Shown here: positions 1 through 64,000 of the stretch, piece after piece
Layout: each line of letters opens with the position of its first letter
Position numbering within the stretch: position 1 is the stretch's first letter
Origin: an uncultured Methanosarcinaceae archaeon
Lineage (GTDB): Archaea > Halobacteriota > Methanosarcinia > Methanosarcinales > Methanosarcinaceae
NCBI GenBank assembly: GCA_963833425.1
Contig: CAWHXP010000007.1
Span: forward strand, 224,001-288,000
DNA: 64,000 bases
Direction: 5' to 3'
Program-made: the position numbers and the translations under genes
The notes under the pieces: model-generated
The model's database searches: none
What the model was told of the DNA's origin: nothing
What the model saw: only the letters and a program-made list of their open reading frames with translations

Positions 1-217
1 TAATTCTAATATTGTATAACATATTTGACTTGACACTTCAAGCATATAGATACTAACAAAGAAAAAAAAATAACCTTCTCTAATTGCGGAGCCTGCATTT
101 TACAAGCTTTCAGAAAGATTTCCTTGAGGTTTTTGAAGCCGCGGAAACTGAAAATTACACAATATGGAAAAAATTAATTTAAAGTCTAAGTTTTGGCAAC
201 CAAATTTGTATAAACGA

Positions 218-583
218 TTAATCACGGATTATCTTTGGAAGGCAATGAGTACAGACCCAAAGACTCTCCCTCTTGTGTCTGAGAGGCAAGAGACAATTAA
301 TGTTTTCTCCGGTTCCGCAGGAAAAGCGGTGAACAAAGATATCTTTTTCTTGGGTTGAACTTCTGCTTTTTCTCTATTAAACTCAATGGTATGTCTTCCT
401 TCAACTGAGATCGCACCCTCGAGGCAGAGGCAAAGACAAAAACCCATTATTCATATAGTTTTTAAGATAGAACCTTCTCTTTTCGGTCAATGATTTGAAT
501 AGCGCCTCAGCACAGGGTGCTACATATTTTCCGCAGCCTTTGCAGTTTTCTTCGTCAAGTTTCAATACCATTCGTTTTACCAT
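218..583 (-). pseudogene. 4Fe-4S ferredoxin-domain protein with C-terminal Cys-rich segment, frameshifted
   Basis: Three consecutive minus-strand frames join into one protein: MVKRMVLKLDEENCKGCGKYVAPCAEA / GFCLCLCLEGAISVE...AEVQPKK / DIFVHRFSCGTGENINCLLPLRHKRESLWVCTHCLPKIIRD*. CxxCxxCxxxC motifs are degraded and there are at least two frameshifts. Confidence 0.75.
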
Positions 584-1224
584 AAAGCCAAATGCATTAA
601 TGATATTATACCAAAATTTTACCTTCCGACTTATGCAATTGGAATGAAAGATCGATAATATTAGAATTGTAACTATCCAAAATCGGTCTTGGAATTACAA
701 CGTCCATCATGGTAAATTTTAATCATCGAGTACATAAATTTTAATTAAATAAACTTGAATTTATTTATTTGCTATCTGTTAACTAATTTTATGCACATCT
801 ACGAACCACATATAATGATTTTCCAACGTGAATTATTAATATAGGATTTCTACAAAGCAGGATTCATTGCCTTAAGATACATTAAGAAAAACAAGTCTCG
901 TATGTGACCTATTTAAAAGGCTACAGGCTCTCAAATTTTTGTATCCTGCTTCAAGATCTCATTGGTGCCTTTGATAGTTCATTAATATATGATTAATGTT
1001 TCACGAGATTTTCTTCAATACAACTTTTGTGTATTTTTATATGTCCATAATTTTCCTGGAAATTAGGTACTGCTAGAGATTTGAAGATTTTAGTCGTTTA
1101 AATTCGAAATTTATTTAGTATGGATACCGGTTTCTATTTCGAAACTCTCATTTTTTTTATATAGAAACAAATAATTATGTAGTATAATTCAAATAATATT
1201 ATCGATGAAAGGAGATATTTAAAT

Positions 1225-1437
1225 ATGCACGATTTAGCAGGAAAAGGTCCAATGATGCAGACTGTGATGACTCAAACGTGGGAACTTCTGACTGAAGAAC
1301 AGAAGAAAAAAATTTCAGTGATGAGAATGGATATGATAATTAAATTTTTAGAAATGAAAATATCTGGTATGGAAAAGATGATCGAACTAAAAAAAGAAGC
1401 TATAGCCAATGTTCGAAAAACCCAGAAAATGATCTAA
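1225..1437 (+). CDS. small helical Met/Lys-rich hypothetical protein
   Basis: 70-aa ORF preceded by a GAAAGGAG Shine-Dalgarno-like sequence; amphipathic helical pattern. Confidence 0.7.
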   Translation: MHDLAGKGPMMQTVMTQTWELLTEEQKKKISVMRMDMIIKFLEMKISGMEKMIELKKEAIANVRKTQKMI

Positions 1438-1807
1438 CACGACAAATAAGTCCAATAGAAGAATGTTATCTGAATTTAAGCTATGTGGAAATTCCCTGAA
1501 ATAACAAATTTCCATAACTATTCAAGTAGGGCAGCGTGCATAATTTTATATACAATCTGCCTATACCCTTTATCTTCTGTTTTTTGGTTCAACCGCGTTA
1601 ATTCTAAAAATAATTGGCAATAAAAATGAATACTGCTAGAACTAAGCATTAATAGTTTCTAAGGATCTTCGCGAACAGTTCAGCGAAAATTGGTTTCCAT
1701 TCTTTGAGGTTTTTGTTGGAAATTCAATGAGATTTAGAATTTTTTCATCTACAACGAAAGAAAAATTACAAAATAATCTTTAAATCCCCTTTAAAAGGAG
1801 TAAATCT

Positions 1808-2585
1808 ATGCGGATTCTTAGTACTTTATACGGGCGAACTTGGGAGAAAGGTTATCCAGAATCTGATCAACTCAAGCAATTTCTGCGTGTCCTGTGGGGA
1901 TCTATGTAACCACTGCAGGCAAGCCAGAAAGTCCTATGCAAATATGATTGTGGGAATTCATGAATTTCCTGAAGACCTGCCCACATTTATAGAAGAACCA
2001 GAACAGTATATTCCAACAGAGCTTCCGGAATGTGACCTGATACTTGCTATTGGCATCCATCCAGATCTTCTTGCATATCTTCCGGATGTCGTGAAGAAAA
2101 CTAAGGCTAAAGCCGTTATTGCACCTGCTGAAGATTCGAAGAAAACTCCGGCAGGGGTTCTTGAGCAACTCAGGAAAGAGCTGGAGGCCACGGGAGTAGA
2201 GTTTGAAGGACCAAGGCCTTTCTGTTCACTCGAAAAAACCGGAAAACCGATCATAGATTCTTTTGTTGACCTTGGATTCGGAAAGCCTGTACTTAGGATC
2301 AAAACAAGTCTTGATGGGAAGATGTTCATAGGAGTAGGGGTAATTAGGGATGCTCCCTGTGGTTCTACGTGGTTTGTGGCGAAAAAACTCGGTTGGTCCG
2401 ATATTCCAGGATATAAAGAAACCATTTCAGGTGCACATCACTCCTATCCCTGTACCGGGAGTATGGACAAGGATCCACAGCTCGGTGATACTATCCTGCA
2501 TAAGGCTGGATATACCATAAGAGAAGCAGTTGAAGCGGGAATAGAGTCTGAAAAGAAGGAAACGAGTCAACAGTCTGCAACCTAG
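1808..2585 (+). pseudogene. DUF166-family protein with apparent +1 frameshift just after the start (or a sequencing error)
   Basis: AAGGAG SD, then ATG at 1808 (MRI...) is out of frame by 1 nt with the long frame VLYTGELGRKVIQNLIN...CVSCGDLCNHC...FCSL...DAPCGSTWFVA...HHSYPCTGSM. These motifs are typical of archaeal DUF166. Confidence 0.65.
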
Positions 2586-2837
2586 CCAATAAAATCTCAA
2601 GCCTTAGCTTCTGAAAATCAAGTTTTCATTATTGAGGTTTCCTTATCGAAACTGTCTCCTATATATGATCTAACATCATATGAAAAATGGTCTCCTAAAT
2701 GCAGCGATGCTAAAAAATATCTTTCTGTTATTAATGTAGCTACACATTACTGATTATGGAAATGAAATATTTTATGAAACTTAATTAAAGAAAAAACGTG
2801 GATTAAACCGAATTATCATTTTTGAGGGTAAACAAAT

Positions 2838-4460
2838 ATGTTTTGTAATCAATGTCAAGAAACTCTTAACTCACAAGGTTGTACGAAAAATGGGGTATGC
2901 GGCAAAAAAGGGGAAGTTGCAGACCTTCAGGACAGACTTCTCTATGTTCTCAAAAGCATCGCGTTCTATAACCTGAAGGCTAGAGCTGAAGGCACTAATG
3001 AAGAAGCGACAGATAGATTTGTACTGGACAGCTTTTTTGCTACCCTTACAAATACTAATTTTGACAGACAAGCAATTGAGTACATTATTATAAAAGGGTT
3101 TAATTTAAGAGATGCGATTAGAGCAAAAATTCCTGCTGATAAGTTAGCTGCCGAAAAAAATCTACCGGCTGTGGCTACTGTTACCCTTGAAAGCATACAA
3201 GATATGGATGTTGCGGTTCATTCTACGCATGATGAGGATATAAGGTCGCTCCGAGAACTTCTGACCTACGGCCTTAAGGGAATGGCTGCTTATTCTCACC
3301 ATGCTTACGTGCTGGGTTATAAGGACGAAGCAATCTTCGAGTTCATAGAAAAAGGGCTGATTTCGACCACAGATGATAGCTTGGGATTAAAAGACCTTAT
3401 TAGCCTTGTTCTGGAATGCGGGAAAAAAGGTGTTTCAACTTTGGCTCTGCTTGATAAAGCTAACACTGAAACATATGGAAACCCTGAGCCTACTGTTGTC
3501 AATATCGGGGTGAGAGATAGGCCAGGGATCCTTATTAGTGGCCATGATCTACGTGATCTAGAACAGCTTCTTGAGCAGACAAAGGGTAAGGGAGTTGATG
3601 TTTATACCCATGGAGAGATGTTGCCTGCCAATTCGTATCCTGCTTTCAAGAAGTACGATAACTTCGTAGGCAATTATGGGAGTTCTTGGTGGAAACAGAA
3701 TGAAGAGTTTGAGAAATTTAATGGACCTATTCTGCTGACGACAAACTGTATAATCCCGCCAAGAGAATCCTACCGAAACAGGATTTACACTACAGGAGTA
3801 GTGGGTTTTGAAGGACTTACCCATATATATGAAAAAGAAAATGGTTCAAAGGATTTCACTCCTTTGATTAAACAAGCAAAAACAAGCAAGCCCCCGGAGC
3901 AGCTGGAAAGCGGAACAATTACTTGTGGCTTTGCACACGAAGCAGCCCTATCAGTTGCTGATAAAATAATAGACGCGGTAAAATGTGGAAAAATAAGCAG
4001 GTTCATAGTTATGGCAGGCTGCGACGGAAGGCACAAGGAGAGAGCTTACTACACTGAATTTGCAAAAACTCTCCCAAAAGACACAGTTATCCTGACCGCA
4101 GGCTGTGCCAAATACCGCTACAATAAACTGGATCTTGGCGACATCGAAGGAATTCCAAGAGTTATTGATGCTGGCCAGTGTAATGATTCTTACTCACTTG
4201 TAGTAATAGCCCAGAAACTTGCAGAAGCCTTTGGTATCAAGGATATAAACGATCTACCTGTATCCTATAACATCGCTTGGTACGAGCAAAAAGCAGTTCT
4301 CGTTCTGCTTGCTCTCTTGAGCCTTGGAATAAAGAATATCACCCTTGGTCCTACACTTCCGGCCTGTATATCTCCGCAAGTTCTTAAAGTGTTGGTAGAT
4401 AATTTCAACATAAGACCAAACACAATCGTCGAAGAAGATATGAAAATACGTTTGAATTAA
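2838..4460 (+). CDS. hcp: hybrid cluster protein (hydroxylamine reductase / prismane)
   Basis: N-terminal MFCNQCQET...[10 protein letters not shown] cubane motif; [44 protein letters not shown] motifs. Confidence 0.97.
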
Positions 4461-5379
4461 GTATGAGTCTAGGGAAAACTGGAGAATCTGAGGGAGAAAA
4501 ACAAATATTTTTTTTCAAGCTTTGGTTCTCTTTATTTTTGATTACAAGCTTCTAGTTACAATTAAGATAAAAGAAGAAGGGACAAAGAATATCAAGACTT
4601 CAAGTTACTGAGAATGCTTTTTATCGTTTTATTCGCTTGCATCAAAAACAGCGGGTAGCTACACAGGCACAATTGCAAGACTTGAAAATATACGCACTAA
4701 TTTGCTTTAAAAGAATCCAATTCTACATAGAATTGCAAGGTGGGATTAAAGTCGTTGAGACACTAGCATCTCAACCTGCGACCAAAGCTGATCATTTCCA
4801 GGAAAAAAGTGATAGAATTGAAAAGGAGATAGAACTTCTGAGAAAACGATATGCTACCGAAAAAATCGAAGTATTCGAAGCAACAACAATCAAATTTCGG
4901 GCTATTGCTATTGGCCATTAATTTCAGGCACACGGAAACCATTCATTCAGTAAGCATATTATCGTTGATGCATGATAGCACAAAAACAGCTGAAGATGTT
5001 GTTGCTGTCAATAGCTAGGCTGTCTTTGACCTACCCAATAGTTTTAAAAATAATAATCCAAAGGTCTAAGAGAAATTAGTCGATAAATTAGAGAATTTTT
5101 ACTTTTTGATCAATAGAGTTTATATAAATAGAATTCCGATAAGCCAATAAATTTAGTCATACGTTTATAAAACCGCATATTAATGACTTGTAAAACTCAG
5201 AGATACATGAAAGCTTCTAAATTTTTATCGATCTGTATATTAATCACGACCATCTAGGGAATTTATCATTTAGACAATAAGATGAATTTATTAGAATGTA
5301 TGCTATGTTACCAAGCCAAAAAGTTGCTATATTTATATCGAAAGGATAGAAATAAATGAAAAATAAGTAATTACTTAAC

Positions 5380-6064
5380 CTAGAAATCAGATTTATCTAA
5401 TCTTTTTAAGGCAAGTCCTTTACCGTCCCAAGCTGCTGGATTCTGTGAATCAATTTCAATTGCTTGGTTAAGTGCTGCTATTGCTTCTTCATGCTTGTTT
5501 AAAGTATTAAGAGCAAATCCTCTATTGCACCAAGCTATTGAATTATGCTGGTTAATTTTAATTATTTCGTCAAATGCTTCTATGCTTCATCGTATTTATT
5601 TCCAATAATTAGAGAAAGTCCTTTACCGTCCCAAGCTGAGGGATCTTGTAGATTAATTTCAATTGCTTTGTCAAATGCTTGTATTGCTTCATCAAATTTA
5701 TTTAAACCAATTAGAGTAAGTCCGTTACTTGTCCAAGCATCCGGTTTCTGCGGATTAATTTCGATTGCTTTGTCAAATGCTTTTAGTGCTCCTTCAGGTT
5801 TTTGTAATATAACTAGATCAAGTCCTTTTAGGTACCAAGCTTCTGAATCCTGCGGGTTAATCTCAATTGCTGTGTCCTGGGTTTTCATATCTTTTTCGAA
5901 ATAATTTTTTAAATCAAGGTGATTGTTGCTGCCTGAGTTTGGAACATCTGCAAGTTGCTTAGCACCTGAGGTGCCCACTAGGATAAAAACTACCAGTGAA
6001 ATATCCCCTAAAACCGCTAAGCTCTATGCTTTCTACTTACGTTATCACATTTGTCTTCGTTCAT
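5380..6064 (-). pseudogene. secreted/membrane-anchored TPR-repeat protein, two frameshifts
   Basis: ATG 6064 MNEDKCDNVSRKHRA, frameshift, hydrophobic AVLGDISLVVFILVGTSGA, then TPR units (AFDKAIEINPQxxxAWxxKG). A second frameshift at ~5582 lets TPRs continue to TAG at 5380. Confidence 0.85.
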
Positions 6065-7873
6065 TTTCAATCTCTCGATTCTTATTTAGATATTAATTCT
6101 CAAAAATAACTACAAATGACAAATTAATAATACTTCACTCTGCAAAGTAAACCTTTTACTAAATAAATATATTTATATTTAAATTAAAAGATCAATTACG
6201 TTACTTTTAGCTGTTATATTTTTAAAAAATTTTAAGATTACCAACAGGACAACAGCATTTTAACTTGCAAAACAGGTATTTTGAAAAAATTAACCTAAAT
6301 TCCAACACAAGCCAAAAAAAGCTGCATTGTAAGGTAGAACCTAGTCATCTAAAAAACAATGACGCATAGTTTTTATAGTAAAAACCTATGCATTTTAAGG
6401 TTCCGATAATTCAAACTCATGGATCAACACTTTACAGCTGTTCAATCATTTTAGCATGAAATCAAAACACTCGTAGTACTTATGACAGGTTACAAATTTT
6501 TAGTGTCCTTTGTTGCTGTGATGGAATGCGTTTTCGCTTATTGCAGGAGATATTATTGTTGCTACAAAAAAAACAACTAGTAAAATACCCAGTAGTTTTT
6601 TCGTTTGGTTGCGTGCTTGCTTTCCCATTTGTCTAGATTCCTAACTCTTGTTCAATTTTATCATTAGTTCGATAAACGCCATTTTTTTAGTATATCAAAA
6701 TGTTAATGCAATGGCTATGGAGACACGGTAATGATGATAGTGATGATCATCTTGTTCCTAACAACCTGTGTTGGCATTTGTCGCTGTCTTAGAGAATAAC
6801 AACACTCAAAATTAGAGTGCAATTAATTTCTTAGACATAATACGAATTATATAATCTATATATAAAAAATTTTAGCAGGATAAATATGTAAGATGGAGAA
6901 ATTTCTGGTTTTAATCGGGGAAAAAAGGTAGTGAAAAAGTAAAATAAAAGTTAATGAATAATATTGGTAGCAATTTTTGATTTGGCCAGTGTATCGAAAG
7001 GTCAGTAAATTCCTATTGACTTTGTACCTTTTCTTTACCAAAAAAATAAGATTTATCTTGTTTAATGCATAGGTTTTATCACAAAACCTGTTTATGTAAT
7101 GAATTTAAGCCAGTAAATCATTAGTTGTCCTGGTGAGCTGCAGTCTATTGATGTCTTTGAGACCTGGTTAAAATCATAAAAGAATACTAGCCAGGAATGA
7201 AAATAAAGCTTTACTTATGAATAAAATTCGAATTCGCCCAAAAAAAATAGTTTAAATTTATGTATATGTAGCACTTGACAATCTAAATTTATAAGAACAT
7301 TCTAGAAATTACTCAGCTGACGCGCAGAATCAAGTACACATGCATTATGAATTGATTTTTTTGTTTGTGAGCATAAACCGTTTTTTACGATTGATTTTTC
7401 AGTTTAACTGAGTGATTCCAGCTTAATTTTTAATGCTCTTGATTCTCCACAAGCAAGCTTAGATTTTCTCACAAAAACATATGTGTTTTCGATTTTCATA
7501 TTTGCTATCATCTCTTTTTTTCAGATGCTTAGATTATCTTTATTTGTTTTTTGTTCTGTAAGCTACAGACGTTTGAGAAAAATATGGATTTTTTGTTACA
7601 TCCTTGGAAGTGGGATATGAGCAAAAAAAAGATTCAATTTTGAAGAGTTCCTTTCGTTTTTGAGGTCTACACTATTTTTGATTTTAATGAATTAAGGGAT
7701 CTATCCTTAATTTTATGACAGATAGGTAATGACTTTTCTTGTGTCTTTTAATTAGAGCGCAGAAGAATTAAAGACTCTGATCTATCCATCACATACAACT
7801 ATTGTCGTCATAATTTGTGTCACCATTATCACTTTAAGACTCCCATCCATTCTCACGATTATTGCATTAACAT

Positions 7874-8485
7874 TCATATCCAAATGGTTGGAATTGCGCC
7901 AACTGCTGGGGTTGCAGCAGTCGCTGGGGTTGCAGCAGTCGCTGGGGTTGCAGCAGTCGCTGGGGTTGCAGCAGTCGCTGGGGTTGCAGCAGTCGCTGGG
8001 GTTGCAGCAGTCGCTGGGGTTGCAGCAGTCGCTGGGGTTGCAGCAGTCGCTGGGGTTGCAGCAGTCGCTGGGGTTGCAGCAGTCGCTGGAGTTGCAGCAG
8101 TCGCTGGGGTTGCAGCAGTCGCTGGGGTTGCAGCAGTCGCTGGGGTTGCAGCAGTCGCTGGGGTTGCAGCAGTCGCTGGGGTTGCAGCAGTCGCTGGGGT
8201 TGCAGCAGTCGCTGGGGTTGCAGCAGTCGCTGGAGTTGCAGCAGTCGCTGGGGTTGCAGCAGTCGCTGGGGTTGCAGCAGTCGCTGGAGTTGCAGCAGTC
8301 GCTGGGGTTGCAGCAGTCGCTGGAACTACGCCAATTGTACCCCATTCCCAATCTGGACCCCCATAATCATCATGATATGGATATGCGATTGTTGCTATAG
8401 CTGTCAAAGACACCAAAAGGGAAACTGCCAGCAAAATAGGCAGTGCTTTTTTTATTATACGTGCTGATTGTTTCAACAATTTCAC
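7874..8485 (-). CDS. putative secreted (PATAAT)23 repeat protein, antifreeze-glycoprotein-like / mucin-like
   Basis: GGAG SD at the GTG/TTG start; basic n-region plus hydrophobic h-region (KKALPILLAVSLLVSLTAIATIA); 23 PATAAT units; all three repeat variants are synonymous (ACC>ACT) in this frame. Confidence 0.75.
   Translation of the reverse strand: MKLLKQSARIIKKALPILLAVSLLVSLTAIATIAYPYHDDYGGPDWEWGTIGVVPATAATPATAATPATAATPATAATPATAATPATAATPATAATPATAATPATAATPATAATPATAATPATAATPATAATPATAATPATAATPATAATPATAATPATAATPATAATPATAATPATAATPATAATPATAATPAVGAIPTIWI
7910..8323. repeat. 18-bp tandem repeat GGTTGCAGCAGTCGCTGG x23
   Basis: 414 bp, 23 copies, identical except G>A at 8090, 8234 and 8288. Confidence 0.98.
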
Positions 8486-9380
8486 TCCTATGTATTACTC
8501 AAATTATACTATATACGGATTTAATAGAGTTTGTTTTTCATTAGTTTTTTTATTTATCTATCATGAATATGATGAATAATAATAATGCTTATGCGTTTGA
8601 GGAAGAAAATAAGGCACTACAAGAGCGAGAAAATTTATCATAAAGATTGTGCTTAAGATAATTTTAACTTTCATACTACTTTTTTCGCATTTCAACCCAT
8701 AAGCACTATAAAATATATCGATTAAAATTTAAAGTTACTTATAAAATTTGAAAATTTATCATTAGTTAATTACAACACTTTAAAGCAGAGTCGTTTGTTA
8801 GAATATAACTAAATTGATTATTAACCGCAATAAACTCTGAATCTCTTAATATCTCCTATCAGAATGTTAGCAAGAAGCAGCCGAAAATTACATACGAAAT
8901 CATGGGCGAAGTTAACGCTTATAATCATCTGGATAAAAATCCATTTTTATATGTCTATAAAACGCAGAACAATTGAATATAATATTAGTGTTCTTGCTAC
9001 CCCCACTCACCTAATTTCAATCCACTTGAAATATGTAGGGTAGATTTAAAGAAGGGCATTTAAAGAAATATATCTAGTCAATTACGCTACTTAGAAAACT
9101 AATAAGGGATGAATATACAAAATTGACTAAATCAAAACCTCTTGCTAAGAATTAGATGGAAAAATTTGAAATATAAACAAAAAATGCAGTAACTTACTAA
9201 TATAACCACAAAAGATTTCGATAAACCCTAATTTTTGGCTGTTGGTTCATAAACTACATGCTAACAACCTATTGAAATCGGACGTCTATCGAATTTCGCT
9301 ATGAAACAAGAACTATTTGAAAAGTGTTCTCCAAAAAAATTCAGGCAAACATTTCCGAAGAGTTCTAAGAAACTCAAAAA

Positions 9381-9839
9381 TCATTCCTGCTTCTTTAATT
9401 TGGATTTATCCTTTTGCTTAGACCTCCTTTGTTTGAAAACCGAGGGCAAGTGCAGGGCATAAGAACCTTCTTCTCTGATTGCCATAACTAGCTCTTTCCT
9501 TTCCAAAAGAGAATCAAGATTAAGTTCATAAGACCCTGGTCCAAGAATCCTCACAGATTCTACCCTTTCTTCTTCTACTATCCCCTCGGTTTCAAATTCC
9601 TTTTTTTTGTTTTCCTGCTCAGAGGCAAGAGCCTCATCAATACTCCTAACAACTCCATCCAGAGAGGATTCAAGATCCAATTTCTGTTCTCCCATAGCGG
9701 GCTTTCGTTGGATTTCCGAGCTTTCTGACTCCTTTTTAGCGTAAAGGAATTTGTTCCAGCCGCAGGTAGGGCAACCGCTCAAGATGACAGAATCTCCGTC
9801 TTCAAAAATGGTTCCGCATCTGGTGCATCTGTGGGGCAT
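9381..9839 (-). CDS. Zn-ribbon domain protein (DUF2072, OapC/ArvC-like)
   Basis: MPHRCTRCG...ILSGCPTCGWNKFLY and C-terminal VESVRILGPGSYELNL...EEGSY; GGTGA SD before ATG 9839. Confidence 0.88.
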   Translation of the reverse strand: MPHRCTRCGTIFEDGDSVILSGCPTCGWNKFLYAKKESESSEIQRKPAMGEQKLDLESSLDGVVRSIDEALASEQENKKKEFETEGIVEEERVESVRILGPGSYELNLDSLLERKELVMAIREEGSYALHLPSVFKQRRSKQKDKSKLKKQE

Positions 9840-10246
9840 GAATTCACCGATCAATATATGAGTATAAACTAATTTGTTGAAACTGATATAAGCATACAGT
9901 CGGTAACTTAAAGCAAGTTTAAATTAATATCCTAAACGATATATCTATGTTATACATCTCAATTGTACTTTTAATAAACACTCTGAACAGATATCTATAT
10001 TTGTATTTGCTGCTTAATATTTGCTTTTAAGAGGAAAAGCTATTCTCACTGGTAAAGGCAAAAAAACCATATACGATCGTAAAATCTCCTTAACTTTTCG
10101 GTAGACAAATATAGAGCCTCCATTCTGATGATGCACAAGTCTATATAATTTGTTTGCCCATTTGCCCACTGTTCATAAGTATCTATTGCATCAAAATAGT
10201 TATACTACATCTGATTTTTTGTGGGCTGGATAGTTATATAAATTCT

Positions 10247-10972
10247 TTATAAAATTTGCCAGTACTGTTTCCCCCCGGTTATTTTGGAGCTGACTCTGCA
10301 AACTCTTTCCATCTCTTCCATAACTTCAGGAATCCGTCCTGGCTGGGTGATTTCAAAGACTATTGGATCAATTGCATGGTTTATGTAAAGGCTGTGTTTT
10401 AGATCTTCAAGGCTCCAGCATTTTTTAGGATATTTTTTCATACATTTGGTAAGGATACTAATCATATCTTCCATAAAGTTCCAAGGATAGACAATCCAGG
10501 CCCAATCTTCGAGTCGCTCTCCCACATAATCAGGGTCAATTTTTGAACTTCCAAGATACTGCAGTGAAGCTGTTCTTACTTCTATAGGATTCCGGCTTTC
10601 CACGTAAGTTTTAGCACTTAGCATACTCTCTCCGGTATCGACAATATCATCCACTATAAGCACTTTTTTGCCTTCCATAACATTATCTGGGAGAGGATAT
10701 TTAATAAAAGGCTCACCGCTGTAGATAGCCATGGTTCCTATATAATGCTCTATTTTCAGACTGGACAAGTCATCTAAACCCAGAAAATCACAGATTACAC
10801 GCCCTGCAAACCAGCCTCCTCTGGCAAGCGCAATAATTACGTCAGGTTCATATCTTGAATGTTTTATTTTCGTCGATATTTTTCGACACAAACCATAAAT
10901 GTAATCCCAATTAGTAAGCACACATTTGAATGATTCTATGCAAATCCCCCCATAATCCGGAATTTGGCGCAT
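10247..10972 (-). CDS. purine (hypoxanthine/guanine/xanthine-type) phosphoribosyltransferase family protein
   Basis: IIALARGG, PRPP-binding loop VLIVDDIVDTGESM, WIVYPW. Confidence 0.9.
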   Translation of the reverse strand: MRQIPDYGGICIESFKCVLTNWDYIYGLCRKISTKIKHSRYEPDVIIALARGGWFAGRVICDFLGLDDLSSLKIEHYIGTMAIYSGEPFIKYPLPDNVMEGKKVLIVDDIVDTGESMLSAKTYVESRNPIEVRTASLQYLGSSKIDPDYVGERLEDWAWIVYPWNFMEDMISILTKCMKKYPKKCWSLEDLKHSLYINHAIDPIVFEITQPGRIPEVMEEMERVCRVSSKITGGKQYWQIL

Positions 10973-11441
10973 ATGGAGACGCTCAACGTTTCATGAGCAT
11001 TCATTTTTCAAGTTCCTTCTACACATATAAAACTTAAACTGGTAAAGAAAATCCTTTGTTCAATACAATGCTTATTATATTACAAATAAATATATTTTTA
11101 CTCGGTGTCTATGAAAAATTAATTCGAGAACTACAAGTAATCCTCGTATTAAAAAATGTTTTTAAAATATATCGTTCTATAAATTTAGTAAGTTGAAGGA
11201 AATTTGAGCAAATTTAGGATAATTTTGATAAACCTTTTACCTCAATGAACCCCGAATTTACTCCATAGAATTAACAGACCAAAAAATGAATTTTTTGAAA
11301 TCCCTTTTAAAAATTTGCATCTAATTTCTATTCTAAAAAATCTAACTTTTCGATTAAAAAGATATCAACCACACAAATATTTATCAGAAATCATTTTTTA
11401 CCATCATTATCGGGCGGTAATAACTTTTTTATTCAAATGAT

Positions 11442-12479
11442 CTAAATTACTAACAAGTCATTTTTCACCATCATTCTGACCAGTTCTTCGAAACTAACTT
11501 TTGTTTTCCATCCGAGTTTTTCTCTGGCTCTTGAAGAATCTCCTATCAGCAGATCCACTTCTGTGGGTCTATAAAAAGTCGGATCAACTTCAACAAGTAT
11601 TCTTCCACTGTCAACATCTCTACCTATTTCGTTAACACCTTCACCTTCCCACTCCAGATTAATGCCAGCTTCTTTGAATGCAAGTTCAGTAAATTCTCTA
11701 ACGGAATGAGTCTCTCCTGTTGCTATGACATAATCATCGGGTTTATCTTGCTGCAAAATAAGCCACATGGCTTCTACATAGTCACCTGCAAAGCCCCAGT
11801 CACGTTTGGCATTGAGATTTCCAAGGTACAGCTTATCTATGAGTCCTTTTTTAATTTTTGATACAGCTATTGTAATCTTCCTAGTAACAAAATTTTCTCC
11901 TCTCAACGGAGATTCATGATTGAAAAGGATACCATTGCAAGCAAACATACCATAAGCTTCACGATAGTTTATTGCAATCCAGTAAGCATATAGTTTAGCT
12001 ATTGAGTAAGGACTTCGAGGATAGAAAGGCGTAGCTTCATTTTGAGGAATCTCGCGTACTTTGCCAAATAATTCACTTGTTGATGCCTGATAGAATTTAG
12101 ATTTATCTTCAAGCCCCAAAATTCTTATTGCTTCTAAAATACGAAGTGTTCCTAGTCCATCAGAATTTGTAGTATATTCAGGAGTCTCAAAAGAAACCTG
12201 AACATGGCTTTGTGCGCCAAGATTATAGATTTCATCCGGCTCTATGTCTTTAATGAGCCTTACAATGTTCGCTGAATCCGTCAAGTCTCCATAATGCAAT
12301 AAAAGATTAGAGCCATTTTGATGCGAATTTTCTTTCAGGAGATGATCTATACGTTTTGTATTACTCAGAGACGCGCTTCTGTACATTCCATGCACCGTGT
12401 AACCTTTATTCAGCATAAATTCTGTAAGATAAGCTCCGTCCTGCCCGGTTATACCTGTGATTAATGCTACTTTAGACAT
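11442..12479 (-). CDS. gmd: GDP-mannose 4,6-dehydratase
   Basis: [68 protein letters not shown]. Confidence 0.97.
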
Positions 12480-12510
12480 TTTACCACACTACATTAAACA
12501 AATATAAGTC

Positions 12511-13536
12511 CTAATATTTTGCAAATTCAAGATCGTCTTTAACCATCATTTTGACCAATTCATAAAAATTCGTCCTGGGTACCCATCCGAGTTTTTCTCT
12601 AGCTTTTGAAGGATCCCCAACTAATAAGCTTGACTCTATAGGCCTGTAAAACTGTGGATCCACTTCAATAAGGATCTCACCTGTTGCAGCATTTCTCCCT
12701 TTTTTATCTAGCCCTTTTCCTTCCCATTTGATTTCGATTCCAGCTTCCCTAAATGCAAATTCCGCCAGATCCTTTACCGAATGTGTTTCACCTGTAGCGA
12801 TCACATAATCATCCGGTTTATCCTTCTGCAACATGAGCCACATAGCTTCAACATAGTCTCCTGCAAAGCCCCAATCTCTTTTTGCATTTAGATTTCCCAG
12901 ATACAGTTTCTTCTGGAGTCCTTCTTTTATTTTAACTGCGGCCTTGGTAACCTTTCTCGTAACAAAACTATCTGGTCTTATTGGTGATTCGTGATTAAAC
13001 AATATGCCATTGCAGACGAACATTTCATAAGCTTCGCGATAATTCACACAGATCCAGTACGCATACAACTTTGATACTGCATAAGGGTTTAGGGGGCTGA
13101 AGGGAGTATTTTCATTTTTTGGGGTTTCCAGAGAGTTTCCGAATAATTCGCCAGTGGAAGCCTGAAAAAACTTTGTTTTGTCTTCAAGTCCGAGGGTTCG
13201 AATCGCTTCTAGGAGGCGCAGGGTGCCTAATGCATTTATTTCTGCGGTATATTCCGGTCGGTCAAAAGAAGTGGGTACATTGCTTTGAGCCGCTAGGTTA
13301 TAAATCTCGTCCGGACGTACCTCTTTGAGAATTCTTATAATTTTTGAATAATCTGTCATGTCACATAAGTGAAACTGTTGATTATTATTTATTATATATT
13401 CTTTCTTAGATCCTGTGCTAGTAGCAGAAGATTCTCTCTTTATTCCATGCACGACGTACCCTTTATCTAATAAAAATTTTGAAAGATACGTCCCATCTTG
13501 ACCTGTTACGCCTGTGATCAGTGCAATCTTTGTCAA
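12511..13536 (-). CDS. gmd: GDP-mannose 4,6-dehydratase, second divergent paralog
   Basis: [56 protein letters not shown] start. Confidence 0.9.
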
Positions 13537-13930
13537 GGAATCACCTTATTTTGCTCCTATATCTATCCTGCAGAAAATAGAACATTTATTTATCAAAAAG
13601 TTAACTCCCTATGCAGAAAGCATACTTCTTAAACTATATAAATTATTTGATACATCCAATATTTTCGAATCTCTTCATTTTCTGAACCTTCGCAAATAAG
13701 ATGAAAATCGAAAAAATTATTTAAAGTAATGGAGTTATAGTTTGTGATAACTAAAAACTACTCACCCTTGTATGGAGTTAGTCACTTTATTGTCTGTATT
13801 CCTGATTTATACAGCATGTTAGATATAATAAATTTACAAACAATCATATTATAGCACCAAAATTTTTTTTATTATTTCATGTATAACATCACTATCAATT
13901 CCATAAAGTTCGTGATCAGAGATCTTGGGT

Positions 13931-14078
13931 AAAATTCTTCCAGTTCAAGGACTTTGCGCAGACATGCTTAAGAGAGCGATGCGTAATCTGCTTTTTAATA
14001 CTAAAGCCACGTTGAATAAAATTAATTAATACTGTTCATGATGAACTTGCTTTTAAATGCAAGGCAGAAAAAGCTGAA
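13931..14078 (+). pseudogene. family A DNA polymerase C-terminal remnant (motif C)
   Basis: Translates, with one frameshift and one stop, as KILPVQGLCADMLKRAMRNL/FLILKPR*IKLINTVHDELAFKCKAEKAE. Colinear with NLPIQSLCTDMIKIAMTNIFRQLEPKSVKFINTVHDELVFECAEAQADE at ~62790-62940. Confidence 0.85.
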
Positions 14079-17000
14079 ATAACGCTCAGAAACAACCGTA
14101 TTCTTAAGGCAATCAATCGGATCTTCAGCATTGTAGTACAGGATAAGACAGAAGAAGATCTGGGAAAAGAGTGCCTTGCTGTAGGTCTATAAGTGACAGG
14201 CAGTCCGCTCGGTTTCGTCAATTTAATGGGTGATTATGGGCTACTGCTCGATATTTTGATCAGCGACATTTGGTTGGAACAGTGCCTGATGTACGACAAG
14301 ACTGGCCATCGCCGTCCTCCGGGAAATTTTGTCGTGCATGGCTTGTATGGTAATGTCATTAAAAACGGGAAGGGATTTTTTACTAACGATCCACTATCAC
14401 ATCAAGATAGTATCGGCGTGACACACGGTCATCCCCAACTCACTTCATTTCTTGGCGTACCCCTAAATCTTAGATGAGAAAATAGTAGGCATGCTGGGGG
14501 CTGCAAACAGAGAAGGGAGCTATAGATGCGAGCAGCAGGAAGATCTTGTAACTATCGTACCAGCAATTGTGCAAGCTCTACATAGGAAAGGAGCCGAAAA
14601 GAAACTGCAGGAAAGCGAGGAGCAATAAAAGGCATTTTGAGAATAGTATTGATGCCGTTCTTCTCACATCACCAGATGGAACCATTGTTGCAGCTAATGC
14701 AGACGCCTGCCGGATCTTCGGTATGACCGGGAGGGAGAAATCATCAGAGCTGGTAGAGAAGGGGTTGTAGATACATCTGATCCAAGACGCCATCCTGCCC
14801 TGGAGGAAAGGGCCAAGACGGGCAAATTTAAGGGGGAGCTCAATTACAAGCGGAACGACGGTACAATTTTTTCAGGCGAGGTATCGACTACATTATTCAA
14901 GGGTAAAGATGACTCGATGAGAACCTTTACGATCATTAGGGATATTACCGAGCGCAAACAGGGACAGGAGATACTACAAAAGAACGAGTATTAGTACCGT
15001 CGTCTATTTGAGAATATTCAGGAAATGATCACTGTTTACGAGGTAGAGCGAGACTATGAGGGAAGGATCATCGAGCGCAGGCTGATCGATGGCAATCCAT
15101 AATTTGTTCGCACAACTAAATACGCTTCCATAGACTAGATTCGTACCAAGACTTCTAGCGAGGTCTTTGGGGAGAATGGGCGGACAATCACTTGTAGGCT
15201 GTTAAAGAAGCTATGGATAGAAATGAGGTGTGGACTCCGGAAGTGTACTTGAGCGAGTCAGACCGCTACTATATCACCATCATCATCCCTTTAGACACAA
15301 ACACCTACATTGGAACTGACCGAGACATCACCGAACTAAAAAATATAGAAAAGGCCCTTAAAGAAGGCAAAAATATCTACCGTGCGATAGGCGAATCCAT
15401 CGACTACGGCGTGTGGGTATGTGATCCAGATGGACGCAACACTTACGCCAGCCCTTCCTTTCTCAAGATGATTGGCTTAACACAACAACAATGTTCGGAT
15501 TTTGGATGGGGTGATTCCACCTCGACGATGCCGAACGCACCATCGCAGCGTGGCAGGAGCGTGTCAGGACCGAAGGCAGCTGGGATATCAAGCATCGCTT
15601 CCACGGTGTGGACGACAAATGACATAAACATATTGGCGCATGGCGTCCCCGTTCGGGACGACGCGGGGAAAATTGCGTGTTGGGCCGGTATCAATCTCGA
15701 CATCAGCGATATAGCGAAAACCTAAATGGCCTTGCATGAAAGTGAAGCGCGGTTCCGTACGATGGTTAGTGCGATCCCACAATTGGCTTGGAATGCTCAT
15801 CCAGATGGCTATATTTACTGGTATAACGAGCGCTGGTATTCTTATACTTGCACAACACCGGAGCAGATGGAAGACTGGGGCTGGCAGAGCGTTCACGATC
15901 CTGAAGTGCTACCAAAAGTACTGGAGCAGTTGAAGGCTTCGATTGCTACTGGCCAGATGTTTGATATGGAGTTCCCACTTCGCGGCGCCGATTGTATTTT
16001 TCGCCCCTTCCTTACGCGTGTTTTGCCTTTGAAAGATGTCAATGGAAATGTCATTCAGTGGTTTGGGACAAATACGGACATCACTGAGCTCAAGAGGGGA
16101 GAGCAGGAAAGTGAGACTACGGTGGAGTTTTTGGATCTCATAAGCGAGACCACGGGGATGGTAGATTTGGGTCATTCTGCCGATAATTTCTTCCAAGATC
16201 GCTCCGGCTTCGAAGCCGTAGGCATCCGACTCAAAGATGGCAATGATTATCCTTACTTCGAAACTTCTGGTTTTTCCAAGTATTCATGAGGTTTGGAAAC
16301 AGTCTCTGTGTACTGAACGATTTTGGACAGCCTATATGCGATAGTGATGGCTATCAGATTCATGAATGCATGCATGAAACGTCATCTGCGGAAGATTCGA
16401 CCCCTCTAAACCCTTCATCACAGCGCGGGGAAATTTCTGGGCCAACAGTTCCGTGGTACAGTTGGCCACTACTACTGAAGCTGATCACCTAGCCCGCACG
16501 CGCAATAGATGCAATGGTGAAGAGTATGAATCCGTAGCCATGATAGCTTTACGCGTGGGTAAGGATAGACGGGTTTTTCTCCAGTTGAAAGATAGACAAA
16601 AGAGCAGTTTACCGTGGAAACTATTTCAATGTGGGAACGGCTAGCAGACTATTTGTCCGTTGCCCTTACCAAGGCGCAGGCTGAGGAATCTTTACAGGAA
16701 GCATACGAGAATCTCCAAATGAAGTCCGAGGAGTTGCATGTTCAGTCTGAAGAAATTCAGGCACAAAACAAAGAGTTACAAACTCAATCAGAGGAATTTC
16801 GCAAAGCATATGAAACCCTGCTGGAGAGTGAGGCAAAGTACCGCGACCTATTCGAGACTGTGAGGAGGTCTTCTACATTGATCTGCTCATCTACGATGAA
16901 GATGGTAACGTCGTAGAATGGGGTTTCGAGGATTTCAACCCGGATGGATTAAAGCTCCTCGGTTTGAAAAATATTGATGATGCCAAAGGAAAAGGGGGTC

Positions 17001-17892
17001 AGAAGTGCTCGGTTGTGAGACACCTTCATTCTATCTTCCCTTGATCGAGAAGGCTCGGCTGTCGAGTAAAGCTGTCATGTTTCAGTACCATAGCCCTTAC
17101 GTGGACAAGGAATTTTTCACATCTTATATTGTTCGTGGCGACCGCCTAATTTCCGCTCAGATGGACATCACAGAGCGTAAACAAATGGAAGATGTCCTAC
17201 GCGAGAGCGAAGCACAGCGTCAGGCTACCAAAGCTATCGACGATGAACGGCAGCAGCTCTTTGACGTGCTAGAGACTCTTCAGACAATGATATGCCTGTT
17301 GACACCTGATTATCATGTCGCTTTTGCCAACCGCGCTTTCCGCGAAAAGTTCGGTGAGTCTGACGGAAGATGCTGTTATGGATATCGTTTTGGACTCACA
17401 AAGCGGTGTGAGTTCAGCGAATCCTATAAAGTACTTGAAACCGGAAAACCCCATAATTGGATGTAGTATACAGGCTTTACATTGGAAGAAAGCTATGGCC
17501 ATGGTTGGAACAAGCCCTTTCACCCAGATGACCAAAAACGTGCTTGGAATGCCTGGCAAAATGCGGTGCACAACAACGGCCCTTATTCTCTTGAATGCCG
17601 GCAACACGGTGCAGACGGCTTCTATCGCTGGTGGCTGATTCGTGGAGTGCCATTCTTAAATGAGAGTGGAGCGATAGATAAGTGGTTCGGTACTTGTACA
17701 GACATCCACGAGATCAAGCAGGCTGAAGAAAAAATTAGGTTATCCAATATTTATAATCGTAGTTTGATCGAAGCTAGCTTGGATCCTTTAGTAACCATTG
17801 GTCATGATGGTAAAATTACTGATGTAAATGAAGCTGCAGAACAAGTTACTGGTTATTCACGGATGAGCTCATTGGTACCGACTTTACGAACT

Positions 17893-17974
17893 ATTTCACT
17901 GAGCCTGAGAAGCTCAGAAAGGATATCAAGAAAATTTCACTGAGCCTGAGAAAGCTCAGAAAGGGTATCAAGAA
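17893..17974. repeat. ~41-bp imperfect tandem duplication within kinase pseudogene
   Basis: ATTTCACTGAGCCTGAGA(A)AGCTCAGAAAGG(A/G)TATCAAGAA at 17893 and 17934. Confidence 0.9.
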
Positions 17975-18738
17975 GTGTTTAAGGAAAGATTTGTGTCGGA
18001 CTATGCGCTTGAAATTCAGCACAAAAATGGAAAAATAACACCAGTTTTATACAATTCTTCAATTTATATGGATGAATTTGGTGATGTTATTGGTATTTTC
18101 GCTGCAGCACGTGACATCACAGAGCAAAAAAAAGCAGAAGAAATTTTAAAGTTGAAATTAAAAGAACTTAACCGCTCAAATGAAGAATTAGAGCAATTAG
18201 CTTACGTTTCATCTCATGATTTACAAGAGCCCTTGAGGATGATTGCAAGCTATTTGCAGCTTTTACAAAGAAGATACGAGGGTAATCTTGATGGTAAGGC
18301 TGATAAGTACATCCACTTTGCAGTTGAAGGGGCTTGCCGTATGCAAAATCTAATATATGATCTTTTAGAGTTCTCTCGAGTGGCTAGAAATACTAGAGAA
18401 CCTGAGACCGTGAATTGTGAATTTATTTTGACTCAAGCATTATCCAATTTAAAATTGATGATAAGAGATAATAAAGCCACCGTATCTCAGGATCCTTTAC
18501 CTGATGTAATGGCAGATTCTACTCAGCTAGTTCAAGTATTTCAGAATATAATTATGAATGGAATAAAATTCCACGGTGATGAAGCACCAAAAATTCGTGT
18601 CTCTGCAGAGAAAAAAGCGAATGAATGGATATTTTTGGTTCAGGATAATGGAATTGGGATTGATACACAATATTTTAAGAAAATTTTTGAAATTGTTAAA
18701 AGATTGAATAAAAGGGAAGAATATTCTGGAACAGGAAT

Positions 18739-18768
18739 AGGGCTTGCAATCTGAGGGCTTGCAATCTG
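18739..18768. repeat. 15-bp tandem duplication creating a TGA stop in the HATPase domain
   Basis: AGGGCTTGCAATCTG x2; in frame, but the junction reads ATC TGA. Confidence 0.92.
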
Positions 18769-19557
18769 TAAGAAAATTTTAGAAAGGAATGGTGAACATA
18801 TATGGGCAGAATCTGAATTGGGTAAAGGTTCAACTTTTTATTTCACTCTACCAATCAATTAATCGAAGTTCAGAGACTAAATTATAGCACATAATAAATG
18901 ATCACTGCTGTAGAAAAAAATGATCTCAAAAACTTATGTGCAGTCCTGAAATAATAATAGTCGCAGCTGTGGTTTCAGAGAAGGCTGTGACGCCTTCCAC
19001 ACACATGCACTTGTACAGACGCTCTTTACATATACAAAAAAATCACAACATATATATTGAAGAAACAAGATTATATTTTTTCCACTAGAAATCCCTTGTT
19101 TTGAATTTACTATATATGTTCTATTAATGATTAGGTTCTTATAATTTTTGTGAATCTATCTTTAATTAGCTCATAATAGTAGAATAATTAAGTTAGCTTG
19201 TTTATGAAATTAATAATTTCCTTATTTGGCTTACACTATTTTAATGAGTTTCCATCCTCAATATTAGAGTTTTATCATAAAAAATACATTTTTGATGTCT
19301 TTATATTTAATCGAATACAAGTGAGAATTTATAACTTACTCAGGTCACTATTAACCTTTTTGTATAGGCTTTACCACTTTATAGAAGCCAGATAACATTT
19401 CTGCATATAGAAATATTTTTATATGTTTACCTCATTTCTCGAAAGAGGATTAAAAGGATTTCTAATCTAAAAAAGAAATTGTAGATAAATTGTCATTTGA
19501 TTCCTGATTGATTTAGTTCCAGAAAATATTAGAAACATAACCTTTCATATTTTTAGA

Positions 19558-20622
19558 GTGATACGGATTATTATGTACGGTTCAAAATGTCAACTAACCG
19601 ATCGAGATATTTCTACGAAGGAAAGTCCGCCCGTCTATCAGTCGGCTAATTTTATCCCAGAAAATTACGGATGTGACATGCTCGATCTATCGATTATCAT
19701 TCCAGTACATAATGAAGAAGAAAACATAGTTCCGCTATATGAGAAATTGTACTGCACTCTTTCAGGACTTGAAATAACACATGAGATCATTTTTATTGAC
19801 GATGGATCTACAGATAATACTTTCAAGGAAATAAAGTCAATTAGAGATAATCGGATAAGAATAATAAGGTTCCAGCGAAATTTTGGAAAAGCTGCAGCTC
19901 TTTCCTGTGGGTTCAACAAGTCAAAAGGAGAAGTTGTAATTACTATGGATGGGGACTTGCAGGACGATCCAAAAGAAATTCCAAAATTTCTTGAAAAATT
20001 AAAAGAATTTGATATGGTTTCGGGTTGGAAAAGCAAAAGATATGATCCTGTTTCAAAGACACTTCCTTCTAGATTCTTCAACAGATTAACTAGTTGTGTT
20101 ACAAGAATCAAAATTAATGATTTCAATTGTGGATACAAGGGATATAGAAGTGATGTTGTAAAGAATATCAACTTATATGGAGAGTTTCACAGATATATTC
20201 CAGTTTTAGCCGATTGGAAAGGTTACACTGTTGGAGAAGTAAAAGTTGAACATCATCCAAGAATTCACGGAAAATCAAAATATGGAATTGAAAGAATTCT
20301 TAAAGGGTTTTTGGACTTAATCACAGTTACATTTCTAATGCTGTACAAAAAAAGACCGCTGCATATTTTTGGAGGGGTAGGTCTCTTACTGGGATTTGTA
20401 GGAATATTAATATCCGGATATTTGTTCTTGTTATGGATTGTAGGTGCGAAGATAGGGGATAGACCTCTTCTCAGTTTAGGAATATTACTTACAGTTATAG
20501 GAGTTCAATTTATATCGATGGGATTAATAGGAGAACTGATCACAAATTCCAGGAACAACGACGATTACATCATAAAGTTTGATAGTCATGAATTGGAAAA
20601 CAGTATGCAAAATCGGAGTTAG
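19558..20622 (+). CDS. GT2 polyprenol-phosphate glycosyltransferase (ArnC/GtrB/DPM-like)
   Basis: LSIIIPVHNEE, IDDGSTD, RNFGKAAAL, MDGDLQDDP, DFNCGYK, two C-terminal TM helices; true start may be ATG 19573 or 19678. Confidence 0.93.
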   Translation: MIRIIMYGSKCQLTDRDISTKESPPVYQSANFIPENYGCDMLDLSIIIPVHNEEENIVPLYEKLYCTLSGLEITHEIIFIDDGSTDNTFKEIKSIRDNRIRIIRFQRNFGKAAALSCGFNKSKGEVVITMDGDLQDDPKEIPKFLEKLKEFDMVSGWKSKRYDPVSKTLPSRFFNRLTSCVTRIKINDFNCGYKGYRSDVVKNINLYGEFHRYIPVLADWKGYTVGEVKVEHHPRIHGKSKYGIERILKGFLDLITVTFLMLYKKRPLHIFGGVGLLLGFVGILISGYLFLLWIVGAKIGDRPLLSLGILLTVIGVQFISMGLIGELITNSRNNDDYIIKFDSHELENSMQNRS

Positions 20623-21502
20623 TCTGGGACTAATAATATATCTTATAAGTAAACTGGATATAAAGGCTATATATGAAGCCTTCGGTAAAATGGATATATT
20701 TTTACTTTCTTTCTCTCTACCTTTTATTGTTGTCATGTATTTGATAAAAGCAAGAAAGTGGCAGGCTTTACTTAACTGCATTGACATCGAAATTTCGATG
20801 CGTAAGTCACTGGAAATTGTTCTGATTGGTACTTTCTATGGAGCGATTACTCCAGGCAGAGCCGGAGAAGTCTCAAGAGCTTTTTATTTAAGTTCTGATA
20901 GCTCAAGAAGCATACCAACAATTATAATGGATAGAATTATAGACATTATCTGTCTTCTGTTATTGAGTACACTCTCAATAGCTTTCGTTTTTAAAGACCG
21001 GAATTTAATTTATCTGACGGCTCTAGCTATGGCACCTTTCATTGCTGGAATTATTCTGATTACAAACGAAAAATTTGTATCGTTTATATTTAAAAAAATT
21101 TCTAAAAGTCTAGAATATAAAGAGAATTATATAAGAACCATTAGAGAAATTACTAAGAATAAAAAAGTTTTGATTTTCGTTTTTTTAATGACCATTGGGT
21201 ATTATTTAGTAAACATTGTTGTTTATTGGGTAGTAATTAAATCATTAAGTTTAGCTTTAAACAATATACTCGTATTTTCTCTGCCAATAATTATAGTTTT
21301 GGGCAATTTCCCGATATCGATATCAGGGTTCGGAGTCAGAGAGTTTGTGAGTGTAACAATCTTCAATTTGCTGAATGAGAACTCAGAATATGGTTTTTCC
21401 TGTTCTGTAATTCTCTACTTATTGACAATTTTATCTCCTGCTTTATTTGGATTTTTGCTTACTTTGAAACAGAACCTTAAACCAAGCTGTATTTTTCAGT
21501 GA
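20588..21502 (+). CDS. lysylphosphatidylglycerol-synthase-TM / flippase-like membrane protein
   Basis: Multi-TM; ARKWQALL, TPGRAGE..R, MDRIID, PISISGFGVRE motifs; overlaps the GT2 stop. Confidence 0.88.
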   Translation: MNWKTVCKIGVSLGLIIYLISKLDIKAIYEAFGKMDIFLLSFSLPFIVVMYLIKARKWQALLNCIDIEISMRKSLEIVLIGTFYGAITPGRAGEVSRAFYLSSDSSRSIPTIIMDRIIDIICLLLLSTLSIAFVFKDRNLIYLTALAMAPFIAGIILITNEKFVSFIFKKISKSLEYKENYIRTIREITKNKKVLIFVFLMTIGYYLVNIVVYWVVIKSLSLALNNILVFSLPIIIVLGNFPISISGFGVREFVSVTIFNLLNENSEYGFSCSVILYLLTILSPALFGFLLTLKQNLKPSCIFQ

Positions 21503-21727
21503 TATTGTTCAAAAAGAAATCAAGAAATGATGTGAATTACAAACCATCAAACATAAATTTTAAAAGTTATTTGGAACTATTAAATATAAAATAATTTCAA
21601 AATAAATCCATATAATTGATGATAATTTAAATGAATAACTATCAGAGTAGAAATTATAAATAAATACAACTCTAAAAATTCGCTTCTGTAGAGTCATTCA
21701 TAACTTTATTAAAAACTTAAAAGAAAT

Positions 21728-21761
21728 TATGGTCTCATTTGGATTCGTAAATGAGACCATA
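21728..21761. other. perfect 13-bp inverted repeat (hairpin)
   Basis: TATGGTCTCATTT-ggattcgt-AAATGAGACCATA. Confidence 0.8.
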
Positions 21762-22428
21762 GGTACAGGTGTAGCGAAGGTATTGTCATAAATTGTCTAG
21801 TTCTGCCATATTGACGGATGTTTATATTTCCAAAAGTGCACTAAAAATTGCAAAAGACTCAAATTCAAAATGTAAATTGTGCAACGGAAGTGTATATGAT
21901 TTCTATTCAGAAAGAGCAGTTTTGACCTTGTAATCTCAACAGAATTGCTGACCATCTTAAAAAGCCGAATTCGACCCTCAAGGAAATTAGAAAAGCATCT
22001 AAAATTATTGCATATCCAGTTATCTAAAGAGCCTTATTTTCAGACAACTAAATTTGGAGAGGTAATAATTTGATACCTCTTGAGAAAGACATTGAAAATA
22101 TTCAAAATTTGAATTTAAGGGAATTCGAGCGATTAATAAATACCACTTAATTGTATTGGAAATTCGAAAACTTTCCCTGAAATGCGATATTGTTCAAAAA
22201 CGAAAATAATGAAAAGATAAATAAGACAGTCAATTAAATATTGCAAATTTGCAGGTTCATTTGAAATCAGATCCGAATCGAGGAGTGAATTAATGGAATT
22301 AAATGTTCAGAGAAATAATTACAGAGGTGTAGAGCACCAACACAATTAAATATTTGTAATTGTTCTTTTGATATCTGTATCAAATTCATTTGTTCTGACT
22401 CTTTATACTCTTATTTCGGAGAGGTAAA

Positions 22429-24657
22429 ATGGTAGTCGATACCCAAAAAAATGAAGAACAAAAAAAATGCCCAATTGAAAAATGGATATCGTATTTAAAA
22501 AGGCAAGATTTAAAAGAACATATTGAAATTTTAATCCTATATACTTTATTAACCTTTATATTCACTTATCCTGTAATTTTTAAAATAGGGACATTTATTC
22601 CGGGAAGTGGTGATGCATTTCAGTGGATGAGAACACTTTGGTATACACCAGTAGCTATATTCAATCCGACTCTCACAAAATTAACACATGATTACTTAAT
22701 ATTCCATCCCTATGGAATACCTTCATTACCTTTTCAATCTGCATTTAACCAAGTCGTTTCATACGTATTGTCTATTATTGTTGATATAGATGTAGGATAT
22801 ACTCTATTATGGCTATTCTCATTTATTTTTGGAGCGTATGGCACATATTTACTTGTTAATAATCTATCTAATAACAAATATTCATCATTCATAGCCGGAC
22901 TTGTGTTTGCGTTTTCGCCATTTCATTTTGCACATGCTGCTGGTCATTTGGGAGCAACCAGTATCGAGTGGATACCCTTTTGTGCTCTTTATTTAATGAA
23001 AATGTTTAAAGAGGGAGGGGGGCGAAATAGTTTTTTTGCAGGAATATTCTTCATTCTTGTAGCTATGAGCGACCTTCAATACATGATGTTCATGGGAATT
23101 TTCGTAATGTTATTGTTTTTGTATGAAATCTACACCTTTTCAAGAAATGAGAAAAAAAATTGTAAAGAAAGTTTGGTACGAATATATTATAAGTACTCAT
23201 TATTTGGAGCAATTTCACTCTGTGGTTTAATACCCCTCACGTTAGGCGATATTATTATAAATGGTGCTAATAATAACTTTTTAAAATTAGACCCTTTTGA
23301 GTCTGTTACTTTCTCAACTGATTTTTTGAGTTTTTTTCTTCCACCTTTTTTACATCCCTTATTTGGGAATGTTACGAAGGGTATTTACCACGACATATAT
23401 TCAAACACAAGTGAGCGTACAACTTATATTGGATACATCGTCATATTACTCTCTTTGTTCGCGATTCGTAGACTAAAAGAAAACAAATATGTAAAATTTT
23501 GGTCAATTGCTGCGTTGCTTTTTTCGTTACTTAGTCTTGGTCCACTTCTTCGCGTAAAAGGTAACACATCGTTTACAGTGTTCCATACTTCGATTCCTCT
23601 TCCATATTTAGGCTTGTATTATATAATCCCATTTCTAGACAATTGTAGAACGACTGGGAGGTTTTTTGTAATTGCTTCACTCTCATTCGCAGTTTTGGCC
23701 GGTTATGGAATTTCAGAAGTTTTAAAGACCATCAATACTAATAAAAAAATAGTTGCAATTGTAATAAGTAGTTTGATAATTTTTGAATATTTAGCGATTC
23801 CTTTCCCAGTATCAGCTGTCAACAAACCATTATTTTATAAAGAGATCTCACAAGATAAAGATAATTATGCCCTACTTGAAATACCTGCGACTTTACGCTA
23901 TAGTGCAAGTGGTGAGATCATTTATTACCAAACAATACATGGAAAACCCGTTGTCGGTAACTGGGCTGCTAGAATGCCAGCAAATGCGAGAAACTTTGAA
24001 TTAAATACACCTGTCATAAAAGAATTAACTTATTTACATCCCTATGCTGCTGATATCCTGAACCAAGATATGAATCAAATTGGAGTATCCATTTTCAATT
24101 ATTATAATATACCATATATTATTTTGCATAAAAATTATATGAATGATACACAAGTCAATTTTGCCGAGACATTCATACAAAAAACACTCAACACAGAAAG
24201 AAAAATGTATGAAAACGATTCTCTAATTGTATATCATGTAAAAAAAGAGGTTATAAAACCATTCATGATTTTAAAAGATAATTGGTATGATACAGAAGAA
24301 TGGAATGGAGTTCCAACAAGGTGGATAGCAAGCAATGCCAACCTTTTAGTTTATTCAGGCGAAAATCATCATGTAAGATTACTTTTTAATGCAACAAGTT
24401 TTGATCATGCTAGAAATTTAAGTATCATTAGTGAAAACTCGTCAATTTCTACGATAAAGGTACCTACTGACTTGAAATCCAGAACTTTCAGTTTTGAGAC
24501 CCCAGTGAAATTGCATAAAGGTGAAAACCTCATTAGTTTTCAAGTGATGGATGGATCTGATAGACCGTGCGATATCCCAACATTAAATTTCCCTGATCCT
24601 CGAAATCTAGGTGTAGCAATACAAAATATAACACTTGTTAACTTTTCAGCATCTTAA
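22429..24657 (+). CDS. polytopic membrane protein, probable GT-C-fold (YfhO-like) glycosyltransferase with extracellular C-terminal domain
   Basis: N-terminal TM then GD acidic loop, AGLVFAFSPFH, many TMs, TYIGY, RTTGRF, LLEIP, YYQTIHGKP; GGAGAGG SD. Confidence 0.7.
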   Translation: MVVDTQKNEEQKKCPIEKWISYLKRQDLKEHIEILILYTLLTFIFTYPVIFKIGTFIPGSGDAFQWMRTLWYTPVAIFNPTLTKLTHDYLIFHPYGIPSLPFQSAFNQVVSYVLSIIVDIDVGYTLLWLFSFIFGAYGTYLLVNNLSNNKYSSFIAGLVFAFSPFHFAHAAGHLGATSIEWIPFCALYLMKMFKEGGGRNSFFAGIFFILVAMSDLQYMMFMGIFVMLLFLYEIYTFSRNEKKNCKESLVRIYYKYSLFGAISLCGLIPLTLGDIIINGANNNFLKLDPFESVTFSTDFLSFFLPPFLHPLFGNVTKGIYHDIYSNTSERTTYIGYIVILLSLFAIRRLKENKYVKFWSIAALLFSLLSLGPLLRVKGNTSFTVFHTSIPLPYLGLYYIIPFLDNCRTTGRFFVIASLSFAVLAGYGISEVLKTINTNKKIVAIVISSLIIFEYLAIPFPVSAVNKPLFYKEISQDKDNYALLEIPATLRYSASGEIIYYQTIHGKPVVGNWAARMPANARNFELNTPVIKELTYLHPYAADILNQDMNQIGVSIFNYYNIPYIILHKNYMNDTQVNFAETFIQKTLNTERKMYENDSLIVYHVKKEVIKPFMILKDNWYDTEEWNGVPTRWIASNANLLVYSGENHHVRLLFNATSFDHARNLSIISENSSISTIKVPTDLKSRTFSFETPVKLHKGENLISFQVMDGSDRPCDIPTLNFPDPRNLGVAIQNITLVNFSAS

Positions 24658-24854
24658 AAAGGATCTATTGATTTCAATTAAATCATAGCCTAGAATGGCA
24701 ATCTACCAAAAGTTCGGTCAAATATGATAGACTCTGTATCCTTTTTCTTTCACTACAAATATCCATATAATCGTTTTGGTATGGTGGCAGGAAAAAGATC
24801 CATCCTGAGTCGGATTTTACAGACATCTCGATACACCGCCAAGTTTATCAAAAA

Positions 24855-25380
24855 AAGAGAAAAAATTCACCTAATTTGGATCTAAATTTATTATTCTTTT
24901 AAAATTGAAGAGAAGTGAAAAAACTAAAGTTCGGTTCTCTGTACAATGGTTGTTTTTGTATCCTGGTTTATTCTATATAACAAATATGAATCGGAATTCT
25001 CAATGAAAAATTTTTATAAAAAAATTTATGGCTACACTTATACCCTATCTTATTCCCTCAGTACTCTATTGCGTATTGAATACACAATTAAATTTAACTT
25101 CCAGTCTTAACATAAATTCAGTAATCTCTAACACTTTTAATTTTCAACGCATCGGATCAGTTTTGATTTATTTGCTCACATTAACATTTGATATTTTTTT
25201 ATCCAATTATTGTTACTTACTACGAAATTATAAAAATTCGTTTTGGGATTTACACATTTAATGCACTTTTTTATCCATATCAACCATGTATATCTTAGTA
25301 TCGTTTATACATTCATTCAGAACGATGCTCAAAATTTAGTTTAAGTATTTGCTGTACTTTTTATTCGGGATATATAAAAA
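24855..25380 (+). pseudogene. degenerate partial duplicate of the 27323-28447 acyltransferase and its upstream region
   Basis: 24875-24910 matches 27205-27245 (TGGATCT..TTTATTATTCTTTTAAA.TTGAAGA). 24928-25378 is colinear with 27508-27950 (GTTCGGTTC.CTGTAC, TGAATACACAATTA, CTTAACATAAATTCA, CTTACTACGAAATTATAAAA) with multiple indels. Confidence 0.88.
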
Positions 25381-25544
25381 CTAGAATTATTAACTAATAT
25401 TACATCCTGCGTTTTTTTACAAATATTTCTAAATTAAATAATGTCCGATTTAAATGAATCCACAATTTGTATGTCTAAGTTTACAGGCTTGTGGGGGGTT
25501 CCCACATTTAGCCGGCTGATAGAGATTTGACGAAATAAAATCCT

Positions 25545-26846
25545 TCAACTAAAAGTTTTTGAAATATTTAAGAAAATAGAAAATATATATATATAAATTA
25601 CGGTTGTTGACAACAAAAACATCTGGTTTTTTACATTACTCACTAGGTGCTTATAAGTCCATCTTCCAAACAAAAATGTACTACACGTTTCATTAAGAGA
25701 AAGGATTAACGAACAAATAAGTGAAGTTGATAAAATTATCATTGTTCCGCTTAATATAATTAAGGTTCGATCTCCAAACCAAAAATTAATCCGAGATAAC
25801 TGAAAAAGAAGCATCAAAGCATTTGAAGTAACATAAATTTCTAACGAAAAATTTCCACACAAAACAAAAAAATCGTAAAGTCTTGTGTTCCTTAATAATC
25901 TGACAACATAATATGATAATATTATTCCAAATAAAGCTAATATAAAATTAATTAATAAATGAATGATTCCTACATATGCAAACTGATTTACCCTTATATC
26001 CCAAAAAGGTAACAATATAGGGAATGAAAACAATGAAATTAAAAATAGTTTATTTTTATAGTTGAATATATATTCTTTATATTCAGCAATGAAATATCCA
26101 ATTAAAACAAATGGAGAAAACCACCGAATGGCTAGAAAACCCTGAACAGTTGGTTTAGCAATCAATATCCACATGAAGATTATATAGCTAAATAAATAAA
26201 CTAAGATCGAAAAATAATTTTTAGAGAATTTTGATAAAAAATTTACTGTCCACACATAAAATATTAAAAGAATAAATGAAAAAAAAAGAACTGGAAAAAA
26301 CCATAAATTTGTGTAGGTGTATAAACTTTCAAAAATTGTGTGGAAAATACTTTGTTTTATTCCAAAAGAATCAGCAATTAATAATCCAATAATGATCCAG
26401 CTAAAATATGGTATAAATAAACCTTTAAATTTTTTTACAATAAATGCCCAAATAGGATTAATGGATTTACCGTATGCAAGATAACCACTTAATGAAAGTA
26501 GTAAAGGCATATGGAAAGAATAAATTAAAATAAATAAAAAATTGGATTTAAGCTCATTTGGATTATGATAAGCTATAACATGTCCTAATATCACAAGAAT
26601 TATTGCATAACCCTTTAAAGCATCGATAATATCAATTCTTTTAAAGCCACTGTAATTTTTAATTTGTTCAGTGGGTCCTATATGCGTTAAATTATTAATT
26701 TGAGGTATACTTATTTGAGTTATAGTTTGATTTTCATCTGTCAAGAAAGCACCTTCAATGGCTATATCACTTGTACTAGGCAGTAGCATAACCGTAGAAA
26801 ATCGTTGATCGCCTAGATTCGTAGCATACAATTTTAGAGTAGACAT
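25545..26846 (-). CDS. acyltransferase-3 family (OafA/YrhL-like) membrane O-acyltransferase
   Basis: RIDIIDALKGYAIILVILGH, IYSFHMPL..LSGY, KKFKGLFIPY, LWFF, G.FSLEIY; ~10 TMs. Confidence 0.88.
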   Translation of the reverse strand: MSTLKLYATNLGDQRFSTVMLLPSTSDIAIEGAFLTDENQTITQISIPQINNLTHIGPTEQIKNYSGFKRIDIIDALKGYAIILVILGHVIAYHNPNELKSNFLFILIYSFHMPLLLSLSGYLAYGKSINPIWAFIVKKFKGLFIPYFSWIIIGLLIADSFGIKQSIFHTIFESLYTYTNLWFFPVLFFSFILLIFYVWTVNFLSKFSKNYFSILVYLFSYIIFMWILIAKPTVQGFLAIRWFSPFVLIGYFIAEYKEYIFNYKNKLFLISLFSFPILLPFWDIRVNQFAYVGIIHLLINFILALFGIILSYYVVRLLRNTRLYDFFVLCGNFSLEIYVTSNALMLLFQLSRINFWFGDRTLIILSGTMIILSTSLICSLILSLNETCSTFLFGRWTYKHLVSNVKNQMFLLSTTVIYIYIFSIFLNISKTFS

Positions 26847-27322
26847 ATAAATAATTATTGGGATGTATGCCTCACTTTAAATTTTACAATACAAGGAAAA
26901 TAAAAAAGTTTTTATTATCAAAATCTCATAAGTGCTTAAATTTTTTTTAAAGTACTAATGTTCTTTTTGCCCTAATATTACCTTAATATCTTATTAAAGG
27001 CATAAATCCTAGACATTTAATTTCAAACATTTATATATTTTGTAGATGGATTAAGGATAATCATTAAGATCTTCCACTCTCTCTATCTATATTTGAAATT
27101 TGCCCAGCCATGTCAAAGGCTGCGGAGTTTAGCAACAACATGAAAGACTAAAAGATATGTTGAAGTAAACCTTAGCGAAAAGAAATAAAATAAAAGAACT
27201 CAATTAATGTGGATCTCATTTTATTATTCTTTTAAATTTGAAGAAAAAGCTATATAGTCTAAAAAAGATTATAATGATATTCATTCAAATTCCCTTTGTA
27301 TAACTGAAAATTTAAAGGCAGT

Positions 27323-28447
27323 ATGATTAGATTGGTTTTTGAAGGAGAATTTATTTTGATTAAACCTTCTAATAATTGGTTTGGTGAAATTAATTATTTG
27401 CGCGCTATGGCTATTATAGGAGTGCTTATTATACATTGCACCGATCACATAGGTGCAGTATATAAATTAAACGGAATGACTTTTTCCCTTATTTATATTG
27501 AAGAGTTGGTTCGGTTCGCTGTACCAATGTTTGTTTTTATATCCGGGTTTGCTCTATATAATAAGTATAAATCAGAATTACCAATGAAAGATTTTTATAA
27601 AAAAAGATTTATGGGTACACTTATTCCATACCTCATTTTTTCAGTACTCTATTGTATAGTGAATACACAATTAGGTTTAACTTCCAACCTTAACATAAAT
27701 TCAATAATCTCTAGCATTTTTAATTTCAATGCTTCGGGTCAGTTTTGGTTTATTCGCCTCATATTAGCATTTTATATTTTTTATCCTGCCATCGTAGCTT
27801 ACTACGAAATTATAAAAGATCGTTTTGGAATTTACACGCTTACTGCACTTTTTTTATCCATATTAATAGCGTATCTCTTCGTAGCGTTTATACCTTCATT
27901 CAGGATGGCACTCGTTAAGTATTTGATATACTTCCTATTTGGGATATATGTAAACGACAATTATGAACAAATATGCCGAAGTTTGGAAAGAATTTCGATG
28001 AAAAAAATTATACTATTGAGCATTTTAATTTTAGGCCTTCCACTCTTTTCTATGCTTTATTATGTAGATGCAAGATGCGGCACACAATTCTCAACTTCAA
28101 TTCCATATTATTACCAACTGGCATTGATAAGTGCAAATATACTACATTTATCAATATTTCTTTTTTGTTTGCATCAGTTGTTAGTATACAAGCCCAATAT
28201 CGAAATATTGCAAAAAATAGGAGAATATTCTTATGGAATATTTTTAGTTCATGCGTTTTTTCTTAATTTCTTTACTTCATACATATTCCCTCGATTTTCT
28301 ATTTTTGCTACAAGCTTAAATTTCTACATCATTTTATTTACAGTAATGCTAACAATGAGTTATTTTACGGTTAAACTGATGCTAAGCAACTGCTTTACAA
28401 CTTACATGATTACAGGAAAATTAAAACATGATCAGCACTTAGGTTAG
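27323..28447 (+). CDS. acyltransferase-3 family membrane O-acyltransferase
   Basis: INYLRAMAIIGVLIIH, RFAVPMFVFISGF, FYKKRF..LIPY, QFWFI, IGEYSYGIFLVH; start possibly TTG 27356 after GAAGGAG. Confidence 0.9.
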   Translation: MIRLVFEGEFILIKPSNNWFGEINYLRAMAIIGVLIIHCTDHIGAVYKLNGMTFSLIYIEELVRFAVPMFVFISGFALYNKYKSELPMKDFYKKRFMGTLIPYLIFSVLYCIVNTQLGLTSNLNINSIISSIFNFNASGQFWFIRLILAFYIFYPAIVAYYEIIKDRFGIYTLTALFLSILIAYLFVAFIPSFRMALVKYLIYFLFGIYVNDNYEQICRSLERISMKKIILLSILILGLPLFSMLYYVDARCGTQFSTSIPYYYQLALISANILHLSIFLFCLHQLLVYKPNIEILQKIGEYSYGIFLVHAFFLNFFTSYIFPRFSIFATSLNFYIILFTVMLTMSYFTVKLMLSNCFTTYMITGKLKHDQHLG

Positions 28448-29168
28448 AGCTTTTAATAAGAAGATGTTATTTTATTAGAAAACGAAAATACGTCTTATTT
28501 TTACCAGACATTTAGATCTGAGCAGCCTGAACATAATAAAACAGCTAATAATTTTTATATCAAAGTTACTTGATTATTTTCTTTTTCATCATCAGAATTT
28601 CTACCCAGGCCTCTCCACGCCTGATGCTTCAATTACTCTCTGAGTTATCAAGATATGTATAAGCCTTGTAAGCAGAAAAGCAAATTGAATTAAAAAGAGT
28701 GAATTTGTTTAAAATCAAATTGATTTGCGTTTCTCTTAATGTGCTCAAGCTTGTAAGTTAGGGTAATATTACAAAAAATTGCAATGGCAAGTTGAAGTCG
28801 ATAATATACATATATTTTAAATCGGAAACCTGTGTATTTGTTTAGGTAGTCATTTTTTGCATCATTAAGGCTTATGCACTTCGGACGCAAAATCAAAATA
28901 CACGGTAAAGAAACAAAGATTACCGATTCACTCTGTTTTTTGGATATGGCGATAAAGCCATATATTTCCTGAATACGACAGTGGCTAAAATATTGATCTA
29001 ACCTTCACTGGATAATAGGGTGCAAGTAACCAAACAAATTATATACATATGTATATCTTTGAAATGTCAAAAAAATTGTAGAATTTGTGCTCAATAAAAA
29101 ATTACTCCGAAAGTTATATAACTCTCGATTTAAATCTAATATTAAATAATTAAAAAAAGAGAAAAAAC

Positions 29169-30239
29169 ATGAAAAAAGCTATTTTCCATGATTATTTCGG
29201 AGCTATCGGCGGTGGAGAAAAAGTTGCGATCACCCTTGCAAAATTATTGAATGCTGATATTATTACTACAGATGTAGATGCGGTTAGTAAACTGGATACA
29301 GAAGTGGATGTTAAATCTCTTGGACACACATATAAAATCCCTCCACTAAAACAGATCTCTGCAACAAAAAAATTTTATTCTTCCGATTTTTCAAATGATT
29401 ATGATTTTTTCATCTTCACAGGAAACTGGAGCCATTATGCAGCCCATAATCACCATCCAAATATGTGGTACTGTTACACGCCTGTAAGGCCATTTTATGA
29501 TCTATACGATACTTTCTTACATAGACAGGATTTGATAACTCGGCAATTTTTTCGTGCCTGGGTACATGGACACAGATGGATGGATCAACGATCGGTAAAT
29601 AATATAAACCAAATTTTCACTATTTCAAAAAATTCCCAGAAAAGAATTGAGAAATACCATCACAGAACTGCTGACATAATTTATCCTCCAGTTGATGTTT
29701 CAAAGTTTAAATATAAGGAGTATGGAGATTTTTGGCTCTCGGTAAACAGACTTTACCCTGAAAAAAGGATTGAATTGCAAATAAATGCTTTTAGAAAAAT
29801 GCCTGATGAAAAACTTATCATTGTGGGTGGATATGCAAAAGGTGATCACGCTGAAAAGTATGCAAAAAATATAAGTAAAGGACTGCCTCAGAATATTAAA
29901 ATACTTGGAGAAATTTCTGAACAGGAATTGATTGACCTTTACGCCAGATGCAAAGGCTTAATCTGCACAGCGGTTGACGAAGACTTTGGTCTAACGCCTG
30001 TAGAAGCAATGGCAAGTGGAAAGCCGGTTGTAGCGGTAAATGAAGGTGGATTTAGAGAGACTGTTACCGAAAAAACGGGTATACTGATAAATGCAGATCT
30101 CCATAGCACTATAGAAGCTGTCAAATTCATATCAAATAAACCTGAAAGTTATAGGAATTTCTGTCTTGAGCAAGCAAGACGTTTTGATCTTTCGATTTTC
30201 AGCAAAAATATACAAAATGTGATTAATAATGATTTTTAA
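29169..30239 (+). CDS. GT4 (group 1) glycosyltransferase
   Basis: [42 protein letters not shown]. Confidence 0.93.
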
Positions 30240-31008
30240 GCACCTAAAAGAGTTATACAGCTACAGAAACCTTATTTGGCAATTAGCGTGGAGCGATTTT
30301 AAATTAAGGTATAAAAATTCTATGCTCGGCTATTTATGGTCTCTTTTGGAACCTCTGCTTATGCTCCTAGTCTTATATGAGGTTTTCACTAACATAATGA
30401 AAAATCAGATAGAACATTACCAATTATTCTTGTTTGTTGGACTTATCTTATGGGGTTTTTTGAGTAGATCTACTAACTCTGGGATGTTTTCAATTGTAGA
30501 AAAAGCAGGTATTGTTAAGAAAATTTACTTCCCACGGGACATCTTTGTTATTTCTTCATGCATTACAGCTCTGCTCATGAGTATCTTTGAGTCTTTAGTA
30601 TTTATCATGTTCATGGTATTTTACAGAATACCAATCTCCATCAACTTGGTATATGCACCGCTTATCCTGATCTTCCTGTGCGCCATTTCACTTGGTCTCT
30701 CTCTAGCGCTTTCAGCATTAAATGTATTTTATAGAGATGTCCAGTTTATCTGGCAGGTACTTTTGCAGATTGGATTTTATTTAACTCCTATAATCTATAG
30801 CATCGACGTATTTCCTACGAATTTCCAACGATTTGTCCTATTGAATCCAATTGCACGGATTATTATTTCTGCAAGAGATACTGTTATTTATTCGTCTCCA
30901 GCTAAAATGGAGGATCTATTATATATGCTTCTATCATCGATAGTCTTCCTAGTTGTCGGATATATCATTTTTTTTAGATTCGAATCCAGATTTGCGGAGG
31001 AGATCTAA
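30229..31008 (+). CDS. wzm: ABC-2 polysaccharide exporter permease (Wzm/RfbA-like)
   Basis: [47 protein letters not shown]; 6 TMs; coupled to wzt (TAATG overlap). Confidence 0.92.
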
Positions 31009-32231
31009 TGGTAGCAATAGAAGTTAATCATTTGCACAAAACATTTCGCATACCTCATGAAAAAAGAACAACTATATTTGAAACTTTGACAGGAGCCTTC
31101 AATCCTCCGATGTATGAAAATTTCCATGCACTCAAGGACATCAATTTTACAGTTGAAGAGGGTGAAGCTCTAGGAATTATTGGAGAGAACGGAAGTGGGA
31201 AGAGCACCTTATTGAAAATTATTGCAAATATCTTACGCCCATCAGCAGGGAGTGTTACAACCATGAAGAGACTCACTCCTTTCCTCGAACTTGGGGTTGG
31301 CTTCCAAATGAATCTCACGGCTGCAGAGAACGTAAAAATTTATGCAACTATCATGGGTATGCAGAAAAGAGAAATTAATAATAAAATAGATGGTATTATC
31401 GAATTCGCAGGACTTGAGAAATTCAAGGACACGAAACTAAAAAACTTTTCATCAGGTATGCTGGTAAGACTTGCTTTTTCAACAGCAATCCAAACTAATC
31501 CAGAAATCCTTTTGATGGATGAAGTTCTGGCAGTGGGAGACATGGAGTTTCAACAAAAGTGTCTGGATGTCCTTAGTCAATATCGGAAAGATGGAGTTAC
31601 AATTGTTTTCGTTTCACACGATCTTGGGGCAGTAAGGAGGTTCTGTGATAAGACTTTACTTCTTAATAAGGGGGAACAGGTAATTTTAGGAAATACAGGA
31701 GAGGTTATTGACTGTTATGTATACGGTGGCGGAAACGAAGCAATTAATTCTTCTGAAAAACTGAAGGAATCAGAGATAGCTGAACTAGAGGTGGAGTCTG
31801 AGGACAAAACTACTATGTTGGGAAATAAGAAAATTGAAATTACCAATGTAGAGTTTTATGATAAATTTGATAACAAAGGAGTCAGATTTAACTCTTTTGA
31901 TCCGATGACAGTAAGGATTTTTTACAACGCACATATGAGAATATATGACCCAGTGTTCGGGATTGCTCTTTATTCTGAAAATGGAGAAAACCTTTTTGGC
32001 ACAAATACTGAATTGAAACAAGTTTCAATTGACTCTATTAACGGGAAAGGCCATATTGATCTTTTGGTAGAGAGAATCCCTATGATAACAGGAAGATTCC
32101 TAGTGACAGTGGCAGTGCATACTCACGATCAAAAACCTTATGATTGGCATGATAAACAGTATTCATTTGATGTGATTCCAACCTGTAGAGATGCTGGAAT
32201 TTTTGAGATACCTTGCAATTGGAAAATCTAA
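31008..32231 (+). CDS. wzt: polysaccharide ABC exporter ATPase with C-terminal carbohydrate-binding domain (Wzt)
   Basis: Walker A GENGSGKST, signature FSSGMLVRLAF, LMDEVLAVGD, VSHD; ~150-aa beta-rich Wzt_C extension. Confidence 0.93.
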   Translation: MVAIEVNHLHKTFRIPHEKRTTIFETLTGAFNPPMYENFHALKDINFTVEEGEALGIIGENGSGKSTLLKIIANILRPSAGSVTTMKRLTPFLELGVGFQMNLTAAENVKIYATIMGMQKREINNKIDGIIEFAGLEKFKDTKLKNFSSGMLVRLAFSTAIQTNPEILLMDEVLAVGDMEFQQKCLDVLSQYRKDGVTIVFVSHDLGAVRRFCDKTLLLNKGEQVILGNTGEVIDCYVYGGGNEAINSSEKLKESEIAELEVESEDKTTMLGNKKIEITNVEFYDKFDNKGVRFNSFDPMTVRIFYNAHMRIYDPVFGIALYSENGENLFGTNTELKQVSIDSINGKGHIDLLVERIPMITGRFLVTVAVHTHDQKPYDWHDKQYSFDVIPTCRDAGIFEIPCNWKI

Positions 32232-32250
32232 GTTCAGGACGTGAGATTTT

Positions 32251-33690
32251 ATGGATATATTAGAAATCAATTCAGATGAAGTTAATGTTGAGGAAATAAT
32301 GAAAAAAATAAGAGAAAATATTCAAAAAAATGGGATTGAAGTCTATCCAAAAGAATTCTGTGAAATTCAAAATGACGCCATAATTAAAAAATATTACATT
32401 TGTGATACTATCAAAAATGACTTAGAATATATTAATTCTAACTGGAATGTTCAAAATAACGACTATTTAATTAGCTCTCATCGGCCAGCTGTAGGTAAGT
32501 TTCTAATCAAAGGTAGAGAGTTGGTTCATGGAGAAGTAAAACGTTATGTGAATCCAATTATGCAAAAACAAACTGTATTCAATGAAAGTACCGTCAATAT
32601 ACTCAATAATGTAGCAGATAATATTATTTTCCTTGACAATAAGGTAGAACAAATAACGCCAATTATTGATCATAAAATTAGACAACTAAAACCAGATATC
32701 GATATCAAGTTAGAGCAAATAGCTCCAAATATTGATCTTAAAATTAGACAACTAAAACCGGATATCGATATCAATATAATGCAAATGAAATCAGATATCG
32801 ATATCAAAATCGAGCAAATGAAATCAGATATCGATAACAGAATAAGAATGCAAATAAATTCTTTTATTTCTTCAATTAACTCTGATATTGAAAAAAAATC
32901 TTGGTTAGCTAATTTAATTGATAAAAAAATATCTTCTCAGATAAATAATCTTGAAGTGGAAATTTCGGAGAATGAAGACTCAAAATCCTCTGAAGATAAA
33001 AATCTCGAATTAAACTACTTCGTATTTGAAGAACGATTCAGAGGATCGAGAGATGAGATCAAGCAGAGACAGCTTAAGTATTTGGATTATTTCAATGGTT
33101 GCAAAAATGTTATTGATGTTGGTTGTGGAAGAGGCGAATTTTTAGAGCTTTTGAGAGAAAACAATATTAAAGCACAGGGACTGGATATTGACATTAATAT
33201 GGTTAAATTTTGTGAGTCAAAAGAATTAAGAGTTAATATGATAGATGCAATTTCATTTCTTGATGAAGTCGAAGATGATAGCCTGGATGGAATATTCATT
33301 AATCAAGTGGTTGAGCATCTTAAGCCAGATTATTTGATTAAAATGCTCAATCTATGTTACCAAAAATTGATGTATGGTTATTTTATAATCATAGAAACTG
33401 TGAACCCCCTCTCATTTGTGTCATTAGTCAATTTCTATATCGATTTGTCTCATGTAAAGCCATTACATCCAGAAACAATGAAATTTCTACTTGAAATTGT
33501 AGGTTTTCGAGAGATTGAACTTAAGTTCTATTCGCCCATAGAAGATAAAATCCGCTTGCAAAAGATTCAATTAGATCAAGGGATGAGAGAACGAGAAAAA
33601 ATGCTTGTTGAAACTATTAACCGAAACATGGACATTTTAAATAATCAACTATATGGCCCTCAAGATTATACATTCTTTGGGAAAAAATAA
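32251..33690 (+). CDS. SAM-dependent methyltransferase with N-terminal coiled-coil/repeat region (chain-terminator-like)
   Basis: YFVFEERFRGSR, VIDVGCGRGEFL, QVVEHL, ETVNP, FYIDLSHVKP; seven 11-aa repeats at 32632-32862. Confidence 0.88.
   Translation: MDILEINSDEVNVEEIMKKIRENIQKNGIEVYPKEFCEIQNDAIIKKYYICDTIKNDLEYINSNWNVQNNDYLISSHRPAVGKFLIKGRELVHGEVKRYVNPIMQKQTVFNESTVNILNNVADNIIFLDNKVEQITPIIDHKIRQLKPDIDIKLEQIAPNIDLKIRQLKPDIDINIMQMKSDIDIKIEQMKSDIDNRIRMQINSFISSINSDIEKKSWLANLIDKKISSQINNLEVEISENEDSKSSEDKNLELNYFVFEERFRGSRDEIKQRQLKYLDYFNGCKNVIDVGCGRGEFLELLRENNIKAQGLDIDINMVKFCESKELRVNMIDAISFLDEVEDDSLDGIFINQVVEHLKPDYLIKMLNLCYQKLMYGYFIIIETVNPLSFVSLVNFYIDLSHVKPLHPETMKFLLEIVGFREIELKFYSPIEDKIRLQKIQLDQGMREREKMLVETINRNMDILNNQLYGPQDYTFFGKK
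32632..32862 (+). repeat. 33-bp / 11-aa coding repeat x7
   Basis: LDNKVEQITPI IDHKIRQLKPD IDIKLEQIAPN IDLKIRQLKPD IDINIMQMKSD IDIKIEQMKSD IDNRIRMQINS; AAAATTAGACAACTAAAACC.GATATCGATATCAA occurs twice in the DNA. Confidence 0.85.
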
Positions 33691-33958
33691 TTATCATAAA
33701 TCGTAAAAAAAGTTGAAATGAAATACATCTTGCTAAAAAATTATCTAATGCTTAATTTGTTCAACCAATTTCATGTGTTGCTGGTAATGAGTTGATATCA
33801 AAACTTATTTCTGAATTGATTTAATGATTCGAATCTCGATTTGCCATCCAAAACACTAGATTCAAAGAGGAAATTTTGAGTTTTGGATTGGCTCAATGAA
33901 TATATCTTCAATTGCATTTTAGTGCTTAAAGTTGTAGTGAGCTATTGAGTGATAATTT

Positions 33959-36900
33959 ATGCATATACTCATGTGTAATGAAAGGTTTCTTTTCCGATTT
34001 GGTGCAGATAGAGTAAATTTAATTTTAGGAAAGGGGCTGAAGGATCTAGGCCATATAGTGTCTTTTATGGCAAATAAATATGATAAAAATGTCGTAGAAT
34101 CTATTTCGTCCCAAATTATCGAAATTCCTGCTTTAACAGACGACTACCTAGATTCAAATGAGTATACTGTTAAATGGTTAGAGCAAAATTGGAATAAACA
34201 TTTCAATACCAATAGTAAGCCAGATGTTGTTTTAATTAATGGATGGCCTTTTTTTTCAGCCATTCGTTTTTTTAATAAAGTAGGAATTAAAACGATTTTC
34301 ATAGATTATGGTGCAGTTCCTCTTGAGGGTTTTTCTGGTGGGGCCAAAATTGTTCAGGAAAAACTGCGTCTATTGAGAAAAATGTTTCTGCCAGATGCGT
34401 CTCTTATTATTGGCATAAGCCAATTTATAGTTGATTCCCAAAGTAAAATTGACGTAGAGAATAGAGTGCCGACAAAAGTAATTCTATTGGGTGCAGACCA
34501 CATGAGAATGAAAGTTTGGGACTCTGAGGATCTACTTTTATCTAAATCTTCTGAATATAAGGCTAATCTCCTTGAGTCATTAAAATCCAAGGGGAAAAAA
34601 ATTATATTAAATTTAGGTCGATGGGAACCCGGTAGTTACAAAAATTCAGACGTTTCCTTTGATGTAATGCGCCAAATAATTAAGTTTTTCCCAAATTGTG
34701 TTTTACTTATTCTTGCTAATTCTAAAGATGTTGAGATTCCCACTGATTTGAAAAAATCTATCCTTCCAATTGGTTTTCCTGATGACGAAGAGTTAATAAA
34801 AATAATGGAAGAAGCTGATATAGGGATTTCACTTTCTCTTTGGGAAGGGTTTAATTTGCCAATCGCAGAGATGCAAATTCTTGGTCGACCTGTTCTCGCT
34901 TTTAATATAGGTGCACATCCTGAAGTTATTATTCATCCGTGGTATTTATGCAAAAATAATTATGAAATGGTTGATAAAGCCTGTGATATTTTAAGGGGTA
35001 AGGGATTAGATGTCGATATAAAAAGAGATTCATTGAATAAATTTATGAATTATTTTAAGTGGGAACGGGTAATTCGTGAATATAACATGCTTTTGGAAGA
35101 ATTGATTTCAGAAAATGATACACATGCACAAGAAAAAATCTCCTTAATAATCGATGTAACAAATGCTGCCAGAGACCCTGCAAACTCTGGTGTCATACGT
35201 GTAACTCGCAGATTAAGCCGCGAATTCCAAAAATATTTAGATCCAATTTTTGTGATTTGGAATCAACAAGATAATTGTTATGTATTCCCCACAATAGAAG
35301 AATTTCAAACTTTAGGACAGTTTAACGGTCCCTTATTATCTAATAAAAATAGAACATCACCTGCAGACCATAGAATTACCCTTAACGATTGTTTAGTTCA
35401 CCTTAATAATGAATCAACTAAATGGCTTATCTTTACCGAAACTCTTGACGAGTCATATGGGAAGCTAGTCCGCCGATATGCAAGGGCTCATGCCATTAAT
35501 TTAACAGCAATTTTTTATGATGCAATTCCATTATTGTTTACTGAATTTTGTAAAGATGAAGTAATCAGAAATAATCATGCCAGTTATATGATTGGACTTG
35601 CCGAATGCGACATTATTATCCCGATTTCAAATTATTCTTCTTCATGCTTGGATAATTTCTGGAAAGATCATAATATTAAAGGTTGTGTTTTGTCACCAAA
35701 TTTACTTCCTGGAGAATTTGGTGGTTTTGAAAGAACTCAAAACATTCAAGAATCAATACCAAGTAAAGTTAGTATCTTATGTGTATCTACATTAGAACCT
35801 CGAAAAAATCATAAAAAACTTATTGATGCCTGCCTTCAAATGCAAGAAAAACATCCTGAACTGGATTGGACTTTGACATTGGTCGGTAATCGCTATGCAG
35901 GTGCATTTGATATTGCAGATCACGTTCAGAACATTTCAAAGCAAAATCCCAGAATAACGTGGTTAGGAGTTGTTGATGATGCTACACTGCATGAGCTTTA
36001 TAAAGAAGCTACGTTCACAGTATATCCCTCAATAATCGAAGGTTTTGGTATGCCTATTTTGGAAAGTATTTGGCATGGGAAACCCTGTATCTGTTATCAG
36101 GAGGGCGTAATGTCAGAGATCGCAGCCGAAGGCGGCTGCCTGACTACCGATGTATTAGATGAGAATAAGTTATCCTATGACATATATCGATTAGCTATTG
36201 ATAAAGAATTATTGCTTAAATTATCAAAAGAAGCAGTTGTACGAAAGATTAAGACATGGGAGGATTATGCACGCAGCTTCCTACATATTCTTCAATCGCA
36301 TAACCCAATTATGAAGTCTACTATAACTCAAAATCAGTGTATTGCATCACAAAATAACCGAAACTTGGAAGATGTTCTTTATCCAGAATGCTTATGCAAA
36401 AATTGGCAAATGAATCATTCGGAGAGATTAGTTCTGACAGCGCTACTGTCACGTTTGAAACCTCTATGTAGTATCGAAGTCGGGACTTACGGAGGGGGGT
36501 GTTTATCCCTTATCTCACGATATTCGAAAATGGTTTTTTCCCTTGATATTGATCCAAGATTACCTGATAAATTTAGTAATTTGAGAAATATAACTTTTTT
36601 GATTGGACCTTACTCAGTTACGTTGTCTAGATTGCTACAGGAATTGGCTGCTGAAAATATCCCAATTGAGTTTGTTCTCATTGACGTAGATCATACCGCT
36701 GAAGGGATCAAAGATGCTATAGATTGTTTACTCAGTTATATTCCTCAAAAACCACTTTTTGTAGTCCTTTATGGTAGTTTCAACCCAGAATGTCGCCAAA
36801 GAATATTAGAAACAAATTGGGAGAAATCTCTCTATATACATTATTTAGACGTTGATTTTGTACTCGGTAGATTAGTTGAGAATGAAAAAACTCCTCATGG

Positions 36901-37018
36901 AGAAATGCGAGGAGGATTGTTGTTAGCATATTTGAAGCCTGACAGGCGCAGTCTCAAGCTGGAAATAAATCAAACTGGCAAGGAAATATATGAAAAAGTT
37001 AGTCAATATTTAGAATAA
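33959..37018 (+). CDS. multidomain protein: two GT4 domains + C-terminal class I methyltransferase-like domain
   Basis: Two EGFxLP motifs (SLWEGFNLPIAE; PSIIEGFGMPILES with VSTLEPRKNH); C-terminal SIEVGTYGGG...LDID...IDVDH. Confidence 0.85.
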   Translation: MHILMCNERFLFRFGADRVNLILGKGLKDLGHIVSFMANKYDKNVVESISSQIIEIPALTDDYLDSNEYTVKWLEQNWNKHFNTNSKPDVVLINGWPFFSAIRFFNKVGIKTIFIDYGAVPLEGFSGGAKIVQEKLRLLRKMFLPDASLIIGISQFIVDSQSKIDVENRVPTKVILLGADHMRMKVWDSEDLLLSKSSEYKANLLESLKSKGKKIILNLGRWEPGSYKNSDVSFDVMRQIIKFFPNCVLLILANSKDVEIPTDLKKSILPIGFPDDEELIKIMEEADIGISLSLWEGFNLPIAEMQILGRPVLAFNIGAHPEVIIHPWYLCKNNYEMVDKACDILRGKGLDVDIKRDSLNKFMNYFKWERVIREYNMLLEELISENDTHAQEKISLIIDVTNAARDPANSGVIRVTRRLSREFQKYLDPIFVIWNQQDNCYVFPTIEEFQTLGQFNGPLLSNKNRTSPADHRITLNDCLVHLNNESTKWLIFTETLDESYGKLVRRYARAHAINLTAIFYDAIPLLFTEFCKDEVIRNNHASYMIGLAECDIIIPISNYSSSCLDNFWKDHNIKGCVLSPNLLPGEFGGFERTQNIQESIPSKVSILCVSTLEPRKNHKKLIDACLQMQEKHPELDWTLTLVGNRYAGAFDIADHVQNISKQNPRITWLGVVDDATLHELYKEATFTVYPSIIEGFGMPILESIWHGKPCICYQEGVMSEIAAEGGCLTTDVLDENKLSYDIYRLAIDKELLLKLSKEAVVRKIKTWEDYARSFLHILQSHNPIMKSTITQNQCIASQNNRNLEDVLYPECLCKNWQMNHSERLVLTALLSRLKPLCSIEVGTYGGGCLSLISRYSKMVFSLDIDPRLPDKFSNLRNITFLIGPYSVTLSRLLQELAAENIPIEFVLIDVDHTAEGIKDAIDCLLSYIPQKPLFVVLYGSFNPECRQRILETNWEKSLYIHYLDVDFVLGRLVENEKTPHGEMRGGLLLAYLKPDRRSLKLEINQTGKEIYEKVSQYLE

Positions 37019-37031
37019 TGGAGTCATTATA

Positions 37032-38684
37032 ATGAAAAGGCGAATAATTTTTTGTTGTAATGTATACCCCCCCAATTTTATTGGAGGAGCTGAGTTAATA
37101 GCTCATTCTCAGGCTTTAGAGTTGAAAAAAAATGGCCATGAAGTAATAGTTTTTACCGGCGATATTAGTGAATTTGGGAAGAGGCATTCAATAAGACGTG
37201 AAGTCTATGAAGGTTTGACAGTTTTTCGGATACGTCTTGTTTCGGAAGACTATGAACCAGAATATATCAATTTTTACCATGAAAAAGTGGAAAATTATTT
37301 TAAAGAGGTTATCAATAGTTTTTCTCCGGATGTTGTACATTTTCACAATATCATAGGTTTATCTCTCGGGTTAATTTCCATTGCAAAACAAAGGGGGATT
37401 AAAACGGTTTTAACTCTCCATGATAATTGGGGTTTTTGCTATAAAAATACAATCATTAAGAGTGAAGGTGAGATTTGCCAGAATTTTATGCGTTGTAGAG
37501 AATGCAAACCATATATTTCGGATGAGAACAACAAGAACATTCCCATGAGAATCCGGCAAGACTTTTTCAAATTAATCTTTAGAGATGTAGATGAATTTAT
37601 ATCTCCAAGTCAATACCTTGCAAGGAATTATCATTTGGCTGGTATACCTGAAGAGAAAATTCATGTAATATGGAATGGAATTGATGTCCAGAAATTTTCG
37701 AATTTTTTAAAAGTTCCTGATGACAAACGGATTAGATTTACTTACATCGGATATTTTGGCAAACATAAAGGTATCGATGTGCTACTTGACGCATTGTCAT
37801 ACCTTACCAATCCGAATTGTTTTTCTGTCAATCTTGTAGGTAAAGGAGAATTAATTGAGAATCTTAAGAATAAAGTTAAGGAAATGGAACTTGAAGATAT
37901 CGTTTCCTTTTGGGGTAGAATTGATGATATTGGTGATGCTTATCGTAAAACAGATGTACTCATTCTCCCATCTATTTGGCCTGAAAATCAGCCGGTAACA
38001 ATTACAGAAGCAATGGCAGCAAGACTTCCGGTTATTAGTTCGAATTTAGGTGGAGTCCCAGAACTCATTGAAGATGGGGAAACGGGATATCTTTTTGAAC
38101 CAGGAAATCCGAAAGATCTTGCTCAGAAAATGTCAGAGTTTTTGTTACATCCGGAAAAAATGAAAATATTTGGAGAAGTTGCATATAATAAAATTGTAAA
38201 TAATACTTTAGGGAATCAGGTTAAAAAAATAGTTGATATTTATGATCTAAAAAATTCTGAGTTGGAACTCCAATGCGATGACGAAATAGTTGTAGCATGT
38301 ATCGGCAAAAATTTTGATTCGAGATGTGCTCAAGCTATAACTTATTTTCTAAATAAAAACCCAGAATTAAATATCCGCTTTATAATGATCGAATGGCTCC
38401 AAGAAGATCAGTTGAAACTAGTGAAAATTTTATGGATAGTTGATCCACAGATTGATAAAAATGAGATATATATAGCTTTAAATAATAAATTTCCTATTCT
38501 CGTTCCAGCGTGGAATAACATTTTGAAAAATATCTGCATAAAAGGAAATTGTGGTCTGTATTACCGTGACGCTTGGGAGGCTGAAGAGTGTTTGGAATTT
38601 CTTGTAAACAATGACAGAGAGAGGAAAATATTAGGCCTAAATTGTTTTAAGTATTCTAACAAGGCAACTATTCAGCCTGGATAA
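37032..38684 (+). CDS. GT4 glycosyltransferase with C-terminal extension
   Basis: YPPNFIGGAE, PDVVHFHN, TLHD, IWNGID, KGIDVLL, PSIWPENQP..ITEAMAARLPVI. Confidence 0.92.
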   Translation: MKRRIIFCCNVYPPNFIGGAELIAHSQALELKKNGHEVIVFTGDISEFGKRHSIRREVYEGLTVFRIRLVSEDYEPEYINFYHEKVENYFKEVINSFSPDVVHFHNIIGLSLGLISIAKQRGIKTVLTLHDNWGFCYKNTIIKSEGEICQNFMRCRECKPYISDENNKNIPMRIRQDFFKLIFRDVDEFISPSQYLARNYHLAGIPEEKIHVIWNGIDVQKFSNFLKVPDDKRIRFTYIGYFGKHKGIDVLLDALSYLTNPNCFSVNLVGKGELIENLKNKVKEMELEDIVSFWGRIDDIGDAYRKTDVLILPSIWPENQPVTITEAMAARLPVISSNLGGVPELIEDGETGYLFEPGNPKDLAQKMSEFLLHPEKMKIFGEVAYNKIVNNTLGNQVKKIVDIYDLKNSELELQCDDEIVVACIGKNFDSRCAQAITYFLNKNPELNIRFIMIEWLQEDQLKLVKILWIVDPQIDKNEIYIALNNKFPILVPAWNNILKNICIKGNCGLYYRDAWEAEECLEFLVNNDRERKILGLNCFKYSNKATIQPG

Positions 38685-39976
38685 AACACTATCAATAAAT
38701 ACTTTTTTTAAGATTAATTGGTAAATTTCAGTAATTTAATTTTGTTAACTATAGCTATTACTTTGTTTCTCTTTTTCCATTAGTTAGTAATTAGAAATAT
38801 TTATTACTTCAAAATCAATATAAATCGGCTGTTTTTGGTAGGTTGGATGGCTGCTTAAAGAGTTATTCGTTGGTCATCGGTTACGGAATTATTTCCTTCT
38901 TAATCCTACCTTTTTTGACTCCTATTACATTATATATTATTTCAACAATTCCTCGCAAAATCTTCCAATGTTTACGTGTGGATCTTATTCTTGATTTCTA
39001 TATACACTCATTTCACACATTGAGCTAATATAGCGAAGTGGGAATATATGAAATTCAACATTCTATAATTTCGGTTTTATCGAGTAAAGTCAACGCAGTA
39101 AATATCATTTCAAATATCGTGGAGATACATACCGATGTCGACATCGCGTGTATAGCAAACGCATCTGGTATTTGCTTTGTAATGTATTAGCTAAAAAACC
39201 AAGGAAAATTTGAGATCAGTTCAAATTAGCATTACAGATGCCACAGCTAAAAGTTCAGCAGATTTGTACTGCAGTGTAATTATTATAGTTAACAGCAATT
39301 GGAGTGTGGTTTAGTTAGACGCCCTCGTTCCAGTTGCAGTTGAATTATTCGAATTGAGAAACACCATAGTTTAAACTTAATGATCTGATAACTTTTTACT
39401 TATTTCTTTTCAGTTCCTTTAAGCTGATTTAGATAGGTTTTCTGCAAAGCTCAAAAATTATCTCTTCTTTTTACGACCTAAAGTTAAAGGGTTCTATACA
39501 GAATACTTTCATTCGATTCCTCAAGATTGGAAAATTTCAAGACCTCATTATGGTTGATCTATTTACGGGTGTGATTTACACCGAAGTTCTAATGTAAGTT
39601 TATAGCTTAGTAAAAATATAATTAAAGGATCAAATAGATTCCTTGATTCTTGTGCTTACCTCAAAATGGGGGAAATTAAGTTGCTTATAATATTTTCAAT
39701 GGTAAGAATAATTCTGATAGAGATCATATATTGTCGGTAGGAGTAATTTAATAAGTTTCTAGTTTAGTTTGGGCGTTGGTCGATAAAACAAGACTATGGA
39801 TATGAATTTTATTTAACTATCAAAATTAGAATTTTAATTATTTTTTATCTGTAAAATCTTAATTTTTCCGAATATTTGACCTTCATACACAAAAAGTCAA
39901 GGCAAAAAGTTTTTGATGACCTGAATACAGTATAAAATTAATTAATGTTAACACAAATACTAGTTGGAGATTTCCT

Positions 39977-40922
39977 ATGCCTACAAAGAATAATATACTT
40001 GTGACAGGTGGAGCCGGATTTATAGGGAGCCACTTGGTTGATCGCCTTATAGAAGAAGGAAACAGAATTACTATTTTTGATAATCTGAGTTCAGGAAAAA
40101 TTAAATTTATAGAGAAACATCTTGAAAACACTGATTTTACATTGATTAAAGGAGACATTCTTGACCATGAAAGGATAGAAAGAGCTTGCAAAGATATTGA
40201 CCTAGTTTATCATATAGCTGCGAATCCAGATGTCAGGCTTGGGACTTCAGATACTAAAATCCATTTCGATCAGAACATTTTAGCAACATACAATCTTCTG
40301 GAATCTATGAGAAAAAACGAAGTTAAAAAAGGTAGTATTTACCTCCACCTCTACAATTTATGGAGAGGCACAAATCATGCCAACTCCAGAGAATTACGGC
40401 CCCCTGATACCTATATCACTATATGGCGCTTCCAAACTTGCCTGTGAAGCTCTTATTACCGCATATTCTCATACTTTTGATATCCAAGCATGGATCTTCC
40501 GTTTTGCAAATATTGTCGGCTCTCGTAGCACTCATGGGATTATTGTTGATTTCATCCGAAAACTGCGAGAAAATCCTACCCAGCTGGAGATTTTGGGTGA
40601 CGGTAAGCAGGAAAAGTCCTATTTGCATGTATCAGAGTGCGTCAATTCGATATTGTTTGCAATAAAAAAAAGCAGAGAAGATGTAAATATTTTTAATATT
40701 GCCTCAGAAGATACCATCAGTGCTACAGAAATAGGAAAAATTATTGTGGAAGAAATGGATCTTTCTGATATTAAGTTTAACTACACTGGGGGGAGCAGGG
40801 GCTGGAGAGGTGATGTAACAAGGATGAGATTAGACATCGAAAAACTCAAGGCCATAGGATGGAAGCCTGCCTATACGTCAGAGAGGAGCGTGAGGGAAAC
40901 TGTAAGATCATTGATTACTTGA
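39977..40922 (+). pseudogene. NAD-dependent epimerase/dehydratase (UDP-glucose 4-epimerase-like), single +1 frameshift in A-run
   Basis: ILVTGGAGFIGSH in the first ORF and YGASK/RFANIVG in the second. Removing one A from the A6 run at 40325-40330 restores KKVVFTSTSTIYGE and fuses both. Confidence 0.88.
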
Positions 40923-41804
40923 TATAGGTTCATATACTCCTGTAATCTCTAAAGTTATTGATTTCAATATATATCTTTATTACTTTTTTCTTCTTCATAT
41001 GACTTTAATAAGGTCAATAAATTCTACAAAATCTCGATAGTCTGTACCAATATACTCTTTCAACAAAATCAGTACAAGAAGCTGATGCTGGGTATTAACG
41101 TGTTTTTAATGCTTGCTGGAATGAAGCTTCAGTCTCGAAGACTGAACTGTTTCAAGGCTGTTATCAACAAATTTAATGTACTTATTAAACTTCAATATTG
41201 AATGTTCCTTCATTTTTAGCAGAGAAATAAGAAGAGTATTCTAATGGAGCAATCATAATAATGTAGTGTGAAAGTTCAATTTAGAGCATTTTTACAGAGC
41301 CCATATTTTCACGATTTATGACATGATTGAAACTTTATTGTTGGTGGGTCAATAGGTTGTCAGCCAAAAAATAAAATATTGCTTTATCAGGACAATAAAA
41401 ATATTTTACAACCTAGATTATTGTTTTAGTAAGTATGATATTTGTTGATAATTGTTGGCTATTCTTCAAAATTATTAGAAAACATAAATAATATTTAACA
41501 GTAGTTCAGCTTTCAAATTCTTCATGCGAAAATAATTTATCTATGAATCTATTGTAAAAACTGTAAATTTCAAACGCTAATTCTTTTTAAATGTTCCGTA
41601 CTGAAATATATCTAATTCAGAAATTATAATATTGTATATTTAATATAATTTTATTGTTCGATGTTAAAATATTTTTTGTCGAAAAAACTTTTATTCAGAA
41701 ATTAATTTTCTTATAATAAATTTAAAATAATCAAGATGCTTATTAAAGTTGTGTTCACTGCCGTTTGAAAATACATTTAGTTAGATCGTGCATTGCTGTT
41801 TAAA

Positions 41805-42168
41805 GAGGATTTCTATAAGCACATAAATTTAGTGAGCTGCCGATATGCTGGTATTTAAAAAAACTCGTAGAAATTAGAGTTTATTGGAGTCCTCTTAATT
41901 GAACAAAAGTTAGACAGGTAAAACTAAGCTAGATGTTGGTAAAGAGGTAATAGATGAAAGTAAATAACTAAATTATTAATATGTTAGACAGAAAAAATTG
42001 AAATAACTAAGAAACTATAATACTTATTGTAGTTCACTAAACTTTGTGAACACATTTAGTTTGTTCGAATAGTATTAGATTGAGGATTTCAATATAAATC
42101 CAAATTTTGACAGCTGTCTATACACCATTATAGACACTCAAAGAAAGTAGAGATTCATAGAAATCCTC
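41805..42168. mobile_element. candidate MITE / IS-end relic bounded by 12-bp inverted repeats
   Basis: GAGGATTTCTAT (41805-41816) and ATAGAAATCCTC (42157-42168); near-identical GAGGGTTTCTATAAGC also at ~58721; no ORF inside. Confidence 0.35.
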
Positions 42169-42315
42169 CAAAAATGAAAAGTTAGACAGAGATAACAAAC
42201 TAGACAGAAATCAGTATCAAAATTTTTGGAATTAATAGAATAGACATCAATCAACTGATTTTTGAAGAGTTAGCAAAAAGCAAATTCGTATTAAAAATAA
42301 ACGGAGGAAAATAAT

Positions 42316-42699
42316 ATGTTAAAAATTAGTATGAAAAAGGCACTAGCTATTTTGCTGATAGTTCTTGTAGTAGGAACGTTGGCAGCTGTGGCTGTTGATG
42401 GAAGTAGAGGCGGTCGTGGCGGAGGTCGTGGCGGAGGTCACTTTGGCGGCCGAGGCGGCTGGGGCGGCTGGGGCGGCTGGGGCGGCTACGGCGGCTACGG
42501 AGGCTGGGGCGTCGGATATCCAGTTGTTGGTTATGGCGCTTGCGGTCTTGGACTAGGTACATGCGGTCTTGGCTATGGCGTCTACGGCGGCTGGCCCTCC
42601 TGGGGCTGGGGCAACGGCGGCTGGGGCTGGGGCAACGGCGGCTGGGGCGGTCGAGGCTGGTATGGCGGACGTGGCGGACGTGGCGGACGTGGACGTTAA
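42316..42699 (+). CDS. putative secreted Gly/Trp/Tyr/Arg-rich low-complexity protein
   Basis: GGAGG SD; signal peptide MKKALAILLIVLVVGTLAAVA; RGG-rich ends flanking a GGW/GGY/WG core and two CGLG motifs. Confidence 0.85.
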   Translation: MLKISMKKALAILLIVLVVGTLAAVAVDGSRGGRGGGRGGGHFGGRGGWGGWGGWGGYGGYGGWGVGYPVVGYGACGLGLGTCGLGYGVYGGWPSWGWGNGGWGWGNGGWGGRGWYGGRGGRGGRGR

Positions 42700-44503
42700 A
42701 CCTCGCAATCATTAACAAACAATATCGTGAAACCAGAATAAATGAATCGATGCTCATGCATCACCATAAATTAATTTCTTTTTTTATTTTTTTCGATGTT
42801 AATTTCTTTTTAAGACTCTACCTGGATGAGATGATACTCTCAAAACTAACTATAGTAGAAATTTATCGCATGAATGCCATAAAAAATTATGTAGAAGTCC
42901 GATGATTTCTTATTACAAATAGTTAATATGAATATTTCTAAAAAATACTAAATTGGATGAAAAAAGTGTGTCTGAAGCTTATTCAAACGCTTGTGAGTTT
43001 ATTTCAGAACACGAAGTAGTTCTTAAAATTCCCGGTTAAATTTGGGAACTGCTACGAACATTCGTCTTCGTGAGATATCATTAGGACAAAACCGAGCATG
43101 CTCCTAAAGTGCAATTATCTAATTTCCATAGGACCAAGAGCAAATGACGTTTTTTTACTTTACCTTAAGAATGAAAAAGATCGAGCTGAATATCCACAAA
43201 TGATCTGTCCGCGTATCGAGGTAATTTAGTTAGCCAAGCAATAGCCCTTTACCTTGATTTTATAGTGCTCTCTAAATGGTTGAATACTAGATTCGCATAA
43301 TCTAAAATTGTTAATTAACTTATTCTTGCAGACGTTGCAATTTATTTAGTCGAATACCTCATACTTGCTTCTGGAAGAAAACTTCTCAGATAAATGATAT
43401 CAACCATTTAATCTATATTTTAAACTACCTCTGTACCATAAAAATGAGACTACGGAATGCGAATCGCTATACTTACAAAATTAGATATCATACGTTTTAT
43501 GGAAAAGTTTGTTTCGGACAATAATAGAATCAATTATATCAATGATAAAGGGTACTGTTTTGAGTCTGATTCAATCTGTACTGATGTCGAACATTTACAC
43601 TTTTAATTGTTGCCGAGCCAAAATAGATTCCTTAAAGATTTTTTTTTTTAAGATACAAAAATTTTGAAAACTACTAGGGACTAAAATCCAGTGATTTTTG
43701 GACTGATGAACTGGACCACTGAATCTGCAGGAGAAAGTGTTTTTCAATCAAGCTTGATATTGATACTACAATGCTTCAATTATGAGATATTTTAAAAAGA
43801 TCATATCAACTCAAATCTAGTAATTTTTTCAGTTTTACACAATCAAGTGATTTCGGTTGCATCAGACGAGCTAAAAGTAGTGTACCAGTGAGCTTCAATG
43901 TAAGCTTTAGAAAACCTTTTTAAAAAAGAGATCCAGAGCAAACTTTGAGAACAAATTCCAACCTGATGATGTGATAATTTCCAATTCATTAACATTATTA
44001 AATGCCACAGATAGTTGTTTTTCTACAATCAGGATGATGTTTTTCAAAGATTGCTATACCCCCTAAAATTCATTTTCTGTTCTTTCTTTTATAGAATTTA
44101 TGATATTGGTTCAAAATTAAGGGCAAGAAGGGCTGTAGTTCAAATCAGATATTTCAGACAGTTTAGGCTTAAAGTAGCATAAATTTTCTACTTAAACTAC
44201 ACAATTAATATGAACAATTCCATTTTCATGTTCTATAGTTATTTCTCTTGTATCTGGTTATTTTCAGCTAGATCATGTTATGAGTACCCATATATTTTAA
44301 TATACCATTTGAGTATTGTAAAAAAATCATTCGAAACAATGAATTACAAATTTTACTTGTTTCCTAAGAACCTTTTTTATAGGCTGGATGATGAAGATTG
44401 ATAGAATATCTAGGATCCGAATGTTAACTTTTTTGATAGTCTGAAAAGCCAGAAAATCAGAATCAATTAGTAAATTTGAAAAACCCAGGAAAAAAGAATA
44501 AAA

Positions 44504-45478
44504 ATGAATGCGAAGGTTATAGGGCTTGATATTGGAGGAGCGAATACTAAGCTGGCATCCTCGAATGGAACTCTAATAGAATTGCACTACCTACCGCTCT
44601 GGAAAAATATCAGGCTCTCAGAAGTCTTGAAGGAAATCGCATATCGATTACAACCAGAAAAAGTTGCCGTTGTTATGACAGGAGAACTTGCGGACTGTTT
44701 TGAAAATAAAGACCAAGGTATTATCTTTATAAAGGAAGCTGTTGATTCAGCATTTGGATCTCAAAAAGTTTCGTATATAAATTGCATGGGCAGAATTCAG
44801 GGTGAAACTGACAAACTAACAGATCTTGCTGCTGCTAACTGGGTGGCTTCAGTTGTACTAGTGGGAGCAGAGTTTGGAGACTGCATTTTTGTAGACGTAG
44901 GAAGTACCACAAGTGATATTATTCCAATAATCGCCAGGGAACACAGAGCAGGCATAACTGACATTGAACGCCTGATGCGGAGTGAACTTGTATATACAGG
45001 CGCACTCAGAACAAACATTGCTACACTTATTGAAAAAGTGAAAATTGAACAGAGACTGTGCAGAATTGCTTCAGAGTTCTTTGCGACAACCGCAGATGTT
45101 TATGTCTTGCTTGGGGAAATCAATGAAAATATTTACACATGCGAAACTGCGGATGGAGCAGGAAGGAGCAAAACTGATGCTATGCGTAGGATTGCAAGGC
45201 TAGTCTGCGCAGATCTTTCAGAAATCCGAGAAAAAGATATATATGAAATCGCAAGACAAGTACAGGAAAAACAGATATTTACCCTGACTGAAGTGATTTA
45301 TGAAGTTGCAAAAAGAAATGGGCTTACGAGAATAGTAGCTGCAGGCATTGGGGAGTTTCTCATAAAAAAAGCTTCGGAAAGACTCGGTTTTGAATGCATT
45401 TTGGTTTCTGGATACTGGGATGAAAAAATATCAAGAGTTTTCCCTGCATACGCTGCTGCTAGGCTACTGGATAAATGA
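44504..45478 (+). CDS. mfnF: hydantoinase/oxoprolinase (ASKHA) family protein, probable methanofuran biosynthesis enzyme MfnF
   Basis: GLDIGGANTK, YLPLW, VMTGELADCF, AAANW, FVDVGSTTSDIIP, ELVYTGALRT, SEFFATTAD, RRIARLVCAD, FPAYAAA. Confidence 0.8.
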   Translation: MNAKVIGLDIGGANTKLASSNGTLIELHYLPLWKNIRLSEVLKEIAYRLQPEKVAVVMTGELADCFENKDQGIIFIKEAVDSAFGSQKVSYINCMGRIQGETDKLTDLAAANWVASVVLVGAEFGDCIFVDVGSTTSDIIPIIAREHRAGITDIERLMRSELVYTGALRTNIATLIEKVKIEQRLCRIASEFFATTADVYVLLGEINENIYTCETADGAGRSKTDAMRRIARLVCADLSEIREKDIYEIARQVQEKQIFTLTEVIYEVAKRNGLTRIVAAGIGEFLIKKASERLGFECILVSGYWDEKISRVFPAYAAARLLDK

Positions 45479-45511
45479 AATCTCAGTTTTGAAGTAGATA
45501 AAGGAATATCA

Positions 45512-46375
45512 TAGAAAATTTCGGTAACCTTCCATGTACTTGAGCATTGTAGAGTTTAAATTTCTTAACATTAATTTAGACCAATGAAAAATCTTACCAT
45601 TTTATTCGTAGAAAAAAATAAAAATGGATTCAGTCATTTAGAGACAAAATTGCTGGAATTTATTCCTTCTTGATTTTAAATGCTTTAGTATCATTTTCGG
45701 GTCCACATATTTCAACTAAAGTGTTCAATAGGCAGACCTTAAACTTATGTCATAATTATGCATAAAATTGCTTTTTTACAGCATTTGCATGGTTTTCAGG
45801 CTTGGAACCTGAGAGAATTTAATGAAGAATTTCTTTTAAAAATTTCTTGGTTTTCCTGATTGCATACCAGACAGTACCACACTCGATCATTAAGAAAAAA
45901 AATTATTGGTAATTGCAAAGGAAAAAATATGGAGACAGTTTATAAAGCTAACATAATCGCTTTTGTTCGAAAATAAAAAAAGAATGATTCAGAAAGCTAC
46001 TTTTAGACATCCAGATCTGGGCATTCAAAAAAGGATAAAACTCAAGAAAACAACGCAAAAAAAGGAGAACATAGGCCTAAAACTAGATAAAAAAGATCTT
46101 GAGTCACATTGGATATAAATTTCGTAGTAAGTGATCAGGGATTATGAGCTAATCAGAAGACATTCAAAGCATGAAAATTCTTGTCGTTAGTATTCAAGAG
46201 TGATTCTGAAGATATTGTGTACAGTTTTAGTTTATAATTTCTATCAATTGATGACCTTGGAAATAAAATAAGTATTTTGGAGATGCGTAAAATATTTTTA
46301 AACTCAAAAATAATAAACCATAAAAGAACAAATAAAATCAAATACGAAATTAGCGAAAAAGATTTGGACACGTTT
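45512..46375 (+). mobile_element. decayed IS5-family element (transposase relic)
   Basis: Colinear with 51004-52005 along its length (e.g. GTATCATTTT.....C.ACATATTT, GATTATGAGCTAAT.AGAAGA, ATCAAATAC.AAATTAGC.AAAAAGATTT.GACA); translates in patches as GFPDCIPDSTT and DYELIRR. Confidence 0.75.
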
Positions 46376-46664
46376 CGTTTTCCCTCTGAACATTACTAGG
46401 GTTCAATAGGGTTTTCAGCTGGAGACATTCCCGAACAGATTTTCTACAATAAACTGTTTGTCTGGAGATTTCCACTGGAGCTCAAATTTTGTAAACTTAA
46501 ATCTTGTATCAAAAAATTTCTTGCATTTTAAGCATGTTCCTAAATGCAAAAAACTTACATTTTCTTAATAATTCAGCCGCAAAAATGCTGATAAGTACAT
46601 GATGCGCGAAAAATAACTACCATTAGCCTTGCATAAACACTCTCTCAACAGTCATCAATGGTCA

Positions 46665-47174
46665 TTAACGATTATTCCTGCAGCGAATGATCTCATAGTT
46701 TACTTTTCCCCTGTCTACACATTCCCTTACAAGCTTTTCCCTTTTGGAAAGAGTGTCGATTTTTCCTGATTTGACCTCAATAAAAACAATTTTATTCATT
46801 TCTCCCTCGGAAAGGCCATCAAAGACTATGAAGTCCACTGGGGTACCGAGAAAGCGTGCATCTTTAGGGTTGTACTCGAATTCAGGGAAGTAAGGAATAA
46901 GGTGTTCAGTAACCTTGCCCCTTATTACAGCCTCGCTTTTCTTTACCGCATCCAGGCGAATCTTTTTCTCCTCATCAATTTTCCATTTTCGAAAGAGGGT
47001 GTCAGCTTTTTCAGAGACCTGGCGATTCATTTCCCTCTCCTGCCAAAATTCATGCAAATCTCTGGCACGAGACTCGACCGAACCCTTTAGCTGGATATAT
47101 TTCAGGAGCAGGTAAACTGCAAAAAGGGCAAGAAAAATGATAAGTGTTGAATTCATCCAGTTGTTCATGGCCAT
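46665..47174 (-). CDS. Holliday-junction-resolvase-like endonuclease (Endonuc_Holl) with N-terminal TM helix
   Basis: DAVKKSEAVIRGKVTEHLIPYFP, DARFLGTPVDFIVFDG, FIEVKSG (PD-(D/E)xK). Confidence 0.9.
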   Translation of the reverse strand: MAMNNWMNSTLIIFLALFAVYLLLKYIQLKGSVESRARDLHEFWQEREMNRQVSEKADTLFRKWKIDEEKKIRLDAVKKSEAVIRGKVTEHLIPYFPEFEYNPKDARFLGTPVDFIVFDGLSEGEMNKIVFIEVKSGKIDTLSKREKLVRECVDRGKVNYEIIRCRNNR

Positions 47175-48178
47175 TCTCAGAAAGGGATTATATTTTTACT
47201 GTACTTAGAAAAGTAACTCCCAGTAATTGTATTAGCTATAGTTCAGAATGACTATACTTATTCTTTTTTATTTTTTCGCAATAGTTCACAAGAAAAAAAC
47301 TTCATCCAAAAATCTCAGAATACTTCTATAAACCCCTGAATTTCGCCGTATGCTTATTTAATATGTATAACAATTTGTGAAAATCAGTGGTTTATCGAAA
47401 AATTCGTTGATCCTCTTATTCGTAATCGCCTATAGAAAATTGAACATTACCATTTACTGAAGTAGAACTTTTTCATGAGATAAGCTTACTTCAAGAGTGG
47501 AGTTTTTCTGAATGTATATTAATCTGCGGATGAATTCCCAGATGAGTGATTTTCGTCCGCCTCGCTGATGCGTGTCTAGGACAGAAATATTTCGTCTTAG
47601 AGTTGAAAGATTTAAGCTTCACGAAGTTAAATTGCATATAAGCATGTCGAAATCTCTACAGAATTGACCATGTAAAGTTCACGAAGCGCTAATTACTTCA
47701 ATATCTATCCGAAAAATATGGCATGTGTGTAGAAGATATTATAATTAGCAAAAATATTTTTTTGCAAAATTCTATGAAAAATCGTATCTATAGAAATATA
47801 TTTATAAAGTATTTTTAAAAAATGAATCGTAAGCCAAATGGCATTCCGAAAAATTTCCAAATCAAGGAAAATCTCAATGGAAATTAGTGAAAATTAAATG
47901 CTATGTTTTTTGATCTCTAGACATACCGCCTTGTAACTTTTAGCCCCTACATAAAAGTTCGATGAATTCACATCATTTTGAAAATATGTACAATAGCAAT
48001 TGTAAATATATGAAATTTTACTGCGGAAAGTGAGGTGAAAATAAGCATTCAATATTAACCTTAGATTTCAGTCCACATGAACGAACTAAAATAGTGAAGC
48101 AAAATTGAATGCTACTGAGACGCAATTTGGGGTTACAGAGAGAAATCTTTGCATTTATATATTTCTTCCAATCGATTC

Positions 48179-50443
48179 TCAATAGTTTTTAGCTGTTTCG
48201 ACTGCATCACTGCAGGAAACCTGCCAATTCTTAATCTTCCGTACACTTATATTTATAATTTTTGCAAGCTCAAAGGCGTCAGCCTTTATCAGGGCTTCTA
48301 CGCTTTTTATTCCTGCTTCCTCGAGTTTCTCTGCAGTAACTTTACCCACACCTTCAATGTCTTTAATTGACTTCGGCCTATCCTTTTTGGGCTGCATAGC
48401 CTTTTCTTCCTGCTGTGTCTTTTTCCATTCAATGAAATTACACTGTGGACAACCCAGGTCCCAGGCACGCTTTCCTGCGTTGATTATGCGGATATGGTGC
48501 ATTTCGTGTATCCCACAGAATTTATCTGTAACAATAATTTGACCGCTCTTAGGGAGGGGGAGAGAGAATGTACAGTTTGGATAGTTGCTACAGCCTATGA
48601 AACGGCTCCCTCTCTTAGAACGGCGGATCATGAGTTCGCTTCCGCATAAAGAGCAATTACCGATAATCTTGTCTTCCCTCAAGCCTGCTTGAAGGGATTC
48701 TACAATCTTATCGCGGTTTTTATCAAGTTCAAAAAATACCTTCTTCAGCATCTCTCGAGATTCTTCAAGTACAGTAATTTCTTTGATCTTGCCCTCTGCA
48801 ATCTTATCCATATTTTCTTCGAGTAACTTTGTCATATCCGGTTTTGTTATTGTCGGGGAGTATTTTTCAAGGGTATCCACTACGGCAAAAGAGGTGTTTG
48901 TGGGTTGCACGGGATTTCCGTGGATATATGCCCTTGAATAAAGTTTGTTTATAATCTCATGCCTTGTTGCCTTTGTCCCAAGTCCCAATTCTTCCATTAT
49001 GTTTATAAGTCTTCCCTGGCCGTAACGGCCTGGTGGTTGGGTTTCTTTATCAAGAATCTCTTTTTTTATTACTTTCAGGATTTCTCCTTCATGGAGCTCT
49101 GGGAAAACTCTGTCTTCAGGAACGTTGTACGGGTAGTACCATCTCCAGCCAGGATCAACCAGACGTGCTCCTTTTACCCTGAATTCTTCCTCATCTATAT
49201 CAATATTCAAACTCATTGTTTCCCATTCACTTTGTCCAGCAAATGTTGCAAAAAAACGCCTGACCACCAGTTCGTATACGTTCCATTCTTCCTCTTTCAG
49301 GTCAGCCTCTTTTGCAAGGGAAGCAGGAAAAATGGGAGGGTGGTCAGTAGTTTCCTTTTTTCCTTTCATAGGAATAAGTTCGACTTTCTCAAGAAGGGCA
49401 TTTGCATACTTTCCAAAAGATCCATCTTTGAAAATTTCAATCTGTGCCCTTAGATCCAGAGTGTCGGGATAAACCGTGTTATCTGTCCTGGGATATGAAA
49501 TGTAACCATTTGTATAAAGAGATTCAGCTACGCGCATAGCTTTTACAGGGCTGAGCCCGATTGAGTTTGCTGCATTGATAAAACCTGTGGTATTAAATGG
49601 AATGGGAGCTGGGTCAGTTTTTTTCCCTTTTTCAATCTGCGTTAATTTTGCTTTTTCTCCAAGTTTCTTGAACACCTTAGCTGCTTCCTTGTTGTCCAGG
49701 AAGCGACGAGTTGAATGCTGGGCAGAAAAAATTCCCCCTTTTGAGCATTCAAATTCTGCATGGATCTCCCAGTAAGGAATAGGAACAAATATATTCCGTT
49801 CCTTTTCCTTATCAACTATAAGAGATAGGGTAGGGGACTGTACTCTCCCCACGGAGAGAAACATTTTCCCAAGCCTACCTGCGGCAATGGAAATGTAACG
49901 GGTAAGGGCCGCTCCCCATACAAGATCAATAACCTGTCTGGAGTGACCCGCATCAGCGAGATTGAAATCAAGATCAGTAGGATTTGAAAATGAAGCGACT
50001 ATTGCTTTAGGGGTTATCGCACTGTAACGGACCCGATCAAAAGGAACATAAGGATTTACTTTTTTTATGATATTGAGGGCTTCGGCTCCTATCAGTTCTC
50101 CTTCTCGGTCGTAGTCAGTGGCAATTGTAACTCTACTTGCCTCTTTTCCCAAAGTTCTAAGAGCTGTTATGATTTTCCGGTTAATAGGAATTGTTATAAT
50201 TTTGGCATCTATAAGGGCTTTAGAATCTACTTTCTGCCAGTTGTTATATTCACTTGGAAAATCGATGCCTACAATATGGCCCGAAAGCCCTATAACTATT
50301 ATCTCTTGCTCGTTATCATCAGAGTCGATCTCATACCTATATACGTCCACTCCGCTGACTCTATCCTTCGTTGGATTTTTTGGAGCCAGAATCGCAGCTA
50401 TCCTCCTTGCTGCTATATTTTTCTCAGTTACAATAAGATACAT
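48179..50443 (-). CDS. topA: DNA topoisomerase I (type IA) with Zn ribbons and C-terminal HhH
   Basis: Toprim IVTEK and ATDYDREGE, SVGRVQSPTL, catalytic GYISYPRTD, GLGTKATR, C-terminal CxxC ribbons, DIEGVGKVTAEKL. Confidence 0.97.
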   Translation of the reverse strand: MYLIVTEKNIAARRIAAILAPKNPTKDRVSGVDVYRYEIDSDDNEQEIIVIGLSGHIVGIDFPSEYNNWQKVDSKALIDAKIITIPINRKIITALRTLGKEASRVTIATDYDREGELIGAEALNIIKKVNPYVPFDRVRYSAITPKAIVASFSNPTDLDFNLADAGHSRQVIDLVWGAALTRYISIAAGRLGKMFLSVGRVQSPTLSLIVDKEKERNIFVPIPYWEIHAEFECSKGGIFSAQHSTRRFLDNKEAAKVFKKLGEKAKLTQIEKGKKTDPAPIPFNTTGFINAANSIGLSPVKAMRVAESLYTNGYISYPRTDNTVYPDTLDLRAQIEIFKDGSFGKYANALLEKVELIPMKGKKETTDHPPIFPASLAKEADLKEEEWNVYELVVRRFFATFAGQSEWETMSLNIDIDEEEFRVKGARLVDPGWRWYYPYNVPEDRVFPELHEGEILKVIKKEILDKETQPPGRYGQGRLINIMEELGLGTKATRHEIINKLYSRAYIHGNPVQPTNTSFAVVDTLEKYSPTITKPDMTKLLEENMDKIAEGKIKEITVLEESREMLKKVFFELDKNRDKIVESLQAGLREDKIIGNCSLCGSELMIRRSKRGSRFIGCSNYPNCTFSLPLPKSGQIIVTDKFCGIHEMHHIRIINAGKRAWDLGCPQCNFIEWKKTQQEEKAMQPKKDRPKSIKDIEGVGKVTAEKLEEAGIKSVEALIKADAFELAKIINISVRKIKNWQVSCSDAVETAKNY

Positions 50444-50833
50444 TTAGATCTCCGTTGTAATAAGGTGCATTATAAAATTCCAATCAAAGTTTTTTAAATT
50501 TGACTGAGGAATACAAGAGCACTTCAAATTCCTACCACCTTTAATTCATATCTTGACTTTTATTCCTTGAAGTTTCTTTTTATGATATAAATTTTTGGAT
50601 CAAAATCGAAAATAAACTGTCATCCGTAATTAAAATTAGATCCAAGTATCTTTGGCCTGCACTTTTTTCTCTCTTGATAACAGCCTATAGAGGATCATCA
50701 ATAAGCATCCAATTTTCATATCCATTTGCGTGCCATTTAAAGTATAATTAAAAATTCGTCGGAATCCACTCATTCAGTTTATTTCATAATCGTTCGATCT
50801 ACCTGGAAACAATTTCTACAGTTTATTGGGCGC

Positions 50834-50906
50834 CTTAGCCCGAATAGCTTTCTGCGTACCACCTAATTCAAAAATTATTACAGATTTCCCCTACATTCGG
50901 GCTAAG
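50834..50906. repeat. 73-bp segment bounded by perfect 12-bp inverted repeat
   Basis: CTTAGCCCGAAT (50834-50845) / ATTCGGGCTAAG (50895-50906). Confidence 0.7.
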
Positions 50907-51003
50907 AAGTTTTCTAAGAGTCCATAATCCTATTAAATATAATTAACACATCAAAAATTTGAATAAGAGCTTCTATGGAGCATAACCATTCCGCTGAGGA
51001 CCA

Positions 51004-52005
51004 GAGAAAATTTTGATGAACTCCGATGCATTTGAATATTGGTTAATTAAAATCTCTTAACAATAATTATTATTTATGAAAAATTTTGCTTATTTTATGA
51101 TTAAAGAAGAATAAAAATGTTTCCAGTCAGTTGGAGAATAACTTGCTGATATTGAGTTCTTAATTTATTGTAAATCCACTTGTATCATTTTTGAATCTAC
51201 ATATTTTAGCAAAACAGCCCCCTGAGGCGGACTTGAAGATGAATTAATGGTACGTTATAAGTGCTCTTTTTATATCTGCAGTATGGTCTTTCAGGCATTG
51301 AACTTAGGAAACAGTTTGTTACTTGTATTTCATGATTTTCCTGAGCACATACTAGAAATTACCGCAGTCTGATCATTCAGAAAAGATTAATTTGTAACTT
51401 CAAAGAAGAAATATGGTGACAGATGCAAAGCCACCTTGAAGGCTTTGGTTTGAAAATAAAAACGTAAATAATTCTGAATTCTATTTTTACCAATTTAGAT
51501 CCTAAAAATACAAGTACGGATAACATTTGTAAGATGAAGCAAAAACAAAAAGAAGAAGATATGGAACTTATATCGTAAAGGGTTGTACGTCACATTTGAA
51601 TACAAACTGCATAGCTTAGGACTCAGGAATTATGAGCTGATAAGAAGATTCTAAACAACGACCATATAACTTATGATTAGATTAAGCGTAAACGAGTATT
51701 TTTCGGGAATAGTGATAAATTTAAAAACAAAAAGATCAACTCAAAAAGAGATAATGAGAATCGGATTTATAAAGTTACTAAAACGGTATTTAAAGCAGGA
51801 AAAGTCCTTGATACTACTGTTCAAAGAGTGGATGTGAATATGTTGTGTGCAATTTTGCCTCTATTATCTCTATCAGTTGACGACCTTCCAGATAAAAGGA
51901 GTATTTTAATGATGGAGGAAGCTATCTTTAAAATCAAAGAATACTAGACAAGAAAAAATAAAAATAAGATCAAATACAAAAATTAGCAAGAAAGATTTAG
52001 ACAGG
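51004..52005 (+). mobile_element. decayed IS5-family element (transposase pseudogene with left end)
   Basis: From ATG 51076, with many stops and shifts: MKNFAYF..KEE.KCFQSVGE.LADIE.LI..., DFPEHI...AV*SFRK, EAKTKRRRYGT, YKLH, NYELIRRF, KVLDTTVQRVDVNML. This matches the Methanosarcina-type IS5 transposase pattern as I recall it. Confidence 0.82.
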
Positions 52006-52789
52006 ATTCAAGCGAAGTAAAAAAAATGATGATAAATTGGAATATTCTTGAACATATCTTGAGAGGATCCCGAAAAATTTATGATTTCCATGAGTCATTT
52101 ATGCACTATAATATACGATATTCCACAAATTTGCTTAGATACAGAATTGTTTGCGCATTTGTCCGCTCCCCTCCATCGAGAGTAGATCAATTTTTGAGCT
52201 ACTTACATATCTAGAGAACATACGGCATTTTTGTGTGCATTTGTGAAGAGTGGGCGCTATAAGCGTATGACGAAATGTAGAATTTCACCAAAAACCCTCT
52301 CGAGTTTATAGATCTCAATCTAGCTCCGAACGCTAGATTTCTGTCATGATTAAATTTAATCATAATTTAGGGGTAATCCGAATAGAACATTATATAATTT
52401 CTCAATTCAGTCTGTTACTAGGTTAATAATGTCACAATTGATTACAAGTTTTATATTTAATGAAATGCATTGTTGTTTTTGCCGTATCTTTCTTTAAGGG
52501 CTATATTGCCTTGATTTTTCATTTTATATTAGTATAATTTATTCCAGCAACAAAACTTTGAAAAACCAAACTTTATAAATAATTTTTAACCTCTCTCAAA
52601 TAACAATATTCTTCTAAAATTTATCAAAATATATATTTAATTAAGGATCCTACATTATTATTAAATCGCAAAATTGATTTGCATCAAGAAATAACAGCTA
52701 TGCATTCATGCACAAAGAAGTACATGAGCAAGGAAACAAGTAAATAAGGAAATTGTTTAAATAGAATTCAAGATTTCAAGGAATCGTTT

Positions 52790-53311
52790 ATGAATTCTAC
52801 AAGTCATGGGTATATTCCCCTTTACATCTATCATGCCGGGCAATGTAACCCAAAAAAGTGCACAGGACTAAAAATGGCTCGCTTTAACCTTGCTCACCTG
52901 TATAATCGGATTTCAAGGACCCCCAAGTCAGCGATTATATTGGATCCAATTTCAGAAAAAGCTATTTCACCTGCCGATCATTTCAGAAAAGGAATTGTCG
53001 TACTTGACTGTTCATGGAAAGAAGTGGAACGTATTTTTCCTGAACTTGGGAAGCTGAACTTAGAGCATAGGGCTCTTCCATACCTACTTGCTAGCAATCC
53101 CGTGAACTTCGGAAGACCCTTCAAACTTAACTCTGCAGAGGCCTTAGCAGCAGCTCTTTATATACTAGGCTACAAAGAGCAGGCCGAAAAAATCCTATCC
53201 AAATTTAACTGGGGGCACTGTTTCATTGAGCTGAATAAGGAGCCTCTTGAAGAATATGCAACTGCAAAAAACAGTACTGAAATTGTGGAAATCCAGAGCC
53301 ATTACATCTAA
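52790..53311 (+). CDS. tsr3: rRNA aminocarboxypropyltransferase Tsr3 (DUF367)
   Basis: [57 protein letters not shown]. Confidence 0.93.
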
Positions 53312-54488
53312 AGATCCTCAAATCCCTAAACACTGGAAAAGTTTCACTACGAAAACAGGCTCTTTTTGTAGATACTGAAATAATGAATGATAGTTAATGC
53401 GGGATCCTTGGGGTAAAATTTTCATGAAGTGAAGATTAGTAGATGTCAAGTTAATCACTTATTACAGCCATAAAGGAAATAGAAAGCAGTCAGAGAATCA
53501 TTTATTGGATTAATCAGGTGAATTCGTTATTCATACCTGATAAACAAGTTATCAAAAAAGTACCATAAAAGAAGCATAAATAGACCATCAGAAATGTATT
53601 TTAAATGTCAACTTTAATAATGTATTCATAACATGTAGTTTTCTTGGAACGATGACAAAGGCCACTATCAACTTGGTCCAAAAATTACTCATATTCACAT
53701 CCATAATTCTCATTACCTTGCATATTATAGACTATTTTTTGACTTTCCTCAATTGACCTATTTTTATCTTTGGTAAACCTAAATTTATTATTTTTGTTTA
53801 ATTTCCTTAATCCTTCGGTCTCTTAATAGTATATTTTTATGGTTAACTCAATTATAACCCATCAGTACAAAATACATTAAAAATAGTAATTGTACGATCA
53901 CAAAAATCCTGCTGCAACCATGGAAAGATAGCTTCATCCTTGTCATCTACTCACTGTGTATAGTTATAGACAACTTTACATCGCTATGCAACGAAATAAT
54001 ATTCAAAGATTCATTCGGTATGTTACATTAGCACATTTGGTTTTGGTTCACACTAGTCTACTAAGTGAAGATATATTAACTTAATATATAATTTAAATCA
54101 AATATGATATAAAGATCAAAACTATATGTACACCTAAGGTGTGAGGGAAAAAATTTTATTAACTAGAAAAATATAAATATTGCAACAAAGTAAAAAACGT
54201 ACTATTAATTTATGCACACATCCTTTATTTATATTTTTTGATGAATTTGTCTAATATTATTTTATTCAAATTCGATCTAAAAGGAAATTATAAATTAAGG
54301 AGTATTTCGATCAACACCTAATTATGTCACATACTTATTAACAACGTATAAATTAATCTTTGAAACAAGAGACATATCGAAATTCTCTAAGGCATCCATT
54401 ATTCAAAAGTTTACGCACATGTTCATTCAAAGCGATTTACTTTCTATGATAATACCAGTGTTTATTAATCACTCAAAGATACGCATTC

Positions 54489-55832
54489 ATGGCAGAAATA
54501 CTATATAGTGCGACTTACAAGCTCTTTGATTATATGCAAAATTCGGAAATTACCCCCCTAATACTTAGCCATCAAACTTTTTTTCAGAACCCATTCGATT
54601 TAGTCCCAAGGATGTCTTTCTCGCCCTACCTGGAAACGAATGAAATTATATTTATCTCTGGCCCCCTATATGCAGGCAAAACGTCTATCCTTAGACAAAT
54701 TGCCAGTAACCTGCAGGGCTCGAAAATTTATATTGATTTTGAAGATAGCAAGATTAAGGAATTGGGATCCGAAAGTTTTCAAGTCATTGAAGAAATTGCA
54801 ACTGAAATTCACGGAAGAAAATCATCGAGAAATGAAGCAGGACATATCTATTATTTTCTTGATGAGATATATAATATCCTAGGATGGGAAAGTTGGATTG
54901 ATGGACTCAACAAGCAAGGGGCAAAAATTTTCATAACATCTTCTTGCTCACGTTTAAAAGAACAGGAATTTTCGATGAGGTTTAAAGGCAGAAGTAAGAT
55001 TATGAGGCTTTTTCCATTTTCATTTAAAGAATACATTCTCTTGAGAGATGCCAAAATACCAGGGTCTAAATTTCTTACAGCTTCTCAAAGCGATGAAATA
55101 TTGTGCATGTTTTTACAATATTTTGAAAATGGCGGTTTCCCAGCTGTGATCAAAAATAACGATTTTCAGCTCTGCCAAAAATATTTTGAAGATATCCTGC
55201 AAAAAGAAGCAGTAAAAGGTTGTGATTCTAAGGTCGTAAGTGGATTAAAAAGGCTTTCTACATTTTTGATATCAAACACTGCTTCTGAATGCCTTCTGGA
55301 AACTTTAAAAAAAGAGAGTGGAATTGAGGACAAGGAAATTATATGCAACTATTTAGATTTTCTGGAAGATAATTTTTTGCTGTATCGCATCCCGAAGCTC
55401 ACTCCTCTTTCTAAAAGCAGCTCGGAAATGGCTGCTCAATGTAAAGTTTACGCATCTGATACTGGTTTCTTTAAAGCAGTTTGCCCGAACTACCCAGACA
55501 ACCTTGGGCTAAGATTTGAGAACCTTGTGTATCTCGAATTGATCAGGCAGGAAAAACAGATTTTCTATTCAAGGAACATGAATGAATGTGATTTCCTCAT
55601 TAAGGAAAAAGATAGTGAAAAAATTTCGGCAGCAATTCAAACCTCGATACATTTAGGAAGCCCGGTAATCCGAGAAAGAGCAATATTTGGACTTATGGAA
55701 GCTATGGTAGATTACGGGCTTGAAGAAGGACTGATTTTAACTATGGACGACGAAGAAGTCCTGTTCATTGAAGGCAAAGATGAAAAGAAAAAAGTAATAG
55801 TTAAATCTGTATGGAAGTGGATGCTGGAATAA
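54489..55832 (+). CDS. AAA+ ATPase (AAA_14 + DUF4143 architecture)
   Basis: Walker A ISGPLYAGKT, YIDFED, Walker B FLDEI, LFPFSFKEY, GGFP, KVYASDTG, FENLV, ECDF. Confidence 0.88.
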   Translation: MAEILYSATYKLFDYMQNSEITPLILSHQTFFQNPFDLVPRMSFSPYLETNEIIFISGPLYAGKTSILRQIASNLQGSKIYIDFEDSKIKELGSESFQVIEEIATEIHGRKSSRNEAGHIYYFLDEIYNILGWESWIDGLNKQGAKIFITSSCSRLKEQEFSMRFKGRSKIMRLFPFSFKEYILLRDAKIPGSKFLTASQSDEILCMFLQYFENGGFPAVIKNNDFQLCQKYFEDILQKEAVKGCDSKVVSGLKRLSTFLISNTASECLLETLKKESGIEDKEIICNYLDFLEDNFLLYRIPKLTPLSKSSSEMAAQCKVYASDTGFFKAVCPNYPDNLGLRFENLVYLELIRQEKQIFYSRNMNECDFLIKEKDSEKISAAIQTSIHLGSPVIRERAIFGLMEAMVDYGLEEGLILTMDDEEVLFIEGKDEKKKVIVKSVWKWMLE

Positions 55833-56429
55833 CAAGTCCGAGTTCCACACATCACCGACTGACTCAGATACTCAGTAAAATTCCGTTCATTTTTCAGATT
55901 ATTACAGAAAAATAAAATTTAATAATAACTTTCTTTATTTTAGAATATTTTTTCCAAGTTTAGTTGATGGAGAATTAAATCTATTCAGTTAAAATTACTC
56001 TGAATACATCGTATCAACCCTTTCTGACATGTAGCCATATTGGCTTTGACAGTTGAGTAAAATTAAGTACCTTCTCTTGCTATTTGGTCGAATGAACACA
56101 AGAATAAAAACGCTTCTTCTACTATTTCTATCACGAATAAATGCACCCCTATCAACGTAGCCTTGCGATTTTATGTTTCGTTTTCACAAAAATTACATGA
56201 TTTTACAAAATTTCATCTAACTAATCTCAAATTTGCCAACCCTTCCCCAAAAACCTTTAAGAATATTAGTGATCTGATTTTGTTCTTTGATATCCCAAAG
56301 ATTAGAGTGGGTTAAGTTGTATTAATCCTTGTAAGTCCTTAAATTGCAGCAAATGTATATTGGATTACTTGGGGGAATTTATTATAAATGCTTCTACAGA
56401 GCTTTAAGCTCTATTAATATTTTAAACTT

Positions 56430-56477
56430 ATATACTAAAAAATATACTAAAAAATATACTAAAAAATATACTAAAAA
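56430..56477. repeat. 12-bp tandem repeat ATATACTAAAAA x4
   Basis: Four exact copies ~250 bp upstream of the PKD surface-protein gene. Confidence 0.92.
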
Positions 56478-56722
56478 AAGTCAAAAAATAGTTTATTTGA
56501 GACATATATAATTTATATCCTACGAATTTGCAACGCTTAATTTTTTTAGAGCCTGTTACAAAAAAATCGGAATTAAGCTTCTGGAATGAAATTTTTACTT
56601 TTGAACTATGAGAATAAATCATAAAGAATGGGATAACCCATCGGAACTCCAGCAAATCAAAACTACTGTAGAACAGAAAAGTTTAAAGATTATTAGAAAG
56701 TTATGAGTACTAAGATTTTTTT

Positions 56723-58489
56723 ATGAATTATAAACAAGACAAAATAAGGAAAAAAGAAATGAGAAACACAAAATTTTGTTCTCCAATAGCCTTTGTTTTC
56801 GTTTTTATTTTATTATCACCTACGATATTGGCAAGTAGCACGGACTCTAAATTTCCTCAAATAATTGTTCAAAAACAATCAGGATTTCCAACTGATGATT
56901 TCAGCGCCAATGTTAGTAATGGAAATGATCGCTTTTCTGAACAATTTAACAACATCTCACAAAATATAACCCAAGAGAATCGAGACTTCTGGGACGGGAA
57001 TACTTCTATTGATCAAAATCAAAAGAATGTCTTTCCTACAAAAGATAATCATACCGTTAATCTGAAAGTAAATGATGAAATAGATAAAGTCTCAAAAAAT
57101 CTAGAAACAAATGTGAATAAATTACCACATAAAGATGAAGTCCTTTCTGTGACAAATTTTCCCGACAATGTTAGTGATGGCTATGCTCATCTTTCGTTCC
57201 CGCCTAAAGACCTTTTACAAAATGCGACATTAAGAAGCTGGGACTTTAATAATGACGAAACTACTGATTCAAGTGATAAGAGACCAGTTTATTTAAACAA
57301 AACCCCAAACAATACCTTTAACCTTACAGAGATAAATGCAAACGGTGCAAATTCAAAACTATCTGCAATAACAGTTTTTAATCATGTTGACCCAGGGCTT
57401 CCTATAGCTAAATTTCGCGCAAATGTCACTAGCGGCAATGCTCCTCTTTCTGTGCAGTTTATCGATCTCTCACAAAACATAACCTTGAGACACTGGAACT
57501 TTGGTGACGGAAATTATTCTATAGATCAGAATCCAAAGCATACCTATTCTGCAACAGGTAATTATACCGTTAATCTAACAGTAAATAATGATAAAGGCAC
57601 AAATTCCAAAATTCTAGAAATAATTGTTCACAAGGTACCCAATAACGATAAAATTCTTCCTGTGGTAAACATTTCATCAAATGTTACTCGCGGATATGCT
57701 CCTCTTGAAGTGAGCAATGCAAATGGAATTCCCTCAAAAACTTCTACTATAACAGTGCCGAATCATCTCAGCACTGGGAGCAGTAGCAGAAGCATCATTA
57801 GTGAAAGCAGCCATCGTAGCGTTCAAACTGGTCATAGTGGAGATAGTGGAGCCAATGGCTCTACTGAGCCTCGAAGTAATATTTTGACTAAAGAAATTTC
57901 ACAGGCTTTCATTACTAGTGGAAACCCTACGAAGTTTAATTTCGTTAAGAACACTACTTCTGTCATATATGTGAGCTTTGATTCAAAGAAAACCACTGGC
58001 AAAACAACAAACATCATCGAGATGCTTAAAGAGAAATCTACCCTTGTTTCTGGGCTGCCGTCTGGAGAAATCTATAAATATTTCAATATATTGGTTGGGG
58101 ACAAAGGACTTGCAATTCAAAATAATATCGAAAATCCGGTCGTATGCTTCAAGGTAGAAAAATCGTGGATACAGGATAAAAATATAAATCAGTCTTCTAT
58201 AGCCCTGAACAGATACAGTGATAATAAATGGGATCAGCTCCCAACCAGCTCATCAGGAAAGGATGACAGGTATCTGTACTTCATAGCCAAAACCCCGGGA
58301 TTTTCTCCATTTGCAATAACAGGTAAGCTGAGAACAGAGGAATCTGTAACTGAAAAACAGAAATCTGAGCGAGAAGGAAGTACAAGCACTTCTGGGAAAG
58401 GAAACAGTAACATATCAGCACTCGGAATGATTTGTTTAATAGCATGTCTACTTGCTATATTCCTGTATAAAATAGATCAAAAGGAGTGA
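56723..58489 (+). CDS. cell-surface protein with PKD and PGF-pre-PGF domains
   Basis: N-terminal signal/TM; intact PKD (SGNAPLSVQFID...WNFGDG...NPKHTY); degenerate PKDs; Ser/Gly linker; PGF-pre-PGF domain (IEMLKEKS...YKYFNI...FKVEKSWI...TPGFSPFAITG); C-terminal TM. Confidence 0.9.
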   Translation: MNYKQDKIRKKEMRNTKFCSPIAFVFVFILLSPTILASSTDSKFPQIIVQKQSGFPTDDFSANVSNGNDRFSEQFNNISQNITQENRDFWDGNTSIDQNQKNVFPTKDNHTVNLKVNDEIDKVSKNLETNVNKLPHKDEVLSVTNFPDNVSDGYAHLSFPPKDLLQNATLRSWDFNNDETTDSSDKRPVYLNKTPNNTFNLTEINANGANSKLSAITVFNHVDPGLPIAKFRANVTSGNAPLSVQFIDLSQNITLRHWNFGDGNYSIDQNPKHTYSATGNYTVNLTVNNDKGTNSKILEIIVHKVPNNDKILPVVNISSNVTRGYAPLEVSNANGIPSKTSTITVPNHLSTGSSSRSIISESSHRSVQTGHSGDSGANGSTEPRSNILTKEISQAFITSGNPTKFNFVKNTTSVIYVSFDSKKTTGKTTNIIEMLKEKSTLVSGLPSGEIYKYFNILVGDKGLAIQNNIENPVVCFKVEKSWIQDKNINQSSIALNRYSDNKWDQLPTSSSGKDDRYLYFIAKTPGFSPFAITGKLRTEESVTEKQKSEREGSTSTSGKGNSNISALGMICLIACLLAIFLYKIDQKE

Positions 58490-58943
58490 ATTTAGAACAT
58501 ATGAATTAGATACGATTGTATTGATTAGTTATTTCAATCATCCTCAGATATTAGAGAAGTATCATATCTTATTTAATATTACACGATTAATAAATAATAT
58601 AACTTATAATGAGTTCTAGTTAGCAAATAGACAACCAAATTCTATATTTGTGTGCACGTGCACGATCTCGGATCTTTTTTATATTTTTGGGAAAAATATA
58701 CACCTGTGTCGTAAACTATCGAGGGTTTCTATAAGCTCAGATTTTAACAAATCTTTTACATGTCATTTAAAGCTGAAACGAAATTTAGGAATTTATCTAA
58801 GTCCCCAATAATTTTATGAGGCTAAAAGAAGCGAAGCCATTTTATGAAAAATCAAAATTTCCGTTATACACCCTGCCACAAGCAACCTAGCATGTTCGAT
58901 CCACAGCTTTGTGCATAAATTGAATATAAAAAATCAAATATCT

Positions 58944-59050
58944 TAGAGAATTTCGATAAACTCCTATGCATTTGAGTATTGGATATTTTAATCACTTAAC
59001 AATAATTATTATTAGTGAAAGCTTTTACTGATTCTGTTCTTAAAGAATAA
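58944..59050 (+). mobile_element. isolated left end of the same IS5 element
   Basis: TAGAGAATTTCGATAAACTCCTATGCATTTGAGTATTGG...CTTAACAATAATTATTATT..TGAAA aligns to 51004-51110; encodes VKAFTDSVLKE*. Confidence 0.8.
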
Positions 59051-59392
59051 CAATCCTCTTATCCCTAACCAACAGGTGGCTTTCCTGCCTTTTATGATGT
59101 CTTAAGAAACTAAAATCATTTATTACGACAGATTGACTGCAACTAGTTTATTTTCTTTGAAGAAGTATCTTGTAATCTCAAGTGTATTTTTGCCAAGATT
59201 CACTTTTCAGGCTCTTTTCCTCTGAAGATCAAGAGGACATCATAATCTGCAGGATTCACATCTTAAACGCAAGATCAGCATTAATTTTGCATCCAGTTTT
59301 TCTGTTGTAGGGCCTCCCTGCAGAGAGCCTGAAACGTGCTTAGCAGTACATATCTTTTCCCTTACTTACGGCGGGATACAGACATTGTTCAT
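59050..59392 (-). pseudogene. PfpI/DJ-1 family (type 1 glutamine-amidotransferase-like) protease relic, C-terminus lost
   Basis: Frameshifted patches: GCKINADLAF / DVNPADYDVLLIFRGKEPEK / TLEITRYFFKENKLVAV / ILVS*DIIKGRKATCWLGIR. Confidence 0.75.
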
Positions 59393-59970
59393 GGAAACAG
59401 GATCCTATATTAGAGAATTAATAGCTCCAATACTTACAGAAACGAACAGAGCTTTACGCTATACATAAGACTGTGTAGGCTTCACTTCCCTCTTGCCCCC
59501 CACCAGATAGCATCCGATGCTTCCGCTAATTTGCCTGTGTGCAAGCTCTTTTTGAGGATAACTTGTGAAGTCCAGGTATCTTACTCACTCAATCGACAGG
59601 CTTTTAGACCTTTTTTAAAATTAAGTTTAATTCTATAATTAAGCTAAAACATTCCACTAGCAATTTATTTCAATAATCAAAATACATGCAATATCTCATG
59701 TTATAGATACCATAATTTGTGTCTTTAAGTTCCATTTTGAATAGTACAAAGGTAGATTAAAAATATAAATCCGTTCTTTAATAGTAGTTATTTGGAATTT
59801 TTCATCCCACAGCAAGCTGTGTTGTATTCGGCTAGAAAAAAATTATTATAGATTGACTGAAAAGAGTAGCTACTACTCAAAATAAATACATTTTTCCTAA
59901 TCTACATTTAATTACGTCTAAAACATCATCATATAAATGTATGGCATTTCCAAACAAACCTCAAACCGAT

Positions 59971-60258
59971 TTATACATGACCTGATGCTGCATTCCGTAG
60001 GCATGTTTCCCAGTCTTCTGGATGCTCTGTATTGTCACACTGCCACTCAAATTCACGCCTTGCAAGCTTGATAGTTGCTCTTGCCCTCTTGAGTGGAACT
60101 AATTCTGCACTATCATCGTATAACACATTTAAGCAGCTTACAACATCGACAATAAAACCTTCTAAACTTTCTGGTGGTATAGATTCGTTCTTTGCATGTG
60201 TTTCTGCACACCTAGCGAGATATTCTGCAAGTACACTGATCAGTTTTGCATCATGCAT
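59971..60258 (-). CDS. hypothetical 95-aa helical protein
   Basis: AAAGGAG SD ~8 nt before ATG; protein-like composition; no family recognised. Confidence 0.65.
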   Translation of the reverse strand: MHDAKLISVLAEYLARCAETHAKNESIPPESLEGFIVDVVSCLNVLYDDSAELVPLKRARATIKLARREFEWQCDNTEHPEDWETCLRNAASGHV

Positions 60259-60272
60259 GGTTCCACTCCTTT

Positions 60273-60304
60273 GTGTGACAAATGTGAAATCTACTTTGTC
60301 ACAC
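60273..60304. promoter_or_regulatory. 10-bp inverted repeat abutting the SD of the 59971-60258 gene
   Basis: GTGTGACAAA-N12-TTTGTCACAC. Confidence 0.5.
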
Positions 60305-61292
60305 GGGACTTTAGATTCGGATGATCATAACTATACAATATTTATTAATATTCAACCATTGGCCCTTAATCCAACCCAAGAAACCTGTTAATCACCATTT
60401 TCCGACTATAAAAATCGGAAAAGCTGATCAAGCTAACATATGTGCGTCTGTAACTCCCTTTAAGTCTTAGTTTACAAAGGATGGCGCATGATATATCCTT
60501 TAAGTATTTTTTTTGTGATTTAAAGGTTTTCTGAATCTTTTAACTTGAAAAAAACTTAGAGATCTGTACTTCTGCTATGCTTAAGGGCTTTTACAGGTTG
60601 TTTTGCTATAATGTAAGTCCAACGTATGTTTACAACAATGAACTTTTAACCACTTTTTTGATCATAATTCCTCACTATGGATTCATAAAGACAAAAATTA
60701 ACTAGTTTTTCATACTATAGTCAAGCATTTCACAAACATATCCACCAATCAAACGATAAATGACCATTTGGTACAGAGAAGCTATTTCGGTAGTCAGCAA
60801 TAATAAATGATTTCTTTAGAAATACTCACATGCTCATATATAGAATCTTATTTTCCACGTTGTTTGAGTTTTTTGTGCAAACAAGTTTAGAAAGCCGGTT
60901 AATGAGCAATAAATCTTAAAATGAATATGAACCAGATAATGAGGCAAGCCCAAAATATAAAAGGATGTTTACTTTCAATAATCTTTCTATTTTTCCCTTT
61001 ATTTATGGAGTCTATTTTAGGTGATGTGAGCCAAAAGAGGAAACTAATCGTCTCATAAATCACCTACTAATTCGTGTCAGTAGAAAGTTATTTGGAGGAT
61101 CGAATAAATAAATATAAGGCTCTTCGATATTTAAAGTGGGAATTTAAAATTATTCCCCAAATGCGGCACAATAAATGTGATATTTGGAAAATCTTTATGA
61201 GCTAGAGTTTTAGCACTTGAGAACTTGTAAATTCAATATCTTAATTAAAATGCACAAAAATCACTAGATTTTTGAACTGCGTTGAGAGTTGA

Positions 61293-61610
61293 ATAATCGC
61301 TGAACAAATAAAAGCCAAGAAACTAAGTTAGAAAATATTTTGAACATCACATGGAAATAGCTGTAAGTAGAGAAATTACCCCTCAATTTACTGGAACAGT
61401 GATCATATTTGCCTTCGATAGGAAGAAGGATTGAGTGAACAAATTGCCCCTTCGATTCCAGTGTTCAGGTAATAAATGTAAAAGCCGAAATAACAATCTC
61501 TGGCAATAAAAATATTCTGGAGAAAGGGGATCTGATCATATTACCTGCCAGTGCCCCCCTGATGCGTTCGACGCGATTAAATGGTTCAAAACGATTCTAA
61601 TCATAATCTG
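61293..61610 (+). pseudogene. cupin-domain protein, frameshifted
   Basis: Patches: AEQIKAK / AVSREITPQFTGTVIIFAFD / EGLSEQIAP / FDS / VQVINVKAEITISGNKNILEKGDLIILPASAP / FKTILII. Confidence 0.8.
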
Positions 61611-62305
61611 TTTTTAATTTATTAACATACTCTCGGTATGTCGACACTGAATTGTGATAATTGCTAATGATAGAGCTTTTAAATGGTGTGTCATAATTGT
61701 ACCTATTTGTTTGGTTTACATATCGCAGGACTTTAGTCCATCATTAAACTTCGTTGTACAAATATTTCTATTGCTTGCATATATCGCGGAAGTTGAGCCA
61801 CACGTTAAACAACCTTAGATCTGATGTACATTTATCGCATGTTCAAATTTACATTTGGAATTCCCTTTTAAAAATAAGGTGACTTTTGCAGTAACTGAAA
61901 AAACTTCTGAATTTGCCATGGACACATGCTTAACAAAATCAATGATTTTGACTGAATCCCACAATTCTCCAAAAACTTCCGGCCAAATTAGCAAAAATAT
62001 CACAAAGTTGACATATTTTTCAACGAGATTTCATGAAAGATTGAAGAATTAATTCATGAACAGAGCAAAATTGGCACGAACCTAATTAATAAAAAATAAG
62101 TCTTTTTTGGGAGGGGGCGGAATGTAGTTCAAGAAATATCTGATCATTAATCTAACCTCTAATGTTTGCCTAACTCAGGCTCTAGGTATTGTTTAGTAAT
62201 GAAATAATTTTAGATCTTGTATCCCCATCTTCTCCCAATCAATATACAGAGCATCACCTATTTTCTCAAGCACATCTGCACCAGTGAGCATTTAGAACGT
62301 TGCGT

Positions 62306-63040
62306 GAATTGAGAACCATTTTTAAAGCAACCGCAGGAAACAAAATAATAACGACTGACTATTTCGCAGATTGAACCGCGAATTTTAGCTCAGGTATCAA
62401 AAGATGCCGAATATTTATCTTGGCATACAAAGAAAATAGAGACCTACACAAGCTTACAGCTTCCAAAATAGTCAAGAAACCGATGGATGAAGTCGATATG
62501 AAAGATAGTAGCATAGCCAAAACCGTAAATTTTGGTATAGTTTATGGCATGGATGCTCTTGATTTGCAAAAAAAGCTCCAAGCAGCAGGAACTGAAGTTA
62601 CAGAAAATGAAGCAAAAGAAATAATCGAACAGTACTTTAAGGCCTATCCTGGCGTTGCTAAATATCTAAGAGATGTCAGTATACAAGGGTTGAAAAATTT
62701 AGAAGTAAGAAGCCTTTCTGGAAGATTGATAAAATTTGAATCTTTGAGAACTAAAACAGAGCGAAGTAATATTAGACGGGAATCAAAAAATCTTCCTATT
62801 CAGTCACTGTGTACTGACATGATTAAAATAGCAATGACAAATATTTTTCGGCAGCTTGAACCTAAAAGTGTGAAATTCATAAATACTGTTCATGATGAAC
62901 TTGTTTTTGAATGCGCAGAAGCCCAGGCCGATGAAGTGAAAAATATCGTAAAAGAAGAGATGGAAAAAGCCGGATCACTATTTTTAAAAGATCTTCCATG
63001 TATCGCAGAATTCAAAGTAAGTGATACTTGGGAAAAATGA
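62306..63040 (+). pseudogene. family A DNA polymerase, C-terminal polymerase domain only, frameshifted
   Basis: ELRTIFKATAGNKIITTDY/SQIEPRILAQVSKD (motif A split by a +1 shift); DLH; motif B AKTVNFGIVYGM; NLPIQS; motif C VHDEL. No upstream exonuclease region recognised. Confidence 0.9.
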
Positions 63041-63476
63041 ATTATTCCTTTCTATTTTTTTTCTTGTACCTTATCTGGATATGGTTTATAGCTTTCACCT
63101 AATCTGGCAAAACACTAGCAGCTGATGACCGGATAAGATGGATTAGGTGGATAAGGTGAAATTAGACACAAAACAATATTCAACATTCTAAAGTTATTTT
63201 TGGGAAGATAGTTCTTGTTTTACAGAATACAAAAATATAACCATGTTACAGACAATGTGGGAAAAGTTATGATCAAAATTATCTGGATTTCATGAAGCTA
63301 AGTTAATAAAACGAAACTTTTTGATGATAAAGATGATATTTCCAAATCCGAAGCCACTTTCACTGTCAAAGCTACCTGCTGTAGCTTCACTGCCCAAGCT
63401 TCAGCTATCTATTCCGCTTTATCGTCCGTACCCGCAACTATGTTACCACCGACATATCGGGTAATATTTTTACCGC

Positions 63477-63899
63477 TCATTTCTGTCCATTATTAACAGT
63501 ATCTTTGTTTGGGATCGAATATGAGCCAGCTGACTTGCCGATTTTGGATAGAGCAAGTCCTTTATTGTACCAGGCTTCTGAATTCTTCGGGTTAATTTCA
63601 ATTGCTTTGTCATATGCTATTATTGCTTCATCTGATTTATTCAAATTATATAGAGCAGCTCCTTTACCGTTCCAAGCATATGAATACTGTGGGTTAATTT
63701 CAATTGCTTTGTCATAAGCTGTTATAGCTTCATCGAATTTATTCAGATTATATAGAGCTATGCCTTTGCTGTTCCAAGAATATGAATCCTACATCGCACA
63801 TGTGATACTCACTAGAGTTAAAAGCGCCAGTATAGTAATTCCTAAAACCGTTATAATGATATGCAGTCTTCTTGCATTATCATAAGTCGCTTTTTTCAT
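63477..63899 (-). pseudogene. secreted TPR-repeat protein interrupted by one in-frame TAG
   Basis: GGAG SD; MKKATYDNARRLHIIITVLGITILALLTLVSITCAM-TAG(63789-63791)-DSYSWNSKGIALYNLNKFDEAITAYDKAIEINPQYSYAWNGKG...NGQK-TGA, with no frameshift. Confidence 0.8.
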
Positions 63900-64000
63900 A
63901 TTCCGTCTCCTGATATTTAGTTATATAATAATGATGAGAAATAACTAGTAAAACAAGGATTGATAATACTTCACTCTGCAAAGAAAACTTTCTACTGAAA

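Follow-up and report, generated by a model that had tools for sequence, protein, structure and literature searches.

A Predicted Exported Protein of Methanosarcina With an Antifreeze-Glycoprotein-Type Thr Repeat That Likely Replaced a Val/Gly Repeat

The window analyzed here, a stretch of 64,000 nucleotides from an uncultured archaeon of the Methanosarcinaceae, carries a gene whose product is predicted to be exported and consists for the most part of 46 consecutive X-Ala-Thr tripeptides. We found that this gene is real and restricted to one clade within Methanosarcina, where its orthologues possess a Val/Gly-type repeat behind the same leader and linker. These Val-type orthologues, a second allele of the Thr type and the relic units at the ends of the array are new observations. 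In our estimate (probability of about 0.55), the protein is an exported disordered coat or matrix polypeptide, the spacer of which turned from hydrophobic to mucin-like, and not a dedicated antifreeze; it is not classed here as an antifreeze glycoprotein (AFGP).

Gene Structure and Translation Start

The open reading frame at 7874-8485 on the minus strand encodes a leader, the linker YPYHDDYGGPDWEWG, the residues TIGVV, 23 copies of PATAAT and the end PAVGAIPTIWI, followed by a stop codon. Listed by window position, the gene, its parts and its upstream neighbor are:

7874..8476, minus strand: whole repeat gene, likely 200 aa from TTG 8476
8482..8488, minus strand: ribosome-binding motif GGAGTGA, which includes the GTG earlier called the start
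8384..8476, minus strand: predicted Sec-type signal peptide, a leader common to a large paralogous family
8339..8383, minus strand: acidic/aromatic linker, the best-conserved mature part
8324..8338, minus strand: putative 5' relic of a Val/Gly-type unit, TIGVV and then P
7910..8323, minus strand: 23 units of 18 bp, (Pro-Ala-Thr-Ala-Ala-Thr)23
7892..7909, minus strand: 3' relic unit PAVGAI, five of its six residues as in the Val-type consensus PAVGAV
7874..7891, minus strand: short aromatic tail P-x-x-W-I, with no membrane anchor
9381..9854, minus strand: oapC, the upstream neighbor (PF09845, E 1.4e-46), used as orthology marker and not part of the gene

The frame reported in the preliminary description is real, but its GTG at 8485 lies inside the GGAGTGA motif, which is retained in all 11 alleles of the gene compared, and the sequence context makes the TTG at 8476 the likelier start. 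This codon is positioned 5 nt past the motif, a spacing shared by 10 of the 12 matching family starts in the assembly to which the window belongs (G000). The same choice is favored by the orthologue L071, which has TAG two codons past the GTG and before the TTG, and by the G000 copy of the closest paralogue, in which TTA replaces the first TTG. A scan for sigma-70 promoters and terminators, which is unsuited to archaea, gave matches at chance levels only.

The Sec-type signal peptide noted earlier is predicted by hydropathy (a basic n-region and a hydrophobic core, with values of up to 2.4 over residues 10-25), by the family alignment, in which the leader is also matched by the family HMM, and by the model of an orthologue, where the leader forms a helix with a pLDDT of about 90. 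Export of the protein is predicted on these same grounds, with cleavage likely after ..TIA. No Pfam family matched the protein at E<=0.1. Within the mature chain, which contains one His and no Lys or Arg, hence no basic patch, the linker motif Y-P-Y/F-x-D-D-Y-G-G-P-x-W is unchanged in 13 of 13 alleles and the penultimate Trp is present in all 10 complete alleles analyzed. AlphaFold2 models show no stable fold (mean pLDDT 56 and 51), pointing to a mature chain that is likely disordered.

The Repeat Array and Its Reading Frame

Translation and TRF (period 18, 23.3 copies, 98% matches, score 817) confirmed that the array at 7910-8323 on the minus strand comprises 46 consecutive X-Ala-Thr tripeptides encoded by 23 near-identical 18-bp units, this number being the count as assembled. 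The 138 residues include 46 Thr, with Pro at every sixth position, no Gly and no Arg/Lys or other spacer. The array is present in one copy and represents the sole run of more than eight X-X-Thr tripeptides in the six frames of the 4.07-Mb assembly. Its units end with ACC in 20 cases and with ACT in three (units 2, 5 and 13), all of which encode Thr. The three variants are indeed synonymous in the sense frame, as had been claimed, yet they are equally silent in the antisense VAAVAG frame and therefore do not by themselves fix the frame. It is fixed by the leader, the ribosome-binding motif and the orthologues, in which the frame is conserved.

Once the relic units at the array ends are set aside, the arrays contain 40 distinct variants. 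Read in the sense frame, 22 of these are silent, where chance would give one third (p 0.004, for arrays that are related and not independent). One antisense frame also scores 22, and the remaining four frames score 3-13. In the Thr arrays alone, three of four distinct variants are silent (p 0.11). Ala at unit positions 2 and 5 is kept at 318 of 322 places, terminal units included. Both the excess of silent variants and the conservation of Ala point to coding constraint on the array.

Other accounts of the array were considered and rejected. A Cys-rich frame (NPSDCC repeats, ORF 7782-8351) leaves only 3 of the 40 array variants silent, is not Cys-Cys-rich in Val-type alleles and has no Pfam match. 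The antisense frame (VAAVAG, ORF 7815-8366) keeps the variants equally silent, but reads GTAPTA in the orthologues and has no leader. As for an assembly artefact, it is excluded by an independently assembled allele, L065, and by Thr-type contigs of the sequencing runs X1, X2, X3, X5, X6, and X7.

Orthologues With a Thr-Type or a Val-Type Repeat

Across the genus, the N-terminus located the leader-linker gene in five of 59 genomes (G000, G019, G064, G065, and G067), with best E-values of 1e-28 or lower in the carriers vs. 4.9e-10 or higher in the other 54. Among these five genomes, G000 has PATAAT and the other four have (P/S)AVGAV. A scan of genome contigs gave five loci from 53 pattern matches, one of them weak and four real; the latter are the same arrays as those of the four genus orthologues and were counted once. 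In metagenome contigs, 66 matches resolved into 11 loci, eight with the full N-terminus. Units of the (P/S)AVGAV type follow the same leader and linker in all four other genomes and in seven of the eight full metagenome loci. The weak matches L064 and L073-L075 were dropped, L072 duplicates L062, and L067 and L069 run off contig ends; eight complete Val-type arrays, of 6-20 units, were analyzed. L065 is a Thr-type metagenome allele of 14 units (12 PATAAT and two PVTAAT, with silent variation) and, over 2.9 kb upstream, shares about 95% identity with the window. Across alleles, the copy number ranges from 6 to 23.

The two types differ markedly in chemistry. Mean hydropathy per unit passes from 1.67 in the Val type to 0.40 in the Thr type, and Gly, which makes up one sixth of the residues in the Val-type unit, is absent from the Thr array. 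The Val-type orthologues, with V-P-A-V-G in every unit, resemble elastin-like Val-Pro-x-Gly polymers; the closest paralogue contains V-P-S-G. In the Thr form, both Val and Gly are lost.

The gene follows oapC in G000, G019, G065, G067, L065, L066, L069, and L071, among which both repeat types are represented; in the remaining 26 genome loci examined, G064 included, no copy was found after oapC. In G064, transposase-like ORFs lie between the two genes. Downstream of the Val-type loci L061, L062, and L077 we observed a peptidase-like gene at the counterpart of window 6900-7870; in G000 this gene is located on another contig. The window also contains, at 7064-7320, a dispersed non-coding repeat, of which G000 has four further copies (72-81% identity) and G019 has several. 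A search of the protein set for N-terminal homologues found none among only three candidates, while the search of representatives retrieved two short forms, P0003 (Thr type, two units plus relic) and P0014 (Val type), both possibly the result of collapsed assembly.

Independent Sequence Support, Habitat, and Transcription

The region 6900-11000 of the window was partly present in 19 of 21 sequencing runs, in none of them by half, with best shares of 0.19-0.24. The comparison covered the runs with larger shares (X8-X12, X14, and X16-X19, with small shares, were left out). Contigs of X1, X2, X3, and X5 cover 8306-8539 with 11 differences, and none of the nine listed falls in the first unit. Those of X6 and X7 span 8289-8539 and differ at 12 positions, none of the listed ones in the two units included; as five or more differences would be expected for each Val-type unit, these units are of the Thr type. 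Thr-type first units hence occur in contigs of six public runs, of which X2, X6, and X7 are labeled as peat and X1, X3, and X5 as metagenome only. Substitutions shared by these runs reproduce three of the four N-terminal residue changes of L065, and the fourth fits the difference at 8457. All six runs may sample one Thr-type population.

Two RNA runs of one study, X3 and X5, yielded contigs of 464 and 522 nt over the 5' part of the gene and the upstream region of a close relative. These contigs leave the intergenic bin 8846-8935 empty; DNA contigs span it. Having neither strand nor level, they give a weak hint that the gene is transcribed. The permafrost-labeled RNA run X13 contains a 66-nt pure-repeat contig (depth 3.1) and one upstream piece, and the permafrost-labeled run X15 has no piece on the linker or array.

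The Val-type record L062 is titled as a bog isolate, Methanosarcina sp. Moreover, the Thr-type L065 and the Val-type L067 share one metagenome dataset prefix, and so the repeat types show no habitat contrast. Near-identical DNA in peat-labeled runs would be compatible with a role at ice.

Direction and Tempo of the Repeat Switch

In the oapC tree (35 rows), which by itself gives no direction of change, the two Thr alleles (100/99) and the Val clade (96/87) are sister groups within a single clade (100/100). Direction is suggested by the array ends, where each Thr array is bordered by Val/Gly-type units: TIGVVP precedes it, and PAVGAI or, in L065, PAAGAL follows; the 5' relic TIGVV is identical in L065 and similar to the AIG-AVP/AVG-AVP units of Val-type alleles. 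Such relics at each end of each Thr array make it likely that the Thr unit took the place of an older Val/Gly unit, and the mutant unit would have spread through the middle of the array by slippage, leaving the ends behind. Per unit, the switch takes five nonsynonymous substitutions (Val>Thr, Gly>Ala, Val>Thr), four of which are transitions, and intermediate residues (Ile, Ala) are found in the Val-type units PAVGAA, PAIGAV, and SAVGAI. Both Val>Thr changes could have come from a single duplication of a 9-bp half unit.

Over 48 N-terminal codons, dN between the Thr and Val types is 0.19-0.24 (dS 0.23-0.46), vs. 0.02-0.07 within the Val clade; the oapC comparison gives a dN of about 0.05 at a dS of about 0.4. 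Residue changes in the leader and linker number 14 of 39, vs. 6 of 39 in a paralogue control (Fisher p 0.07-0.11, not significant), which makes faster evolution of these parts between the two lineages suggestive only. Such acceleration would fit a new function of the Thr-type gene, though relaxed and positive selection are not separable because dN/dS stays below 1. Compared with each other, the two Thr alleles give a leader dN/dS of about 0.24, based on small numbers (4 against 5 changes).

A Family of Low-Complexity Proteins and Turnover of Their Units

The N-terminus profile matched dozens of short ORFs of G000 that possess the same leader, followed by repeat bodies rich in Gly, His, Cys, Pro, or Tyr. 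Leader-family matches number at least 40-67 per genome in the five members of the clade, vs. 0-16 in the other 54, where the clade counts are lower bounds from 106 scored candidates per genome and the model, built from the clade, is biased to it. By these sequence criteria, a family of low-complexity proteins with predicted export, apparently undescribed, has expanded in this clade of peat methanogens. Its member closest to the repeat gene (G000:C13:6577-7677, with L022, L106, L107, and L108) is built of three blocks of Pro-every-six units, in 148-442 mature residues, and shares the leader type and start context of the repeat gene; the tail is W/C-I/V, with the penultimate Trp in three of five copies. 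Its first block reads PSTVPV/PSTVSV in G000 vs. PSGVAV in the others, and its Thr content is 6.6% in G000 vs. 0.7-2.2% elsewhere. With Gly replaced by Thr in this paralogue too, the repeat gene is not alone in showing unit turnover toward Thr.

Several other ORFs are related to, or reminiscent of, this family. At 42316-42699 on the plus strand of the window, a 127-aa ORF resembles its members in having a hydrophobic leader and a repeat body rich in Gly, Trp, Tyr, and Arg; it has no Pfam match and is absent from the leader-profile list. At 6503-6640 (minus strand), 1.2 kb downstream of the repeat gene, there is a short leader-bearing ORF or family remnant with a weak profile match (E 0.03). Outside the window, one member (G000:C7:122376-123275) carries long G-x-G-N-x pentapeptide repeats that might form a beta-solenoid, and another (G000:C3:475011-475406) carries (Y-P-N/S) tripeptide repeats.

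The turnover of units raises the question of near-neutral change, whereby, under relaxed selection, a mutant unit would have swept by slippage through a spacer that tolerates change, in a family with some redundancy, and its match to AFGPs would be coincidental. The intermediate states in Val-type alleles, the preponderance of transitions (4 of 5), the span of copy numbers, the turnover of paralogue units and the many very short or truncated family matches in G000 all agree with such a course, as would a half-unit duplication giving both Val>Thr changes at once. However, no allele has lost the frame, the linker, the period or the aromatic tail, three of the four array variants in Thr alleles are silent, the leader dN/dS noted above is low, albeit from small numbers, and RNA contigs cover the gene. 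We consider this explanation doubtful.

Comparison With Antifreeze Glycoproteins

The antifreeze-glycoprotein backbone, headlined in the preliminary description, is an identity that holds over all 46 tripeptides. Long pure runs of the PATAAT-type unit are rare in the sequence sets searched. No run of more than three (A/P)AT tripeptides was found in the best 150 of 374 matches from 1.84 billion representatives, nor in four matches from 7,996 candidates that were scored and are 111-356 residues long; according to controls, eight pure units in the representatives and six in the candidates would have been listed. No fish AFGP was among the backbone-search matches, and both sets may lack fish AFGPs. 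Among longer proteins, three of the four matches from 7,991 candidates (P0155, P0156, and P0157) are hypothetical proteins, related to one another, in which mixed runs of 11-15 (Ala/Pro)-Ala-Thr tripeptides, variable in number, lie inside a larger body. These runs imply that the backbone can arise by internal slippage outside an antifreeze architecture. In the open-access titles and abstract openings listed for Methanosarcina ice-binding/permafrost, Methanosarcina secreted low-complexity proteins and prokaryotic antifreeze glycoproteins, no description of the gene, its family or a prokaryotic AFGP was present.

AFGPs are described as (Ala/Pro)-Ala-Thr tripeptides, four of which suffice and up to 55 of which occur in fish (PMC4340617), with Gal-beta1,3-GalNAc-alpha on each Thr. 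The repeat protein shares this backbone, a secretory leader (here predicted) and the spacing of Pro six residues apart, reported for both forms of AFGP8 (PMC6628104). At the DNA level, fish AFGP repeats likewise arose by tandem duplication of a short unit, and relic sequence remains on either side (PMC6410882). Fish AFGPs are in turn described as products of a multigene family that are cut from polyproteins, with long forms that are Pro-free (PMC6628104, PMC6410882), unlike the single-copy gene presented here, with its 18-bp unit, Pro in alternate tripeptides along 138 residues and no polyprotein spacers. There is no shared descent: fish AFGPs are traced to non-coding DNA or a trypsinogen-like gene, and the array likely stems from a coding Val/Gly repeat. 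IAFGP of the tick Ixodes scapularis, AFGP-type, cold-induced and cold-protective (PMC4340617), is an independent non-fish protein of this class. Springtail antifreeze proteins are bundles of polyproline-II helices packed by a high periodic Gly content (PMC6834126), in contrast to the Thr array, which has no Gly.

A convergent, O-glycosylated ice-binding protein, as was proposed before, would imply that Val>Thr was selected for an alpha-GalNAc sugar and that a polyproline-II chain binds ice and limits recrystallization in freezing peat. What speaks for it, besides the exact backbone behind a predicted export leader, is the Thr-type DNA in peat-labeled X2, X6, and X7, the pure-unit contig in permafrost-labeled X13 and the faster change of the whole gene between lineages. 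A GalNAc donor is likely available, because Methanosarcina aggregates bear a methanochondroitin matrix containing GalNAc (PMC4243693). The niche may also be open, as the DUF3494 (PF11999) ice-binding domain, a beta-solenoid foreign to the Pfam-unmatched repeat protein, was matched in 0 of 59 genomes, with the positive control likewise unmatched. Yet AFGP activity is reported to require an alpha-linked N-acetyl sugar on Thr (PMC5274654; bioRxiv 10.1101/2023.09.07.556704), and the literature surveyed describes no alpha-GalNAc on Thr for methanogens. A 2018 review gives haloarchaeal S-layers as the sole characterized case of archaeal O-glycosylation, the enzymes being unknown at that time (PMC6098224), and no PF02366 O-mannosyltransferase was found in G000 (80% complete; control positive in M. 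acetivorans), in which there are two PF13231 matches. Weak ice activity without sugar may occur, since some sugar-free polyproline-II peptides mildly inhibit recrystallization (PMC6834126).

Further points weaken the antifreeze headline. The array has none of the Arg/Lys spacers of polyproteins and is not amplified, it likely derives from a (P/S)AVGAV array, and P0155-P0157 show the backbone arising inside unrelated large proteins. The gene has dozens of low-complexity paralogues, the nearest with like turnover, and the Val type is itself bog-titled (L062) and found in the dataset of the Thr type (L065, L067). On balance, we regard a convergent ice-binding protein as unlikely. The same holds for its fullest version, in which a hydrophobic (Pro-Ala-Val-Gly-Ala-Val)n matrix polymer would have become an O-glycosylated archaeal antifreeze glycoprotein that receives GalNAc via the methanochondroitin pathway and guards aggregates in freezing peat.

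A very improbable option is an anti-adhesion or anti-biofilm peptide directed against neighboring bacteria. The tick IAFGP, rich in Ala-Ala-Thr/Pro-Ala-Thr, is reported to bind bacterial walls. The repeat protein has predicted export, no anchor and the tripeptide composition of the AFGP class that includes IAFGP (PMC4340617). On the other hand, its mature chain offers no basic patch, and no immunity or regulatory neighbor was seen.

The large glycosylation region mentioned in the preliminary description as lying nearby, with no direct link to the gene, proved to be an ordinary Wzm/Wzt-type cluster by Pfam. This surface-glycan cluster (window 11442-40447) includes Wzm/Wzt, two acyltransferases, two GDP-mannose dehydratases and transferases of the GT2 and GT1 groups, and we found no link between it and the repeat gene. 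A 742-aa membrane protein encoded within the cluster (22429-24657) has no Pfam match. In addition, TPR, PAS/kinase and epimerase coding regions of the window (5413-5978, 14036-18754, and 39977-40922) are split into several ORFs, being either pseudogenes or assembly indel errors.

A Probable Mucin-Like Coat Polymer and Its Meaning

The preliminary description had named a mucin-like polymer as its alternative, and this fits better than the antifreeze headline. Haloarchaeal S-layer proteins contain Ser/Thr-rich clusters that are O-glycosylated (PMC6098224). Like such Thr-rich clusters and mucin-like polymers, the repeat protein is (by prediction) exported, Thr/Pro-rich, of low complexity and likely extended. 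Unlike S-layer glycoproteins, it stands alone, has no predicted folded domain, keeps a strict six-residue period and possesses no C-terminal membrane or lipid anchor, the chain ending 11 residues past the array.

As a disordered coat or matrix polypeptide, the protein may work as follows. Sec export and leader cleavage, both predicted, would release a 169-residue chain with aromatic ends, in which the spacer, with Pro at every sixth and Ala at every third residue, is probably extended or polyproline-II-like. The chain, anchorless as it is, would presumably be retained at the cell surface. In the sister species, the hydrophobic Val/Gly spacer would self-associate. In this lineage, one unit appears to have taken five substitutions and then to have spread by slippage, with the end units left. 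The chain would have become more hydrophilic and mucin-like, and its 46 regularly placed Thr might carry O-linked sugars. Against a coat polymer stand the missing membrane anchor and the conversion landing exactly on the AFGP backbone, with Pro spaced as in the AFGP8 described in PMC6628104. The suggestive acceleration of leader and linker, which would fit a new function, and the rarity of long pure runs of this unit, both mentioned above, count on the same side.

If the antifreeze scenario were true, the precursor state would survive in sister species and the birth of the antifreeze function could be replayed. An antifreeze glycoprotein would then be known outside animals together with its living precursor, possibly opening a microbial route to a hard-to-produce class of molecules. 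Between these sister lineages, a whole repeat swaps its chemistry, from Val/Gly to Thr/Ala, while leader, period and ends remain fixed. The Val and Thr alleles form a ready natural test pair, and the gene, with its 46 identical Thr sites vs. a Thr-free sister allele, is a strong bait for protein O-glycosylation in methanogens.
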